Shown: in pieces, positions 1 to 64,000 of the stretch
Layout: each line of letters begins with the position of its first letter
Position numbering within the stretch: the stretch's first letter is position 1
NCBI GenBank assembly: GCA_951406725.2
Contig: OX597821.1
Coordinates: 64,480,001 to 64,544,000, forward strand
From: Octopus vulgaris
Taxonomy: Eukaryota
Direction of reading: 5' to 3'
Length of the DNA stretch: 64,000 nucleotides
Position numbers and translations under genes: made by a program
The notes under the pieces: generated by a model
What the model saw: the letters and a program-made list of their open reading frames with translations, nothing else
Databases searched by the model: none
Told to the model about the DNA's origin: nothing

Positions 1-330
1 TGCCTGGGCATTATCCTTTTTAAAAGTGATATGAAGCCTAGCACTTAACCAATTCCACTATGGAAAACTATAACAGAAATCCCGAAAAAAGACCGAGTCA
101 ACATTATTGGTCACCATCGAGTCTCATGTTTTACATTGGAAATTTCCTTCTAGAATAATGCCCCCAACAGGGACTAAATGTCGTTAATTCTCAGTAATGT
201 GGTACATCATGTCTACATTCTCATGGTCATGGCTTTCTGCTGGCTGAACATGTTGCACTTGCCCATCGTTGAAATCGTGTCAATCCTCTGCTCAGCCACA
301 CTGTCTTCTCCACCAAATTCACTAGCTAGT
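1..330 (-). pseudogene. Possible decayed Tc1-family transposase fragment
   Basis: Minus strand reads ...ILEGNF... then ttt taa aag gat aat gcc cag (F*KDNAQ), resembling the FQQDNARPH motif of Tc1 DD34E transposases; many stops. Confidence 0.3.
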
Positions 331-448
331 TCATGATTGCTACAGGAACTATCGATTTCCATGGAAAATAGCAAGACCAAAGTTGTATACACAGTATTGG
401 ATGACCGTTGTCCTCAAACAGTTTTGACCCATATATATATATATATAT

Positions 449-752
449 CACGTGATCACGTGATCACGTGACCGACCAGACCATCAGATGTTGTTACACA
501 TCGCTGGTCACAATGCGTTTGCATTGTTTTAGCCTTCGAATGACGCCACTCCGCTGGCTAAGCGAGCAGGCCAACAGAAGAAAGAGTGGGAGAAAGAGTG
601 GTGAACGAGTACAGCAGGGATCACCACCCCCTGCCGGAGCCTCGTGGAGCTTTTAAATGTTTTCGCTCAATAAACACACACAACGCCCGGTCTGGGAATC
701 GAAACCGCGATCCTGCGACCGCGAGTCCGCTGCCCTAACCACTAGGCCTCCA
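449..752 (-). mobile_element. tRNA-derived SINE family C, with tail ending in (CACGTGAT)n
   Basis: Minus strand GGCCTAGTGGTTAGGGCAGCGGACTCGCGGTC...GGTTTCGATTCCC (A and B boxes); head and body shared with 11920-12213 and 45923-46224. Confidence 0.85.
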
Positions 753-774
753 CTCACACACACACACGCACATA

Positions 775-845
<71 letters not shown>

Positions 846-931
846 TTTGTATGATTGTGTATAGATGAATATATTAATCAATGTTATTCTAACTTAAATT
901 GATTTTTCATGGTTTATTATTTACAATATTT

Positions 932-1290
932 GCTCACATGGTTCCGAGTCCAGTCCCACTGCGTGGCACCTTCGGCAGGTGTCTTCTACTATAGCCTCGA
1001 GCCGACCAAAGCTTGTGAGTGGATTTGGTAGACGAAAACTGAAAGAAGCCCCTCGTATATAATTATATATATATACATATGTGTGTGTGTGTGTTTGTCC
1101 CCCCCCGACATCGCTTGACAACCGATGCTGGCGTTTATGTCCCCGTAACTTAGCGGTTCTGCAAAAGAGACCGATAGAATAAGTACTAGGCTTACAAAAA
1201 ATAAGTCCTGAGGTCGATTTGCTCGACTAAAGGCGGTGCTCAAGCATGGCCTCCGTCAAATGACTGAAACAAATAAAAGAGTAAAAGAGT
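932..1290 (+). mobile_element. SINE family A (5'-truncated), internal (TA)n(TG)n
   Basis: GGTTCCGAGTCCAGTCCCACTGCGTGGCACC...GATTTGGTAGACGAAAACTGAAAGAAGCCC...ATGACTGAAACAAATAAAAGAG; about ten further copies in the window. Confidence 0.9.
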
Positions 1291-1506
1291 AGAACTTCCA
1301 TATTTTACGAAACCATCAGGTTTACGTAGTGACAGTCATGTTCCACAATGGGTAACTGTTTGTCAGATGTGGAACACGACTGTCAATACATAACCTTTAT
1401 GATTGCGTAAACCATGAAAATACTAGTTTATTTCAATATTGTAAAAAACATCGTAAAAATTGTAAATAATAAAACCTGAAAGTGAGAATAAGTTGGACTA
1501 TCATTA

Positions 1507-1549
<43 letters not shown>

Positions 1550-1553
<4 letters not shown>

Positions 1554-1715
1554 CGTGACAGATTTCTTCAGCTTTCCGGTTCTAAATCCGTTCATATGGA
1601 TTTGGTCGGTCCAGGGATATATTAGTAGACAATTGCCAAAGTTGCTGCGCACCGGGATTGAACCAAGAACATATAGTTGGGTAGCAAGCTTCTTAACCAC
1701 ATCACGATTCCTGGA
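1550..1715 (-). mobile_element. Old SINE family A, 5' half
   Basis: Diverged reverse match to the family A head and body. Confidence 0.7.
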
Positions 1716-1780
1716 TATCTTAGAAACAAAATCCAAGAACAGCTTCTGATCTTTAACTGCAATATTTTTATTTCATTTCA

Positions 1781-2190
1781 AGCGGCGAGTTGGCCGAATC
1801 GAATCGTTAGCAGACCAGGCAAAATGCTTAGCGGTATTTCATGTCTTTACGTTCTGAGTTCACATTCCGCCGAGGTCGACTTTGCCTTTCATCCTTTCGG
1901 GGTCGATAAATTAAGTACCAGTTACGCACAGGGGGTCGATGTAATCGACTTAATACCTATGTCTGTCCTTGTTTGTCCCCTCTGTGTTTAGCCCCTTGTG
2001 GGTAATAAAGAAATAGGTATTTCATCTGTCTTTACGTTCTGAGTTCAAATATCGCCGTGATCGGCTTTGCCTTTGATCTATGCGGGGTTGATAAAATAAA
2101 TAGCATTTGAGCACGGAGGTCATTATAAATGACTATCCACCAACCAAGAACTGGCGGGCCTTGAGAGGAAATTTGAAATCAAAACGTTAA
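1781..2190 (+). mobile_element. SINE family B, two nested units
   Basis: GCGGCGAGTTGGC...GAGTTCACATTCCGCCGAGGTCGACTTTGCCTTTCATCCTTTCGGGGTCGATAAATTAAGTACC...GGGTAATAAAGAAATA|GGTATTTC, followed by an older unit. Confidence 0.9.
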
Positions 2191-2623
2191 TTTCATTTTC
2201 ATCATTCTGAACACATTTGAAAACGGGTGTGGTCCTAACAAAAAAAAAATTCAGTCTTGTAATAGAAGTGATTCTATCACAACGAAACCAATATTTTATG
2301 CTTACCTCTTTAATAATGTCCATCTCTTTCTATTTACATTATCTCCAACTCTCTGAATCAAGAACTGCTTGCCTACCTGCCTGTCACCTTAACGCTCTGT
2401 GTCTATTGTACCCGCTGCTCTAAACGTGTTTATGCAAACAGTGTGTTTGTCTAAATGTTTTCAATTAGACATCGTGATGTGGAACAAAATTAAGGCACGC
2501 ACATCTACCTACACGTTTTACAAATCGCTAATTACAACAGACACAGTACATGCGTTGCTATAAATTATAAACACAGTGACGTATATTCTTCAGTGTATAC
2601 AAAAGCGTGTTAGAACTTATACG

Positions 2624-2676
<53 letters not shown>

Positions 2677-2717
2677 GTCAATCTGTCTGTCTGTCTGTCT
2701 GCCTGTCTATCTGTCTG

Positions 2718-2754
<37 letters not shown>

Positions 2755-2803
2755 ATATCTATCTATCTATCTATCAAGCTAGCCAGCTAGCGATTTCTCT
2801 CGC

Positions 2804-2878
<75 letters not shown>

Positions 2879-3022
2879 TATATATGTATTTATAAAATAC
2901 ATATACAACATATACATACATAACATTTTTATATACATATATACTAATATCAATATATATATATTGGTATATATATACATACATAAGTATATATATATAT
3001 TGGTATATATATACATACATAA

Positions 3023-3089
<67 letters not shown>

Positions 3090-3097
3090 TGTGTGTA
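2624..3097. repeat. Compound microsatellite (TATC)n/(TC)n/(TA)n/(TG)n
   Basis: Directly visible. Confidence 0.95.
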
Positions 3098-3516
3098 TTA
3101 GTATATACAATTAAATACATAGATATGCATATTATGTATTGATACATACGAAAAGAAATATGTGGATGTGTTTGCATGTAATGTATATGTGTATATATTC
3201 ATACTGCGTATAAGCATGTGTCCTTAAATGTGTATAGCTATTTCATACTATAAAATTCTGCATGCTAGTCAAAGTATCATATCTGATTTGAATCTACAAC
3301 AGCCGATAAACGAGACCTGCAGCTGATAACGTCACCACGGAACTTAAACAGTCTATGACGTCATCTAAGTGAACTCTTACAAAACTGAGATCATTGCAAA
3401 GGAACGCCTATTTTTGATATGTATAGCGTAAGCTCACATATTTAAGTAATATATGTGTGCAGCGATTGCACAGGCACAAACATACACATAACACAGATGC
3501 AAGCACATACATATAA

Positions 3517-3557
<41 letters not shown>

Positions 3558-4136
3558 CTCATTTTATTACGTTGGAAGTCGCTTACCATCACGAATAATA
3601 AAATATAGGTATTTTCTTTTTATCGAATTAGTAATGCCGCAAAATTTGTTTGCCTGTTCTTATCAAACCGGATACTCTTTCTAAAAACAGTCATACCAAG
3701 TTGATAGTAATAAAAGAATTCCACTATTATGATACGTGTGTGAATGTGTATGCGAGAATGTGTAAGTATATAATATATATATGCGTGTATGCGTGTGTGA
3801 GTGGATGTGTATATATACAAGTATATACATACATATATATATATATACAAATATATATACAAATATATAAATACATGCATAGAAACATACATATATATAT
3901 ATACGCATACACACACACACATATATATATATACATACATTACCATGTATATAAATAAGGATACGCTGAGAGGTGTGTAAACATACATAAATATACATAC
4001 AGACACTGAGACACACGCATACTCGCGTGTGCGCACACACATATATAAAACTTCATTTTATATTTATTTCTTTATGTGTGTATATGAAGATACACTAAAT
4101 ATATTCATTTATACAGTGTATATATGTATGTATATA

Positions 4137-4225
<89 letters not shown>

Positions 4226-4801
4226 CATGTAAGTATGTATCTGTTTATATATACATATATATATATATATATCTGTGTGTGTGTGTGTGCGTGCGTGTGT
4301 GTTGTGGATATATATCAAATGGGTGACTGTCGATTTTGAAAGATATAGTCTTGGTAAGTGATTAAAAGCATTCTAGATTAAAAGTATACGTCAGTACAAT
4401 CATATTTAGCACGTTCGTACACAGGTACACATGATAAGACCTATGCAGGGGAAATTGCCTTTCGCAGAAACGTATCCTTATAGGCAGTATATTTGAAATA
4501 TACAGTATAAGGCTATCAATGACAATTTCGGACCGTAGATGGCATGCATATTGCGTTGTGACAAGTCATCAGCTAGAAGTACAAAATTATCAGTCAGTGT
4601 CACGCCAATATTTCATTGAACACTGCCTTGTCCTACTCTGATTACTAAATTTCGGATTCTTTAAGCAAACGTACAACATGCCGTTCTAATATAATAACAC
4701 GTCCTTAGTGGCTATTCATATGTTACCTATAAATATATGCCGGTTTGTGAGAATTTGTAATAAGATATATTAATATGTGTGTGTGTATGTGCGAACATAT
4801 G

Positions 4802-4899
<98 letters not shown>

Positions 4900-5094
4900 T
4901 TATATATACTAATTCATATTTATAATGTATAATATTTATTCTTAATTTTTAATTCGTAATTTTAAAACTTTCATACTTAACTTTATTGCTTATTTTTAAA
5001 TAGATGTGAAATTAGATATATAATATTTTGAAATAAAACCTGAAGATATATTGGAATAATTGTAAACCTGACGATTGCATGTATGCATTTATAC

Positions 5095-5140
<46 letters not shown>

Positions 5141-5150
<10 letters not shown>

Positions 5151-5350
5151 TTAGAGACAAAACCACTATTTTGCAAATCAAACAAAGAAATTAAATTTTT
5201 TTATGTATTGGATTAAGTCTTTCTTTGTTTGATTTGCAAAATAGTGGTTTTGTCTCTAATTAATATTATATAATATTTTACTATAAAATTGGATTCATTC
5301 CTCAATCTGATTTTCCCTGTAAATTTGGATTTATTCCCTAATATTTATTA
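5141..5350. mobile_element. Inverted-repeat fragment within (TA)n, probably a PLE terminus
   Basis: Perfect ~50-bp inverted repeat 5141-5190 / 5220-5269, flanked by (TA)n. Confidence 0.55.
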
Positions 5351-5387
5351 TATATATATATATATATATATAATTCATTCACCTATT

Positions 5388-5449
<62 letters not shown>

Positions 5450-5647
5450 AATAGGTGAATGAATTATCCTATGTTTATCGTCAGCATGGAAAATTCGTTG
5501 AACCGAAACCAGGGGACCAAATTCACGTCAGAAACACGGTTGAAGCGACCTGTCCAAGGGTAGAAATTCCGGGTTCATGTGCAGAAATTTGTGTGTTGTA
5601 TATGAATAAATGAAAGAATGGAGTCGAACGAAGGTGTTAACAAAATT

Positions 5648-5740
5648 CCTTTACTCTCGACATATGTTTCGGAGACAACATGGTTTCATTCCAAAGGAAT
5701 AGAGGGTGCATTATGCAATCTTCTCATCAGGAAAGAAAGG
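5648..5740 (-). ncRNA. Type I hammerhead ribozyme (PLE type, palindromic stem III)
   Basis: Minus: CCTTT-CTTTC CTGATGA GAAGAT...GTCTCC GAAA CATATG TC GAGAG-T-AAAGG. Stem I CUUUC/GAGAG, complete core, GUC triplet. Confidence 0.8.
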
Positions 5741-6013
5741 GACCCTCTCTCGACAACAAGACAAACAAAAATTTCGATGACTGCCTACATGGTAAACAAA
5801 ACGACAATAAGTGATTTAAAAAAAAACCGTTAGAAGAATTGACGTCAAAGATAGATAGTAGGAAGAGAATGGTTAAATGAATAATTGGTAGGGAACAAGT
5901 GGAGAGGGAAGGGTACGTTGATTGAAAGAATGTTCGAAGGCTTAGGAAAGAATTTCGGTATTGAAGTGGAGTGCACGTTAAGCTAATTGTTCAAACCACA
6001 GTGACTATCGTTA

Positions 6014-6403
6014 TCATTTATATGAGTAGAAAGTATGTTTCTGCCAGTGTTTACATTTGTATGATTTTTCTATGAGTGTGTTTACAAGGGGAACCTTAGA
6101 GAAGAGAATATCGAAGAGTTCAGAGTTGCAAATGTTACAAAATCTCCTGCCCTTATCAAAAAGAAAGGATACAGACAGTATGAACCAATCTAACTTGAAA
6201 TTTATATTGTTGTCTTTAAGATGCCAAACTAATTTACTTAGCCCTGTACTATGTCTTTTTTTACGATCCCTGAATGTTGAATAATGGTTTGAAATTCTCT
6301 TGGATAACTGGGAAGTGGACGCTCCTATACAGAAGAAGACATCGGTACCGGAAGAAATTCTACACTGGAAAATAGAATTCTTAATCTTAGAATTACTAAA
6401 CAA
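6014..6403 (-). CDS. C-terminal GIY-YIG endonuclease domain of a Penelope-like element (5'-truncated)
   Basis: SIFQCRI...FFCIGAST..LSKRISNHYSTF...STGLSKLVWHLKD...W.IL....CNICNSE matches the pattern of PLE endonucleases. Confidence 0.8.
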   Translation of the reverse strand: MFSNSKIKNSIFQCRISSGTDVFFCIGASTSQLSKRISNHYSTFRDRKKRHSTGLSKLVWHLKDNNINFKLDWFILSVSFLFDKGRRFCNICNSELFDILFSKVPLVNTLIEKSYKCKHWQKHTFYSYK

Positions 6404-6528
6404 AAATTTAATTCTGTTGGGGTTGTCCTCCGAGATCGAAACGAAGTTTTTATTGCTATGATTGTTGTTAATATTATTATTAGCGCCAACAACTACACTA
6501 TTTCTATTATTATTAGTATTATTAATGA

Positions 6529-6612
<84 letters not shown>

Positions 6613-6617
<5 letters not shown>

Positions 6618-7000
6618 AAATGAGAAAATGGAGAAATATATCTAAATCAATCGTCAACTGTCAGATAGTACCGAATCATATACTTTATTAAAACACTACA
6701 CAATAGCAATGATATTATACATAAATACAGTACAATAATTACAATAAATATGGTGAAATATAACTAAATAAATATAACAAGACATAAAAATACATTTACA
6801 TTGTAGCTGACAGCTGTTTCGGCTATGAAGACAGGTATGTCTCATTTAACCTATTAGCCATAAATGCAGGTATAAATGAGACATTAACAAGAATATCTTA
6901 CGGCCACTTCAGAGATTCTAATGCAAGTATGAGTACAAATCCTAAATAATTTACATATAAATATAAATATGAGTGCATACATACTCATATTCATACATAT
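6613..7000 (-). mobile_element. PLE pseudo-LTR fragment with variant hammerhead (6805-6918)
   Basis: Minus: CT CTGAAGT GGC...GCC GAAA CAGCTG TC AG; 12-bp perfect hairpin (6837-6848 / 6873-6884) inside stem II; abuts (TA)n. Confidence 0.6.
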
Positions 7001-7760
7001 ATATATATACACACAATAATGCAATATAAACAATATAGATCAATATACATCAACAAACACAATAATGTTTCATATTGAACTCCACAGCTCCTCAACCAAC
7101 ATCAAGAAACCACAACAGACACACTCACACTCAATGCAGGCATATATATTAAACATTTCAATATATTAAAATGCGTCTACCATCCAAGGCAAGTGGATAT
7201 CTGCATATATATGCAATCAGTTACATTCCTCTGTTTGCATGGTATTAATTTTCACAGATGCATTCGATTGGCCTATACTTTTAAATTTGAATTACAAAAG
7301 ATATTTTACGGTTAGTTAGCTAGGAAACATACACACGCGCACGCACATCCACAAAACGTGCGCACATACAGACTAAATTATAAAATATAGAATACCCGTT
7401 TATGTTTGTCTATCAAAAGACATAAAAATACATATATACTACTCTTAACAGAGGTTTATAATAATTAAATTATTAGAAATTAATTGTAGAAAGTCAAAAT
7501 ACGTTAATATTCTAAGATATATAATCAAAATAACTCCTTATAACTTATACAGATAACTCCACTGCGTAAGAAGTCTAGTATTATTACATTACTATTATAT
7601 TCCTATTTAAACCCTCACCAACGAACTAATAGAATTATACTCACATCTACATATCCATATGTATACTCATGTGTAACAACAGACATATAAATACTATATA
7701 TTTCCACATATGATGTGTATGTAAACATTCGTAGTACTTATATATATATATATTTTTAAG

Positions 7761-7872
7761 TATCAGTGGACACATAAATACATATATAATAATTAACAGG
7801 ATTTAGCATTAAATAATATCAGTGGACGTATAAATACATATATAGTAATTAACAGGACTTACCAATAAATAG
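7761..7872. repeat. Tandem duplication, 2 x ~56 bp
   Basis: TATCAGTGGACRYATAAATACATATATARTAATTAACAGGA repeated. Confidence 0.85.
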
Positions 7873-8809
7873 TATATAAGTAAATAATTATAAATTAAAT
7901 TAATTATAAGTTAATAATTGTTATTACTTAAAATTAAAATGTAATAAAATAAAATAAGATGAAATAATTAAAAGTTAAAATGAAAATATAAGTAAAAACA
8001 TGTATACATATATATATATATTAATAAATAATATATATATATTGAAGTCGGCCTAGCGTGGTGGTGATGGTGGTGACGCTGTTGTTTTTGATGCAAATTA
8101 TGCTATGATAAAAGAAATAGTGATTGATAGTGACAACTGTCTCGTTTAATGCACGAATTTGATCCTTCTTCCCTTTCATTTGAAAACTTATGTGCCTTGT
8201 TAAGTCCATAATATTTCGTGCTGAGAGCAATATATGCAATTAAGTACATCATTATTTGTTTTCCTCTTGTTATTTTCTTCTTTAATTAGGTTTAACGTTT
8301 ATATCTATTGTGAACGTAAAAACCGAATTACCGCCGTAGTAAGTGTGTGAATGTGAGATGGGAAAACGGTTGTATAAAATCATAATTAAATGATCCTCTC
8401 GTATTTGCTTTCACCCTCTCGTATTTGCTTTCCAGCACCCTCTCTTCGATACACACGCACACATACATAAATATATCAGATATGTACATATGTATATATT
8501 CGTTTGTATGAGTGTTCGTCTGGGTTGTTGAATATGGAATTTATACACACACAGACAAAGACAAAGACACACACACATGCACATACATGACATATATTTA
8601 CTAAATAATCCCACATACACTTACAATCGTACAACGTACATTAACATTATCTCTGACTGATAAACTCGTTCCTTTCTTCCCAAAAGTATTTGAATTAACA
8701 CCAAAAATATTTTTCACTGTAATATTTTAACCCTGTTTATTTTGTAGCTCTGTTCATCCTCTACATCATATACTTGCTGTTTTTGAAATTTCAATAATGT
8801 TTACCTCTT

Positions 8810-9240
8810 GGATCTTTTCGGTTTGAACGGCAGTTTTTTCTAGCGGTGTCATATGAAATTGTCACACATAGTTATGACCCTAGTATCGATCTATTGCATT
8901 TCAATCTGTTTTAGAGTTAGGGTTAGTTACGGTTAGGGGTGGGGGGAAGGATATCTTTTTTTTTTCACAAATGTAAATGAACCCAATCTATTTCTTAAAC
9001 GAGGGACATATTCATACGGCACAGAATGTTTTTTTTACCTCAATAGACGTCAGTGATTGGTTGAAATTGCAGAAATTGAAGAAAAAAAAACAACAAATAT
9101 CATACAAACTATAGAATTTTCTCAATAAAGCCAAGAGAAAAAGATGTTTTGTAAACATATTTCTACCAGTATACGAAGTTTAAAATTTTTTAGTTACCTA
9201 GAAATTATGTTAAAAACCGCCGATCAAACCGAAAAGATCC
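8810..9240. mobile_element. Non-autonomous DNA transposon (MITE), 29-bp TIRs, 8-bp TSD
   Basis: TIRs GGATCTTTTCGGTTTGAACGGCAGTTTTT / AAAAACCGCCGATCAAACCGAAAAGATCC; TSD TACCTCTT at 8802-8809 and 9241-9248. Confidence 0.92.
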
Positions 9241-10092
9241 TACCTCTTTTCAGATGTGTGGGTAATAATGAAATGCCACGCAAAAAAGAAATAAACATTT
9301 CCTATCAATCAAGTTTCCAAAGTTGCCAAATTCTGAAACATTCAAGAAAAGGAATTAGACATTGATGAATAGCAATAGACATGCAAAATACAGGGATAAA
9401 ACTATAGTGGGATCTAGTTTCCTTCGCGTGTCTTACAGAAATATTTTTAACTAAGTCAGAACATAGGTGAAAAAATGGCTCCATGTATGAAAACTATATG
9501 AAGAAACAAAGATAAGCGTAGTTAGATATAATTTGTCTATATGTCGCTACAAATATGTGTGCATGTAAGTTTTTATCCACACGAAGATGGTATTTTCGAC
9601 CATGCGTACATCTATATACCCATATGTGAAGGCGCACATCTATGGGGGAAAGTTATATATATATATATATATGCACCTATACACCACACGCACACACACT
9701 TACACACACACACATACACACACATATGTAAAGAGAGAGAGAGTGAGAGATGTAGATGGATTGATTGCTATTAATCGCTAGACAGACAGATAGATATACT
9801 CATATAGATTCATACATATGCACAACCATAAACACCTGTTCGAACACGTACACACATACATGCACACACATATATGTATGCTTATATGCCTGTGCTCGCG
9901 TGTGTGCGTGCATTTATCATTATGAATACAATAGAGAAAGAAGCGTACTATTTAATAAACGTAGACTGCAATACCAGACAAAAGTAGAATGTGAAAATTT
10001 AACCAATCGTTAAAGCACATTTTAAGATTCCAATATCCATTAGAAAAAGTAGACGACAGAAGATTACAAATTTCTTTCAATGCAACGATATC

Positions 10093-10132
<40 letters not shown>

Positions 10133-10369
10133 ACTATTTGGACTGAACTGACCTACCTCTTTGAAAACAAGGTATTTATCTATTATTATTGTTATTATTG
10201 CTTTGGATCGTACTTTCGGATATTACAGTAATTATAAGCATGTAATCTGAAACTAACTTCATAAGTGAATCTGGTTTAGGGGAGAGAAAAGGGAACATGT
10301 AGTGAAGGTAGGGCGGATAAGAAGATGAGGAAATATAGGAGAATAAAGGTGATTATGAGAAGTTGAAGT

Positions 10370-10638
10370 AGAAGGAGGAGGAGGGGGAGGAGTGGGAGGA
10401 GAAGGAGAAGAAGAAGAAGAATGAGGAGAAGAAGGAGAAGAAGAAGGAGAAGAAGAAGGAGGAGGAGGAGGAGGAGAAGGAGAAGAAGAAGAAGAATGAG
10501 GAGGAGGAGGAGACGAAGAAGAAGGAGGAGGAGGAGAAGGAGAAGGAGGAGGAGAAGAAGAAGAAGAAGAAGGAAGAGGAAGATGAGGAGAAGACGAAGA
10601 AGAAGAAGAAGAAGAAGAAGAAGACGAAGAAGAAGAAA
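10370..10638. repeat. (GAA/GGA)n purine triplet repeat
   Basis: Directly visible. Confidence 0.95.
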
Positions 10639-10799
10639 TCGTTGGAGGGCTTAGACAAATACGAAAACGAACGCATTTCAGGAGGAAGTATAGGAAACTA
10701 AGCGCAAAGCTATGAAACTGAAACCGGAAAGAATAGTATGAAATCTACAAACATGCGAAATTCGAACTATAATAAATGGGGGGAAGAAGAATATCATAA

Positions 10800-11610
10800 A
10801 AACATACTTGCATACGTACATACATACATAAATGCATACATACATATATACATGGGTACATGCATACATACATAGATGCATACAAACATAGATGCATACA
10901 TGCAACATACATGCATACATGCATATATTTATGCATACATACATGCATACATGCACACTTACGTACATACATATATACATGGATAAATACATACATACAT
11001 GCATATATGCATTCATACATGCATACATGCATTCATACATACATGCATACATGCATACATGTATACATACATGCATACATGTACACATACGTACATACAT
11101 ACATTATTATGGCTGCCCCCTCGTTATCGAGTATGGCCATTGCACGAAGCTTAACTGTTACTGGTGCTGTGATCGAATGTGACTTTTTAGCCCAGCTAAA
11201 GTTCTACAATGTCTTGTACAAAATTGGCAACTAAAACCTTTACTGGTAAAAGCCGGCTGTAGTTGTAACTGCGCTTCATGTACCTTTGCGTGTCGTTTAA
11301 GTCCTCTTGCCGAATTACACTCTGTTCCACATGCCCGACAGATATGATTAGTATGGTGTGTTACATCACCACCTGTGGTCAGGTTGTCACTCATCTGTCT
11401 CGTTTTATGACTTACATACATACATGCATGCATACATGCATACATGCATACATATATGCAGACATGCATGCATGCATACATACATGCATACATACATACA
11501 TACGTACATACATGCATACATGCATACATACGTTCATACATACAGACATGCATACATACAGACATGCATACATACATACAAGCATACGCACGTATATACA
11601 TGCATACATA
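10800..11610. repeat. Degenerate (CATA/CATG)n tract split by a LINE fragment
   Basis: Directly visible on both sides of 11103-11411. Confidence 0.9.
11103..11411 (-). mobile_element. 3' end of an RTE-like LINE, with two C2H2 fingers and a (TAA)n tail
   Basis: HICRACGTECNSARGLKRHAKVH...FSCQFCTRHCRTLAGLKSHIRSQHQ* (stop at 11158), short 3' UTR ending GCAGCCATAATAAT. Confidence 0.7.
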
Positions 11611-11880
11611 CGAGGTCTGATCAATAAGTATCCGGGCTGTTGTCATAGTAATAAAGCTAAAGTACACAAAGTGAAGCCGCTTGGTTAAGACTGATCTTAA
11701 ACATTGTTGTGCATGCGCACAAAATTTTAACGTTCTAACGTTATAAGAACATTAAGAACATTAAAACTTAATGCGCATGCATAACAGTGTTCAAGTTCAG
11801 TTTCTGCCAAGCAGCATCTCTCAGCGTGCTTTAGCTTCGTTACTATAGCAACAGTCCTGATACTCATTGAGCATACCACG
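11611..11880. mobile_element. Mariner-type MITE, TA TSD, long imperfect inverted arms
   Basis: TA|CGAGGTCTGATCAATAAGTATCCGG ... CCTGATACTCATTGAGCATACCACG|TA; arms pair inward to TGCATGCGCA / TGCGCATGCA. Confidence 0.8.
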
Positions 11881-11919
11881 TACACACACACACACACATA
11901 TATGTATACACAAATCTGA

Positions 11920-12213
11920 GGAGGCGCAATGGCCCAGTGGTTAGGGTAGCAGACTCGCGGTCGGAGGATCGCGGTTTCGATTCCCAGACCGAGCGTTGTG
12001 TGTGTTTACTGAGTGAAAACGCCTAAAGTTCCACACGCTCCGGCAAGGGGTGGTGGCGACCCCTGTTGTACTCTTTCGCCCAACTTTCTCTCACTCTTTC
12101 TTCCTATTTATTGAGTAACGCTGCGATGGACTGGCGTCCTGTTCAGCTGGGGAAAAACACATACGCCATAGAAACCGGGAAACCGGGCCCATGAGCCTGG
12201 CTTGGCTTGAAAA
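11920..12213 (+). mobile_element. SINE family C, full length
   Basis: GGAGGCGCAATGGCCCAGTGGTTAGGG...GGTTTCGATTCCC head; tail CTGCGATGGACTGGCGTCCTGTTCAG...GAAACCGGGAAACCGGGCCCATGAGCC. Confidence 0.9.
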
Positions 12214-12341
12214 GTGCGCATAATATTTATATATATATACAAAGGTAGAAACTGACAGAGAATTTATCCATATAAATAAATAAATGCACAAGTGCATCGA
12301 CAGGTATTTCACTTCATGCACATATATACACACATAAATAT

Positions 12342-12857
<516 letters not shown>

Positions 12858-14689
12858 TAATAAATGCCAATGTTATTATATCCAAAAAATAAAATACCAT
12901 AAATAAAATACAAAAAATATAATACTATAGATAAATGCAGCTTAAAATATATATCATAAAACACAGTTCCTGGATTACTGCTGTATGTATAAATATAAAA
13001 GTTATTGAGGAAAGTTATTTAAAGGAATGTAAACAAAATTATCAAAGAAGTTCAAAAGTCCAACGTAACATAACAGACATATTTGATACGAAACATAGAA
13101 TGGCTGGAGATAAGTGCTGTTGCGGAAGTTAAAAAATCTTATAAAATATTTTTTAATGATTTTTGAGAAAATACTTGGGATATTTTGAATTCAATATTTG
13201 TTGCATATCAAAGAAGAAAAAGGTGTTTTTAACGAGTGTGATTATTAAGAGTATAATCAACAGAATGCCAAAACGATGGCACGTCAAAAGGGTTTGAAAA
13301 GATAAGTTGTATTAAGATCCAGTAGAATTACGTTAGTAATTTCATTAAAAAATTAACAGTTCAGTGGTAATATATACGTCTGGCGGTAAATAATTGCAAA
13401 GTAAGAATTTCGATGCGTGTCTGTAAGAATTCAGGCATGTTGATGAAATAAATGCTTTCAACAAAATTTTAAAAAAGTCTTTCACACACACATGCACACG
13501 CACGCACAGAGGTAAGTGCAAACATAGATACACATAAGCACAAACTCACAAACACACTCACACGAGCACGTCTGCATACGCACATATGAGTGTTTAATAC
13601 TATATGCATAGCTAAAACCAGGAAATAAGAAGATAACGTGAGATTTTATGAATTCCCTGTATGTTGTGAGAAAAAACTTTGGTAACGGCAATTTCTGTGT
13701 TATAAATATGAGAGACCATACCAATAACCTGAACCTGGCAATTAAAAAGAATTAAGCCGTAATAATGCATTTAGGTAGTGATAAACGTAGATAAAATCTC
13801 ATGTTTACATGTCAGTTGAGATGAAATTTAAAATGTGGTTTGTGTTTACAAGATTATTTATCTTGTATCAGAGGATTTTACACTCGTTCCTGAAATTATC
13901 CGACTTTAACACGGCATTTGATCGACAACAGTTAAACAAAATTTATTTATTTCTGCGTGAATGTTCGATGAAAAAGAATTGTAACTTTATAGGAAGATGA
14001 TGTTAAGTGTTAATCCATTTTCGTATAGTGAGTGAGAAGGGATAAAAATACAAGACCTCCTCCTGGTGGTTTATATTTAAGAATATTAATATATAATACG
14101 GGTGTTTGTTGTGATTGTATCAAAAGTTAATAAGGAAGAGTTTGAGCGAGCGAGACAAATCGTGATTCGTTGGTCCACAAGTGAACGTTGAGTGTCATGC
14201 TCAAGTAAATTTTACAGATTCAAATCAATGGTGAGAAAAATTTATATGTAAATTAAGCATTGTATCTGTTAAAGATTGTCTCAATTGTGAAAAGTTATAT
14301 TGTTGTACTTATTTTTCGTTAAACACCAACAGCTTCAATAATTAATTCTAGAATTGGTGGGCACATAAGATACATAGTTTGCCATATCAACAAATTATAG
14401 ATAAGTCTAATTATTTGGGTTTTTTTTACATAAAAAATAAAGATTTTAAATCATAACGTTGAAGGGAGGAAATAGATCTACAATTAGTAACTATAATACA
14501 AGTTTAAAATAATTTTAGCAAGATAATATTTCTTAAATCTGATAAGCGGAAAACCTGTAGCAAATTGCTAAGCATGTGTAATATATAGTTTCCAGAAATT
14601 TGATAATGAATGCATAAAAATAATAACACACTGCTTTAAATTAATATCCGCGGTCAAATGATTCATAATGGCTTAAATGTTGATTCTTT

Positions 14690-14905
14690 GTAAATTTGGT
14701 TCAAGACTGACAATTTTGAGAGCAGGACAATAGTCTATTACATCGATCCCAGAGCTCAACTGGAACTTATTTCATTGACCCCGTAAGGATGAACAGATTA
14801 AGTCAACCTCGGTGGATTTTGAATCTAGAAAGTAAAATGCCGGAAGAAATGTGCTTCTAAGTAGTTGTCCAGTGTGCAAACGACTTTGCTAACTCGGCAG
14901 CTTAT
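14690..14905 (-). mobile_element. Old SINE family B copy
   Basis: Diverged CATCGATCCCAG...CTTATTTCATTGACCCCGTAAGGATGAA...AAGTCAACCTCGGTGGATTTTGAA. Confidence 0.7.
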
Positions 14906-15344
14906 GGCTGAGAAATTAATAGCTACACCTGAATTGATTACATTTAAACAACTATAATTTAACTTTGAAGATTATCAGAATATTCAGAAGCTGAAAGGAC
15001 GGAACAAATATTGCAAGTCGTTTTAACCGAACACACCAAGTTCGCCAATTCACTATTATAAGAGTAAGGGTTGTTTTATTGACCTGAATATCTTACACTT
15101 CTATAAATTCGCTATAAAATAAGAATAATAGTTTTTATAGACATAAGGTATGATAGTTGCAAGGGAGGTGAATTGCTGATTATATTTGAATTCAGTATTC
15201 TACTGGTAGTTAGATTTTACTAACACCCAAAAAAGAAAGGCAGATGAATACAGTAAAATGTGAACTGAGAGAGTAAAGCGTTGCAAATAAATATTCCACG
15301 GTATTGAGTGCGATGCGCTAACAGTTATATCAATAATTGGAATA

Positions 15345-16455
15345 TTGGTTTCAAATTTTGGCACAGGGTCAGTAATTTCAGAGGAGTAGGTAAGTCGATT
15401 ACATCGAACCCAGCACTCTACTGGTACTTGTTATACCGACCTGTAAGGATAGAAGGCAAAATCGACCTCGGCTTTATTTGAACAGAGACAAACGAAATAC
15501 ACAAACCATTTTGCCTGGCAAGCTAACAATTCTTTTCTACTCTAGGCACAAGGCTGGAAATTTTGGGGGAGGGGGCCAGCCGATTAGATCGACCACAGTA
15601 CGCAACTGGTGCTTAATCTATCGACACCGAAAGGATGAAAGGCAAAGTCGACCTCGTAAAGACACGAAATACCTACTTCTTTACTACTCACAAGGGGCTA
15701 AACACAGAGAGGACAAACAAGGACAGACAAACAGATTAAGTCGATTATATCGACCCCAGTGTGTACCTGGTACTTATTTAATCGACCCCAAAAGATGAAA
15801 GGCAAAGTCGATCTGGGCAGAATTTGAACACAGAACGTAACAGTAGACGAAATACCGCTAAGCATTTGAACTGGTGTGCTAACGGTTCTTATTTCTTTAC
15901 TGCCCACAAGGGGCTACACACAGAGGGGACAACCAAGGATAGACAAACGGATTAAGTCGTTTATATCGACCCCGCCCCCGAAAGGAATTTAATCGACCTC
16001 CGAGGAATTTGAACTCAGAACGTAGAGGCTGACGAAATACCTATTTCTTTACTACCCACAAGGGGCTAAACACAGAGAGGATAAACAAGGACAGACAAAC
16101 GGATTAAGTCGATTATATCGATCTCAGTGCGTAACTGGTACTTATTTAATTGACCGCGAAAGGATGAAAGGCAAAGTCGACCTCGGCGAAATTTGAACTC
16201 AGAACGTAAAGACAGACGAAATACCTATTTCTTTACTACCCACAAGGGGCTAAACACAGAGAGGACAAACAAGGATAGACAAACAGATTAAGTCGATTAT
16301 ATCGACCCCAGTGCGTAACTGTTACTTAATTTATCGACCCCAAAAGGATGAAAGGCAAAGTCGACTCGGTGGAATTTGAACTCAGAACGTAACGGCAGAC
16401 GAAATACCGCTAAGCATTTCGCCCGGCGTGCTAACAATTGTGCGAGCTCACCACC

Positions 16456-16457
<2 letters not shown>
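15345..16457 (-). mobile_element. Six-unit nested array of SINE family B
   Basis: Single head at 16457; junctions at about 16225, 16041, 15889, 15673 and 15530. Confidence 0.9.
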
Positions 16458-16520
<63 letters not shown>

Positions 16521-16534
16521 TATTAATAATAAAA

Positions 16535-16800
16535 GATGGGCTACAGCAAATATTATGCTGAATACCACAAATTTACTTGTCACTTGTTTGTCCATAACCA
16601 GTTGAGCATGTCCCTTAGTGGCTGATGATATGTGCATCTCTGGTCACGAGCAAGAGTAGTGGGGGAGCATCACAGCCGTGTGTTGAAAGAAGTTCTTATA
16701 AATTTGGATAATTCACATGGGTGGTTTGTTCAACATCCTTAAACATTCCTCATTCAGGGACCTTTTGAGCGGGATGGGCTACTCGTCCAGAAGAAAATTC
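16535..16800. mobile_element. Interspersed repeat family E next to (AAT)n
   Basis: Homologous, in opposite orientation, to 28376-28598. Confidence 0.6.
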
Positions 16801-16960
16801 CACAAAAGAACACAACAACGCGAGGACGTGGAACAAATATAGTATTATTGGACGCTCAGGAAGGAAGGAAAGAAGGAGGGCTTAACGTTTCGAGCGGAGC
16901 TCTTCATCGGAAACATAGGAGAAGGAAAGATTCAGAGAAGGGAAGACAGAGGAAAAAAAA
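16800..16960 (-). mobile_element. PLE-type pseudo-LTR fragment with minimal hammerhead-like motif (16878-16915)
   Basis: Minus: CCGATGA A GAGC TCC GCTC GAAA CG TTA; homologue at 24540-24715. Confidence 0.6.
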
Positions 16961-16964
16961 ACGA

Positions 16965-17125
16965 ACTTCTTTCAGTTTCCGCCTACCAAATCCAATCACC
17001 AGGCTTTGGTCGGCCCGAAGCTATAGTAGAAGATGCTTGCCCAATGTGTCATATAGTGGGACTGAACCCGGAATCATGTGGTTGATAAGCAAGCTAATAA
17101 AACACACGGCCAATCCTACGCCGGT
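16965..17125 (-). mobile_element. SINE family A, 5' half
   Basis: Reverse match to family A. Confidence 0.85.
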
Positions 17126-17387
17126 AATGTTTATAAACCAAGTCGATTTAGTTTACATTTTGTTTCAGAAATAACGTAAAAGCTTCACTAGATTATGAAA
17201 ATGACTCACAGCTTGTTATTAATACAACTGCACCGCTACTTTGCAACAGGTCAATGCTGCCACTGCTACTGCTGCTGCTACATCTCTTCCTCTGCCTTCG
17301 CCTCGTAGTCATCGTTATCTGCATGTTTATATTCGTAATAAACATAATCATTACGATCGCCAGCATCATCGTCGTAATCGTCATTAG

Positions 17388-18435
17388 ACAGGATTGGCTG
17401 TGTGGGTTAAGAAGCTCGCTTCGGTTTCTATCCCACTGCGGGGCACCTTCAGCAAACGTCTTCTATAGTCCCAGGTAATCGGTGTATTTGTGTGAGAAGA
17501 ATTTGGGAGACGAAAACTGTGTGTATATCTAACGTGTGTGTGTGTGAATGTGTGTTTGTGTGTGAGCATGTGTGAGTGTCTGTGTTTGTGAATGTGCATG
17601 TGTGTGTGTGTGTGTATGTGCATGTGTTTGTGTGTGTGTATGTGAGAGCGTGTGTTTGTGTGTGTGCGTGTTTGTGAGTGTGTATGTATGTGAGCATGTG
17701 TGTCTGTTGTTTTTTGTGATTGTTTATGTGAGAGTGTGCTTCTGTGTATGTATGTGTATGTGTTTGTGTATGTATGTGAGCATGTGTGTCTGTGTGTGTT
17801 TTTCTGTGTGTGTATATGTATGTGTGTGTATATGTATGTGTGTGTATATAAGCGTGTGTGTTTGTGTGTATGAGTTTGTGAGTGTGTGTATGCGCGTGTG
17901 TCTTTGTGTGTGTGTATGTGAGCGTGTGTATTTGCATGTGTGTGTTTGTGTGTATGTATGTGAGTGTGTGTATTTGTGTGTGTGTTTGTATGTTTGTGTA
18001 TGTTCGTGTGTGTGTGAGTGTGCGTATGTGTCTATGTGTGTGTATGTGTGTGAGTGTGCGTATGTGTGTGTGCATGCATCAGGAAGAACCAGCGTGGCGC
18101 CCAACGTTACGCTGAATCTCCCTGAGAACTACATTAAGGATACGCGTGTCTGTGGAAGGCTCAGCCACTTGCACATTAATTACACGAGCAGACCGTTCTT
18201 TTGATCGAATCAACTGGAACACTCATCGTCGTAACCGACGGAGTGCCACTCTATCTCTGATTAACAACTGGTGTTAGTTTGTTTACGTCTCTATAACTTA
18301 GCGGTTCAGCAAAATGATTGATTAAACAATTACCAAACCTTGAATAAATATAAGTAGGAGGATACTCTTTTTCAGCTAAAAACTTCCATAGAAATGCCCC
18401 AGCATGGGCTGAGTCCAGGAACTGCACCAAGTAAG
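17388..18435 (+). mobile_element. Old family A SINE with ~540-bp (GT)-rich internal expansion and an inserted family D tail (18100-18250)
   Basis: 5' half 17388-17525 and 3' half 18260-18435 match family A; 18100-18250 matches 60995-61133. Confidence 0.75.
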
Positions 18436-18499
18436 ATCATCACAGTCATAGTCGTAAGCATACTCATACCGTTATGATGATCCTAACCGTATTGTCTTT

Positions 18500-18939
18500 G
18501 GCTTCTTCTTCTTTTTCTTCTTCTTTTTCTTCCTTCTTCTTCTTTCTTCCTCCTCTTCTCTTCTCCTTCTTCTTCTTCCTCCTCTTCTTCTTCTTCTTCT
18601 TCTTCTTCATTCTTCTCCTCCATCATCTTTTTCTTCTTCTTCTTCTTCTTCTTCTTCTACTCCTCCTCCATCTTCTTCTTCTCCTCCATCATCTTCTCCT
18701 TCTCCTCCATCATTTTCTTCTTCTTCTTCTCCTTCTTCTCCTCTATCATTTTCTCCTTCTCCTCCATCATCTTCTTCTTCTTCGTCTTCTTCTTTTTCGT
18801 CTCCTTCTTCTTCTTCTTCTTCTTCTTCTTCTTTTCTTCTTCTTCATCTTGTTCTTGTTGTTTTTCTTCTTCTTCATCATCATCTTCTTCTAACTCCTCC
18901 TCCTCCTTTTCTTCTTCTTTTCCTTCTCCTCCTCCCTCT

Positions 18940-18972
<33 letters not shown>

Positions 18973-19045
18973 CCTTTCTCTTCTTCTTCTTCTTCTTCTT
19001 CTTCTTCTTCTTCTTCTTCTTCTTCTTTTTCCTTCTACTCCTTCT
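18500..19045. repeat. (TTC/TCC)n pyrimidine triplet repeat
   Basis: Directly visible. Confidence 0.95.
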
Positions 19046-19411
19046 TAAATGGTTCTGGTTGAATCAATAGATGATCAATACTGCTGATCGATTTAAACTC
19101 CCTGAATGGCTGCAACATGACTTGCATTGAAATTCAAAATGTCTGCCGGCCACTTGTCAGAAATGTTAAAGCGTCTGCCGGATAGAACGCCTTGTGGTCC
19201 TTTGTGTTTTGCCTTCGAATCTCGCCGTTGACAACTTTGCGTTTCATCTAACCGCGATCGATTAAATAATGTCCCAGTAAACTAATGCAATACTTTTCTG
19301 TCTGACTTTCTTTCTTTCTTTTACTTTCTTTATTCCTTCCTTTCTTTCTTTCTTTCTTTCTTTCATTTTTCTTTATTCTTCCTTTCTCTCCTTTTCATCG
19401 TTTGTTCTTTT

Positions 19412-19444
<33 letters not shown>

Positions 19445-19479
19445 TTGTCTGTCTGTCTTTCTGCCTATCTCTCGATCTG

Positions 19480-19712
19480 GCGGTGAGCTGGCAGAAACGT
19501 TTAGCTCGCCGGGCGAAATGCGTAGCCGTATTTCGTCTGCCGTTACGTTCTGAGTTCAAATTCCGCCGAGGTCGACTTTGCCTTTCATCCTTTCGGGGTC
19601 GATAAATTAAGTACCAGTTACGCACTGGGGTTGATGTAATCGACTTAATCCGTTTGTCTGTCCTTGTTTGTCCCCTCTGTGTTTAGCCCCTTGTGGGTAA
19701 TAAAGAGATATA
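19480..19712 (+). mobile_element. Single full-length SINE family B (LINE-tail variant) with 14-bp TSD
   Basis: TSD TATCTCTCGATCTG at 19466-19479 and 19713-19726; lies in a (TATC)n/(TGTC)n tract. Confidence 0.92.
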
Positions 19713-19811
19713 TATCTCTCGATCTGTCTGACTGTCTGTCGGGCTTTCTCACTGTCTCACTCTCTTTCTCTCTCTCCCTCCCTCCATTTCTGTCTGTCTA
19801 TCTGATCTCAG

Positions 19812-19876
<65 letters not shown>

Positions 19877-20094
19877 AATCATCTTTCACGTTCCTGTGAT
19901 CTCTGATTCTTTCAGTCATCCAAATTGTGCTTGAAGTAACGGGACCAATAAACTATCAGATGTAAAACTTGATTAGAATTGGTAACGTAAGCATGTCAAA
20001 CGCAACACTTCTTTTAAAATTGAACTTACTTTTGCTACTACTGAATTTATCTCAATTGGTTGATGTTACAAATATATCAATAATATTATTATAC

Positions 20095-20270
20095 ATGTGG
20101 TTTAGCACGCAGGACAAGATGTTTAGCGGCATTTCCTCCGCCTTTACGTTCTGAATTGAAATTCCATCGAGGTCGTCTTTGCCTTTCATCCTTTCGGAGA
20201 TGAGTATTGGGGCCGATGTAATTAACACTTCCCACAAAAATTTGCTGGCCCAGTGAAAAAATTTGAAACC
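20095..20270 (+). mobile_element. Old SINE family B copy
   Basis: TTAGCACGC...GAAATTCCATCGAGGTCGTCTTTGCCTTTCATCCTTTCGG. Confidence 0.75.
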
Positions 20271-20503
20271 ATGATATAGAGTATGTTCTATCATTGTCTA
20301 TCTTCCTTTTGGCTTCAATGTTTTGTCTGCTGATATGTGATTGATTTGAAATATACTCTCAAAGCTTAATCATAGGTCCTAGCTACATTTTTTTATATCG
20401 AATGCAGTATATGACTGGTATTTTTAGTAACTCCAGAAAGATGATAGAGAAAGATTTTAGCAGTGAAACTTGAACTAAGAAGCTAAATAGGCGCAAATGT
20501 AGG

Positions 20504-20720
20504 CATATCACGCTTCACCTATCGCGGTTCACCTAAAACGGTTTAAACTTATGTCGATTACTTCGTGGTGCTGTTTTGCCTTTATAGTAAAATAAATATA
20601 TACAAATTATAAAAGTGATAAAATATATATATACAGAACAGTACTGTTTCTACTTCGCGGATTTTCACCTCTCGCGGACATTTTTGGCACGTAACACCCG
20701 CGATAGTTGAGGGATTACTG
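20504..20720. mobile_element. Tc1/mariner (pogo/Tigger-like) MITE remnant
   Basis: Right end CCGCGATAGTTGAGGGATTACTG|TA; partial left end CACCTATCGCGG. Confidence 0.55.
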
Positions 20721-20797
20721 TAAAGCAAGACATTTCGTCCTTCGCTCGATGACTTCCACCATTTAACTGATTTGCATTGCACAATTATATTAACAGT

Positions 20798-21040
20798 GGA
20801 GGTGCGTGGCTTAGTGAATATGGTGTTAATTTTATGATCGTAAGATTGTGCTTTCGATTCTCTGAAGAAGCAACGAGTTGTGTTCTTGGGCAAAACTTTT
20901 CATTTCACGTTGCTCCAATCCGACCAGCTCTCAAAAATGAGTGAGCCTACGATGGACCGACGCCCCATCCTGGTGGGAAGATATACGCCACAGAATCTGG
21001 AAACCGGATTTATGAGTCTATAGGACTCGTGAAAGATCTT
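20798..21040 (+). mobile_element. Old SINE: family D head and core with the tail found on family C
   Basis: GTTGTGTTCTTGGGCAAAACTTTTCATTTCACGTTGCTCC (as at 60887) followed by CCTACGATGGACCGACGCCCCATCC...ATACGCCACAGAA (as at 12121). Confidence 0.75.
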
Positions 21041-21060
21041 TATTCTTTATCCGATAATCA

Positions 21061-21427
21061 TCTCTCTATATATAAACGGCAAAATGTATGTCTGTGTGTG
21101 TGTCTTTTATACAAATTCACAATTTTTCGGTTAGAGGGCTCGCACTTTCTATAGTCATTCAAAACCGTCCAAGAGTGGTCGTGCACATCTTTACATTTCC
21201 TCCGCCACCCCGTAAAGCCATTAAAAATCAACAGAAGTGACATTTTTGTGAATTTTCTATCCAAAACCCAATCAAAATGCCCGAAACTTGATACGTCAAT
21301 TGAATGCCAGTTAGCTGTGTGTGAGTGGTCGGAGATTTGGACAGTACTCGCGTGTATGTGTGCACGCACGCAGCTGTAAATGCATGCCCTAGCACTATGA
21401 CCCGGCGTTGCCCGGTCATAGTGCTAG
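21061..21427 (+). mobile_element. Non-autonomous Helitron
   Basis: A|TCTCTCTATATATAAA ... GC-rich subterminal hairpin ... CTAG|T; inserted between A and T, no TSD. Confidence 0.85.
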
Positions 21428-21987
21428 TATCAATTAATCGTCAAAACTAGTTTTTATGGCGCCATCCTACGTTCAGCACAGCATATTTATGGATTACCTA
21501 TCTGGAAAGAAAGCAGTGGCCATGACTTCTTAACAGAATTGCTTGCAGTACCAGATGCGACTAGAGAACATCTTTCAAACCAAAATAATAAAGTGTATAC
21601 AGTTAAATGAACCTAATAACCTGGCAAGGATGTTATGCCAGACAAAAGATTAATCATACCGCCTATACTTAGAAGCAATACTACAAAAACTGAAAACAAA
21701 AAGGCGTTTAGATTTATGCGTAATTCAACAGACTACAGCTGCGAAAATTACACGTACATCAACAGCCAGAAACGTAAACATATGGCAGTTTTAAAAGCAA
21801 ATTCTAAAACATCGTCTTTCCCCATTTGGTCTAGACAAATACGAAATACATATGTCTGTGTATTTTGTTTTGCTTTTTGGAATAATGCTCTGCCAAAATT
21901 TCATACCACACTGTATTAAAATATACTTATATATTCACTTTAAATCAATGATTAAAAAAATGTCGATAGTACATTGTATATATTATT

Positions 21988-22133
21988 TACATTATTTACA
22001 TTCGACGTATATTTGTCCCCTTCTTTGTTGTTAACACAACGTTTCGGCTGATGTACTGTCCAGCCTTCATAAGGTGTCTTGGGGAAATTTCGAACCTGGG
22101 TTCTCATTCCTAAGGCATTTTTCGATGTTGTTG

Positions 22134-22191
<58 letters not shown>

Positions 22192-22285
22192 GATTCAGGT
22201 CACTGCCTGGAATCGAACTCCGAATCTTGGGGTTAAGAGTGCGGGCTACTAACCTCAAGATTCCGAGATCGATTCCAGGCAGTGA

Positions 22286-22355
<70 letters not shown>

Positions 22356-22512
22356 AGCATCAAAAAATAACTTAGGAATGAGAACCTAGGTTCAAAATTT
22401 CCCCAAGACACCTGATGGAGGCTGGAGGGTTAACAACAAACAAGATGAGGACAAACGTCCGTCAAATGTAAATAATGTACATATTTCCTCATCTCTTAAA
22501 TATAGAACTGTA
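21988..22512. mobile_element. Head-to-head pair of tRNA-headed elements with (AAT)n and a hammerhead-like motif
   Basis: ~245-bp inverted arms; GGTTAAGAGTGCGGGCTACTAACC...GAGATCGATTCC head at the centre; hammerhead motif at 22033-22078 on minus. Confidence 0.8.
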
Positions 22513-22901
22513 ATATCGATAGATTTATGCTGCACATATTTTGTGTTTCATTATATTTGTATGTCATGGTAAACCCACAAAGAATACAGGAAGTTGCGTA
22601 GCAACCGATATCATTTTTTGTTTCGTCTTTATTGCGGTCGCAGTTGAAGTTTGCAATCGTGCAATAATAAATTGATGAGGAAAACAATCGCAAAAATATT
22701 CTAGTTCCACCCTGTATCCCCTCATACGTCGAATAATTTCATGGTAGCATGCGCACATGAAATAAGGTTTAATCGAAGAGCAAGATCTTTGATCCCCGCC
22801 TAAATGTTCCACTGACAAATATTCAGTTTGCATTGGAACTGGGTTTTAGTCGTTCAAGAAGAGGAAGGAGAAGAAGGAGTGGAGAAGAGCGAAAATAAAA
22901 T

Positions 22902-22916
22902 CTGCTGCTGCTGCTA

Positions 22917-22999
<83 letters not shown>

Positions 23000-23104
23000 G
23001 CAGCTGCTGCTGCTGCCACTACTACCACTACTACTACTAATACTTCTATGGCTGCTGCTATTGCAAGTGTTGTTGCTGGCACTAGCAAGAAGTACAAAAG
23101 CAAA

Positions 23105-23154
<50 letters not shown>

Positions 23155-23208
23155 AACTACTACTGCTACCACCACCACCAGTACTACTACTACTACTACT
23201 ACTACTAG
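22902..23208. repeat. (CTG)n/(CTA)n compound triplet repeat
   Basis: Directly visible. Confidence 0.95.
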
Positions 23209-23249
23209 TGGAATATAATAACTACAGCTACAAGTGGAGATATAAAAAT

Positions 23250-23395
23250 TAATCCTTTCTACTATAGACACGCTGCCTCAAAATTGGGTGGAGGCGGCTT
23301 ATCGCTTACATCGTTCCCAGTGCTCAGTTGCTACGTTATTCATCGACCCCGAAAGGTGAAAGGTGAAGTTGACCTCGTCGGCATTTGAACTAAAG
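23250..23395 (-). mobile_element. Old SINE family B, 3' part
   Basis: ATCGACCCCGAAAGGTGAAAGGTGAAGTTGACCTCGTCGGCATTTGAACT. Confidence 0.75.
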
Positions 23396-23899
23396 AAAGA
23401 CCAGAAATAATAATTGTACTAGCAAGTATAAGTAGAATCGAATATAGTAACAGCCCATGAGCACTTAACCAGTAAGAGCACAGATTTCAGCTGCCAGTGG
23501 GGTGATAAGAATATTCTCATGTATGTGAAACGGTATAAGCTTCTCAAGTTAGATATTGCTGCTGTAATACTGATTATAGTGAATGTGTCCATGGTATGCC
23601 TGTGTTGTGGCGCTGAAGAAGAAGCAATAACTCCTGAAATATGTATACACACCGATCAACTAGTTTTCTATCTTCCATCGCGTTGTTTACAAAGATGTAA
23701 TTGTATACGAAACGACGTAACTGTCAACGCTGACTTTAATTTCAGTAGACAGTCTATAGAGATAATATTAAAAAGTAATTGGATCACTCTGCCAACACAA
23801 GTAGGACACAGTTTTCTCGTAGAAGCCTTTAATATACTTGGTAGAATATTATGGTTGCATAACAAAATATGGTGTCCCTACTAGCAATTAATAAGTAGC

Positions 23900-24272
23900 C
23901 ATGGGAGTGGCTGCGTGAGAAGTAGCTTGCTTACAAACCATATGGTTCCGGGTTCAGTGCCATTGCGTGGCATATTGGGCAAGTGTCTTCTACTATAGCC
24001 TCGGGACGACCAAAGCCTTGTGAATTGATTTGGTAGACGGAAACTGAAAGAAGCCTGTCGTATATGTGTATATATATATATATATGAATGTGCGTGTGTG
24101 TATGTTTGTGTGTCTGTGTTTGTCCCTCCAACGTCGCTTGACAACCGATGCTGGTGTGCTTGCATCCCCGTAACTTAGCGGTTCGGCAAAACAGATCTAT
24201 AGAATAAGTACTAGGCTTGCAAAGATTAAGTCCTGGGGTCGATTTGACTAAAATTTGTAAAAGAGTAAATGA
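23900..24272 (+). mobile_element. SINE family A
   Basis: Match to family A head, body and partly deleted tail. Confidence 0.9.
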
Positions 24273-24339
24273 GTATACATATAGATATACACAATATACC
24301 CAGACGTACATACATACATATACATACATACATACATAC

Positions 24340-24520
24340 ATACATAAATACATGCATACATACATACATACATAAAAACATACATACATACATACATACA
24401 TACCCAGTCAATTCAAACAAAACATACATACATACACACATACATACATACATACATACATACCAAGTCAATTCAAATAAAACATACATACATACATACA
24501 TACCCCAGTCAATTTAAATA
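24340..24520. repeat. Three ~57-bp units, (CATA)n plus CCAGTCAATTCAAAYAAAA
   Basis: The motif recurs at about 24403, 24463 and 24505. Confidence 0.85.
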
Positions 24521-24539
24521 AACAAACAACTCAAGTAAA

Positions 24540-24715
24540 CGGATAAAAGAACGAATAAACAAAGAAGAAAACCAACGAACGTGAGGACGTGCACATGGAG
24601 TATATTAGCTTGACGCTCGTTGAAATGAGAGAGTTTAACGTTTCGAGCATAACTCTTCGTTGGAAAGGAGAAAGGGAAAGGTACAAATGAGGAGGAGGAG
24701 GAGGGGAAATCGATA
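24540..24715 (-). mobile_element. PLE-type pseudo-LTR fragment with degenerate hammerhead motif (24632-24668)
   Basis: Minus: CCAACGA A GAGT TAT GCTC GAAA CG TTA; homologous to 16800-16960. Confidence 0.55.
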
Positions 24716-25290
24716 AACACATAGACGTACATACATATGCGTGTGTATCTTGGCAAGCAATGTTTTCAACACAACATGAACGAAAGCGAATCAAGAGGGC
24801 AAGTAGTAACAAATGCTGTATTCATTTAACGCGTAAGTGAAGGGAAAGAACCATAGCCTTACGATATCAAGACCTGAGAAACTGTCAGTTACAGAAATGA
24901 AACTGACTAATTCTGTAATCAATGAAGTTCAGTGTAATATCCAGCTTAGATATAGGGAGAAATAGAGATTGATTGATGATCTGGCGGTCAGGGTTTAATT
25001 CTATAAAGAGCAAAAACAAAAACAAAAGCAAAAAAGCCAGTGAATTCAATTCGTATTGATGTGAGAAAATGTGAATTCTGACATTTCAGACTATGTTTAC
25101 ACTAGTTGTTTACCTAAGTGGTTTAAAATCATCTATGTTGAAACTACACACACTCTAGGTACTTGCATGATGGGTGCTCGAGAATCTGTAGGATTTATGC
25201 TTCACATCAATATTAAAGGTGCTCTCAGGCATTTTTAAAGTGTATCCTGTTACGAGGAATGGTGAAAGACCAAGTATATAATGTATACAT

Positions 25291-25680
25291 AGGCGCAGAA
25301 GTGGCTGTGTGGTAAGTAGCTTGCTTACCAACCACATGATTCCGGGTTCTGTCCCACTGCGTGGCATCTAGCCTCAGGCCGACCAAAACCTTGTGAGTGG
25401 ATTTGGTAGACGGAAACTGAAAGAAGCCCGTCGTATGTATATGTATGTGTATGTGTGTGTGTATGTTTGTGTGTCTGTATTTGTCCCTCTAGCATTGCTT
25501 GACAACTGATGCTGGTGAGTTTATGTCTCCGTCACCTAGCGGATCGGCAAAAGAGACCGATAGAATAAGTACTATACTTACAAAGAATAAGTCCTGGGGT
25601 CGATTTGCTCGACTAAAGGCAGTGCTCCAGCATGGCCGCAGTCAAATGACTGAAACAAGTAAAAGAGTAAAAGAGAGTAA
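25291..25680 (+). mobile_element. SINE family A, near full length
   Basis: AGGCGCAGAAGTGGCTGTGTGGTAAGTAGCTTGC... through ...GAAACAAGTAAAAGAG. Confidence 0.92.
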
Positions 25681-26154
25681 AATAAAGTACTTACCTAACC
25701 TGGTTGTTGAGTTATCATCCTTGATTCGGTTTGTTTTAGTATCTGTTTTACACATGGAAAGTTTTGCTAACTGGCGCGGCAAACATAATTTGGATTTGCT
25801 CTGTTTAGCACCTCTATTAGGCGCAATAAATCTTTAACAATATCTGTTTTGATGCACTCGTACAAGATCGTCGATCTGAAGATAGCTTTCTTCTTCCTTC
25901 CTGGGGTTTCAGACACTTGTGTAGCATTGCCTGGCCTATGTGGTATTTCATATGAGAAAGTTATATTTCTTTAAATGTTGGGTTGTGGGTTTGATGGATA
26001 TGAGTAATATTTCCCTCTATAACTAAATGTTGTGAAAGTCTAAGATAGACAGAGGGGGGGAGAGAGAGAGAGAGAGAGAGAAAGGGACAGATAGATAGAT
26101 ACACAGTTAAACAGATAAGGAGATGGATAGGTAGAAATATATATATATGTATCG

Positions 26155-26285
26155 AGTGGCCGTGTGGCAAGTGGCTTGCCTCCAGCCACTTGGTTCCGGG
26201 CAAGTGTTTACTACTATAGCCGCGGACCGACCAAACCCTTGTGAGTTGATCTGGTAGACGGAAACTGAAAGAAGCCCATCGTACA
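26155..26285 (+). mobile_element. SINE family A, 5' fragment
   Basis: Head and body with an internal deletion, ending in (TA)n. Confidence 0.8.
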
Positions 26286-26300
26286 TATACATATGTATGT

Positions 26301-26352
<52 letters not shown>

Positions 26353-26422
26353 TTATGGCATATTCTGTTAAGAACGTAGTAGACTATAGTATAAACGTCG
26401 TCCACCTATCTGTCGCGTGTGA

Positions 26423-26458
<36 letters not shown>

Positions 26459-26779
26459 CAAGAGAAAGTTAGATAGATAGAGAGAGAGAGAGAAGGAGAA
26501 AAAGAAAGAGAGACACAGAGACAGAGAAATAAAATAATTCTAGCTCCAATATTTTTTACGTTTATTTTTCACGAAGCGTAAATAAATAATCGAACAAACA
26601 CAGCTATGTTGTACAAGAAAGCATCTCATGGAGTTTAACAGCTTTATTCTGTTTATTTAATTCCAAGACGCATTTAACCGCATCATTTCATGCACATTTA
26701 AATACCATCCAGTATAGGGTAAGAATTTTTCATTGATCTCAACTCTCTGTAGACACAGGATTACGATGAGAATATGGAG

Positions 26780-27097
26780 AATAAAAAAAAAAAATAGCAA
26801 ATGAGAAAAAAAAAACTAAACAATTCTTTCAAGCAAAATTTCCAAACAATTTAATACCAGACTGAATATATTTGTGTTTGCGGTAACTCCATAGTTATAA
26901 ATTTATTAATTGTCTGATGGGAGTTCTGATTATTGATGTGCGTGTGAGTGTGTGGGTTCGCGCGCGCCTGTGTGTACAGAGACGCTCAGAGACGAAAGTC
27001 TTGTGTGCGTGTAAATATATATATATATAGATATATATATATATACATAAACATAGACATACATACACGGATATATTTATAGACATATATATGCATA

Positions 27098-27144
<47 letters not shown>

Positions 27145-27482
27145 AAAAAAAAAAATAGCAAATGAGAAAAAAAAAACTAAACAATTCTTTCAAGCAAAAT
27201 TTCCAAACAATTTAATACCAGACTGAATATATTTGTGTTTGCGGTAACTCCATAGTTATAAATTTATTAATTGTCTGATGGGAGTTCTGATTATTGATGT
27301 GCGTGTGTGTATGTGTGTGTGTGTGTGTGTGAGTGTGTGGGTTCGCGCGCGCCTGTGTGTACAGAGACGCTCAGAGACGAAAGTCTTGTGTGCGTGTAAA
27401 TATATATATATATAGATATATATATATATACATAAACATAGACATACATACACGGATATATTTATAGACATATATATGCATA

Positions 27483-27530
<48 letters not shown>
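26780..27530. repeat. Near-identical ~360-bp tandem duplication
   Basis: Units start at 26780 and 27141; they differ essentially only in microsatellite length. Confidence 0.92.
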
Positions 27531-27546
<16 letters not shown>

Positions 27547-27623
27547 CATACAAACACATGTAAATTGTAAATTGTATATATATATATATATATATATGCA
27601 TGTTTCTTTCTTATCTTTTCTTC

Positions 27624-27700
<77 letters not shown>

Positions 27701-28332
27701 CAATAAGAGGGAGAGAGAAAGAATATAGGTCGATACGTAAATAGGTGCATAAACTGAAGCGACCGAATTTATTTCGTACAGCTTACATTTATTAGTATTA
27801 TATTTACTCAGAATTTTACAGGCACAAGAGAGAAATACATTCTTATGAAATTTTAAGTAATGTGAATCCTTATCATTTTCTTACTCACGCACATACATCC
27901 ACATACACACGTGTCTGTGTGCGTGTGTGTATGTAGGTATAATAGAATAAGTTATAAAGTTATGAAGAAGCTGTTGCAAAGAATGAAGTAATTTATAATA
28001 TAACTATACATATAGAAATATAGAAATTTTGTAGAAAAGCTATAAGAATGCGGAAGGTGAAAGTTGAGTGATTCGGTGATAAATCTCGCAAGTAATAGAA
28101 AGTAAACTTCTGGTAGTTCTTTATAGCTGTTTCTGGGCTTGGTGTTAATTAGAAGCCGTTTTGTGTGCGTTGTCCACATCTATATAAAGTATATGGGTGT
28201 AAGTTCCTGCATACGAAGCCGAACAAGTCTAAATTGTATCCAGGGCTGAGTAAGAACTTAGTTAATAAAAGAATTACACATTTCACTCACCACCACCACC
28301 ACTTGCCCCACGAAATGGTGACATCATATTAA

Positions 28333-28377
28333 GATGGATATTTGTCCTCATCTTATTTGTTGTTAACACAACGTTTC
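28333..28377 (-). mobile_element. Fragment of the 21988-22512 element tail
   Basis: ATATTTGTCCTCATCTTATTTGTTGTTAACACAACGTTTC. Confidence 0.75.
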
Positions 28378-28596
28378 TTCAGGTCGAGTAGATCATTTCG
28401 CTAAAAACCCTGAAGAAGGCTTGCTTAAAGATGATGAACGAAACATCTGTTTCCAGAGGTGAATTATTCAACCTCAAAGAATTCCTCTCCTGGCATGGCT
28501 ATGGTGTTCTCCAACTCATGATCAGAGTTCCATATATCGTCAGCCATTAAGAGAATGCACAATTTGTTAAAGTCAACCAACTGACAAACAAATCTG

Positions 28597-28598
<2 letters not shown>
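28376..28598. mobile_element. Interspersed repeat family E, diverged copy
   Basis: Reverse-complement homology to 16565-16800; adjoins (AAT)n. Confidence 0.6.
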
Positions 28599-28638
<40 letters not shown>

Positions 28639-28736
28639 TATATTGAACTGTAAAAAATATTATCATCATCATCATTATTGTTATGATCATCATCATCATC
28701 ATCATCATCATCATTATTATTATTATTGTTATGGGG

Positions 28737-28782
<46 letters not shown>

Positions 28783-30113
28783 GATGGCAAGCTATCAGAA
28801 GCTTTACAGCGTCGGACAAAAAAATTTTCGGACGAAAGCGATTCTGCCAGCTCGCCACATTAAACCAAGTAATAATAAGAAGAAAGGCGAAAGAGTTAAA
28901 ATTAAGGAAAAAGAAACGAAGAGAATATGAATTAATGAAGTAAGGCTTAAAAGACCGAAAAGAAATGCGTAACAAAAACAAAAAAAAAAAAAAAAATGAC
29001 AACATGGAAAATGGAAAAAATAAGGAAGCCAATGAAACAGTATTTGATCGAAAGAGAGATGAAGACAGAAAACGGTTTCTCTGATCTTAATTTTTGTTTC
29101 AACTTGGAGAAAGACACACTCCGCCTTTCATTTGCTACCTTTGCTGCCAGCACCAAGCTGGAGATCTGTCAGTTCTGATTGCAATACTGAAATTCAGCAA
29201 TGATGCAGGCTAGGCAATTTAATTAGAGACGACGCTAACTTCTTCCACGCAATTTAGCATTTCAGCAATGTATTTGTTACAATTTCAGACCGTTGAAGAA
29301 TGAAAAATGAAAGTTGAAGTGAAAAACGAAATGAAAGCTGAAAACCGGAGGAAAAAAAACCCCAGCACCAAAAACACCTCACATGACTATAGTTAAATGA
29401 ATTCTAGACACGTTGTTGTTGCGGAGATTACTGTGTATTGATAGTATCACTTATGAAGTAACACATTGCTGTCTGGTATACCATGATATAAATCTATTTT
29501 ATCAAACACATTCACTTACTGTACACCGAACGCCACTTTTTCTTGTGTAGCACTAATTGCAAGTAAATATTGACTGCAAGTACTTGATAAAAGAATGTTG
29601 TATACATATTACACAACTTGGTTCTACATAACTTTGGTTATTATTTCTAGATTGCAATTCTAGTATAAAAGTACATCATAATACTTGAATTGGCGATAAC
29701 ATACAAGTAACATATCTTGTCATTCTTAGTGTATCAAAATACATTCAGTTGAAGAAAAAAATACTTTGTTCTTCAGCTCGAGTTTCTTGTTTACAAAGAA
29801 ACAAAAATACAATGCATCATTATTTTCTCTTTTTCTGATATTCCGTAAATTATAATTATTACAATGACATGCAATTGTATTTAAAGTGAGAAAAATATGT
29901 GCCCTCCCGCACTGAGTATGCTAAATTATATAAAAATATCTTTGCAACGTTATTCCTCTTTTTGCGTTTTGTGGTTATTACAGGCAATTCCGCCAAGCAT
30001 TTGCTAATTACAGTTATTTGAAGGAAAACAAATTGTGCTAAAATATTAATGTATGCTAATTATAACAAGTTTAAAAGAAGGCATTGAGGTGTCAGAACCG
30101 CTATCACGCCGAA

Positions 30114-30520
30114 GGCGGTGAGCTGGCAGACACGTTAGCACGCCGGGAGAAATGCATAGACGTATTTCGTTTGCCGTTACATTCTGAGTTCAAATTCCGC
30201 CGAGGTCGACTTTACCTTTCATCCTTTCGGGGTCGATTAAATAAGTACCAGTTACGCACAGGGGTCGATGTAATCGACTTAATCCCTTTGTCTGTCCTTG
30301 TTTGTCCCTCTATGTTTAGCCCCTTGTGGGCAATAAAGAAATAAGAAACGTTAGCACGCCGGGCGAAATGCTTAGCGGTATTTCGTCTCTCCTTACGTTT
30401 TGAGTTCAAATTCTGCCGAGGTCGACTTTCCCTTTCACCCTTTCAGGGTCGATAAATTAAGTACCAGTTAAGTACTGGGCTCGATCTAATCGACTGCCTT
30501 GTACCTAGCGTAGAAAAGAA
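30114..30520 (+). mobile_element. Two-unit nested SINE family B with decayed 20-bp TSD
   Basis: AGAACCGCTATCACGCCGAA (30094-30113) vs AGAACCATTATCATGCCGAA (30517-30536); junction GGGCAATAAAGAAATA|AGAAACGTTAGC. Confidence 0.9.
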
Positions 30521-30544
30521 CCATTATCATGCCGAATAAAATTC

Positions 30545-30720
30545 TTAGCAGCATTCTTTTTCGTCTTTACGTTCTGAGTTCAAATTCCACCGTGATCAAT
30601 TTTGTCTTCCAATCATTTTGTAGTTGATAAAAGAACAACCAACACCGGTTTCATACCGGCGTTAATGTAATCGACTTAGCCCCCCACCCAAATTGCTGGC
30701 TCTTTGACAACAGTTGAAAT
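30545..30720 (+). mobile_element. Old SINE family B copy
   Basis: CGTCTTTACGTTCTGAGTTCAAATTCCACCG...ATGTAATCGACTTAGCCCC. Confidence 0.7.
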
Positions 30721-30966
30721 AAATATTAGTTTAAATGCAGTTGGAGAAAGGATGTGCTGTAGCCAGTCAGACGAATCGTTAGCATGTATTAGCAATATAT
30801 TAAAAGGTACACTAGCGCGTGTACGCAAACCCAACACACACACACATACATAAACACACCTACACACGCCAAAGATTTCTAAGATTATATACAGGTTTAT
30901 GATTTATCTATCCATCTATATATGTTTTTTATCATTGTACATTTTTCTCTTTCTCTCTCTCCTTCT

Positions 30967-31019
<53 letters not shown>

Positions 31020-32656
31020 TAGATAGATAGATAGTTAGATAGAGAGATAGATAGAGAGATATGTATATAAATGTGTTTGCGTGTGTGCGCTTGTGTGTAT
31101 GTACAGAAAGAGAGAGGGAGATGCATACATATATATATGTATATATACTTGTGTATATTTTATACATATATGTGTGTGTGCTTGTGTGTGTGTATGTTCA
31201 TGTGTGAAATATAATATTTAGTACTAATGTCACTATAATGTGGATCATATTTCAACTGTGGTATTGTGCGTTTTACCGTAGATTACCATCCTTATACTCT
31301 TAGTCCTCTTAAAGCATAAAGCTTATCTAGCGTCAGACAAGCTTCTTACTAAAACTATTTATCAGACAGAATCCAAAATTTTAGAAAATTTACCAATGAT
31401 GCATACATGTCAGTTGCGGTCATTACCATGAGATATGGCTACACTTCTTAACACATCAAGCAACCATTAATAGGTTTCTTACAAAATGTAGTTGTTGTTG
31501 TTAACCACGAGTAATAACTGACTGAGAAAGCATACATACCAATAACAGTTATGTAGCTTTTTCATTTGTGTAATGAAATGTGACTTTTGCTAAGAATTCG
31601 TTCCGATTTACAGCATTCTGAATTCAAATTAAATGGAGGTCTGATTTTCCTTCCTCTTTTCAGCATCGACAAAAACTAGCACCAATCCTGAGCTGTAGAG
31701 GGTTAGAACAAATTTTAGAACGTTGAGCGTGGTTACCTTGCCGTATTCGTTTCATTTCCTTGATGTCCGAGTTCTTGGCTCTCAATCTTCGTTCAGTTTA
31801 GTCCACTACTCACCACATGGTCCTTTGTATTAGCCGACTCTACTCTTTTGAAGGAAATTTCTCCCTCTCACTACTCGTTGAAGCCCTGAAAAATTTAAGG
31901 GTTGCAACTGCAATGAAACGTAAAATTAACAATGATGCAGGAGACCTAGATGTGCCTAATGGTTGGTTAATTGTCATAGTCTCAATTAGTCACGCTTGAA
32001 AATCAAGCAGCAATGTCTTATGATGTCTGTTTTTAATAGGACCCTACGGAGGAAATGCCTGAGAACTCTATCCCAACAACTCTCCTAGGAATAGTCGACG
32101 GAGGACATGGAACCAAGGATGGAATAATATTTAAGTGAAGTTAGCAGTCTCTGTTTGATCCTGTATGGCTAATATGTATCTTCCACTCTGTAAAATAAAA
32201 ATTATTATCTTATAACACAAGCTTACTCTAAACGTGCATTAACCGACCTGGATGTATCACCTCGTGATAATGGGATAATATAAATTTATTCAGAAGAAGC
32301 TACGAAGTCCATGAAGAATTTCTGCGTTATTTTACCTGTGTCCTCTAACTTTACTAACGTAAAGTTAGAGTTTATTTCCTCTTCTATATCAGATCAACAT
32401 TTCTATAAAACTTTTCCAGAAGTATTTTGAAATATGAGATGATTGTTTGATGCAGAATGTGTAAACAGTAAGAATATATTTAGTGAGTGAGAGGGTGTAT
32501 TTGTATATGTATGTGTGTGTGTATGAGAGAGAGAGAGAAAAAAGGATAGACGAGAGAGAGAAAGAAGGAGAGAGAAAGGAAGAATTTCCATCTTGACTAC
32601 CACAGGAACATAATGTCAATAATTTCGTTCTTTAAATCGATGCATTCTCTGTGTTC

Positions 32657-32711
<55 letters not shown>

Positions 32712-34499
32712 CCGCGCTGTCATACACAGCAACATGCAAAGAAAGACACACATACACATGTGCAGATATATACACAAACACATAAAATACACAACTAATT
32801 TTTTTCCCAATCTCTTCAGTTCGCCATTTGATAAGAGGAAGCTTCGTACTTATTGCTGTTGTTATTGCTCTTGTTGATGGCGTTACATTTCTTCTTTTAT
32901 TGCTTTATTCCTGTTGTTGCTGCTGTTGTTTTTGTTGTTGTTATGTGCCGCTGTTATCCGTTTATTCTTGTTCTTGTTCATGTTGTTGTTGCCGTTTTTG
33001 TTGTACGCTGCTGGCGTTTTCGTGAGATGAAAGATATATAGCAGTACTAAAAGAGGAAATTCCTTCAGGGTATACGTTTTTCTTTTCTTTTTTAATTTCC
33101 AAGTGTAAAACATTTCTCAGACGATCTACAGTTGCTAAATTTGTTTTTCGTCTTGTTTCAGAATATCTGGATCACAAAGAAGAACATATCTATTACTGCT
33201 TCTTAGATATTGATTTCTAATTTCAATATAAGACATGCCATGTCTTCTGTCTCTCCAGTATGTTGCTGGTGTAGTTCCAACGACCATCTAGTAATAACAC
33301 GGGCCCCCAGAGGTTCCACGGTAGAGTCCGCCATACTTGAAGACTTAGCTTTTTAAAAACATGTCTCTAGAACCCGCTTCAAATCCACACTACGTCTGCT
33401 CCGATAATCGGTGGATAATTGATCAGCGAATCCTCGGCGACAGTCGTCACTTGACGGCAAAAGGAGCTGTTACAAATCACACAATGCCAAAATGTGCATA
33501 CATGTGCCCAGGGATCAGATCAGGGAACGGCATTTTGGGCATTACTTTACCTGCCTGAACCGCTTCGACTACGATCGGCCGTTGAATGTGATGAACTCGT
33601 TGATTACGGCTAGCTCAACTCACCCTGAGTGAATACCGTCGCAATTACAAGTAAATTGTAAATATTTAACTGGAGAGAGTCATCCCAAAGCGTGATATGA
33701 TGCCTTGGCCACATGCAATACCAAAACCAAAAGTACTAATGATTTGTACTGTGTGTCTTTTAAGACACACGCTTCTTTATTTTATTTGTTCTGTCCTGAC
33801 GTTTATTCTGTTCAGTTCGTGATTATGGCTGCCAGTGCAATATTAATCACTTCAACAAATATTTCAGTCTGACACTAAGTGTCTATCATTGTTATCCGGG
33901 TCACGAAGGGACCTTTCTAAAGTCGGCCACTGGTAGAAGGCAGATTAGATACGACCAGTCATCTCATCAAACGCTGTAACAAGTTCGCCTATACACCAGT
34001 ATAGCATGGTATTTTATTTCTCGATTTGTAAACGACAAAAATGTAAATTGAACCTCGATATGATATAAACTCAGAGTGCAGGAAGCCAAGCTGTAGGCTT
34101 CTGCAAAGCGGCCTCATTTCTTAAATCTTACGTGCAAGTGGTTTGGTAAATCCCAGTAAAGAAAATGTTATAAAGCGGCTTGTAATGGTATCAATAACTG
34201 ATCATTCGTGAGTTTTACTATATATTTAGTTACAGTAGCGATAGATTCTAATTCAGATTTACCAGAGTGCCAGAGACTCTTTTCCATGCCAGTTAGGAAA
34301 ACACCGGTCATTTTAATGTGGTCATTTTAATGTGGTGTGAAGGAAAGAAAGTTGTGAATCTAGTCTCATGAACATAACACGGACGCCGCTCGGGCTCGAA
34401 AGATTGACCGTTATGTCAATGGTTACCTCTTTTACAATAGAATATATGGCACATTGGGATTTTGTTATTGCGGGATGGACAGAGATATGCCAAAGAGAA

Positions 34500-35090
34500 T
34501 AGCTTGAGGAACCGGCCCAAGTTTTTCTAATGGGTCAGGGGTGAAATGCATGTTCATTCCGGATACCAGTTTGGATTATAATAAAGCTGAGATCCGACTA
34601 GTCGGCTGTGAGAATAGGATGTGAACATTGGGTGTAGGTGAAGGGGGTAGATTGAATGAAGCAGCGAGAATTGTGATTTGGTGGGGAAGACTTTTGAGAA
34701 ATTTTTGTGAGACGGATATGAAGGTGTTAGTCTCAGTTGCATGTAGATGATGGAAAATATTGATGTAGGAAATTCAGAACTGGGCGTGTTTTACTGTCTA
34801 GATTTGCAGGATCGGTATGTTATGAATGTGAACGAGGAGCTGTGTGTGCTGAAGTTAACGAGGACAATAACTTCAATCAAAAGTAAAACAAGATATTCTT
34901 TCGCGATGTACGCACAGATGTGGTGAAGGGTTTGCTTGTAATTCGAGTAGTTTTGAGAGCAAAAAAGAAAAGAGCAGATACGTTTGAAGGAGAAAGGGAA
35001 CAAAATATTGAACTAGATTTATTGGTGGGAGAGTTAAGCAACAACTTCATTTTAACCCCGTCCATTATCACTTTTATGCTTTTTACCCTT
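34500..35090 (-). pseudogene. Possible decayed PLE RT/linker coding fragment
   Basis: Frameshifted minus-strand pieces ETN.F...FP-PNH...SPTPNV resemble the linker of PLE proteins. Confidence 0.35.
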
Positions 35091-35632
35091 CTGAAAATAG
35101 CAGCTCATTCTAGCTCGATTGGGTTTTAAAGAAAGGAAGGACACCATTTTGGTTTGCATACCCTAAAACTGCCTTTAAATCAATCGGTACTAAACTGGTG
35201 TTAAGCAGTAACAAACAGCGGTCAAGCTTCTATCGTATCACGTCCTGCCTTAAGGAAAGGACACATTGCCTAGTGAAGCCCTAGATAACACTAATATAAC
35301 AGACATTCACACAGGAATTACTTGCTACTATAAGTCCTGCCTAGTGCTAAACAACAACGCTTACACAAACAGCAATTGAAATCTAAGGATATGACTTGCA
35401 GGATTTTCAAAATGTTATTAATCTTCGATGCAACGATAAGAATCCAGTGATATTGATTTCTGTACATTATTTCCGTATCGACATAATAATATATGTTTGG
35501 ACATAGAAAGGAATAAGTAATCTTTATAGAATCGTAATATGAATGTCGTGTGTGTTCGTGTGTTTGTGTTTGTGTGTGTAAGTGTGAGTTTATATATATA
35601 TATATATATATATATTAAAAGAGAGAGAGATG

Positions 35633-35664
<32 letters not shown>

Positions 35665-36436
35665 ATATTATTGAAAGAGAGAGAGAGAGAAAGAGAGATA
35701 TGTATATGTACTGGACTCTGTTATCTAATATTTCCTTGTTATAGGATAAGATATAATGTCACCTGAGACAGATTTGTTATTTCTTTTAGTTAGAGTAAGT
35801 AGAGGCAACCTCGTAGAAGTTTCGTCATCGGTTCGCATATTGTTGAAATGATTGTAGATCATACATAACAAGATTAGATGTTTCAATTAACTAAATCGGG
35901 CTTCGTGACTATGATCTAAATTCCCACTGGTTTTCAATCTCGCTAATAGATATCCAAGGATTAAGTTAAATCGTTATAAACTCATTCAGATCGAATGCGT
36001 GATTTGAGTTGGGAAGCGTCAATGATTTTGATAAGATTATCTCTAGTGTCGAACTTCAAAAATATGATTTTTGCATTCCAAATTTTGGCAAGGATATTGC
36101 GATTCTCTGGATTTGATGAAATAACATCTAATACTGTTTAAAAGCATCTAGCGCCAGGTTCCCGCTGATAATGACGACTTTATTCATCTTGTTGTCAATC
36201 CTCTTATTGGTTTATGCTTATATATCGCAGCTGATATAATTAATGCGGTTCTAATATAGTAACTGATATAATTAATTTATATAATTACACGCACATATTC
36301 CTCTTTGATCAATCCCGTATTTGTATTCCTACTGCTTCAGAAGTATTTGTACTCGTTGAGAGAGTAGAAACAAATTACATGCTCTCTTAAATATATTCAT
36401 AGCAGAATGGTAAACAACTAGCATGGTAAACAACCC

Positions 36437-36580
36437 GGTTTCCATTCCCAGACCGGGCATTGTGAGTGTTTATTGAGCAAATACACCTGCAGCTCTACGA
36501 GGTTCCGGCGAAGGAAGTGGGGTGAACCCTGCTGTACTCCTTCACCACAACTTTCCCCCACTCTTTTTTCCTACGTCTGC
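36437..36580 (+). mobile_element. SINE family C body (5'-truncated)
   Basis: GGTTTCCATTCCCAGACCGGGCATTGTGAGTGTTTATTGAGC...CCCTGCTGTACTCC. Confidence 0.8.
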
Positions 36581-36864
36581 CACAAAGCAGAGGAACCATG
36601 GTGTAACCCACTATGGTGTGGTAAACTTTCAGACCCTAGTCTAGATTGCGAATCCTCTGTACCCCAGGATGGTTCAGCTCTCCACCCGTTAAAATCCACC
36701 GTTTACGGAATGAGGATAACAACGTAGCTTTCGCGCCCGAGCAACCGGCAGTCTATCGCGTGTGTGTGGGTGGATCTTCAAGTTGCCACACGCATTCTTA
36801 GTAGCTTAGAGTAGGCTCGGAATTGGAGATTATTCTTTGTGGCAAATGGCGTGAGTCTTGATTG

Positions 36865-36973
36865 GAAGAAGAAGAAGAAGAAGAAGAAGAAGAAGAAGAA
36901 GAAGAAGAAGAAGAAGAAGAAGAAGAAGAAGAAGAAGAAGAAGAAGAAGAAGAAGAAGAAGAAGAAGAAGAAG
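36865..36973. repeat. Perfect (GAA)n
   Basis: Directly visible. Confidence 0.97.
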
Positions 36974-37020
36974 ACATTAGCAACAACTACAGCAACAGCA
37001 GCAGAAATAGAATCAATATT

Positions 37021-37612
37021 CTTTTCTACCCTAGGCACAAGGCCCAAAACTTCTGCGGAAGGTCAGTCGATTAGATCAATTCCAGTACACAACTGGTACA
37101 TAATTTATCTACCCCGAAAGGATGAAGGCAATGTCGACCTTGGTGGAATTTGAACTCAGATCGTAAAGACAGACGAAATACCTATTTCTTTACTACCCAC
37201 AAGGGGCTAAACACAGAGATGACAAACAAGGACGGACAAAAGGATTAAGTCGATTATATCGATCCTAGTGCGTAACTGGTACTTATTTAATCGACCCCGA
37301 AAGGATGAAAGGCAAAGTCGATCTCGGCGGAACGGGAACTCAGAACGTAGCGGCAGACGAAATACCTATTTCTTTACTACCCACAAGGGGCTAAACAAAG
37401 AGAGGACAAACAAGGAGAGACGAATGGATTAAGTCGATTACGTCAACCCCAGTGAGTAACTGGTACTTAATTTACCGAGCTCGAAAGGATGAAAGGCGAA
37501 GTCGACCTCGGCGGAATTTGAACTCAGAACGTAACCGCAGATGAAATACGTCTATGCATTTCGCCCGGCGTGCTAACGCCTCTACCAGCTCGCCCTGCGA
37601 GCTCGCCGCCTT
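37021..37612 (-). mobile_element. Three-unit nested SINE family B with perfect 18-bp TSD
   Basis: AGAAATAGAATCAATATT at 37003-37020 and 37613-37630. Confidence 0.93.
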
Positions 37613-39170
37613 AGAAATAGAATCAATATTGTTATGCCAACTTTGTGGGAACCCCTACGTAGTCGCTTCCTCCTTCATATAAAAAACCCCAGCCAAATTT
37701 GACTCAAATTGCTCCTTACCATCTAAAACAAAAATATTGCACATGGCTTACTGTAGTCCTAAATAGATATATACCTGGGATTATATATTCTCCATTTCGG
37801 CCTCGACCAAACTTGCAAATGGCTTTTGGTCAAATGTTATATGGAACCAACTAAAGTAAATACCAGCAATATCCAAACAAGACATTATCAATAGCATTAA
37901 ATGTAAATTCCCTTCAAGGGCAGCGGCCCAAAGAACGGTGTGGTGGACTATGTATAGAGAAGCAGATTAAAGCTCAATATGTATATATTCAGTGATAAAA
38001 CAGTTACTCTCACCTGGTAAACTGGGCAATGATTGTGTGAAAATTGAGTAAAATTTAAAATAAGCAAATTTAATAGGTTATAAGAGCCGGTTACTTCTTA
38101 CAACATGTTACATGTTGAAACATCAGTGTCTCAGAGTGTCGTGTGCTAATGAAATGGATATGTTGAACACACTATTATCGTAATGAGAAGAAGTTATTCT
38201 CCTAAGACAAACACTGCAGCGCCCAGCATATTTTGCCTCTGGACCTGCCTGAACGTTTAAGAATAAATATACAAATATTCGTTCTAGTCATAAGAGTCTC
38301 TTGCAGAGAAGCCAACGTTGAGCCATACATTGAGCAGGTAGAGATATGTAGCACTAGGTTATAGATTCAACTGTAACAAATCATGTTGTTCCCTGGCAGC
38401 CTTATTGCTTTACCGATTTTAGAGGGATTGAATGGATGGAGTCCTATCCTCTGCGATAATATCATTTAAACCACATCATATACGTAAACGCAGGAACGCA
38501 ATTTGGTTGGGAGTGTGAGCAAACCCAATTTTTCAGAAACAGTTTTCAAAACATTTTCATTGTCCTCTCCAACGCCAAAATTTAATGGTATGCGCTTGCA
38601 CGTCTTGTTTCCGAGTCTATGATCAAACATATACTTCTTATAATAATAATAATAATATTTTACATTAGAAAAAGACGACAAATTCATAGGACTAGTGGAT
38701 GTGGAACAAGTGCAAACGTAAAATCGAAACCGGTTCGATTTGAACTAGAACAGTAGATATATCGTAGTTATATAGTGAAACATGTTTATTCCGCTGCTTT
38801 ACATATCCTACCTCTTAACGGTCTTAAAAGCAATGATGTATTTCATAGGCGCCATAAATTAGTGTCTTTGTTTTTCAGACAGAGGCGTAGTCATTTAAAT
38901 CAATCTCAGCATCGGATCCCAGAGGGAAAACATAAAAATGAACCCCCAGTGGGATTTGAACTCATTACGTAAACAAATGAAACTGAATACTTTAAAGTCG
39001 TATAGTTCATTGTATTTTCATGTATATCTTATTAACCATTTCCAAATAATATATTATATAAGACACTGGAATATTTACAACTCAAAAATATTGATCTGAG
39101 CAGATGTTTAGAATTCTTTTCACAAGACATTTAAGTTAATAATTTTACACTCATTATTGTGCTTATTTTA

Positions 39171-39395
39171 AGGCGACGAGCTGGCAGAAGCGTTAGCACA
39201 CTGGGCGAAATACTAAACGATTTTTTTTGTCTGCCGTTACGTTCTGAGTTCAAATTCCGCCGAGGTCGACTTTGCTTTTCATCCATCCATTCAGGGTCGC
39301 TAAATTAAGTACCAATTGCATATTGGAGTCGATCTAATCGACTACCCCCGCTTCCCCAAAGTTTCGGGCCTTGTACCTAGAGCAGAAAAGAATTA
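39171..39395 (+). mobile_element. Monomeric SINE family B (AGAAAAGAAT tail variant)
   Basis: Full head and body; ends GGGCCTTGTACCTAGAGCAGAAAAGAAT. Confidence 0.9.
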
Positions 39396-39790
39396 TTAAG
39401 TTTGTTTTTGCCGATTGGCAACGACAACCATCACCACAACGACAACCACGATTAATCAACAGTGTAACTAATCTTCTCTAGTTCTATCATTCAATACTGT
39501 GATAATGATCACTACGTAACAGTACAGGTCACATTAAAATGTATTGTAGGTATTTCTTATAGATTTCTGCGTTTCCATTTCAAATGCCAACGAGGCAGAC
39601 TTTATATATCCTCAATTTTAAAATTTATCCACAGATGATATGAACAGTAGTGACATCTGATTTCAAATCTCAGTGTTTGAATGTTTTGCTTATAAATTTT
39701 TATGCACCATGTGCTCTGTTTTCGGCGCACAACAAAACCAGTTGCACTGTCAGGGTTTAACGTGATGGTTATGAATTATTACCCGGTAGG

Positions 39791-39845
39791 CCACACTGAT
39801 GAGGCCCAGGGTTTAAATACCCAAAAGCCGAAACCTGGTTTGTGG
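39791..39845 (+). ncRNA. Type I hammerhead ribozyme
   Basis: CCACA CTGATGA GGC..GGGT-TTAAAT-ACCC..GCC GAAA CCTGG TT TGTGG. Stem I 5 bp, complete core, very short stem III. Confidence 0.8.
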
Positions 39846-40172
39846 ATATCCCTAATTGCACAATATTTTTGTCTTGTGCAGTTAAATGTTTTAATTCTTT
39901 CTGGTTTCCTCGCATACTGTTTTTCTCTGTTATCTTGGTGCGTTACGGTGGATTAATTTAAGACTTTAGCACTTATTTCTAGCAGGTAGATGCTTGTTAA
40001 GCATCATTACGCATCGTGCAAATTCATAATTCATAGCTATATAATGCTATTGCACCTGCGATCCACCTATGTTACTGCTGGTGATATCATCAATTTTAAA
40101 ATTCATCCACAGATGATATGAACAATAGTGACATCTGATTTCAAAACTCAGTGTTTGAATGTTTTGCTTATA

Positions 40173-40205
<33 letters not shown>

Positions 40206-40219
40206 GCATATTTACATAC

Positions 40220-41081
40220 ATATATGTACATACCTACGTATATATATATATATGTATATATACATGCATATATGGGTGCAGGAATAAAAAAGAAACGTTA
40301 AACACAATGAGAAACGAATACATAAAAACAAAAACATAGAAAACGAAGTTTTTTCGAACAACGAAAAAAAAACAAACAAACAGAGAAACGAGACAGGCAA
40401 CATAAAAATGTTCCCCTTCATCAGTTGTCCCTGTTTCATCTACTCCGCGTTTACGATGTTAAGGACAATACGCGAATTCGTTGAAACAGTCCTTCCCGCA
40501 AAGCAAATTAAATAAAATTTGGGATTTTTTGCGGAGGGTCAAAGTGGTAACAATAACAGGACAGTGAGAACAAGACAGTAAAAACAAACGCTGAGGGCTA
40601 TTGAGCCAAGACGATATAAAAATTATTATGAACGCAAGGAGGACGAGCTATGAGAATAGACAGGTAATAGCATGTCTTGTCTTTAGGAAAGAAATGGACA
40701 GAAAGATAGATTCCCTCTCGTCAAATGTTAGCGACAAAAGAGTAAAGGAGGAATAGTGAGAGAGAGAGAGAGAGAGAACGGTGAGAGGAGAGGAGAAGAA
40801 TAGGGAAGGGTGGGAGAGAAAAAACAGAAAGGATGAAGTACAACAGAGGGAGAGAGATAGACAGAGAAGAGATAGTAGAGCTAGAAGAGTGCGCATCGTA
40901 ATTATTAAGATAAAACTTACTTGGAAAAGGATGCGTGACGTTCGATCATATAATAATATAAATAGTATATAAATAAATGCATATATACATATATGTACAT
41001 ACCTACATATATATGCATATATACATGCACATATGGGTACAGGACATAAAAAAAAAAACGTTAAACACAATGAGAAAAGAA
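40220..41081 (-). mobile_element. Probable PLE remnant with ~95-bp terminal direct repeat
   Basis: ATATATGTACATACCTAC...GGGTRCAGGA..AAACGTTAAACACAATGAGAAA at about 40220-40318 and 40989-41081; embedded in TA-rich repeats. Confidence 0.5.
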
Positions 41082-41084
41082 GAC

Positions 41085-41115
<31 letters not shown>

Positions 41116-41117
41116 GG

Positions 41118-41149
<32 letters not shown>

Positions 41150-41220
41150 ACTATATATTGAGTGATTCGTTTCGAATGTGAAGAGAATCTCCAGAGATAG
41201 AGATAGGAATAGATAGATAG

Positions 41221-41295
<75 letters not shown>

Positions 41296-41400
41296 ACTAT
41301 ATATTAGATCTATAGTGGTTTAATCCATTAAAATGCTGTTCTAGATTCTGTATCAACTACCAGAATGCAAAATACTCTTCAGTAATATGATCCAACGACC

Positions 41401-41628
41401 GGCGAGCTTGGCAGAAACGTTAGCACGCCGGGCGAAATGCTTAGCGGTATTTCGTCTGCGTTACGTTGTGAGTTCAAATTCCGCCGAGGTCGACTTTGCC
41501 TTTCATCCTTTTGGGGTCGATAAATTAAGTACCAGTTACGCACTGGGGTCGATGTAATCGACTTAATACCTATGTCTGTCCTTGTTTGTCCGCTCTGTGT
41601 TTAGCCTCTTGTGGGTAATAAAGAAATA
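41401..41628 (+). mobile_element. SINE family B (LINE-tail variant), full length
   Basis: Head GGCGAGCTTGGCAGAAACG through GGGTAATAAAGAAATA. Confidence 0.92.
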
Positions 41629-42247
41629 GGTTAGCCTCTAAGAAATAATAACCAAGTCTCCTCATCCCACTTCCTATTAAAACGAAAGAAAACAAAAAAG
41701 CACATTATATACCCAAGACGAAACCAGAATGGAACGGCTTTGTTTATTTTAATTTGTAATGTTACCCGACCAAGGGTTAAATAACAAGAAAATATCATGT
41801 TACAAAAGCAGTAACTCATACAGAGATCTCTATGGGGGTATACTCAGACATATATGCGTCATTTATTCAAATGACTACAGAATCATAAATTAAAAGATAT
41901 TTCACACTCAAATGTTTCGTTGCACTAATGAATAATTGTTATAAAAATAATTATTTCTTTCCTCAGGGCAAAGTAATATTTGTTCTGGAATCGATGGAGT
42001 GAATTGAATCGATTCCAATATAAAGAAAATGTATTATCAAGTGGGAAGTATAAAGCATAATTGACCAAAGTGAGATTAATTTCAGAACATATTTATTAAT
42101 GCAAAATCATACAAACGTTTTCTAATATCCTATAATAAATCCTTATAAAACTGTAGGTCACCAACTATGTATTAACATTTGAATAACATACTCTACTACG
42201 CTACAGTATAACACATGCATAGATGCGCACATACATAATACATAGAT

Positions 42248-42364
<117 letters not shown>

Positions 42365-42374
42365 CATGCATGTA

Positions 42375-42701
42375 TATATGAAATACAGTGTACAATTAAA
42401 CACATTAAGAGGTAAACCCCGCATAGAACTTCCTTACGCTAGAAGGAACAGCTAAAGTCCAAAACAATTAGGGATAGATTCTCGAAGAGAATGAAAAATA
42501 AAAACATTTACCATTTATTCCAATTTGGACCATGATTTCTGACATGGTCCAGGAAATTAGATGGTAAATGTTTTTATTTTTCATTACCTTCGAGAATTTA
42601 TCCCTAAGTAGTGGTTTGGACTTTAGCTGTTCCTTCTAGCGTAAGGGAGTCCTATGAGGGATACCTCTTAATGCGTTTAAATGTACACTGTATTTTATAT
42701 A
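42375..42701. repeat. ~325-bp foldback palindrome
   Basis: ~160-bp arms around an 8-nt spacer (GGACCATG-ATTTCTGA-CATGGTCC). Confidence 0.9.
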
Positions 42702-42846
42702 AATAATAAAATGTCTATTGACTCATTTTGCCATACGCTTGTCCACTAGTAGTAAAAAATTTCTAAAATCTTTATTACGCTGATATTATTAATTTTATAT
42801 CTGTATGTATATACGTATATATATATATCTATCTATATCTCTCTCT

Positions 42847-42924
<78 letters not shown>

Positions 42925-43001
42925 GTATGTATTTATATCCTTAAAATCCTTAAAAGTGTTTTAGCCCGAAAGCCGCGGCCATGCTGGGGCACCATATATA
43001 T

Positions 43002-43380
43002 ACTTTTTTATTTGTTTCAGTCATTTAACTGCAGCCATAGTGGAGCACCGCCTTAAATGGTTTTAGTCGAAGAAATCGACCCCAGGACTTATTCTTTGTA
43101 TGCCTAGTAGAGATTCTATCGGTCTCTTTTACCGAAACGCTAATTTACGGGGACATAAACACACCAGCATCGGTTGTCAAGCGATGTTTGGGTACAAACA
43201 CAGACACACAAGCTCATATATATATATATATATACCTATATACGACGGGCTTCTTTCAGTTTCCGTCTACCAAATCCAGTCACAAGGCTTTGGTCGTCCA
43301 AAGCTATAGTAGAAGACACTTGCCCAAGTTGCCACGCAGTGGGACTGAACCCGGAACCATGTGGTTGGTAAGCAAGTTGC
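43002..43380 (-). mobile_element. SINE family A
   Basis: Reverse match to family A. Confidence 0.9.
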
Positions 43381-43946
43381 TAGAGTTTTATAAAAAAATT
43401 TCAAAAATTTGTAGAATTCAATAAAAGTAAGTTCGTATACCTATAAATATTCAGGAACTTTGCTTAACTTGAAACGAGTGTCTCAGCAACTAGTTTGCTT
43501 CACTGTTTTTCCCAATGTGAAAGGAACGGATCAGCATTTTTCCAGATGATATAGTCATAAAACAAATTTGCTGGTAGCCGTAACGCAAACGCGGTGTACA
43601 GTAGAGTATTCTCTAATCTTGTATATAAATCTGGTGACTCTAAACTAGTTTCCATAAAGTAGACAAATGGAAAAGAACTTATTAATTCCTTGTAATCTGA
43701 TCACATTCCTTGAATTCGCTCTTCTACATTACAAAATTCATAAATAATCTTTTCTATGACGTGACACATATTTGCCGAACGATAAATCTTATAACATCTA
43801 ACATACAAAAAAAAACAACAAAAAATATTCAAAGGAATATCTTATTGTTTGATTTCAATATTGTTTACAATGTAACTTCTTTTCAACAAGCAAAATTCAA
43901 TTTAAGATAAATGGCTGCGAATATATGAAGATTGCATTCATTTAAA

Positions 43947-44046
43947 NNNNNNNNNNNNNNNNNNNNNNNNNNNNNNNNNNNNNNNNNNNNNNNNNNNNNN
44001 NNNNNNNNNNNNNNNNNNNNNNNNNNNNNNNNNNNNNNNNNNNNNN
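43947..44046. other. Assembly gap (100 N)
   Basis: Run of N. Confidence 1.
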
Positions 44047-45922
44047 AAATTGAAATTGATATAACAGACATTTAAACAACATCAGCGAAACATTACTATA
44101 AAAGACTCTCAGTAACAAGTAGAACAACATTCATAAATATATTATTCATCTTCCCAGCTTTTAGTCCAACTCACAGAAAATTAAATATCACTTCTTTACA
44201 TCAAGTGTCCACTTCGAGAAATGTTGATTCAATGATTTTAATGTCTGTTCTCTTATAATATACAAAGCGAAAAGTAAGATTAATTTGAAGTAATCTGTTC
44301 ATAGTTCTCAGGTTTATGATTTAATAACACGTTTGACGTAGTGGTAAAAGTAGTATTCGATATTTTTTCCTGATGCATATTATGATAACAGAATTTTTAG
44401 ACAAGATTTCAGAGACAAACAAGTGCTAGAAAAAAATGAACATAACGTATTCTGGAATAATCTTACAAATGTATCACTTCTATATTCATTATTTAATACT
44501 TTCAAGGGAATTGGATGGCCGAAGCGGTAGTACAAAGTATTAATTCATAGTGATATTTACTTAATTTATTGCTGTGAGTTCAAATCCTATTGGTGTTAAC
44601 TTTCTCCTACTTCTCACTAAGCTCCCCATTAAGTACTGGAATTATTTTAATCGTGTTTTCCCTTCTTTCCAAAGATTATTTTATATTTTCAGTCTCCGTG
44701 TTAATGTTTTTTCTTAATCAATCATAAATTTTGTGTACATGTGTAGTTGCGTCTACAGCATAGCAATTCATAGTAATTTCAATTTATAATTGGGATTGAT
44801 AGCAAATGACTTTTTCTTGCAATGAACTACTGACTGAGCGTTTGTGTGTGTTCATGTCTGTGTACCTTTGATTATATGAGAAAATGTAAATAATTTAAGG
44901 TTTCTTACATGATTTTCTTTTCATTTCATATTGCCAATACTAGTCTCTCTTTTAGATTGTTTCATTCTAGAATTTGGCAGATATATAAACACTACACCTA
45001 ATAGAGTATGCGTCGTTCTGACTACATCGATTCTGAATGAAAGTCCATTGTTGTAACAAGATATTGCCGTTGATAGACCTGTTTGTTCTGTACTGCCTTT
45101 TATAAACTTATAAAATCTTATTGTTGAAAAAAAAAAGACTATATATACATTCCTGTAATAAATGAATCTTTGATTGTGGCAAAGTAACAAAGGAGATGTT
45201 TTAATAAAACGCCGACGTTATTCTTCTAAAGCAAATTGATATTGGGAATAAATTACAAAGGATTTATGAGTAGAATATTGTGGAATATAGTAGAAAACAC
45301 AAAAGTAAAAAACACTTCTTGAATTAATATTTGCTCTATAGATATTCTTAAACTTGAAGTCAGTATTGCACAGAGAATATTGCAACGGATATTAGTTGTT
45401 TCATTACTTAGTTTTATCATTCAAATAGCATGCGATCATATCTCAGGGGAGTTTGTTTAGGAATTCACACAATATACTGTAGCGGGAATATAGTGTCATG
45501 TTCTGTTAAGAGTGGTTAGATAGATTTGTTAAGAGGTTAAGATTATACACTTAGTTGCTACGGGGTCGCATCTTAAAAAGGGTTAGGTCATGTATCTTAT
45601 CAGAAAAACTGTCTCAAATATAAATAGAAAACTGTGCAATAGCTAGTTGAATACATGTTGGTGATTTGGTGATAATAACACGTAGTTGATCGTATTAGGA
45701 TGGTAGTATGTGTCTGCTCGACTAAAATAAGTTTAACATGAGATTGCCAGTTAAGGACAAACCGAAAAATCTCATTACTACTGCAAACTTCATTCGGGAT
45801 TATTTCACTCTCCTACACAAGATACCAAGTAGAAACCATTTCATAAAAGTGTGAACAACTTATCTACACATTTGCATATGATTCAAAATTGAGTAAAAAT
45901 TATTAGAGCTAGAAAGACACAT

Positions 45923-46224
45923 GTTTGTTCCTTCTCGAGCCACACCTGGCTCATAAGGCCCAGTTTCCCGGTTTCTTTGGCGTATAGGTTCCCCACCTGC
46001 ACGGGACACCGGTCCGTCGCAGGTGAACTGCAAGATGCAGGAGGAAAGAGTGAGAAAAAGCTGTGGCGAAAGAGTCAGCAGACGTCGCCATTACCTTCTG
46101 CCGGAGCTGCGTGGAGCTTAACTGTTTTCGCTCATAAACACACACATCGCTCGGTCTGAGATTCGAACCCACTATCCCTCGACCGCGAGTCCGCTGCTCT
46201 AACCGCTAGGCCCCATGTGCCTCC
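45923..46224 (-). mobile_element. SINE family C, full length
   Basis: Minus head GGAGGCACATGGGGCCTAGCGGTTAGAGCAGCGGACTCGCGG...GGGTTCGAATCTC; imperfect TSD AGAAAGAC(GC)ACAT. Confidence 0.9.
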
Positions 46225-47476
46225 ACAGAAAGACGCACATAGGAGCCAGACTAAATACAATCAGCAGTACAAAGTATAAATTCATGGTGATATTTACGTA
46301 ATTTATTGCTGTGAGTTCAAATCCTATCAGTTCTAACTTTCTCTTATTTCTCACTAAGCACTCCTTTAAGTCCTGGAATTATTTTAATTGCGTTTTTTCT
46401 TCTTTCCAAAGATAATTTTATATTTTAAATTCATTGTGATATTCACGTCATTTATTGCTATGAGTTCAAATCCTCCCTGTCTATATATATGTTCATAACA
46501 CATTATGTAAGATGCGCTGTTCATGAGTACTTTGTCTTAAAAATTCTATCATTACTATGCTGCATCACAATCTGGGCGTCATGAAAAGTAGAGGAGAGTG
46601 GATCCTGTAAAATTGTTAATCAAGAATTATATTTGATAGATCGATCTCCAGTGCAAAAAAAAAAAAAACGGTTTGACACCTCGTATTTGTATAGATATAC
46701 GTAAACATGCGTGTGTGGGTAAGTGCGGGCGCGCGTTTTATTTGTGTTTGATTTGCATAAACGTAAAAAACTAGATTTCATTAGACCAAATAAGGAAAAT
46801 GTAGAAAATATGTGTGTGTGTTTGTGTCGAGGGGAGATCTGTATAGTTTTGTTCTACACAGAATTAGAGACCGTGGCACAACGGTAGATTTGTATGTTGT
46901 TTGCATTGATTTATATAGCAACTACGTGCTTATACAAATGTTCGTCTATGTTCATGCACTTGCCTTCCTACGTTGATGTGTCCATCGGTGCATATGTCAG
47001 TGCTGCATACGTGCACATGTGTGTGAATGTATGAGTGTCTCTACATGAATGAAAAATTTAGAGTGAGTAGTACATTCCAAAATAGTATATGTTTGTAGTA
47101 GTGAGATTATGCAACCTCACATGGCAATAAAATTCTAGTTCCTCTTACATTATAGACTGCGTTGCTACGAAACGTTCCACATGATATCATTGATAAAATT
47201 TGTCTCGTCATCTAGAAGTAAAAAAAAAAAAAATCTCCCGAAACATTATGATAACATTTGACCGCTAGAGGTCATTGCTGTGCCGCCGTCGAATTCGGTT
47301 TCATGGGTCAACTACGGCATACACTATAGATTTCGAAAACATATGTAAGTATATAAACGTATGTGAATCATGTGTACACATGAATATGTGTTGTACACGC
47401 GCATGTTACTACGTTGGTATATGCACGTGTCAGTCGTGTCACATATGCAAATATATGAAAACCATATATTCAGGGA

Positions 47477-47520
<44 letters not shown>

Positions 47521-47570
47521 CATACATATACATACAATTAGATACATATATATGTATATATGCATATATG

Positions 47571-47632
<62 letters not shown>

Positions 47633-47727
47633 CACACACAAACACATATACAAACATGCATAACACGCACAAGCAGACACACACACATACATGTATCTGT
47701 CTATCTATCTATCTATCTATACATCTA

Positions 47728-47811
<84 letters not shown>

Positions 47812-47869
47812 TACATAGACAGATTAATAAATAATAGATAGGAAATAGATACATACACCAATATATCTA

Positions 47870-48275
47870 TCAGGCTGTCGGATGTGTTTATACACCGCTG
47901 GTCTCAATGCGCTTCCACGCATTATTTTAGGGGCGGTGAGAGAGTGATGGAATGCAGTTGGTGACAAAGAAGCTCGAAAACACTCAGGTAATACATACAT
48001 TTATCACTGTAACGTTGTATCGATAAGACTGTCGGATATGGTTAGACACCGTTTATCACAATGCGCTTCTTCGTGTTATTCTAACCTTCATACGATGATA
48101 TATCTCTCTCTGGCTAGGCGGCAGTCAAACGTTCTCCCTTGAACAGGGTGTCACTCCGTCGCAAGATTATTTAGAGCTAAGTAAAATGAAGTGTTTTACT
48201 ACTACTCTGGGAATCGAAGCCACGACCTGGCAATTCTAAGAGCAACACTCTAACCAGTAAGCTACGCATTATTCA
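47870..48275 (-). mobile_element. Old SINE remnants carrying the tail of 449-752 (two copies)
   Basis: CTGTCGGATRTG...ACACCG...CAATGCGCTTC at about 47875 and 48029; matches 480-520. Confidence 0.55.
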
Positions 48276-48294
48276 CACACACACACTGGCACAA

Positions 48295-48592
48295 CATTGA
48301 TTACAACGACCAGTGTCCCAGCTGACCCGATCAACGAAATAGCCTGCTCGTGACATTAATGTACCAGTGGCTCAGCACTCCACAAACATGCGCGTGCCCT
48401 TACCGTAGTTCTCAGCGGGATTTTGGCGTGGGACAAGGTTGGCCTTTTGAATAGCAAGTACTACTCATTTGTGCCAGCTGAGTTAACTGGAGCAGTGTGA
48501 AATAAGGTGTGAATAAAGGGCACAACGCTCCGTTGGGTTTTGGACTTACGATTTTATGATTGTGAGCCGAATAACCCAAACACTAGGGCGCA
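48295..48592 (-). mobile_element. Old SINE family D
   Basis: Reverse match to 60829-61133. Confidence 0.75.
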
Positions 48593-48664
48593 CATGCATG
48601 CAGAAACACACATACAAACATACACACACACCACTCATATGATATACACATACAAAGTGAATTA

Positions 48665-49093
48665 TGAGGGGTTGCTGAAATGTTCTTGGTTTTCGGTAAA
48701 AAAAAAATTACAGGAGGATCAGTTAATTATGATTGTATTCAACATATTCCCCTCTCAGATTTACACATTTATTGCAGTGATCCTTCAGTTTTTCTAAGCC
48801 CTGCAAAAGATCTCAGAAGTTTGGGCTTCCATCTACGCCTTTCGCGACACCCTTAAAGACAGAAACTTTGCAGCTACCCCTCCCACTCGCCTGATATATA
48901 AATACAAACTGAATTATGAGGATGGGGGCTGAAAAATTCCTGGTTTTGGGTAAAAGAAAAAATATATAAGAGGGTCGGTTATTGCAGCAGTCCTTCAGTT
49001 TTTCTAAGCCCTGCCAAAGAACTTGGAAGGTTGGGCATCCAAAGAAGCCTTTCGCGATACCGTTAAAGTCAGGAACTTTTCAGCAGACCCTCG
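48665..49093. mobile_element. Two tandem mariner-type MITE copies
   Basis: TIRs GAGGGGTTGCTGAAA.GTTC.TGG.TTT / AAAG.CAGGAACTTTTCAGCA.ACCCTC; copies at 48665-48882 and 48917-49093. Confidence 0.75.
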
Positions 49094-49394
49094 CATAAAT
49101 AGAAAAACAAATAAAATATGTGAATATAGACGAAGGCACATGCACATAAATACAAACACACACTTGTATATATAAATAGACGAAATACTCAGATATTTCA
49201 AATTTCAATATATATTGGATAGAAATATAATGCGCAGCTTAATGCGTCCAAAAATTTACCTATTATATTCTCAGATTGATAATGTTTGAATACATTCATG
49301 TGTATATATGCGAGTATGGGCGTGTCGGGTTGGGGAGGATTGTTTGTTTTATTTACGCAGAACGATACATACGCATAGATGTCTAATGACGAAA

Positions 49395-49438
<44 letters not shown>

Positions 49439-49779
49439 GTGTGTGTGTGTGTGTGTGTGTTACGGGCGTGCACGCACTCACTCACTCACATACACGCACA
49501 CATTCATTTAGGCATAAACACACATGCAGACACACATAGGTATATCTACACGTATACATAATACGTTTTGCGTGAAAATAGGGTAATCATTAAGAAATTT
49601 AAGCACACACCCACCAACATACACTTTCTTGTAAGCATGAACACACACACATACATATATATACCCATACATGCACATACATATATACATATATATATTT
49701 TATAAATATGTATTTGTATTTTGTTTTTTCGTGAACTCTTCCCCTATATATATATACATACATACATATATATATATAT

Positions 49780-49811
<32 letters not shown>

Positions 49812-50502
49812 TTATCTACATATACATATATATATATTATATACATATATATATATATATTATATACATATATATATTATATACATATATATATATTATA
49901 TACATATATATATATATATTATATATATACATATATATATACCGTATATATACACATACACCCATATATATATACTCACATATATACGTACAAAAGGACA
50001 CATAAACATATACATCCGCACATATAGGCACACACACATACACATATAGAAAGAGAAACAGATAGGTGGATCGAGAGAGAGAGAGAGGGAGAGAAAGGGA
50101 GGGGACAGAGAAAGGGAGACAGTGACATACGAAAGATATTGTTGTTGCGGGCATGGTAAGAGGTGGGGCGAGTAGGAGTAGGTGTGCGTGTTCATAAATG
50201 TGATATTATTGGATATCTGTTAACGTGATACCTCGAATTGGATTTTATCACATTACACAGCCAGCTATATTGGTCTCTGTTGACACTGTTTCCAGCTTTA
50301 ACCCTGATATGCATTGCTATGTTACAAGAGCTGTTTTTACTGAATCATCTTCATTACATACCTTGCACATTTTATATTAGATTTTAGATTAAAGATAGCG
50401 ACGAATTGAAGATACTGAGCCTAGATGAAATGAAGGAAAAATGAAAGAATAATAGGATGAAAGGGAGAAAGATAGCGAAAGGGAGAAAGAGGATAGTAAT
50501 AA

Positions 50503-50548
<46 letters not shown>

Positions 50549-50707
50549 GAGAAGACCAATATATGAAATGGAAATAAATAAAACAAATAATAAGAGAGGT
50601 AAAAAGGGAAATACACCATCTGCAATCATTACAGTGTTCATCAAAATGTAGGATTCAATCAACGTGTTGAGATAAAACACAACTGATATATATATATATA
50701 TATATAT

Positions 50708-50760
50708 GAGCTTCCTGATGATTTCTTTTGAAGGAAACAGTTCTAGTCCTGTAGAAGCTC
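50708..50760 (+). ncRNA. Type I hammerhead ribozyme, fully paired
   Basis: GAGCTTC CTGATGA TTTC-TTTT-GAAG GAAA CAG-TTCTAGTC-CTG TA GAAGCTC; predicted cleavage after A50753 (GUA). Confidence 0.88.
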
Positions 50761-50841
50761 CTTCTATAAAATAAATTAATTTACTCTGCTATGTATTGAG
50801 TACCTTATTTACTGTGGTTAACCCCGACTCAACCCGGGACC

Positions 50842-50892
<51 letters not shown>

Positions 50893-50988
50893 GTGTGTGT
50901 ACGTGTCTGTATGTGTGTGTGTTTGTGTGTATGTATGTATATACAGTATATATACGTATGTATTTATGTATACTTTACTGTTCCATAG

Positions 50989-51044
<56 letters not shown>

Positions 51045-51062
51045 GAATATATACACACACAG

Positions 51063-51097
<35 letters not shown>

Positions 51098-51403
51098 CAC
51101 ATATTAGTTATATCATAGAATTTTAATCTGTGAATAGTGTGTTCTTGTGTGTTAGCCAGTCCTCCTTTGTTTGTACCATGTGACTTTCCAGTTCAATGGA
51201 ACATTTGAGAGAAAGGGAGTGGAGAAAGTGAGAGAATTTGTAAGGAAAGAATATGAAGGTAAGCTTGAGACATATACGTATGTAAAACCATGAACAATGA
51301 AGATGCATTATCAATGGTTTATTTAGCTTACACGCGTTTCGAACTGTCTAGTACAACACAAGCATTGAATATTGCGGTATCTATCTATTTATCTATCTAT
51401 CTG

Positions 51404-51490
<87 letters not shown>

Positions 51491-52598
51491 GCCGAAGAAG
51501 GGCGAATGGCACCGCGAGTGTCGCGTTGCTCTCAAGCAACTCTGCCGTCCTGGATCGACCTTGAGTGACTTCAACACAACCAAAGCATTCTATAGGGGTT
51601 TAGTGGAGGGGAGGTACGACGACGAGCTCGGGGCGAACCTGGACGTCGACGAGGAGTACCTGACCCGCCTGTTCAGGACGACTTTCGGGCCAGGGCCCAT
51701 GGACAACTTCCAGAGATCCCTGGCCTGGCAGTGCTACCGAAAAGCGCTACCCGTTCGGGATAAGCTCTACAGACACGGCTCGAGAAACACGGGGCCGACC
51801 TGCCCGAGATGCGGTCAGAGCGACGAAACCGTTCTGCACGCACTCGTGCAGTGTCCAACAATTTCCGACCTGTGGGCTTGTGTCGAACAACTGCTGTCAC
51901 GTGTGGGACGAGTCGGTTTATCAGCTGAGTCTATCGTTAATATTGTCACGCCTCCCTCCTTCAAACGGGAAGGAAGAGCTATTTTCATCATCCTTGTGGC
52001 TGTGGCGAAGGAATGTATCTGGTGGACGCGTCTGAAAGGATTGGAGACAAACACTTTCCTCTCTGGTCAATCTCTCATCAACTTCTTCAAGTACCACTTG
52101 AAAAGGAAAGTGAGAGTAGAGAGGCAAGTTTTGTCTAGCGAATGTTTTAAAAAAAGATGGGTGAATGTAGCAAGAATGGCACGTATGAATGACGAAGCCA
52201 CTTTGAGCATGATCCTATGAACCCAGAAATTGAAAACAGAGAGTTGCTTATTTGCAAAAAAAAAAAAAAAAAGAAATATAACATGTGACTCCATTGACCG
52301 AGGTTACCGTGGTCTTTTCTGTAGGCTTTTCTTTCCACGGGTAAACCTCACCTGTCCTCCCTTTTACACTTCATATTGACATTTCTGTGATAATGATCCC
52401 TGTTGATCAATTTTTTTTTTTTCCTCTCCCCTTTTTTTTTAACCCCCCCTTTTTTTGTCCTCTTTCTCTCCTTTTACGATCCATTTTGATCGAAACTCCC
52501 CCTTTTTTTTTTTTTTTTTTTTTTAACCTTCAAAAGAAAAGCTCTACCTTGTAATTTGTTCTATCTGTGTGCAGCCCTGTGTGGCTAATAAAGAAACA

Positions 52599-52600
<2 letters not shown>
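51491..52600 (+). mobile_element. 5'-truncated Tx1/L1-clade LINE inserted in (TATC)n
   Basis: Uninterrupted ORF2 C-terminus, pyrimidine-rich 3' UTR, AATAAAGAAAC end; (TATC)n directly on both sides. Confidence 0.88.
51492..52220 (+). CDS. LINE ORF2 C-terminus with RT-associated zinc-binding domain (zf-RVT-like), partial
   Basis: LAWQCYRKALPVRDKL...CPRCGQSDETVLHALVQCP...LW...AKECIWWTR. The N-terminal SIYL repeats of the listed ORF are microsatellite. Confidence 0.88.
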   Translation, partial: PKKGEWHRECRVALKQLCRPGSTLSDFNTTKAFYRGLVEGRYDDELGANLDVDEEYLTRLFRTTFGPGPMDNFQRSLAWQCYRKALPVRDKLYRHGSRNTGPTCPRCGQSDETVLHALVQCPTISDLWACVEQLLSRVGRVGLSAESIVNIVTPPSFKREGRAIFIILVAVAKECIWWTRLKGLETNTFLSGQSLINFFKYHLKRKVRVERQVLSSECFKKRWVNVARMARMNDEATLSMIL

Positions 52601-52663
<63 letters not shown>

Positions 52664-52772
52664 GTCTACCTATCCACCTATCTATCTATCTATCTACATA
52701 TCTACCTATCTATATGTCTATCTATCTATCTATTTACTTATCTACCTATTTATCTATCATCTACATATCTAC

Positions 52773-52803
<31 letters not shown>

Positions 52804-52812
52804 CCTATCTAC

Positions 52813-52851
<39 letters not shown>

Positions 52852-52956
52852 CCTATCTACCTATCTATCTACCTATCCACCTATCTATCTACCTATCTAC
52901 CTATCTACCTACCTACCTATCTACCTACTTACCTACCTACCTACCTACCTACCTAC

Positions 52957-53006
<50 letters not shown>

Positions 53007-53030
53007 GTCTATCTATCTGTCGATCTATCT
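52600..53030. repeat. (TATC/TACC)n tract; its left part is 51378-51490
   Basis: Directly visible. Confidence 0.95.
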
Positions 53031-53539
53031 ACGAACCATTCTGTTACTTAATCACTTAAAAAATTTATGTGAAGATATATAAATTTTCATCGAGCAGTGT
53101 AGAAGAGATATAGCTATGTCAAGTAATAGCAAATTAGCCAAGTTTTTAATGCAGTTATTAGGAGAGAAATGTCTCGAAATGGAAGCAGAATATCATAATG
53201 CATTATTGGGAAAGAGAATTTCGTTGCAGTGTGTTATCAGGATATCTTCAGAGACCACAAATGATTGATAAAAAAGAAATTCATCTAATTGTTAAAAACA
53301 TTAAGAGACTATAAAGAATTAAAATACAGTTGCATAGAAAATACATAAAATGTCATTAATGGCACTTTGTTTAAAAATAACAGAAGCCATTTTAATATGC
53401 TTTTCTTTGTTCGTAGTTCGTTTGCGATATTGACTAAGGCACCGCCTAAACGAATGAGTAGCACGGGAGCATGGTAGGATAGGCCAGGATTCTAAAAAGG
53501 CAATATTTTGTGATTATGCGACTGATATCCCGACTATTG

Positions 53540-53590
<51 letters not shown>

Positions 53591-53594
<4 letters not shown>

Positions 53595-53900
53595 AAATGA
53601 GACAAGAACGCAAAACATCCAGAAGACGATACAAAAAACACGGACGGGTCATTCGAAGCCTTTAATCAAGAACCGGATCATCCTCGCAATTTCGGCTGAT
53701 TAATCTTGAGTTTGCTCCAATCTGGCCAGCCCCGAGAAAAACTAAGCTAACAGCATTAGATTCCTTGGAAAAAAAGCTTCGAAGATGTACGAAACAAGGA
53801 CGGAAAAACGGACGATGTTACATGAATATGATCACAAAAATAATAAGAAAAAACAATAATAATATTAAAAGGACATCACAACAGGCGTCTTTCGACTAGG
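53591..53900 (-). mobile_element. Probable PLE pseudo-LTR fragment in (TA)n
   Basis: Begins TACAAAATGAGA like the fragment at 6613; TA repeats on both sides. Confidence 0.45.
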
Positions 53901-54044
53901 ATATATATACCCGCTGTCTATTTTCGATTCAAGGTATTCGTGGATTGACATGTACTGGATTATATTTTTCGACTACTGCATCGGATGACCAGCCTGAGTC
54001 GCATTGTCCCCCATTTCCTTGTAACAGTGTCAAGCTTGTTCGAC

Positions 54045-54262
54045 ACTTTAGCATTCAGATAAATCTGTCAAATGTGATATTTATTCATTCATATTTTTTT
54101 CAATTAATCATGCATTATCTTGTAGCTTCGGGATTTCGATTATGTTTAACTTTTAGAATGACATTTAAGGGTAAATGTGGGAAGCAAGATTTGGTCATTT
54201 TCAGCATACAAAATGTAGATATTTGGGCCAAATGTGGACTGAGAGTCTGTTTAAATGCTGAA
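54045..54262. mobile_element. Degenerate MITE, followed by a 2 x ~59-bp duplication (54252-54369)
   Basis: Ends TTTAGCATT / AATGCTGAA are inverted; duplication visible. Confidence 0.4.
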
Positions 54263-55969
54263 TTGCACTTTTGCAATCATTGAGAAGGATGACCTGGTTG
54301 ATTTATGATTAAATGCTAAGTTGCACATTTTTCAATCATTGAGAAGGATGACCTCGTTGATTAATGATTCTCACGAGGTAAGAGTTCTAAATCTACGTAG
54401 CTTGACATGTCCTGTTCTCTCGTTGAAGCTTGACTGATGCTTACGTTTTTTACCCCACAGTCCGCCTGAAATCCAGCCTGCTCATGTCTTCCGTTTTTCA
54501 GCAAGGGAATCAGTTAGATAATTTCACGGAGAATTTAAGACTCATCAGCTTCAACATGGTTTAAATGTCCTACCAATATTTCAGCCAAGGCATAAGTGCA
54601 TAGAGATGTGCTGATCGTGCGGTGGCAATGCTTTTCCTGGGTATGTAACTGGAGTCAGTTGCAGACGAGTTGTACTAAAAAGAAATTGACTGGACCAGAT
54701 CTGTCCGTCATGTTTTTTCCCCGGAACTGGTTTCTCTCCAACAATCCGGTTTCTGAGTTTATATCTTGAAATTATTTCATAATCTGCGTATTTTCGATCA
54801 ATAAATCTTTAAAAATAACTTATACTATACTCATACATACAAACATACATAGTTGTGGATATGTATGGATATGTATATATGTAAGTAGGTACGAAATACG
54901 TATGTATGTATATATATATCTATCTATCTATCCACGGTAGCGGTTGAATATATTTTTAAGTCCACCAATTCATCAATCGCAGCAACTCCCAAGCTTCACC
55001 ACTAATTCAGTTCTCAACTAAATTGCAAAATGTTAACAGTTTTCAAGAGGACATCTCCTCAGCTACACTTTGGTATTAATAGTTTGAGATCTGGTTCAGT
55101 AGAAAAAAAAAGTCACATCAAAATATGTCAGTTCTAAAGGTAGGCAGTAAGGCACTTATTCATCTTTAATTAACAATTTCTATTTTATTCTAAAATAAAA
55201 GTATACTTTTCTTAGGCTGTAATGAAAGAAAAATGCATGGGGAATTCAGAAACGTTAGTCGCATTGAACAAAAATTAGTAGAAGAAAAAGTTATGAGGTG
55301 AAATGTTATGAAATTTATTGTCAGTAAGTGAGGAAGGAAGAAGTAACGTACCAATAATGTTACGATAAGAATATTTTCTAAAGTGAATTCTTACATTCTA
55401 ACGTATCGAGTTGACAGACGGTATTTCGTCTGTCTTCAACTCGTCTGAGTTCAAATTCCACCGTAGTCGACTTTCCCTTCCGTATATTTTATTTTTTTAA
55501 TAAAATTATTTTTAATAGCTGTAATTAACTTGCTTTCTTTTTTTTTCGCCTTTCCCATTTAGTTGTTTTCCTTTTCTTTTTAGTTATTTAATCAGGCTAA
55601 TTTATTAATGGGTTATATGTGCATCTAAATTTATTGGGGCAGGGATATAGTCATTTTTATCTGTGTCTCTATGGGCAGACCTGTAGACATGTTGTAAGGC
55701 TGTCCAGAAAAGGCATTGGTTAAAAGTGCTTGTATTCTAAATTTACTTCTTAAATTTCAAAATTAATTAAAAGGGAGTTTTCATAAATCAAATTTATATT
55801 AATGGGATGTAGGTAATTTTAACTTGTGTATATCTGATATGACTTTATAATTAATGTTGTATTGAATAATTATTGATAGATCTAGGTTAGCAGCAGTCAG
55901 TGCTATTATCACCAACTCAAAATCTAGGTTACTTAAGGTGAGCCTCTAACTGCAAATGAAAATCTTCCC

Positions 55970-56629
55970 AATTTGTTCATCTGGCTGATGGTAGGTTTCG
56001 TTGCCGAGGAACAAGTCTTTAATCCAAATTCCTTCAGACGATGAGGCACTACCACTATTTACTTCTATTTTTTTAGAATTCCCGTCGCAGTCTCGAAGGG
56101 ATCCTTCAATACATACCGTTTCATGGCTCGATCATCTCGGGTGGTGGTTTTGCGTGGTCTACCAGTTGCCTTTTTTGGTTCAAAACCTTTATTTTGTTCA
56201 TAGAGCTTAAGAACACGTGAAACTACACTCTTAGACCCCCTACGTCTCGTGAAATAGCCAGGAGAGTCATTCCTGAAACTTTCATTCTGAGCATTTCTTT
56301 TCGGAGGTCGGGAGTAACTTTAGCGTGGTGTGCCATGTTCGGAAGCTAGCACAATAATGAGACGGTAGTAACGTTGAGTCTGCAAATGTAAACAATGCTT
56401 GAAGTTTCTAGAAACTTCTGAAGAAATCTAATCGTTCTCTTATTTTGCACATGAGACATTTGGACGAAACTAGCGTTGGTGAGATTAACTTTTATTAAGA
56501 CCATTGTACAAACTTAGATTTTTCACAGAATTTAGCTAATGGTTATCCGTGTTTACGAAACTGTACGATTACTATCTTTTCCGACATTCAAAAAAATATT
56601 AATAGTTCTATTTTTGTTGTTCGCTACTG
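55970..56629 (-). mobile_element. Tc1-family transposon 5' portion with decayed transposase N-terminus (ATG at 56336)
   Basis: Terminus TA|CAGTAGCGAACAACAAAAATAGAAC; MAHHAKVTPDLRKEMLRMKVSGMTLLAISRDVG/SKSVVSRVLKLY.../TGRPRKTTTRDDRAMKRYVLKDPF.../HRLKEFGL...KP (frameshifts). Confidence 0.82.
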
Positions 56630-57149
56630 TACATACATATATATTGTATATATATTCACACACACGTATATGTTTACACATAGACATTAAGAATGTACTC
56701 ATATGCATATACATGCATAAAAACACTCATATAATCATGTTTGTGAGAGAGTTTATGGATGTGCTATGCTACATTAGTTCCATTAGTTCCTTTCACCTAG
56801 TAGCCTCAGTCCAGTGTTGGTATTTGTCGTTCTTCGTGACTTGTGTATCAGTGGTCCCTCTTTCCGTAACCATAACCTTATTGCTTTTTTTGTGATACTA
56901 TTTATCCGCAACGAATAGGTCCTGAAATGGAAACAAACCCTTCAAAATTGTTTTGCAGCTTTTCAACAAAAATGGATGAAAAGTACTGAATTTAATTATT
57001 CGTTTCAAGATTATAAATATAAAAACATATCTAGCTATTCTAAATTCTACTACATTGCTCTGAATACTAAAATACATCGTGCTAATTTGACAAAAATCTC
57101 TGAAATATAAGAAATGTTTTAATGCAGATAAATCTAGTGAGAAATGTTT

Positions 57150-58700
57150 CTCAGCTCATGGTGAAAAAGAAGTCAACCGAAGAAGAACGAATTTACGTTG
57201 GTAACATTCTGACGGTTGATAAAGAAATTTTCGGACAGTAAGATTGAGGAAGAATTACCAACAAATGAAGTCTTTGGCACGTCACTCAGAACGAAATAAA
57301 CTTTCAAGAAAAGGAGTTATATCAAAACTCCGTTAGAAAACAAAATTTTCTATCATGAATTGATGGAAGAACCGACAGATCAAAGTTCGGTTCTAGTGGT
57401 AGGACTCATTAGTTTAAATAAATATGATGTAGATGTGTGATGCATTCTTAGATACAGTAGCTGTCGTAAATGGAACAGTTATTTGTCTTCATAATACTGA
57501 CAAATTAAACTCGTGTGAAAGAAATATTCCTTTAGAAAATATAATTGAACGTGAAAGAACAAATTCAATATGGTCGACACTAAACTAGCTTCGACAAATT
57601 CTTGAGATATGAGGTGCCATCAGCTTTTATTATTGTATACGTCTGTGAGCTGCCCGCATGTATAGAGGTATTTGCGCTGCAGAAATAGACAACGAGTGTT
57701 CATATTCATTTAAGAAGACGGGAGAAATTTTCCCCAACACACTTAACCTTAGACCATGCAGCTCACTCAAGAAATTATAACAGAGATAGAATAATGTATT
57801 TCATTATTAAGTTGGCTAAGGTAATGGTGCCAGGAGAATTTATAAGTTATTAAGCCGTCATAGAATCAAGCACTTTTCCTTCAGTACGCATCACAGAACG
57901 TAAAATTAATGAATGTTCAGTTCTAATCTTTTAGGTTGCATCGTCTGTGTTTACCATCATCAGAACACACATACAGAGAGAGAGAGAGAGAGAGAGAGAA
58001 AAAAAAAGACAACTTTTGATTTTCTTTATTAACGATGAATTACTGAAGAACGATAAATTATCAGAAATTGATCGAAGCAATGGAAGTAATTACAAAAACA
58101 TTAATGATGTTTACCTTGAAGGAAAGGCAACAGTACGTTTAATTAGTGAACTTTTGAAGACAAAATCAATAATAGAAAATTTAAAACTGATTGTTTGAAA
58201 TTCCTAGTAGAATTTTATAATGAAATACAAAGGAAAAATTTTTTAAAAAAAGGTTTTTATTCTGTGAACTTCGAATCATTGGTAAATTAAAGATATTTGG
58301 CGCAAAGTAGCCAATGATGCTAGCATATCTCCCATGTCTGTCATTGCATTAGCTGTTGATTTCCCATTCATTGTGCCAGAATGCAATCTAAGTGATCTTG
58401 GTGATCGATGTTGAGGTTATCGTGTAAAATGCAGACAAGTTACCAATCTCTACAGGAAATATTCCTGCTGATATTAACAATGGACTTGAAAATTGAAAAC
58501 TATTTTATCCAATTTTAAATTAACGACCATGCTACTACCCTCGTCAGAATAAATTGAAAGAATATTCTCTCAAATAAAAACGAATAACAACGCTCCCGGT
58601 CAAAAAAACATGCTAATGCGAATTACTTGCAAACCAATCTATTATTAGAAAGGCTTAAGAATACCCCACGTAGGAATTCAGAAAATAATTAACTGAGAGT
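57150..58700 (+). pseudogene. Possible decayed hAT-like transposase
   Basis: FFINDELLKNDKLSEID...INDVYLEGKA...IENLKL/CLKFLVEFYNEIQRK resembles hAT C-terminal regions; boundaries uncertain. Confidence 0.4.
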
Positions 58701-58839
58701 TTTGAGCGTCGTATTCTTAACAAAGAGACTAAAAGAGAATTTATAAACATAAAGAAAACAACGATTTATTTTTCTATCTTTTACTTTTAGTTCTGTCGGT
58801 CATTGGACTGCGTCCATACTGGAGCATTTTAAACATTGA

Positions 58840-59030
58840 ATAGAGTTCTTTTACTCCAACACAGTTGCTTTTGTGTCTGCAGGCATCACCTCAATTAAAG
58901 CAATGATTGTGAAAAATCAAATGAGATGGTGTGGCTATATTGTTCGAAAGGCGGATGGACGCACATTCAGACAGCTGTTTAATAGTGAGTTGCAGAGGGA
59001 AAGGCTATCGGTGTAAACCTAAAAAATAAA
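58840..59030 (+). pseudogene. RTE-clade LINE fragment
   Basis: AGITSIKAMIVKNQMRWCGYIVRKADGRTFRQLFNSEL (compare LRWAGHVVRMDDxRxPKQLxYGEL). Confidence 0.75.
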
Positions 59031-59034
59031 ATGA

Positions 59035-59595
59035 GTTTTCTTGCAAATGGCAGGCTCCCAAGGAATATTATGTCCAATTCATTAAGGAGGAATCAGAGCA
59101 GATGCCAAAACTTATAGGCCTATCTCTCTCATTAGCAAAGTTATTGAACGGATAGAAACTAATTGCATTCCTTGAAGAAAACGATTTACTGAGTGATAAC
59201 CAGGTAGGAGCTGCCCGACCCAGCTCCTACAGTACTACGACTGGGTGTTGAAGCCTCTTAAATTTAGATATAATATAGCTTGACTTTGCAAAAGCTTTTG
59301 ATAAAGTGGTTCGTGTATGATATGCCATACTCTGCGTGATCCTGGCATAGCTGGAAAACTTGGAGAGTGGCTACAAGACTTTCTGAAAGATCGAAGTCAG
59401 GCAGTAGTGGTCAATGGAGCCACCTCATAGAAAATACAAATAGCGAGTGGTGTTCTATAAAGCACTGTCTAGAACCACTGCTTTTCATAGTGGCCCTCTC
59501 AGATATGCCCTCACCTGCCCGGATACCCACCTTTGCTAGCTACGCAGACGATGTGAATGTCTCGCAAAAGATACAGAATCCCAGTGATGTTGTAC
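59035..59595 (+). pseudogene. CR1/L2-group reverse transcriptase fragment
   Basis: Frameshifted motifs YRPISL, LDFAKAFDKV, W..DFLKDRSQ.VVVNG, LEPLLFIV, SYADD. Confidence 0.85.
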
Positions 59596-59761
59596 GGGGC
59601 AATAAAGAAATGAGAAGGTGAAAATGAGCGTAGCGACATGAAACGCCCTTATTTACCAAATGCCACGTATGAGAGAGGCTCTCAATAATAAGAGTGTAGC
59701 AAAACAGTGGTGCCCCAGCATGGCCAAAGTTTTGAACTGAAACTAATCGAATATATATATC

Positions 59762-59789
<28 letters not shown>

Positions 59790-59792
<3 letters not shown>

Positions 59793-60060
59793 TTTTATTT
59801 CGTAATGAGATAAAACACCAAGGCTGTGTAGATTTTAGAACATTTATAAATAGAAGATCTTACAGCTGTTTCTAGGGTATTTATTATATCCCTTCACTGG
59901 AGACGGTGTGAGAAGTTGGTTAAGCAATAGTTAATTTAGATATAAGATACGGAATAGAGAGTAAAGTGGAGGAATGAAAATAGATGTAAGATATGCAGGG
60001 ATATTGTATTTGTAGATCCATTATTTAAGCAGAATGATGTACATATAAGATTCCAATAAC
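59790..60060 (-). mobile_element. PLE pseudo-LTR fragment with degenerate hammerhead (59857-59904)
   Basis: Minus: GTCT CCAGTGA AGGGATAT..ATACCCTA GAAA CAGCTG TA AGAT; abuts (TA)n. Confidence 0.55.
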
Positions 60061-60151
60061 CACACCCACCCACACACACATATATATGTATATGTATATA
60101 TAATTGTGCACATACATATATATATATCTATATCTATATCTAAATATATAT

Positions 60152-60207
<56 letters not shown>

Positions 60208-60456
60208 GCAACGTGACTGTGTAGCGGGAAACTAGCTTCCTAGAACCAAAAGCAAAGCGAGTAATCCTCACAGACTATGAATCCACAATCACTTTCGACT
60301 TTAAAAGAATTGACAACTGAGAATAACGAGAGTATGAGATATTCAGAAACAAGCATAAGTAATGCATATTCCCATCACCGGACGAATATCACAGTTATTT
60401 TAACACCTGGGCAGTACCAATATATATATATATATATGCACTCATGCATTCAAATA

Positions 60457-60825
60457 TACTCTCTTTTACCCTTTTACTTGTTTCAGTCATTTGATAGCTG
60501 CCATGCTGGAGCACCGCCTTTAGTCGAGCAAATCGACCCCAGGACTTATTCTTTTTAAGCCTAGTACTTATTATATCGGCCTCTTTTGCCAAACAGCTAA
60601 GTTACGGGAACGTAAACACACCAGCATCGGTTGTCAAGCGATGCTGTGGGGGACAAATACACACACACATCTCTATATATATACATACGACGGCAGTTTC
60701 CGTCTACCAAATCCACTCAGTAGGCTTTGGCCGGCCCGAGGCTATAGTAGAAGACACTTGCCCAAGGTGCCACGCAGTGGGACTGAAACCGGAACTATGT
60801 GGTTGGTAAGCAAGCTACTTACTAC
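60457..60825 (-). mobile_element. SINE family A
   Basis: Reverse match to family A. Confidence 0.9.
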
Positions 60826-60828
60826 ACT

Positions 60829-61133
60829 AATGGTTAGGGCATTCGGCTCATGATCGTAAGGTTGTGAGTTCGATTCCCGGCGACGCGTTGTGTCCTTGAG
60901 CAAGACACTTTATTTCACGTTGCTCCAGTCCACTCAGCTGGCAAAAATAAGTTGTACTTGTATTTCAAAGGGTCAGCCTTGTCACTCTCTGTGTCACGCT
61001 GATTATCCCCGAGAACTACGTTAAGGGTACACGTGTCTGTGGAATGCTCAGCCATTTGCACGTTAATTTCACAAGCAAGCTGTTCCGTTGATCGTATCAG
61101 CTGGGACCCTCGTCGTCGTAACTGGCGGAGTCT
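60829..61133 (+). mobile_element. SINE family D (tRNA head plus CORE-like middle)
   Basis: TGGTTAGGGCATTCGGCTC...GAGTTCGATTCCC...GTGTCCTTGAGCAAGACACTTTA; possible TSD ACACTAATG. Confidence 0.85.
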
Positions 61134-61413
61134 TTAGACACTAATGATACGTAATAGTACTATAGTGCAATATGTGTGTAAAAAGGTTGAATTAGATTCG
61201 ATCTTTAATTTGGAGATTTCCAAAAAGATTCTTCCTATGTTGCCCGTAATTTACAGGCATAAATTTGCGAATATGAAAATAATACTTGTACATGATGTGG
61301 AGGAGAGAAGTTGATATCTTCTCGTCTCCATTTGAAACACAATTGTTGTGTTTTATGGGATTTCTTTCAATAAATTCACAACACTTCATATACCAGTATA
61401 TATATATACATAC

Positions 61414-61475
<62 letters not shown>

Positions 61476-61622
61476 GTGCGTGTGTTTGTATGTGTGTGTG
61501 TGTGTGTATGTTTGTATATTAATATATATGTAATATATATAGCCTCGTAAAACAATCTTCTGTGTTTTTCCATTTATTTATTTCCTTGTATACACAGACA
61601 CACACAGACATACACAGACACA

Positions 61623-61692
<70 letters not shown>

Positions 61693-62077
61693 AATCAAGA
61701 AAATCATGTGAGATATAAAATCTCTAAAAGAGATCAGCGCAGTAGTTGTACTGACGAGTAATATTCGTTGCCACTTTACCTTGGCTGTCCGTTCGAACGG
61801 ACTCTACTACGATTTTTGAAGCCAAGACGACATCCGATCTACATGGTTAATGCTGTAAAGCTGCATCCGATAAATTCCGAGCATGGATGATTCAGCAGAT
61901 TTTCAGAACTGTGGGTTTTATTCTCTCCCTTGTTCATGTTTAGCCCCCGACTACAATTTTCCTTTCTTACATGCATACATACACACTCACACACACAAAC
62001 ACACATATATATATTGTGTGCACACACGCACACAATCATTTATATACATACAAATATACACAAGATACTTAAATATA

Positions 62078-62270
62078 TTCTTTTACTTGTTTCAGTCATT
62101 TGACTGCGGCCATGCTGGAGCACCGTCTTTAGTCGAGCAAATAAACCCCAGGACTTATTCTTTGTAAGCCTAGTACTTATTATATCGGCCTTTTTTGCCG
62201 AACCGCTATGTTACGGGGACGTAAATACACTAGTATTGATGGTCAAGCAATGTTGGGGGTACAAACACAG

Positions 62271-62305
<35 letters not shown>

Positions 62306-62450
62306 CATACGACGGGCTTCTTTCAGTTTCCGTGTGCCAAATCCACTCACAAGGTTTTGGTCGGCCCGAGGCTATAGTAAAAGACACTTACCCAAGGTGC
62401 TTACCACACAGCCCCACCTGCACCTATGCCAAATAGCCAATCCTGCGCCT
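62078..62450 (-). mobile_element. SINE family A (head partly deleted)
   Basis: Reverse match to family A. Confidence 0.88.
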
Positions 62451-62708
62451 ATACACATAAACAGTAAAAAGTGCGCAAAAAATGAAGACTGAGATTAATT
62501 TAAATGGTTGGGGAAAAATAAGAGTATTCATACCGTCTTTAGATATACCGTTCTCTAATTCTCAATCTTTTTGAAGTATTTTTAAAATGTAACTCAATTA
62601 TTATTATAATGGCAGAATCAATTAAATATAATTGCGTTCCATTATATTCGTAATCTACACGAAAGTGTATGTATGTATGTATGTATGTATGTATGTATGT
62701 ATGTATGA

Positions 62709-62745
<37 letters not shown>

Positions 62746-62785
62746 TTTCTTTATGCCTACATACATAGACATATATATATGCATG

Positions 62786-62836
<51 letters not shown>

Positions 62837-63879
62837 AAATACAGATATATATATGTATGTGTATTATATATGTGTGTGCACGTGTGTATGAATTTGCGTT
62901 TGTCTATACAGACACACATACACGCACATATGTATATATATATATGTATGTGTGTGTGTGTGTGCGTATACATGCATACTTAAGATTATATATAATGATA
63001 ATTACTCTCAAGTGTTCTGAACTATATATTGCGTGTGTGTGCGTGTATATATATATGTAGTTAGATAGATAGATGAATATACACATTATACATAATCAAT
63101 GCAACATGTGGCATTTTCAATTAGTAATGGCAGAACAATTTACAGAGGGTTGCGACACACTCTGTCCATGCTTGAAAAATTCATTATTCTCATTCAACAT
63201 TTGCTGCAATGTAGAATATGAAAATTGCTGCTTTTCATATAGAATATGAAAATTGCTGCTTTGAGATTTGACATTCCAAGAATTGTTTAGACTCCACTGT
63301 GTAAATATTCTCCTGACGATCAGAACTAGAGAAAATTGTCCTTTTTATTTTACGGAGATGTACTTGCATAACAAGTGGCTTGATCGGAGATAATGTGCTG
63401 AAGCAAAAGCAATTGCGGCGTGGAACACTTGTGGTGCACGAAGTTTTGTCGCGGCTTCAAAGCGACGGAAATAATTTGACACAAATTAAATTTAAATGTC
63501 GAAGTGAAACTAACGGTTTTTGTGTGCGTTTATATGGCTTAGAAACATCTTCCACGCTGCAATTGTTTCTTTTTCTTCATGGAGATATATGTGAAACCGT
63601 ACAGCTTGTACCAAGACGTTCCCATTCTGATAAAGAGAATTGTTTCGCGTAATCGCCTTCGTGGAGATATATGAAATTAATCAACTTCTCCCCGGTACTA
63701 GATTACATGTCTCTTCATTCAGTCAATTACAACGAAAATGAAACCAAACTCTTGTTTATGATAACGATTTAAATACAGGCATGATTGAAACACCACCAGC
63801 AATGATGCAAAAAGGGCTGACATCCTAGAGACAGTATATGAGAATTTGTGAACACTGACAAATAATAAACGATAACATG

Positions 63880-63967
63880 GAAAATATTTACCAGAAAATA
63901 ATAACGAAACCTCTGAAACAAATTGAAAATATTTACCAGAAAATAATAACGAAACCTCTCAAACAAA
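63880..63967. repeat. Tandem duplication, 2 x 45 bp
   Basis: GAAAATATTTACCAGAAAATAATAACGAAACCTCTSAAACAAA twice. Confidence 0.9.
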
Positions 63968-64000
63968 AATGATTTTCGACTAAATAATTGATCTCACTAT

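Follow-up and report, generated by a model that had tools for sequence, protein, structure and literature searches.

How does a SINE come to stand six times in a row behind a single head? The question is raised by a 64,000-nucleotide stretch of the Octopus vulgaris genome, called the window throughout, in which a six-unit, one-headed SINE array occupies positions 15345..16457 of the minus strand. The initial annotation of the window proposed that the element inserts by retrotransposition at two fixed sites in the head region of existing copies of its own family, and that a seamless homologous join at the 5' end turns successive insertions into a polarised, time-ordered array. Nested insertion into the element's own head is real and occurs on a large scale, largely as had been proposed; the polarity of the arrays is observed as well, and a strict time order is not. 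Our reading, to which we give a probability of roughly 0.68, is that a SINE with a tRNA-like head inserts, with duplications of 11-20 bp, at two fixed head positions of family copies, that it is likely copied by a LINE, and that it is likely steered by its own RNA.

The SINE consensus, built from 184 full units, is 234 nt long and consists of a head, a body and a tail. The LINE-type tail, here called the L tail, ends AAAGAAATA and occurs as a T and a C variant, and relatives of the element carry the alternative tails A1, A2 and A3 on the same head and body. Along the consensus, site 1 falls at position 18 and site 2 at position 51, which gives periods of 217 and 184 bp, respectively, in arrays. 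Bodies were matched 107 times in 600 kb of unselected DNA, or about 500,000 times per genome (2.8 Gb, 227 contigs); the element is short, non-coding, interspersed and present in very high copy number, and is a SINE. Target-site duplications, with a median of 16 bp, flank 34 of 51 L monomers that have a head. The head is taken to be tRNA-like from A- and B-box-like motifs picked by eye against the usual box consensus. Neither ARAGORN nor Rfam matched the head, and such silence is usual for SINE heads. The folding of the monomer RNA is unremarkable overall (z = -1.35), and site 2 falls within a long head hairpin. A head variant without the GG of site 2 is mostly paired with TA-type tail ends (monomers in L001-L030; window 19479-19710) and is rarer in arrays (20 of 146 heads) than among unselected monomers (10 of 32), possibly as an escape from targeting. 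The label "Meta domain" for the body was dropped, the body motifs being absent from the accessible part of the MetaSINE supplement.

In the main array, unit 1 (16226..16457) has the tRNA-like head, the body and an L tail of the T variant, which runs directly into site 2. Unit 2 (16042..16225) starts at site 2, spans 184 bp and again ends in a T tail, and unit 3 (15890..16041) starts at site 2, has an internal deletion and carries a C tail that is followed by site 1. Unit 4 (15674..15889) starts at site 1 and has a T tail, and unit 5 (15534..15673) starts at site 2, has lost 21 bp and ends in an A1 tail, the end of which overlaps site 1 of the next unit. Unit 6 (15345..15533), from site 1 and with an A2 tail, is the most diverged, with 72% identity to a young unit, and was probably the original host of the array; all six lie on the minus strand. 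The first five units are 78-90% alike mutually and 88-96% identical to the consensus. Because they are closer to the consensus than to each other, this array is not a local duplication, the mark of which would have been greater similarity among its own units. Beyond a (TAA)n tract, other high-copy repeats adjoin the head side of the array (window 16530-17190, from read depth). Contigs from seven distinct public runs, covering window 14000-17400 and 1560-2620, end within the repeat and bridge nothing.

Three further arrays were reported in the window. A two-unit array on the plus strand (1781..2134) has a host-like head, a young L body with its tail, which reach to 2015, and an old A2-like remainder from site 2 (2016) onwards. 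A three-unit array on the minus strand (37021..37612; L, L, A1) has site-2 junctions at 37366 and 37182, and an 18-bp duplication (37003..37020 and 37613-37630) surrounds it entirely. The inserted pair at 30114..30516 on the plus strand consists of an L unit with a C tail, ending at 30343, and an A1 unit that starts from site 1 at 30344, and has in turn entered an older copy at its site 1: it is preceded on the same strand by an old host head remnant upstream of site 1 (30080..30093) and by a left target-site duplication that starts at the old host's site 1 (30094..30113), and is followed by the right duplication (30517-30536; 20 bp, three mismatches) with the remainder of the old host (30517..30720). 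Free monomers, all on the plus strand, include one with an L tail and a 14-bp target-site duplication (19479..19710), one with an L tail followed by GGT and then unique DNA (41401..41630), and one with an A1 tail, the unoccupied host type (39168..39395).

The four arrays and nine junctions initially described are all present. The site-2 unit starts at 2016, 15673, 16041, 16225, 37182 and 37366 stand, as do the site-1 starts at 15889 and 30344; the start given as 15530 is corrected to about 15533 and follows an A1 tail rather than an L tail, and the array at 30114, described as one-headed, has an older head remnant and an older unit behind it. As had been stated, both of the GGGCA tails run into site 1 and all six of the G(G/A)GTA tails into site 2. 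Every array closes with a unit whose tail is of an alternative type (A1 or A2). The window's own arrays show no excess similarity between units.

Insertion of a full-length copy into the head of an existing one, without annealing, is expected to leave, in series, the host head, a duplication, a new head, a tail, the duplication again and the host remainder. Genome-wide, a second full head follows site 2 at 259 places and site 1 at 50, and an equally long B-box control word at 7. Among 30 of the 259 site-2 matches (two from one locus), 25 have a duplication of 11-20 bp starting at the site, and non-consensus letters are common to both copies of the duplication in 15 of 16 informative cases. The inserted tails in these 25 proven insertions are 24 T and one C, and ten of the insertions hit a junction that was already there instead of a head. 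Among 28 of the 50 site-1 matches, 11 have such a duplication starting at the site, with the same non-consensus letters in both copies in 10 of 11 informative cases and with nine C tails and two T tails; the remaining 17 include small tandem head repeats and unresolved cases. The two-head cases and their target-site duplications bear out the proposed sequence-specific insertion into existing copies: the SINE is nested at two fixed sites of its own head. Most junctions would be attributable to such insertion, with the two-head signature itself present in only 7 of 240 sampled heads (eight rows, of which two are the same locus and one is false, and one further case found by eye). Two-head joins were considered as commoner with diverged hosts, which is unsupported (1 of 14 versus 1 of 128, p = 0.19, from a script that missed several known cases). 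Two-head structures also appear to give rise to short tandem repeats of head sequence, with unit lengths of about 72, 28, 27 and 65 bp (C6:27514188-27514662, C30:10202914-10203085, C1:163187384-163187495 in L263-L266, and L238).

Exact L tails number 106,845 genome-wide, of which 32,812 run into site 2 and 2,066 into site 1, whereas a reversed-pattern control for exact tail-plus-site junctions gave 0 genome-wide; the site-2 junctions are far in excess of chance. In unselected DNA (60 stretches of 10 kb), site 2 follows in register after 14 of 46 tails and with small indels after four more, all 18 being of the T variant, and site 1 follows none of the 46. A target-specific LINE is defined in the accessible part of PMC4494074 by more than 20% of copies being flanked by one target, and the SINE exceeds this share (31% of exact tails and 18 of 46 unselected ones, both counts including local duplicates). 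In a junction-enriched sample of 405 tails, 276 continue into family sequence, which begins at position 51 in 173 cases and at position 18 in 79. There the T tail precedes site 2 in 148 cases and site 1 in 9, and the C tail precedes site 1 in 67 and site 2 in 16; among the 100 matches listed per site, 91 at site 2 are T and 86 at site 1 are C. The reported link between tail variant and site is therefore strong genome-wide, but not absolute. A1-tailed copies also join site 1, the tail end overlapping the first letters of the site (L232; window 15533).

We sought whether the arrays are ordered in a sample of 176 multi-unit arrays, from which those within 330 bp of a locus end had been dropped; the loci are mostly from contig 1 and were chosen by exact junctions, which favours young tails. 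The last tail is of an A type in 102 arrays, an intact L tail in 41 and degraded or unclear in 33. Over the same columns, A1 last units are 8.5% diverged and the L units upstream of them 4.5%, a contrast that unrecognised A1 subfamilies could inflate, and of 77 arrays, 63 have an older downstream A1 host and 10 a younger one (p = 2e-11, units more than 20% diverged dropped). The expectation that the downstream unit is the most diverged or carries an alternative tail is thus supported. The accompanying expectation of a divergence gradient fails between first and second units, which are equally diverged (4.0 versus 4.1%, n = 67), so that there is no time order inside the arrays; the ten insertions at internal junctions likewise tell against one. 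The arrays are polarised but not time-ordered. The divergence correlation of neighbouring units is powerless to distinguish co-insertion from nesting, as even the halves of one unit correlate only at 0.11-0.12. Mismatches within the duplications that surround whole arrays amount to 5.9%, 4.9% and 3.4%, values that do not clearly separate the classes. Inverted pairs of head-less L units also occur back to back (L134, L148, C1:3829526-3829676) and are possibly products of twin priming or fold-back.

Most junctions have one head, and the seamless join may come from cDNA annealed to a homologous overhang, which fits the annealing-type 5' joins described for LINEs in the accessible part of PMC4245944. 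The heads of site-2 dimers are more diverged with old hosts (61/594) than with young hosts (34/588, p = 0.005), the body being young. Host alleles are found in the upstream unit within 35 bp of site 2 in 15 of 77 instances (5.1 expected) and within 55 bp of site 1 in 22 of 133 (9.0 expected), and three A-diagnostic columns far downstream were almost never carried into it. Even beside the site, carry-over reaches only about 10-27%, below what simple duplication plus annealing predicts. The partial carry-over and the many young heads imply that the host head is often replaced, or that some junctions arise otherwise. The homologous join originally put forward thus gains from the excess of host alleles near the sites and from the older heads with old hosts, and it falls short in the extent of carry-over. 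At L061 (minus strand, near 8979), an L copy has been inserted some 35 bp ahead of an older SINE. Its long duplication stops precisely at the head of the older element, which suggests a homology-guided 5' join.

Both target words are preferred in unique DNA as well. Among 29 monomers with a duplication, 9 have GGTA directly behind the tail, and in two of these the target does not contain the first G; the L061 copy has GGT outside its duplication. The terminal tail variant tracks the letters that follow it (p = 0.002). Family sites account for 28 of 892 GGTAT words (3%) and 28 of 146 GGTATTT words (19%) in the unselected 600 kb, yet of 48,554 tails followed by GGTAT, 32,812 continue into TTC (68%, local duplicates included); short pairing over 5 or 7 bases is therefore not the whole account. 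Longer read-through pairing, easier completion at homologous targets, and open chromatin at Pol III heads could add to it. The 3' end of the SINE RNA probably steers the choice of site, in line with the 3'-pairing model in the accessible part of PMC6007223.

A candidate partner was recognised at L200, where a LINE with an internal deletion occupies site 1 in the head of a SINE. The family of this LINE has an ORF1 with a zinc knuckle (zf-CCHC), RVT_1 and zf-RVT, with human L1 ORF2 as the closest solved relative, and its predicted protein layout is of the L1/Tx1 type. The LINE with RVT_1 and the SINE have about 45 tail bases in common, and on this ground an L1/Tx1-type LINE likely mobilises the SINE; for the T variant, the same partner is assumed. 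Among the best 30 LINE copies, 29 have the tail, of which two are at site 1 and none at site 2, eight are followed by AGAA (the two at site 1 included) and none by GGTA. The best 30 copies thus leave this family below the share of 20% at one target taken from PMC4494074. Since the sampled LINE is without the GGTA preference, we place that preference in the SINE RNA. A search for LINE-type tails at site 2 likewise returned no LINE among 30 and mostly mutated SINE tails.

Several other LINE-derived elements were observed. Internal deletions that join the beginning of ORF2 to its end were met repeatedly, in LINE copies at different loci (L200:3371-5585 on the minus strand, L363 and L359), of which two are at site 1. 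Elements with the shared tail that have ORF1 only and a repetitive, AT-rich 3' region (L411:1-1530, plus strand; L413, minus strand) both lie at site 1 of an A1-type SINE. Single copies of more distant L1/Tx1-type LINEs have an A1-like tail (L342:4830-4880, plus strand) or an L-like tail (L344:7505-7590, minus strand), which suggests that each SINE tail type comes from a separate LINE subfamily. An RTE partner was rejected, the 30 best reverse transcriptase matches in the genome being without the L tail; these matches are presumably CR1/L2- and RTE-like. The reverse transcriptase matches are dominated by a young and very abundant LINE family (L288-L317) that has an open frame of 949 aa and an (ATT)n tail and lacks the tail of the SINE.

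A LINE endonuclease with sequence specificity, rather than the SINE RNA, might instead set the target, as has been proposed for Tx1-Mar and SINEU, with separate LINE subfamilies serving site 1 and site 2. The LINE-derived elements with the shared tail at site 1 (L200, L363, L411 and L413) would follow directly from this, the shortfall of short pairing at site 2 would be explained, and target choice is put down mainly to the endonuclease in the accessible part of PMC4494074. Yet the best 30 copies of the one LINE family sampled are mostly at neither site, the choice of site tracks a one-base tail variant and the letters behind it, and some G letters after the tail are absent from the target, all of which makes an endonuclease account rather unlikely next to steering by the SINE RNA. 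Less likely again, and improbable in our judgement, is an origin of most seamless junctions in one event, by a microhomology jump of the reverse transcriptase from site 1 or 2 of one SINE RNA to the 3' end of another or by whole insertion of a multimeric read-through RNA. Duplications do flank entire arrays in 28 of 67 A1-ended arrays with a detectable head, first-unit heads often look young, and the modest carry-over of host alleles would need no further explanation. A single event, however, does not account for A1 last units with about twice the divergence of the unit upstream, and the two-head cases show that the cuts in genomic copies fall exactly at sites 1 and 2. A multimeric master is further disfavoured because among 82 A1 last units no pair is more than 94% identical, and none of 3,063 dimer pairs is near-identical in both halves; the recurring identical multimers named at the outset as its mark were not seen among the 82 A1-ended arrays.

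Sequential insertion is nevertheless not the sole cause of the arrays. Adjacent L-L pairs exceed the 95th percentile of random pairs in 54 of 146 cases overall, namely 5 of 27 in dimers, 13 of 55 in three-unit and 7 of 21 in four-unit arrays, and 16 of 28, 4 of 4 and 9 of 11 in arrays of five, six and seven units (29 of 43 for five to seven). Private variants, and even private junction letters, recur along long arrays (L007, L020, L146, L149, L150, L168). This excess similarity and the repeated private variants indicate that local duplication, by unequal exchange or re-insertion of a local transcript, adds to arrays, mainly long ones. Such homogeneity might invite the view, to which we give hardly any weight, that the arrays are satellites derived from the SINE and that DNA-level duplication or unequal exchange alone built them, starting with one or two ancestral junctions. 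The halves of dimers are on average no more alike than random pairs (0.887 versus 0.886, n = 27), 102 of 176 arrays end in an A-type tail unlike the tail upstream, the window's arrays lack excess similarity, and two-head cases with host-specific duplications are beyond the reach of duplication. Pure DNA-level duplication is refuted as the sole cause, and stays as a secondary process.

Under nested insertion steered by the SINE RNA, the proposed steps are as follows. C tails, which end in AGAA-like letters, go mostly to site 1 and T tails, which end in GGTAT-like letters, mostly to site 2, as the junction counts show, with the 3' letters of the RNA likely pairing with the nicked site. An ancestral copy at site 2 may have been transcribed through its tail into the host remainder, by which the RNA would have gained the GGTAT target. 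Direct 5' joining leaves two heads, as seen in a few percent of cases; otherwise, cDNA homologous to the overhang would anneal in register and produce a seamless one-headed dimer with a period of 184 or 217 bp, the head being kept from the host in some dimers and presumably replaced in others. Each insertion leaves two usable sites, at the head and at the junction, and the arrays are thus polarised without being time-ordered. Longer arrays grow further by local duplication, to which their shared private variants point. We tentatively extend this, at somewhat less than even confidence, to a self-reinforcing, RNA-guided homing, in which a 3' extension copied from the target guides a LINE enzyme of low specificity back to that target and the cDNA seals the join. 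The sealed join could overwrite the promoter region of the host, and every landing would give a new source element with its guide, as well as a new landing site.

With about one third of the SINE's LINE-type tails lying at one nucleotide of its own family, a sizeable share of the repeats of a 2.8-Gb genome is shaped in this way. The junctions amount to tens of thousands of natural experiments on TPRT, in which the RNA 3' end can be set against the endonuclease as the picker of the site, and on 5' joining when the cDNA is homologous to the target. They also call for caution, as insert, host and duplicated units are lumped together when these SINEs are dated or counted by divergence from a consensus. 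A SINE that targets its own head was not found described in the open full-text literature searched, including the accessible parts of PMC4758252, PMC4824008, PMC5804259, PMC3747384 and PMC3531059; an earlier mention elsewhere is possible.

The closest known systems are compared here as far as the respective sources are accessible. In crocodilians, SINEU-3 and Tx1-Mar LINEs stack in tandem at an unrelated Mariner target (PMC4494074). As there, the octopus SINE prefers a position inside another repeat, its likely partner is of Tx1 type and shares a target with it, and tandem copies arise by sequential insertion around the target-site duplication. Unlike SINEU-3, which hits Mariner and leaves a duplication between tandem copies, the octopus SINE hits its own head and its joins are mostly seamless and one-headed; it also uses two sites, which go with two different tail ends, and the site bias of the sampled LINE is weak. 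In RTE-related SINEs, near-identical copies with other terminal letters have other target starts (PMC6007223), and site choice follows the 3' terminal letters as it does in octopus. These SINEs match one or two bases of a microsatellite tail, whereas about 4-7 bases of the octopus SINE equal the site in its own head, and its partner appears to be of L1/Tx1 type rather than RTE. The Dip, B2 and Ves SINEs of jerboa, mouse and bat form head-to-tail full-length multimers, the origin of which is left undecided (PMC8466645); a large share of copies is in multimers, with up to eight units there, as in octopus, but the octopus units are cut at fixed internal head positions.

The SINE-derived satellites of squamates (sSat3Gja1, sSat3Ati2) are built of tandem units that do not reach the length of the SINE, led by a longer one, and their homogeneity rises with array length (PMC10702118); in all of this the octopus arrays resemble them. 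The octopus arrays have the tandem partial-SINE units and the extended leading or trailing unit of such satellites, and lack their four or more homogeneous middle units, the four middle units of the 15345 array being heterogeneous; six or more units are found in 3 of 176 sampled arrays. How squamate satellites are seeded is left open in the accessible part of that source, with unequal recombination and same-locus insertion mentioned. In octopus, by contrast, target-site duplications demonstrate seeding by insertion, the arrays are dispersed, with 2-7 units in the sample, and the unit ends are fixed at two positions. Nested SINE insertion thus offers a traceable seeding step for SINE-derived satellites.

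What the first reader, a model, noticed from the sequence alone, without database searches (positions are those of the whole stretch)
19466..19726. Family B SINE inserted in the same kind of target as its putative partner LINE
Seen: a complete monomer with TSD TATCTCTCGATCTG in a (TATC)n/(TGTC)n tract. The 3' junction TAATAAAGAGATA-TATATCTC resembles the LINE junction TAATAAAGAAACA-TATCTATC. Site 2 in the SINE head (TATTTCGTCTGTC) loosely resembles such repeats. Inference: the SINE uses a microsatellite-directed endonuclease, which could also explain self-targeting.
Basis: partly seen in the sequence, partly recalled or inferred. Interest (0 to 1): 0.7.

Follow-up and report, generated by a model that had tools for sequence, protein, structure and literature searches.

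The report
Octopus SINE sharing a LINE's microsatellite target
A short jumping element carries the same tail as a nearby long retrotransposon, and both sit in TATC-type repeats on the same strand and in the same phase, so this copy was likely inserted by that retrotransposon's repeat-seeking enzyme; most sister copies instead sit in the heads of related short elements, at sites that do not look like the repeat.

Summary
A 231-nt tRNA-type SINE (19480-19710) is flanked by an exact 14-nt direct repeat inside a degenerate TATC/TGTC tract. Its last 49 nt match the 3' end of a 5'-truncated L1/Tx1-group LINE (51491-52598) that lies between pure (TATC)n runs: 78-85% identity in 10 of 10 family-B tails, and no match in 6 of 6 sister-family tails. 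SINE and LINE share strand and repeat phase at both junctions, and only 0.4-2.3% of window positions are as TATC-like. Trans-mobilisation of this copy by a TATC-preferring LINE is therefore likely, but it rests on one SINE copy and one LINE copy. Only 1 of 10 family-B 3' ends (1 of 6 loci) is TATC-like, 8 of 10 run into a SINE head at two fixed sites, and neither site is more TATC-like than background. Self-targeting needs another cause: homology-driven insertion, an inherited dimer junction, or a sister LINE. Precedents exist (Kibi/Koshi; SINEU/Tx1-Mar). I found no tRNA-type SINE with a Tx1-like tail in the papers searched. Verdict: new variant of a known kind, interest 0.45.

The parts
19295..19465 (+). 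Left host tract: (TTTC)n, then (TATC)7 at 19414-19441, then degenerate TGTC units, in phase with the insertion point
19466..19479 (+). Left copy of the target-site duplication (13-14 nt; the last G may belong to the SINE)
19480..19710 (+). Family-B SINE monomer, 3.1% from the family majority in its body (the lowest of 10 copies, tied with one other)
19489..19499 (+). A-box-like motif; self-insertion site 1 lies within it (19492/19493 in this copy)
   Evidence: sequence; box consensus recalled; site. ARAGORN and Rfam find no tRNA
19510..19539 (+). 13-bp predicted hairpin with a 4-nt loop at 19523-19526; self-insertion site 2 lies at the 3' edge of the loop
   Evidence: whole head z -2.05, 5 of 200 shuffles as stable
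19554..19564 (+). B-box-like motif
   Evidence: sequence; box consensus recalled
19662..19710 (+). LINE-related tail, 39 of 49 aligned nt identical to 52547-52598, with a weak predicted stem-loop
19711..19712 (+). Two extra nt (TA) between tail and duplication; centre of a 16-nt perfect palindrome at 19704-19719
19713..19726 (+). Right copy of the target-site duplication
19727..19873 (+). Right host tract: degenerate TGTC units passing into (TC)n
51378..51490 (+). (TATC)n run abutting the truncated 5' end of the LINE
51491..52598 (+). 5'-truncated L1/Tx1-group LINE: open 242-aa ORF2 C-terminus with zf-RVT (51492-52220), T-rich 3' UTR, and a terminal 52 nt homologous to the family-B tail
52599..53031 (+). 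(TATC)n run abutting the LINE 3' end
1780..2182 (+). Composite: diverged head, B body and tail, site-2 junction, rest of an old family-C copy
15342..16458 (-). Array of four B units (three site-2 junctions and one site-1 junction), then A, then C
30077..30720 (+). Nested composite: C head fragment, B, site-1 junction, A, rest of C; imperfect 17-20-nt duplication of the C head (30094-30113 / 30517-30536)
37003..37633 (-). Array B-B-A with two site-2 junctions, the whole flanked by an 18-nt exact direct repeat
41400..41628 (+). Second family-B monomer; no duplication found; the flank is not TATC-like but starts with the same three bases as site 2

Best explanation
The 19480 copy is a tRNA-type SINE that carries the 3'-terminal 49 nt of an L1/Tx1-group LINE and was likely inserted by that LINE's protein, or a close sister's, at a TATC-phase nick in a degenerate microsatellite, while the family's frequent position inside other SINE heads likely arises by a different route. 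Shown: the shared tail, the 13-14-nt duplication, the same strand and phase as the LINE at both junctions, endonuclease + RT + zinc-knuckle architecture in full-length relatives of the LINE, and 8 of 10 tails joined to SINE heads at two fixed sites that are not TATC-like. Inferred steps: (1) Pol III makes the SINE RNA. (2) The LINE ORF2 protein binds the shared tail. (3) Its endonuclease nicks the GATA strand at a repeat-unit boundary. (4) Priming uses TA microhomology, with slippage adding 2 nt. (5) The second nick falls 13 nt (4k+1) away. For the composites I favour insertion into genomic SINE heads helped by homology between donor and host, with later copying of whole dimers; this part is less certain.
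For: Tail: 38-41 identical nt of 48-49 in 10 of 10 B tails. Local score 52-54 for 2 of 2 B tails tested, reached by 0 of 2000 null pieces, and mapped to the last 52 nt of the LINE; 6 of 6 A and C tails score at background. This is within the 35-61 bp, 72-95% range reported for bivalve SINE/LINE pairs (PMC11481361, section 13). Site: 0.44%, 2.05% and 2.32% of about 117,400 unmasked positions (both strands) score as high, by window size; 0.64% lie within 30 nt of 5 or more perfect TATC; the chance of at least one such hit is 1.3% for 2 insertions, 3.8% for 6 and 6.2% for 10. Phase: both 3' junctions resume at TATC and both 5' junctions read ATCT then G. LINE: TATC on both sides, including the truncated 5' end, which argues for a target and not a tail; zf-RVT; full-length relatives with PF03372 + PF00078 + PF13966, closest solved structure LINE-1 ORF2p (E 1e-72, against 6e-29 for R2). 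Tx1 families that prefer (TC)n, (TTC)n, (TTCC)n or (TTTC)n are published (PMC4494074). DNA-level nesting: at 1780 the head is 29% diverged (20 of 69) against 6% (10 of 163) in the body, Fisher p 1e-5; a duplicated C-head segment flanks the 30111-30516 insert (17 of 20 nt); 4 of 4 composite loci begin with the AAG start also seen in the A monomer at 39170, and 0 of 2 B monomers do.
Against: One SINE copy and one LINE copy; no second copy of the LINE lies in the window, and no outside copy of either tail was found. The thresholds were chosen after seeing the site, and microsatellites cover 11.5% of the window. The other B monomer (41400) is not TATC-like (6 of 16). The tail differs by about 20% from this LINE while B bodies differ 3-12% from their majority, so the real partner may be a sister family. 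The tail stem-loop has no two-sided compensatory change (0 of 11 pairs) and the LINE tail alone does not fold better than shuffles (z +0.40). Heads are more variable than bodies in all 6 full-length units, and the 19480 monomer itself shows 15% against 4% (p 0.004), which weakens the head-age argument at 1780. The LINE's 5' boundary is inferred from a protein alignment, so its phase is uncertain by a base or two.
Confidence: 0.55

Rival explanations
1. Chance landing. Family B is moved by a related L1/Tx1-group LINE without TATC preference, or with another target, and this copy fell into a pyrimidine-rich tract in a microsatellite-rich genome.
For: 1 of 10 tails and 1 of 2 monomers are TATC-like. 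The chance for at least one of 10 is about 6% by the proximity criterion. The duplication holds one perfect TATC only. The tail is about 20% from this LINE.
Against: Strand and both junction phases match the LINE's, roughly a further 1 in 8 by chance (my estimate, allowing for the 2-nt ambiguity). Counting only the 2 non-self insertions gives 1.3%.
Confidence: 0.25
2. One reading: one microsatellite-directed endonuclease cuts (TATC)n and also site 2 of the SINE head because site 2 mimics the repeat.
For: The 19711 flank aligns to site 2 better than 96% of random positions. Crocodilian Tx1-Mar and SINEU use two target regions with no recognisable similarity (PMC4494074, section 16), so one lineage can serve unlike sites.
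Against: Site 2 scores 9-10 of 28 and site 1 scores 8 of 28 against in-phase (TATC)n, at or below the window median of 11; on the downstream side alone the six site-2 junctions score 6-9 of 16, reached by 15-77% of positions. Family A, which lacks the LINE-like tail, also ends at site 1 of a C head in 2 loci.
Confidence: 0.12
3. On the composites (compatible with the best explanation for the 19480 copy): the repeated junctions are inherited, not re-made. One ancestral B-plus-head junction spread as a read-through dimer RNA, and by unequal exchange or gene conversion in the shared body.
For: B has no run of four T on the sense strand in 4 of 6 first units, so Pol III could read through. The B-B-A array has one outer 18-nt duplication. 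All 6 array units carry a tail variant absent from the 4 other copies (column 240). The 41400 monomer carries the first three bases of site 2 after its tail. Unequal recombination is the published proposal for SINE arrays (PMC10702118 and PMC11481361, passages).
Against: Units within an array are no closer to each other (0.08-0.18) than to units of the other array (0.08-0.18), and the tree is a star, so recent local duplication is unlikely. Site 2 is followed by B, A or old C, and there is a second fixed site.
Confidence: 0.35
4. On the composites: a sister Tx1-type LINE with the same tail has an endonuclease aimed at SINE heads, and it makes most B insertions.
For: Two base-exact sites in 8 of 10 tails. 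Tx1 families aimed at other repeats are known (Tx1-Mar, Tx1-9_AMi; PMC4494074). The tail is about 20% from the TATC LINE.
Against: No such LINE copy lies in the window. Family A also sits at site 1 without this tail.
Confidence: 0.25
5. The 52547-52598 segment is a truncated old B copy lying next to the LINE, not the LINE's own end.
For: Only one LINE copy is available, so its true end could not be confirmed.
Against: The segment is about 20% from all 10 B tails, which average 88% column identity including it. It is continuous with a T-rich UTR, holds an AATAAA, and no duplication or repeat separates it from the LINE.
Confidence: 0.07

Closest known systems
SINEU with Tx1-Mar, crocodilians (PMC4494074; passages and sections 13-16 read)
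   Same: A SINE inferred to use a target-preferring Tx1 LINE from a shared target; sequential tandem insertions; two unlike target regions inside another repeat.
   Different: SINEU has a U1/U2 snRNA head and its target is a Mariner transposon; in the sections read the link rests on shared target, age and 5' heads. Here the head is tRNA-type, the link is a shared 3' tail, and the targets are a microsatellite and SINE heads.
Kibi, Koshi and crocodilian (TTCC)n/(TTTC)n Tx1 families (as described in PMC4494074; the 2004 source paper seen only as a citation)
   Same: An L1/Tx1-group LINE embedded in a pyrimidine-rich microsatellite.
   Different: The unit here is TATC; a search for TATC + microsatellite + Tx1 + retrotransposon gave 0 papers. 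No partner SINE is described for these families in the sections read. Preference here rests on one copy.
SINE/LINE pairs with a common 3' tail (PMC3747384, passages and Table 1; PMC11481361, section 13)
   Same: Length and identity of the shared tail fall in the published range.
   Different: The 2013 review counts only 3 SINEs with L1-clade tails, in maize/sorghum and Chlamydomonas, and its table lists no animal one. The bivalve partners are CR1, CR1-Zenon, L2 and Nimb, and 'Tx1' occurs 0 times in that paper.
Octopus tRNA-derived SINEs OR1/OR2 (Ohshima and Okada 1994; seen only as citations in PMC4824008 and PMC4758252)
   Same: tRNA-type SINEs of octopus; families A, B or C here may be among them.
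   Different: A LINE-derived tail or target preference is not mentioned in the citing passages.
SINE tandem arrays of squamates and of the blood clam (PMC10702118, PMC11481361; passages read)
   Same: Arrays that start with a full head and go on with units lacking it.
   Different: Here the units keep the whole LINE-like tail, are heterogeneous, mix three families and join at two fixed head positions.

Membership tests
tRNA-type SINE (SINE2) | Short, non-coding, interspersed in many copies | tested here: met
   10 family-B 3' ends at 6 loci in 64 kb; no ORF of 120 aa or more over the copy
tRNA-type SINE (SINE2) | Target-site duplication | tested here: met
   Exact 14 nt for this copy; none found for the 41400 copy
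tRNA-type SINE (SINE2) | tRNA-derived head with A and B boxes | tested here: inconclusive
   Box-like motifs seen by eye against a recalled consensus; ARAGORN finds 0 genes and Rfam no tRNA match
tRNA-type SINE (SINE2) | Pol III transcription | not testable with these tools
   needs RNA data
SINE/LINE pair with a common tail | 3'-terminal homology between SINE and LINE | tested here: met
   78-85% over 48-49 nt in 10 of 10 B tails; 0 of 2000 null pieces; 0 of 6 A/C tails
SINE/LINE pair with a common tail | Conserved tail stem-loop with compensatory changes | tested here: inconclusive
   11 predicted pairs, 0 with two-sided change, 3 with one-sided change; LINE tail z +0.40
SINE/LINE pair with a common tail | Mobilisation in trans through the tail | not testable with these tools
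   needs a retrotransposition assay
L1 group of non-LTR retrotransposons (the LINE) | ORF2 with N-terminal APE endonuclease, RT and C-terminal zinc knuckle | tested here: met
   zf-RVT in the window copy; RT + zf-RVT in 58-67% relatives; all three domains in full-length relatives about 35% identical to the window fragment; best PDB match LINE-1 ORF2p. The window copy itself has lost endonuclease and RT.
Tx1 clade (the LINE) | RT phylogeny within Tx1 | not testable with these tools
   No named Tx1 reference among the listed hits. Tx1-like motifs are recalled; a weak zinc knuckle (E 0.0018, below cut-off) in the ORF1 of relative L001 fits.
Microsatellite-specific Tx1 (Kibi/Koshi type) | More than 20% of copies flanked by the target (criterion in PMC4494074) | tested here: inconclusive
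   LINE: 1 of 1 copy
Microsatellite-targeted SINE family | More than 20% of copies flanked by the target | tested here: not met
   1 of 10 3' ends, 1 of 6 loci; 1 of 2 if self-associated copies are left out; small sample
MetaSINE | Meta-domain directly after the tRNA-like head | tested here: inconclusive
   No likeness seen by eye to the two bivalve MetaSINE alignments in part 1 of 4 of the supplement; not aligned; the cuttlefish member was not seen
CORE-SINE / Ceph-SINE / octopus OR1-OR2 | Conserved central domain | not testable with these tools
   no repeat library or reference sequences available

The most novel reading that the evidence does not exclude
Octopods carry a tRNA-type SINE that captured the 3' tail of a site-specific Tx1-type LINE and now has two addresses: (TATC)n microsatellites, inherited from the LINE's endonuclease, and two base-exact sites in the promoter heads of its own and sister SINE families. 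At those sites each new copy takes over a host's head by homology and builds arrays. This would be a SINE that parasitises SINE promoters, and a natural case of retargeting a LINE enzyme by the passenger RNA.
Probability: 0.25. Interest if true: 0.72.

Novelty: new variant of a known kind. Interest (0 to 1): 0.45.

Why it matters
Animal SINEs with a sequence tail from an L1/Tx1-group LINE appear to be rare: the 2013 survey lists three L1-tail pairs, none animal. Such a pair makes it testable whether Tx1-type proteins recognise their RNA by a specific 3' end and pass their target preference to a passenger. A TATC-seeking LINE would also link retrotransposition to the very high microsatellite content of this kind of genome (11.5% of this window). 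If the insertions in SINE heads are independent events, they would help explain how SINE multimers and tail exchanges between families arise. The claim from this window alone is modest: one SINE copy and one LINE copy.

Tried and rejected
No outside copies of the tail: a degenerate 22-nt tail pattern that hits 9 places in the window gave 0 hits in genome contigs; the SINE gave no match in plasmids or phages. The second genome-contig scan returned 3 overlapping loci of one contig with a 36%-identical relative; it shares no tail with the window LINE or SINE, has no microsatellite at its junction and no Rfam match there, so it says nothing on TATC preference. Three protein searches and a cluster look-up gave no named Tx1 reference. 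The two-sided LINE score (16 of 28) is discarded because my left flank was one base out of phase; the downstream score (16 of 16) stands. Local tandem duplication as the source of the arrays was rejected as a recent event. (TATC)n as a LINE-made tail was judged unlikely because it also abuts the truncated 5' end. Tail covariation was uninformative. The octopus genome paper PMC4795812 is not held. The supplement of PMC13282606 was listed but not read and its repeat library may already hold these families. No structure or complex prediction was run, as none bears on the claim.

Full report
Setting. The window is AT-rich, repeat-rich eukaryotic DNA; microsatellites cover 11.5% of it. The named protein relatives of the LINE fragment come from Argonauta hians (58% identity over 99% of the query) and Octopus bimaculoides (83% over 19%), so an octopod source is inferred.

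The observation. The 14-mer occurs exactly twice in 64 kb, at 19466 and 19713, and cannot be extended. Its last base may belong to the SINE, so the duplication is 13-14 nt. Between the copies lie a full B monomer (19480-19710), 3.1% from the family majority, and two extra bases. The flanks read as one in-phase degenerate TNTC tract, with (TATC)7 ending 24 nt before the duplication. The duplication holds one perfect TATC.

The last 49 nt of B align to the last 52 nt of the LINE at 51491-52598. The score is 56 against a maximum of 41 in 2000 random window pieces, and identity is 78-85% in 10 of 10 B tails. Six of six A and C tails score at background. Published bivalve SINE/LINE pairs share 35-61 bp at 72-95% (PMC11481361, section 13). 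A stem-loop is predicted in the tail but has no two-sided compensatory change, and the LINE tail does not fold better than shuffles.

The LINE. It is 5'-truncated, keeps an open 242-aa ORF2 end with zf-RVT, and is the only clear copy in the window. Relatives at 58-67% add the RT. Full-length relatives, about 35% identical to the window fragment, add an APE endonuclease, and their best solved relative is LINE-1 ORF2p (E 1e-72, against 6e-29 for R2). That shows the L1 group. Tx1 proper is my reading from recalled motifs and a weak zinc knuckle in a relative's ORF1; no named reference was available for a tree. (TATC)n abuts both ends, including the truncated one, which fits a target better than a tail.

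Is the SINE's site more than chance? Of about 117,400 unmasked positions on both strands, 2.3%, 2.0% and 0.44% match in-phase (TATC)n as well, for 28-, 40- and 80-nt windows, and 0.64% lie within 30 nt of five or more perfect units. The chance of at least one such hit is 1.3% for 2 insertions, 3.8% for 6 loci and 6.2% for 10 tails. The criteria were set after seeing the site. Strand and phase add weight: both elements resume at TATC on the 3' side, and both 5' junctions read ATCT then G, which fits a 13-nt (4k+1) stagger. The LINE's 5' boundary is inferred from the protein alignment and could be off by a base or two. I judge trans-insertion by a TATC-preferring enzyme likely for this copy, not shown.

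The family does not follow. Of 10 B 3' ends, 6 continue at site 2 of a SINE head, 2 at site 1, 1 is this copy and 1 (41628) is neither. By locus, 4 of 6 are composites. Against in-phase (TATC)n, site 2 scores 9-10 of 28 and site 1 scores 8 of 28, while the window median is 11. On the downstream side alone, the 19710 junction scores 13 of 16 (0.8% of positions), the LINE 16 of 16, and the other nine 4-9 of 16 (15-99%). The direct likeness of the 19711 flank to site 2 is marginal (3.9% of 20,000 random positions). Family A lacks the LINE-like tail yet also ends at site 1 of a C head in two loci. Microsatellite mimicry therefore does not explain self-targeting.

What the composites show. Several features point to insertion into genomic copies. 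At 1780 the head is 29% diverged and the B body 6% (p 1e-5), and the unit continues into an old C copy. At 30077 a 17-of-20-nt duplication of a C head flanks the insert. The 37003-37633 array keeps a head stub and one outer 18-nt duplication. All 4 composite loci start with the AAG seen in the A monomer, and neither B monomer does. Against this, heads are more variable than bodies in all 6 full-length units, including the 19480 monomer (p 0.004). Units within an array are no closer than units between arrays, which argues against recent local duplication. Other features favour inheritance of a junction: a tail variant shared by all 6 array units and none of the 4 other copies, no four-T run in 4 of 6 first units, and the first three bases of site 2 after the 41400 tail. 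Site 2 lies at the edge of the loop of a 13-bp predicted hairpin, which could favour nicking or template switching. Homology-assisted insertion, inherited dimers and a sister LINE aimed at SINE heads cannot be separated with this window.

Mechanism. Inferred: Pol III transcript; binding of the shared tail by LINE ORF2 protein; a nick on the GATA strand at a unit boundary; priming through TA microhomology with 2 nt of slippage; a second nick 13 nt away. The steps follow the established target-primed reverse transcription model (general knowledge). None was tested here.

Comparison with the literature. Kibi, Koshi and crocodilian Tx1 families prefer (TC)n, (TTC)n, (TTCC)n or (TTTC)n, and SINEU shares the Mariner target of Tx1-Mar, with tandem insertions and two unlike target regions (PMC4494074; passages and sections 13-16). 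So both a microsatellite-seeking Tx1 and a SINE that inherits a Tx1 target are known. A 2013 review found only 3 SINEs with L1-clade tails, none animal (PMC3747384; passages and part 1 of the tables). The bivalve survey does not mention Tx1. An O. vulgaris annotation lists 13 recently active L1-Tx1 families and 893 unclassified SINE families without pairing them in the text I saw (PMC13282606; part 1 of 3 and passages; supplement not read). Passages only were read of PMC4758252, PMC5786205, PMC10702118, PMC3272025 and PMC9115989; of PMC4824008, passages, section 9 and part 1 of 4 of the supplement. Nine searches showed, in their listings, no report of an octopus SINE with a Tx1-like tail or of a TATC-directed Tx1. 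Subscription papers, Repbase and Dfam were not searchable and may already hold these families; OR1 and OR2 could not be compared.

Verdict. Observation confirmed; interpretation partly supported; new variant of a known kind; interest 0.45. The solid result is the B tail shared with an L1/Tx1-group LINE. The TATC link is likely but rests on single copies. The more unusual feature is the fixed-site association of B with SINE heads, which the TATC model does not explain.

Noticed in passing
window 19704-19719: The 3' junction is a perfect 16-nt palindrome, made so by the one base at which this copy's tail end departs from the family; it may reflect fold-back priming or later quasi-palindrome correction, or chance around a TA run.
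   Followed up: partly
window 39170-39392, 37018-37181, 30344-30520, 15528-15676 (A); 2016-2182, 15342-15531, 30519-30720, 14690-14900, 20095-20262, 23260-23400 (C-like): Two further SINE families share the head and body of B but have other tails, not related to the LINE here. Their duplications or flanks often start with AAT/ATT, and one composite head abuts (ATT)n, which suggests another partner LINE.
   Followed up: partly
window 15528-15531 and 30517-30522: Family-A tails also end at site 1 of a C head, with a short microhomology, so head-targeting is not limited to family B.
   Followed up: partly
L001 194-10689 (contig CAXXMW010000012.1): A contig filed in a bacterial MAG holds a head-to-tail array, period about 6.55 kb, of a two-ORF L1/Tx1-group element 36% identical to the window LINE fragment: eukaryotic contamination, with an arrangement typical of site-specific elements. 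P0004 is a similar protein filed under a bacterial name.
   Followed up: partly
window 28781-28862: Two SINE head fragments face each other as an inverted repeat, directly after (ATT)n.
   Followed up: no
window 22060-22430: A long inverted-repeat element with internal (TTA)n and (AAT)n arms around a palindromic core, possibly a MITE.
   Followed up: no
window 19150-19290: A very diverged SINE-like remnant (71% over 73 nt to the B body) lies directly upstream of the microsatellite tract that holds the 19480 copy.
   Followed up: no
window 935-1290, 12340-12840, 23920-24250, 25300-25680, 43000-43376, 60460-60820, 62070-62400: Another abundant interspersed repeat family of about 350 nt, 78-88% between copies, unrelated to A, B and C.
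   Followed up: no
window 6014-6520 (-) and 59300-59620 (+): Two degraded coding remnants that look by eye like other retroelements (Penelope-like and CR1/L2-like; labels recalled); Pfam gave no significant match for the first, the second was not scanned.
   Followed up: partly
window 43947-44046: A 100-N assembly gap.
   Followed up: no

What the first reader, a model, noticed from the sequence alone, without database searches (positions are those of the whole stretch)
51378..53030. Young Tx1-like LINE apparently targeted to (TATC)n/(GATA)n
Seen: both junctions run directly into TATC repeats; the 243-codon ORF has no stops and keeps many CpGs; there is no poly(A). Known: several Tx1-clade families are specific for microsatellites or small-RNA genes. 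Inference: a GATA-repeat-specific family that was active recently.
Basis: partly seen in the sequence, partly recalled or inferred. Interest (0 to 1): 0.7.

Follow-up and report, generated by a model that had tools for sequence, protein, structure and literature searches.

The report
Octopus TATC-seeking LINE with SINE partner
This is the 1.1-kb tail end of a common octopus jumping gene (an L1-group LINE) sitting inside a TATC repeat, and a short passenger element 32 kb away has the same last 44 bases and sits in a matching site, so the LINE likely prefers TATC repeats and likely carries that passenger, a pairing rarely reported for this LINE group.

Summary
Observation confirmed. 51491-52598 is a 5'-truncated LINE: the ORF2 C-terminus (zf-RVT, no stops), a 378-nt 3' UTR and no poly(A), between (TATC)28 and (TATC)108. 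A full-length relative, 81% identical, has APE + RT + zf-RVT and is closest to human L1 ORF2p among solved structures. That places it in the L1 group; Tx1 membership rests on recalled motifs, because my tree had no named Tx1. The family is abundant in four runs. This copy differs from their majority at about 16 of 1000 bases, so it is fairly young; the CpG argument is weak.

New here: the last 44 nt match the 3' tail of the window's tRNA-type SINE (31-35 of 44, same end point). One SINE copy ending in this tail (19479-19710) lies in a degenerate TATC array, with a 13-14-bp target duplication in the same strand and phase. Its site matches the LINE's 3' flank at 15 of 17 bases (background 0.04%). 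The other tail-terminal SINE shows no such site. Flanks of other LINE copies could not be read, so family-wide targeting is likely but not shown.

The parts
51378..51490 (+). 5' flanking (TATC)n array, 28.2 units, ends ...ATCT at the junction
   Evidence: 96% matches
51491..52220 (+). 5'-truncated ORF2 C-terminus of an L1-group (likely Tx1-like) LINE: 242 codons plus stop. G51491 fits both the family sequence and a TATCTG target
   Evidence: (81% to residues 907-1148 of P0290)
51717..51875 (+). zf-RVT zinc-finger region
   Evidence: PF13966 E 2e-08, residues 76-128
52221..52598 (+). 3' UTR, 378 nt, with an A run (52256-52276) and a T run (52503-52524); no terminal poly(A)
   Evidence: contigs of 4 runs cover it up to about 52490, the rest was masked
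52555..52598 (+). 44-nt terminal tail shared with the window's SINE; holds AATAAA at 52587-52592
   Evidence: 31-35 of 44 identical to 10 of 10 SINE tails, 0 of 1000 shuffles reached the score for any of them
52599..53031 (+). 3' (TATC)n array, 108.5 units; first 16 units pure, then TGTC and degenerate TACC units (older part)
19479..19710 (+). SINE copy (tRNA-type by recalled resemblance) ending in the shared tail, inserted in a degenerate TATC/TGTC/TC array
   Evidence: TRF array 19412-19478
19466..19479 (+). left copy of the SINE's target-site duplication (13 bp, or 14 with the ambiguous G)
19713..19726 (+). right copy of the SINE's target-site duplication, two bases (TA) after the tail
41400..41628 (+). 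second SINE copy that ends in the shared tail; no TSD of 5 bp or more and no TATC flank (counts against, or a broken multimer)

Best explanation
This is a 5'-truncated copy of an abundant octopus L1-group LINE, likely Tx1-like, whose machinery likely prefers (TATC)n/(GATA)n repeats and likely also mobilises a SINE through a shared 44-nt 3' tail. Shown: the ORF2 C-terminus, 3' UTR, exact junctions, TATC on both sides, the shared tail, and one SINE insertion with a 13-14-bp duplication in a matching site. Inferred from the general target-primed model: the APE endonuclease nicks the GATA strand. The RNA, read through into UAUC repeats, would pair with the freed 3'-GATA end, which would explain the missing poly(A) and the 16 pure units at the 3' junction. 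Reverse transcription stopped after 1.1 kb. The second strand would be cut 13-14 nt away, near ATCTG/TCT in both insertions.
For: zf-RVT hit. P0290 (1148 aa) is 81% identical over 242 aa, has Exo_endo_phos + RVT_1 + zf-RVT, and matches human L1 ORF2p at E 1.5e-53 against R2 at 2.7e-19. The family was laid as 32,771, 12,469, 8,679 and 6,461 contig pieces in 4 runs of 4 organism labels. The distal 3' array departs from pure TATC at 2-17 of 48 bases per block, far more than the element's 0.8-1.6%, so that part predates the insertion. No other element tail lies upstream of the 5' array: only 11 places in the window reach 26 of 44, the 10 SINE tails and this LINE. The SINE TSD matches (TATC)3T at 11 of 13 bases in the same strand and phase; background is 110 of 124,314 sites, 0.09%. 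The SINE site matches the LINE's flank at 15 of 17; background is 50 of 124,290, 0.04%. Tx1-clade families on (TC)n, (TTC)n, (TTCC)n and (TTTC)n are described in PMC4494074.
Against: Only one LINE copy has readable flanks. None of the 24 loose-end rows shown (of 2162) is TATC; the rows shown are the best supported and mostly subfamily differences. The 3' 120 nt were masked, so I could not confirm that the tail is family-wide. Of 10 SINE tails of this type, 8 are internal to multimers outside TATC arrays, and several of these loci end in another tail. Of the 2 terminal ones, 1 (41628) has no TSD and no TATC. The SINE's site is degenerate and TC-rich, so the preference may be looser than TATC. 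The tails differ by about 20%, so a sister LINE family may be the true carrier. The 15/17 comparison was chosen after seeing the data. The tree has no named Tx1.
Confidence: 0.6

Rival explanations
1. Looser pyrimidine-strand preference: the endonuclease cuts a range of TC-containing repeats (TC, TATC, TGTC, TTTC), and TATC is just one common landing site.
For: The SINE's TSD holds a TCTC stretch and its array mixes TATC, TGTC and TC units. Known Tx1 microsatellite targets are (TC)n, (TTC)n, (TTCC)n and (TTTC)n.
Against: Both sites start with TATC and end ATCT(G)TCT in the same phase.
Confidence: 0.17
2. Pairing rather than cutting: the RNA ends in (UAUC)n and primes best at nicks with a 3'-GATA end, so a relaxed endonuclease gives an apparent TATC bias.
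For: No poly(A), and 16 pure units follow the 3' end. Microsatellite tails are common in non-specific LINEs, e.g. the octopus RTE in PMC9115989.
Against: The SINE copy has no TATC tail, only TA before its TSD, yet it landed in a matching site.
Confidence: 0.13
3. No preference: an ordinary L1/Tx1 copy fell by chance into a TATC array in a microsatellite-rich genome, and the SINE site is a second coincidence.
For: The locus was chosen for this feature. There are 309 tandem-repeat rows in 64 kb. One of the 2 tail-terminal SINEs is not in TATC.
Against: Matching sites are 0.04-0.09% of the window; exact TATC runs are 0.26% of the + strand.
Confidence: 0.07
4. The shared tail is peculiar to this copy (template switch from a SINE RNA), not a LINE-SINE partnership.
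For: The family's own 3' end could not be read (masked).
Against: Nine of 10 SINE tails match their majority at 40-44 of 44 (the tenth has an indel, 36), while the LINE tail matches at 35. A recently captured SINE piece should look like the SINEs, as the LINE body is within 2% of its family.
Confidence: 0.08

Closest known systems
Kibi (TC)n, Koshi (TTC)n and crocodilian Tx1 families on (TTCC)n/(TTTC)n (Kojima 2015, PMC4494074; passages and parts 3-4 of 5 read, no supplement available)
   Same: APE-type L1-group LINE found inside a TC-containing microsatellite.
   Different: Repeat unit TATC; cephalopod host; kinship to Kibi/Koshi not tested; preference rests on two insertions, not on a copy survey.
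Octopus vulgaris L1-Tx1 families (Bonar et al. 2026, PMC13282606; parts 1-2 of 3 read)
   Same: 13 L1-Tx1 families with 421 recently active insertions (2% divergence or less) are listed, so young Tx1 in octopus is known. This family is probably among them.
   Different: The parts read say nothing on target sites or SINE partners; the consensus library is on Zenodo and could not be checked.
SINE/LINE pairs with a common 3' tail (Ohshima 2013, PMC3747384; section 1.4, passages, part of Table 1)
   Same: The SINE's 3' end matches the LINE's 3' end and stops at the same base.
   Different: That review found only 3 SINEs with L1-clade tails among over 800 L1-clade LINEs; those I saw listed are from maize/sorghum and Chlamydomonas. 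Bivalve SINE partners are CR1, CR1-Zenon, L2 and Nimb (PMC11481361, passages).
SINEU with Tx1-Mar in crocodilians (PMC4494074)
   Same: A SINE shares the target preference of a Tx1 family.
   Different: SINEU heads are snRNA-derived, and no LINE sharing the SINEU-1 3' end was found; here the tail itself is shared.
Human L1 ORF2p (PDB 9k6g, 8uw3, 8sxt)
   Same: APE + RT layout; best solved-structure match for P0290.
   Different: Human L1 ends in poly(A) and needs no specific 3' sequence (PMC3747384); this copy has no poly(A) and has a tail shared with a SINE.

Membership tests
L1 group of non-LTR retrotransposons | ORF2 with N-terminal APE, RT and C-terminal zinc finger | tested here: met
   On the relative P0290 (81% identical to the fragment): PF03372, PF00078, PF13966. 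The window copy itself holds only the zinc-finger end.
L1 group of non-LTR retrotransposons | ORF2 closer to L1 than to RLE-type elements | tested here: met
   L1 ORF2p E 1.5e-53 against R2 2.7e-19. The hit list had no CR1, RTE or I-type proteins to compare.
L1 group of non-LTR retrotransposons | 5' truncation, intact 3' end, no LTRs, target-site duplication | tested here: inconclusive
   5' truncation and intact ORF end shown. TSD length cannot be read inside a tandem repeat; it is compatible with 13 or 14 bp.
Tx1 clade | RT groups with Tx1L/Keno/Kibi/Koshi in a phylogeny | tested here: inconclusive
   Quick IQ-TREE of 65 of 163 RT rows: P0290, P0293, P0004 and P0006 (Argonauta) form a clade (SH-aLRT 99) within a clade of 16 (100), but no row carries a Tx1 or L1 name.
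Tx1 clade | RT motifs of the DQxKAFDRVxH / RQGCPLS type (recalled as Tx1-like, not from a call) | tested here: met
   P0290 and its nearest relatives carry them; human L1 differs at these places in the alignment. The diagnostic value is my recall.
Tx1 clade | ORF1 upstream of ORF2 | not testable with these tools
   No DNA of a full-length copy could be fetched.
Microsatellite-targeting Tx1 families (Kibi/Koshi type) | More than 20% of copies flanked by the same repeat (criterion in PMC4494074) | tested here: inconclusive
   1 of 1 LINE copy and 1 of 2 tail-terminal SINE copies; other copies' flanks not readable.
SINE/LINE tail pair (stringent type) | Shared 3'-terminal sequence ending at the same point | tested here: met
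   31-35 of 44 identical, end-anchored, in 10 of 10 SINE tails; 0 of 1000 shuffles reach the score. One LINE copy only.
SINE/LINE tail pair (stringent type) | Conserved 3' stem-loop with compensatory changes | tested here: inconclusive
   Weak hairpin (-4.5 kcal/mol); 0 of 11 pairs have a double change.

The most novel reading that the evidence does not exclude
A cephalopod Tx1 lineage is specific for (TATC)n, cuts at ATCTG/TCT with a 13-14-bp stagger, recognises a defined 44-nt RNA tail instead of poly(A), and is one of the engines of the huge octopus SINE expansion. The multimeric SINE would carry tails for two different LINEs and switch carrier and target depending on which tail primes.
Probability: 0.3. 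Interest if true: 0.68.

Novelty: new variant of a known kind. Interest (0 to 1): 0.47.

Why it matters
Microsatellite-targeting Tx1 LINEs are known, so a TATC target in octopus would add a repeat unit and a host group, not a mechanism. The shared tail matters more. SINEs are about 11.6% of the O. vulgaris genome (PMC13282606), I found no partner LINE named for them, and tail-sharing partners in the L1 group are rare in the review read. If it holds, it names a carrier for octopus SINEs and gives an animal L1-group element with sequence-specific 3' recognition. It would also mean that many octopus GATA microsatellite loci lie next to high-copy insertions. All of this can be tested at once on public assemblies.

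Tried and rejected
No own genome is held. No second LINE copy in the window by blastn or tblastn.

Searches for DNA loci of relatives found none: genome contigs, viral contigs (21), metagenome contigs (22). A tail pattern found none in genome, viral or metagenome contigs (48, 49, 73). That pattern was made to fit both tails, so its 11 window matches are not counted as a test; the shuffle test is.

Read laying masked 52491-52610, so zero depth there is no finding. The records that run over the stretch's ends (37, 16, 15, 12) match in number the upstream-ORF2 loose ends (46, 15, 18, 13) and are not read as TATC junctions. Summed depth is not used as a copy number.

Rfam found nothing in 50000-55000, and ARAGORN found no tRNA in the window. 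No fetched protein holds a translated TATC run. The ESM Atlas gave only generic RT names. Name look-ups of 30 proteins gave no Tx1 or L1 label. The careful tree did not finish; the quick one is reported.

CpG retention was rejected as an age marker. An upstream element donating the 5' array was rejected.

Paper searches (listings) showed no TATC/GATA-targeting Tx1 and no LINE partner for octopus SINEs. Searches returned mostly unrelated papers and are weak. The supplements of PMC4494074 (not held) and PMC13282606 (listed, not read), and the Zenodo library, may bear on novelty.

Full report
Observation. The window shows (TATC)28.2 at 51378-51490 and (TATC)108.5 at 52599-53031, enclosing 1108 nt of other sequence. 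The frame 51489-52217 has 243 codons without a stop; 0 of 20,000 shuffles were stop-free. It hits Pfam zf-RVT at E 2e-08. The 3' end is AATAAA plus six bases and then TATC, with no poly(A).

What it is. Longer homologs carry RVT_1 and zf-RVT at 58-67% identity, one of them from Argonauta hians. Octopus bimaculoides gene models hold short pieces at 83% and 95% identity, so the host is likely an octopus. The closest full-length relative, P0290 (1148 aa, unnamed, found), is 81% identical over 242 aa, residues 907-1148. It has Exo_endo_phos, RVT_1 and zf-RVT. Its best solved-structure match is human L1 ORF2p, E 1.5e-53, against 2.7e-19 for R2. The fragment is thus the last fifth of an L1-group ORF2 plus a 378-nt 3' UTR. 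The RT motifs of P0290 and its neighbours are of the type I recall for Tx1. A quick tree of 65 of 163 RT rows put the four closest relatives in one clade (SH-aLRT 99), but held no named Tx1 or L1, and 30 name look-ups gave none. Tx1 membership is therefore likely but not shown.

Family and age. Twenty of 24 listed runs hold the stretch or part of it, 17 with half of the words or more, in 10 studies. I laid 4 of them, one per organism label, and 32,771, 12,469, 8,679 and 6,461 contig pieces fitted. In all four, loose ends at 51491 continue as upstream sequence that reads, by eye, like the residues before P907 of P0290. This fixes the 5' junction at 51490/51491. Among the 40 of 198 variant rows shown, this copy differs from the majority of all four runs at 16 places, and at 8 by more than 90%, over about 1000 covered bases: 0.8-1.6%, a lower bound. 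That is inside the 2% cut-off for 'recently active' of PMC13282606 and, at that paper's rate of 0.0036 per million years, roughly 2-4 million years. That paper lists 13 L1-Tx1 families with 421 recent insertions in O. vulgaris, so young octopus Tx1 is already known.

Is TATC the target? Direct test failed. No genome is held, no loci came from public collections, and the read tool masked 52491-52610 and printed 24 of 2162 loose-end rows, none of them TATC. Local evidence: the distal 3' array departs from pure TATC at 2-17 of 48 bases per block, while the first 64 nt are pure, so most of the array is older than the insertion. No element tail precedes the 5' array. Exact TATC runs elsewhere cover 0.26% of the + strand.

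The SINE link. The LINE's last 44 nt match the 3' tails of a repeated short element in the window, with a tRNA-type head by my recall (ARAGORN calls no tRNA). The match is 31-35 of 44 identical, ungapped and ending at the same base, in 10 of 10 tails; local scores were 33-48 against shuffle maxima of 23-29, and 0 of 1000 shuffles reached them. Eight of these tails are internal to multimers; several of those loci end in a different tail. Two are terminal. The copy at 19479-19710 lies in a TATC/TGTC/TC array with a perfect 13-bp duplication (19466-19478 and 19713-19725), or 14 bp with an ambiguous G. The duplication starts with TATC and ends in ATCT, the same strand and phase as the LINE's junctions. 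It matches (TATC)3T at 11 of 13; 110 of 124,314 other window sites do as well. The LINE also has G right after ATCT at its 5' junction, and its pure 3' run ends in TGTC. The two sites then agree at 15 of 17 bases, against a background of 50 of 124,290; this second comparison was post hoc. The other terminal copy (41400-41628) has no TSD of 5 bp or more and no TATC, which counts against, unless it is a broken multimer. A joint fold of the 11 tails gave only a weak hairpin with no compensatory change.

Mechanism. Shown: anatomy, junctions, shared tail, one SINE TSD in a matching site. Inferred from the general target-primed model: the APE nicks the GATA strand; RNA read through into UAUC repeats would pair with the 3'-GATA primer, explaining the absent poly(A); synthesis stopped after 1.1 kb; a second cut 13-14 nt away gave the duplication. 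The SINE would enter the same route through its tail. Rivals are a looser TC-repeat preference (0.17), a bias from RNA-DNA pairing without a specific endonuclease (0.13), a one-off chimeric tail (0.08) and chance (0.07). These are not all exclusive.

Comparison. PMC4494074 (passages, parts 3-4 of 5) lists Kibi on (TC)n, Koshi on (TTC)n and crocodilian Tx1 on (TTCC)n/(TTTC)n; I saw no TATC or GATA there, but its tree figure and supplements could not be seen. PMC4640811 (passages) names Tx1 and R1 as the APE clades with target-specific members, which fits. PMC3747384 (section 1.4, passages, part of Table 1) reports only 3 SINEs with L1-clade tails. PMC11481361 (passages) gives CR1, CR1-Zenon, L2 and Nimb as bivalve SINE partners. 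Passages of PMC8967140, PMC4758252, PMC5804259, PMC4824008, PMC5786205, PMC9115989 and PMC3531059 named no target or partner for octopus Tx1 or SINEs. An earlier unchecked scan note on a (TTTC)n Tx1-like copy in another genome was a lead only. Repbase and Dfam could not be searched, so the family may already be catalogued.

Verdict. A real, fairly young L1-group LINE fragment. It works like a microsatellite-targeting Tx1, with a likely new target unit and a likely SINE partner through a shared tail. New variant of a known kind; interest 0.47.

Noticed in passing
window 37020-37612 (-): Multimeric SINE ending in a second tail type, flanked by a perfect 18-bp AT-rich duplication. Similar tails occur near 15545, 23267, 30505 and 39377, which suggests a second carrier LINE.
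   Followed up: partly
window 15391-16455 (-): Array of about six SINE units (TRF period 184), directly after a (TTA)25 repeat. Internal units start at two fixed points of the head.
   Followed up: partly
window 6014-6646 (-): 210-codon frame whose last 128 residues look to me like a GIY-YIG/Penelope end next to a TAT repeat; Pfam gave no significant hit.
   Followed up: partly
window-wide: All exact (TATC)4+ runs are on the + strand, but looser matches occur on both strands; probably chance.
   Followed up: partly
P0007, P0015: Two O. bimaculoides gene models begin with pieces of this LINE's ORF2, so they are likely gene-prediction contamination.
   Followed up: no
P0005: A 62%-identical relative is filed under a Herbaspirillum metagenome-assembled genome, likely animal DNA contamination.
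   Followed up: no
window 43947-44046: Assembly gap of 100 N.
   Followed up: no
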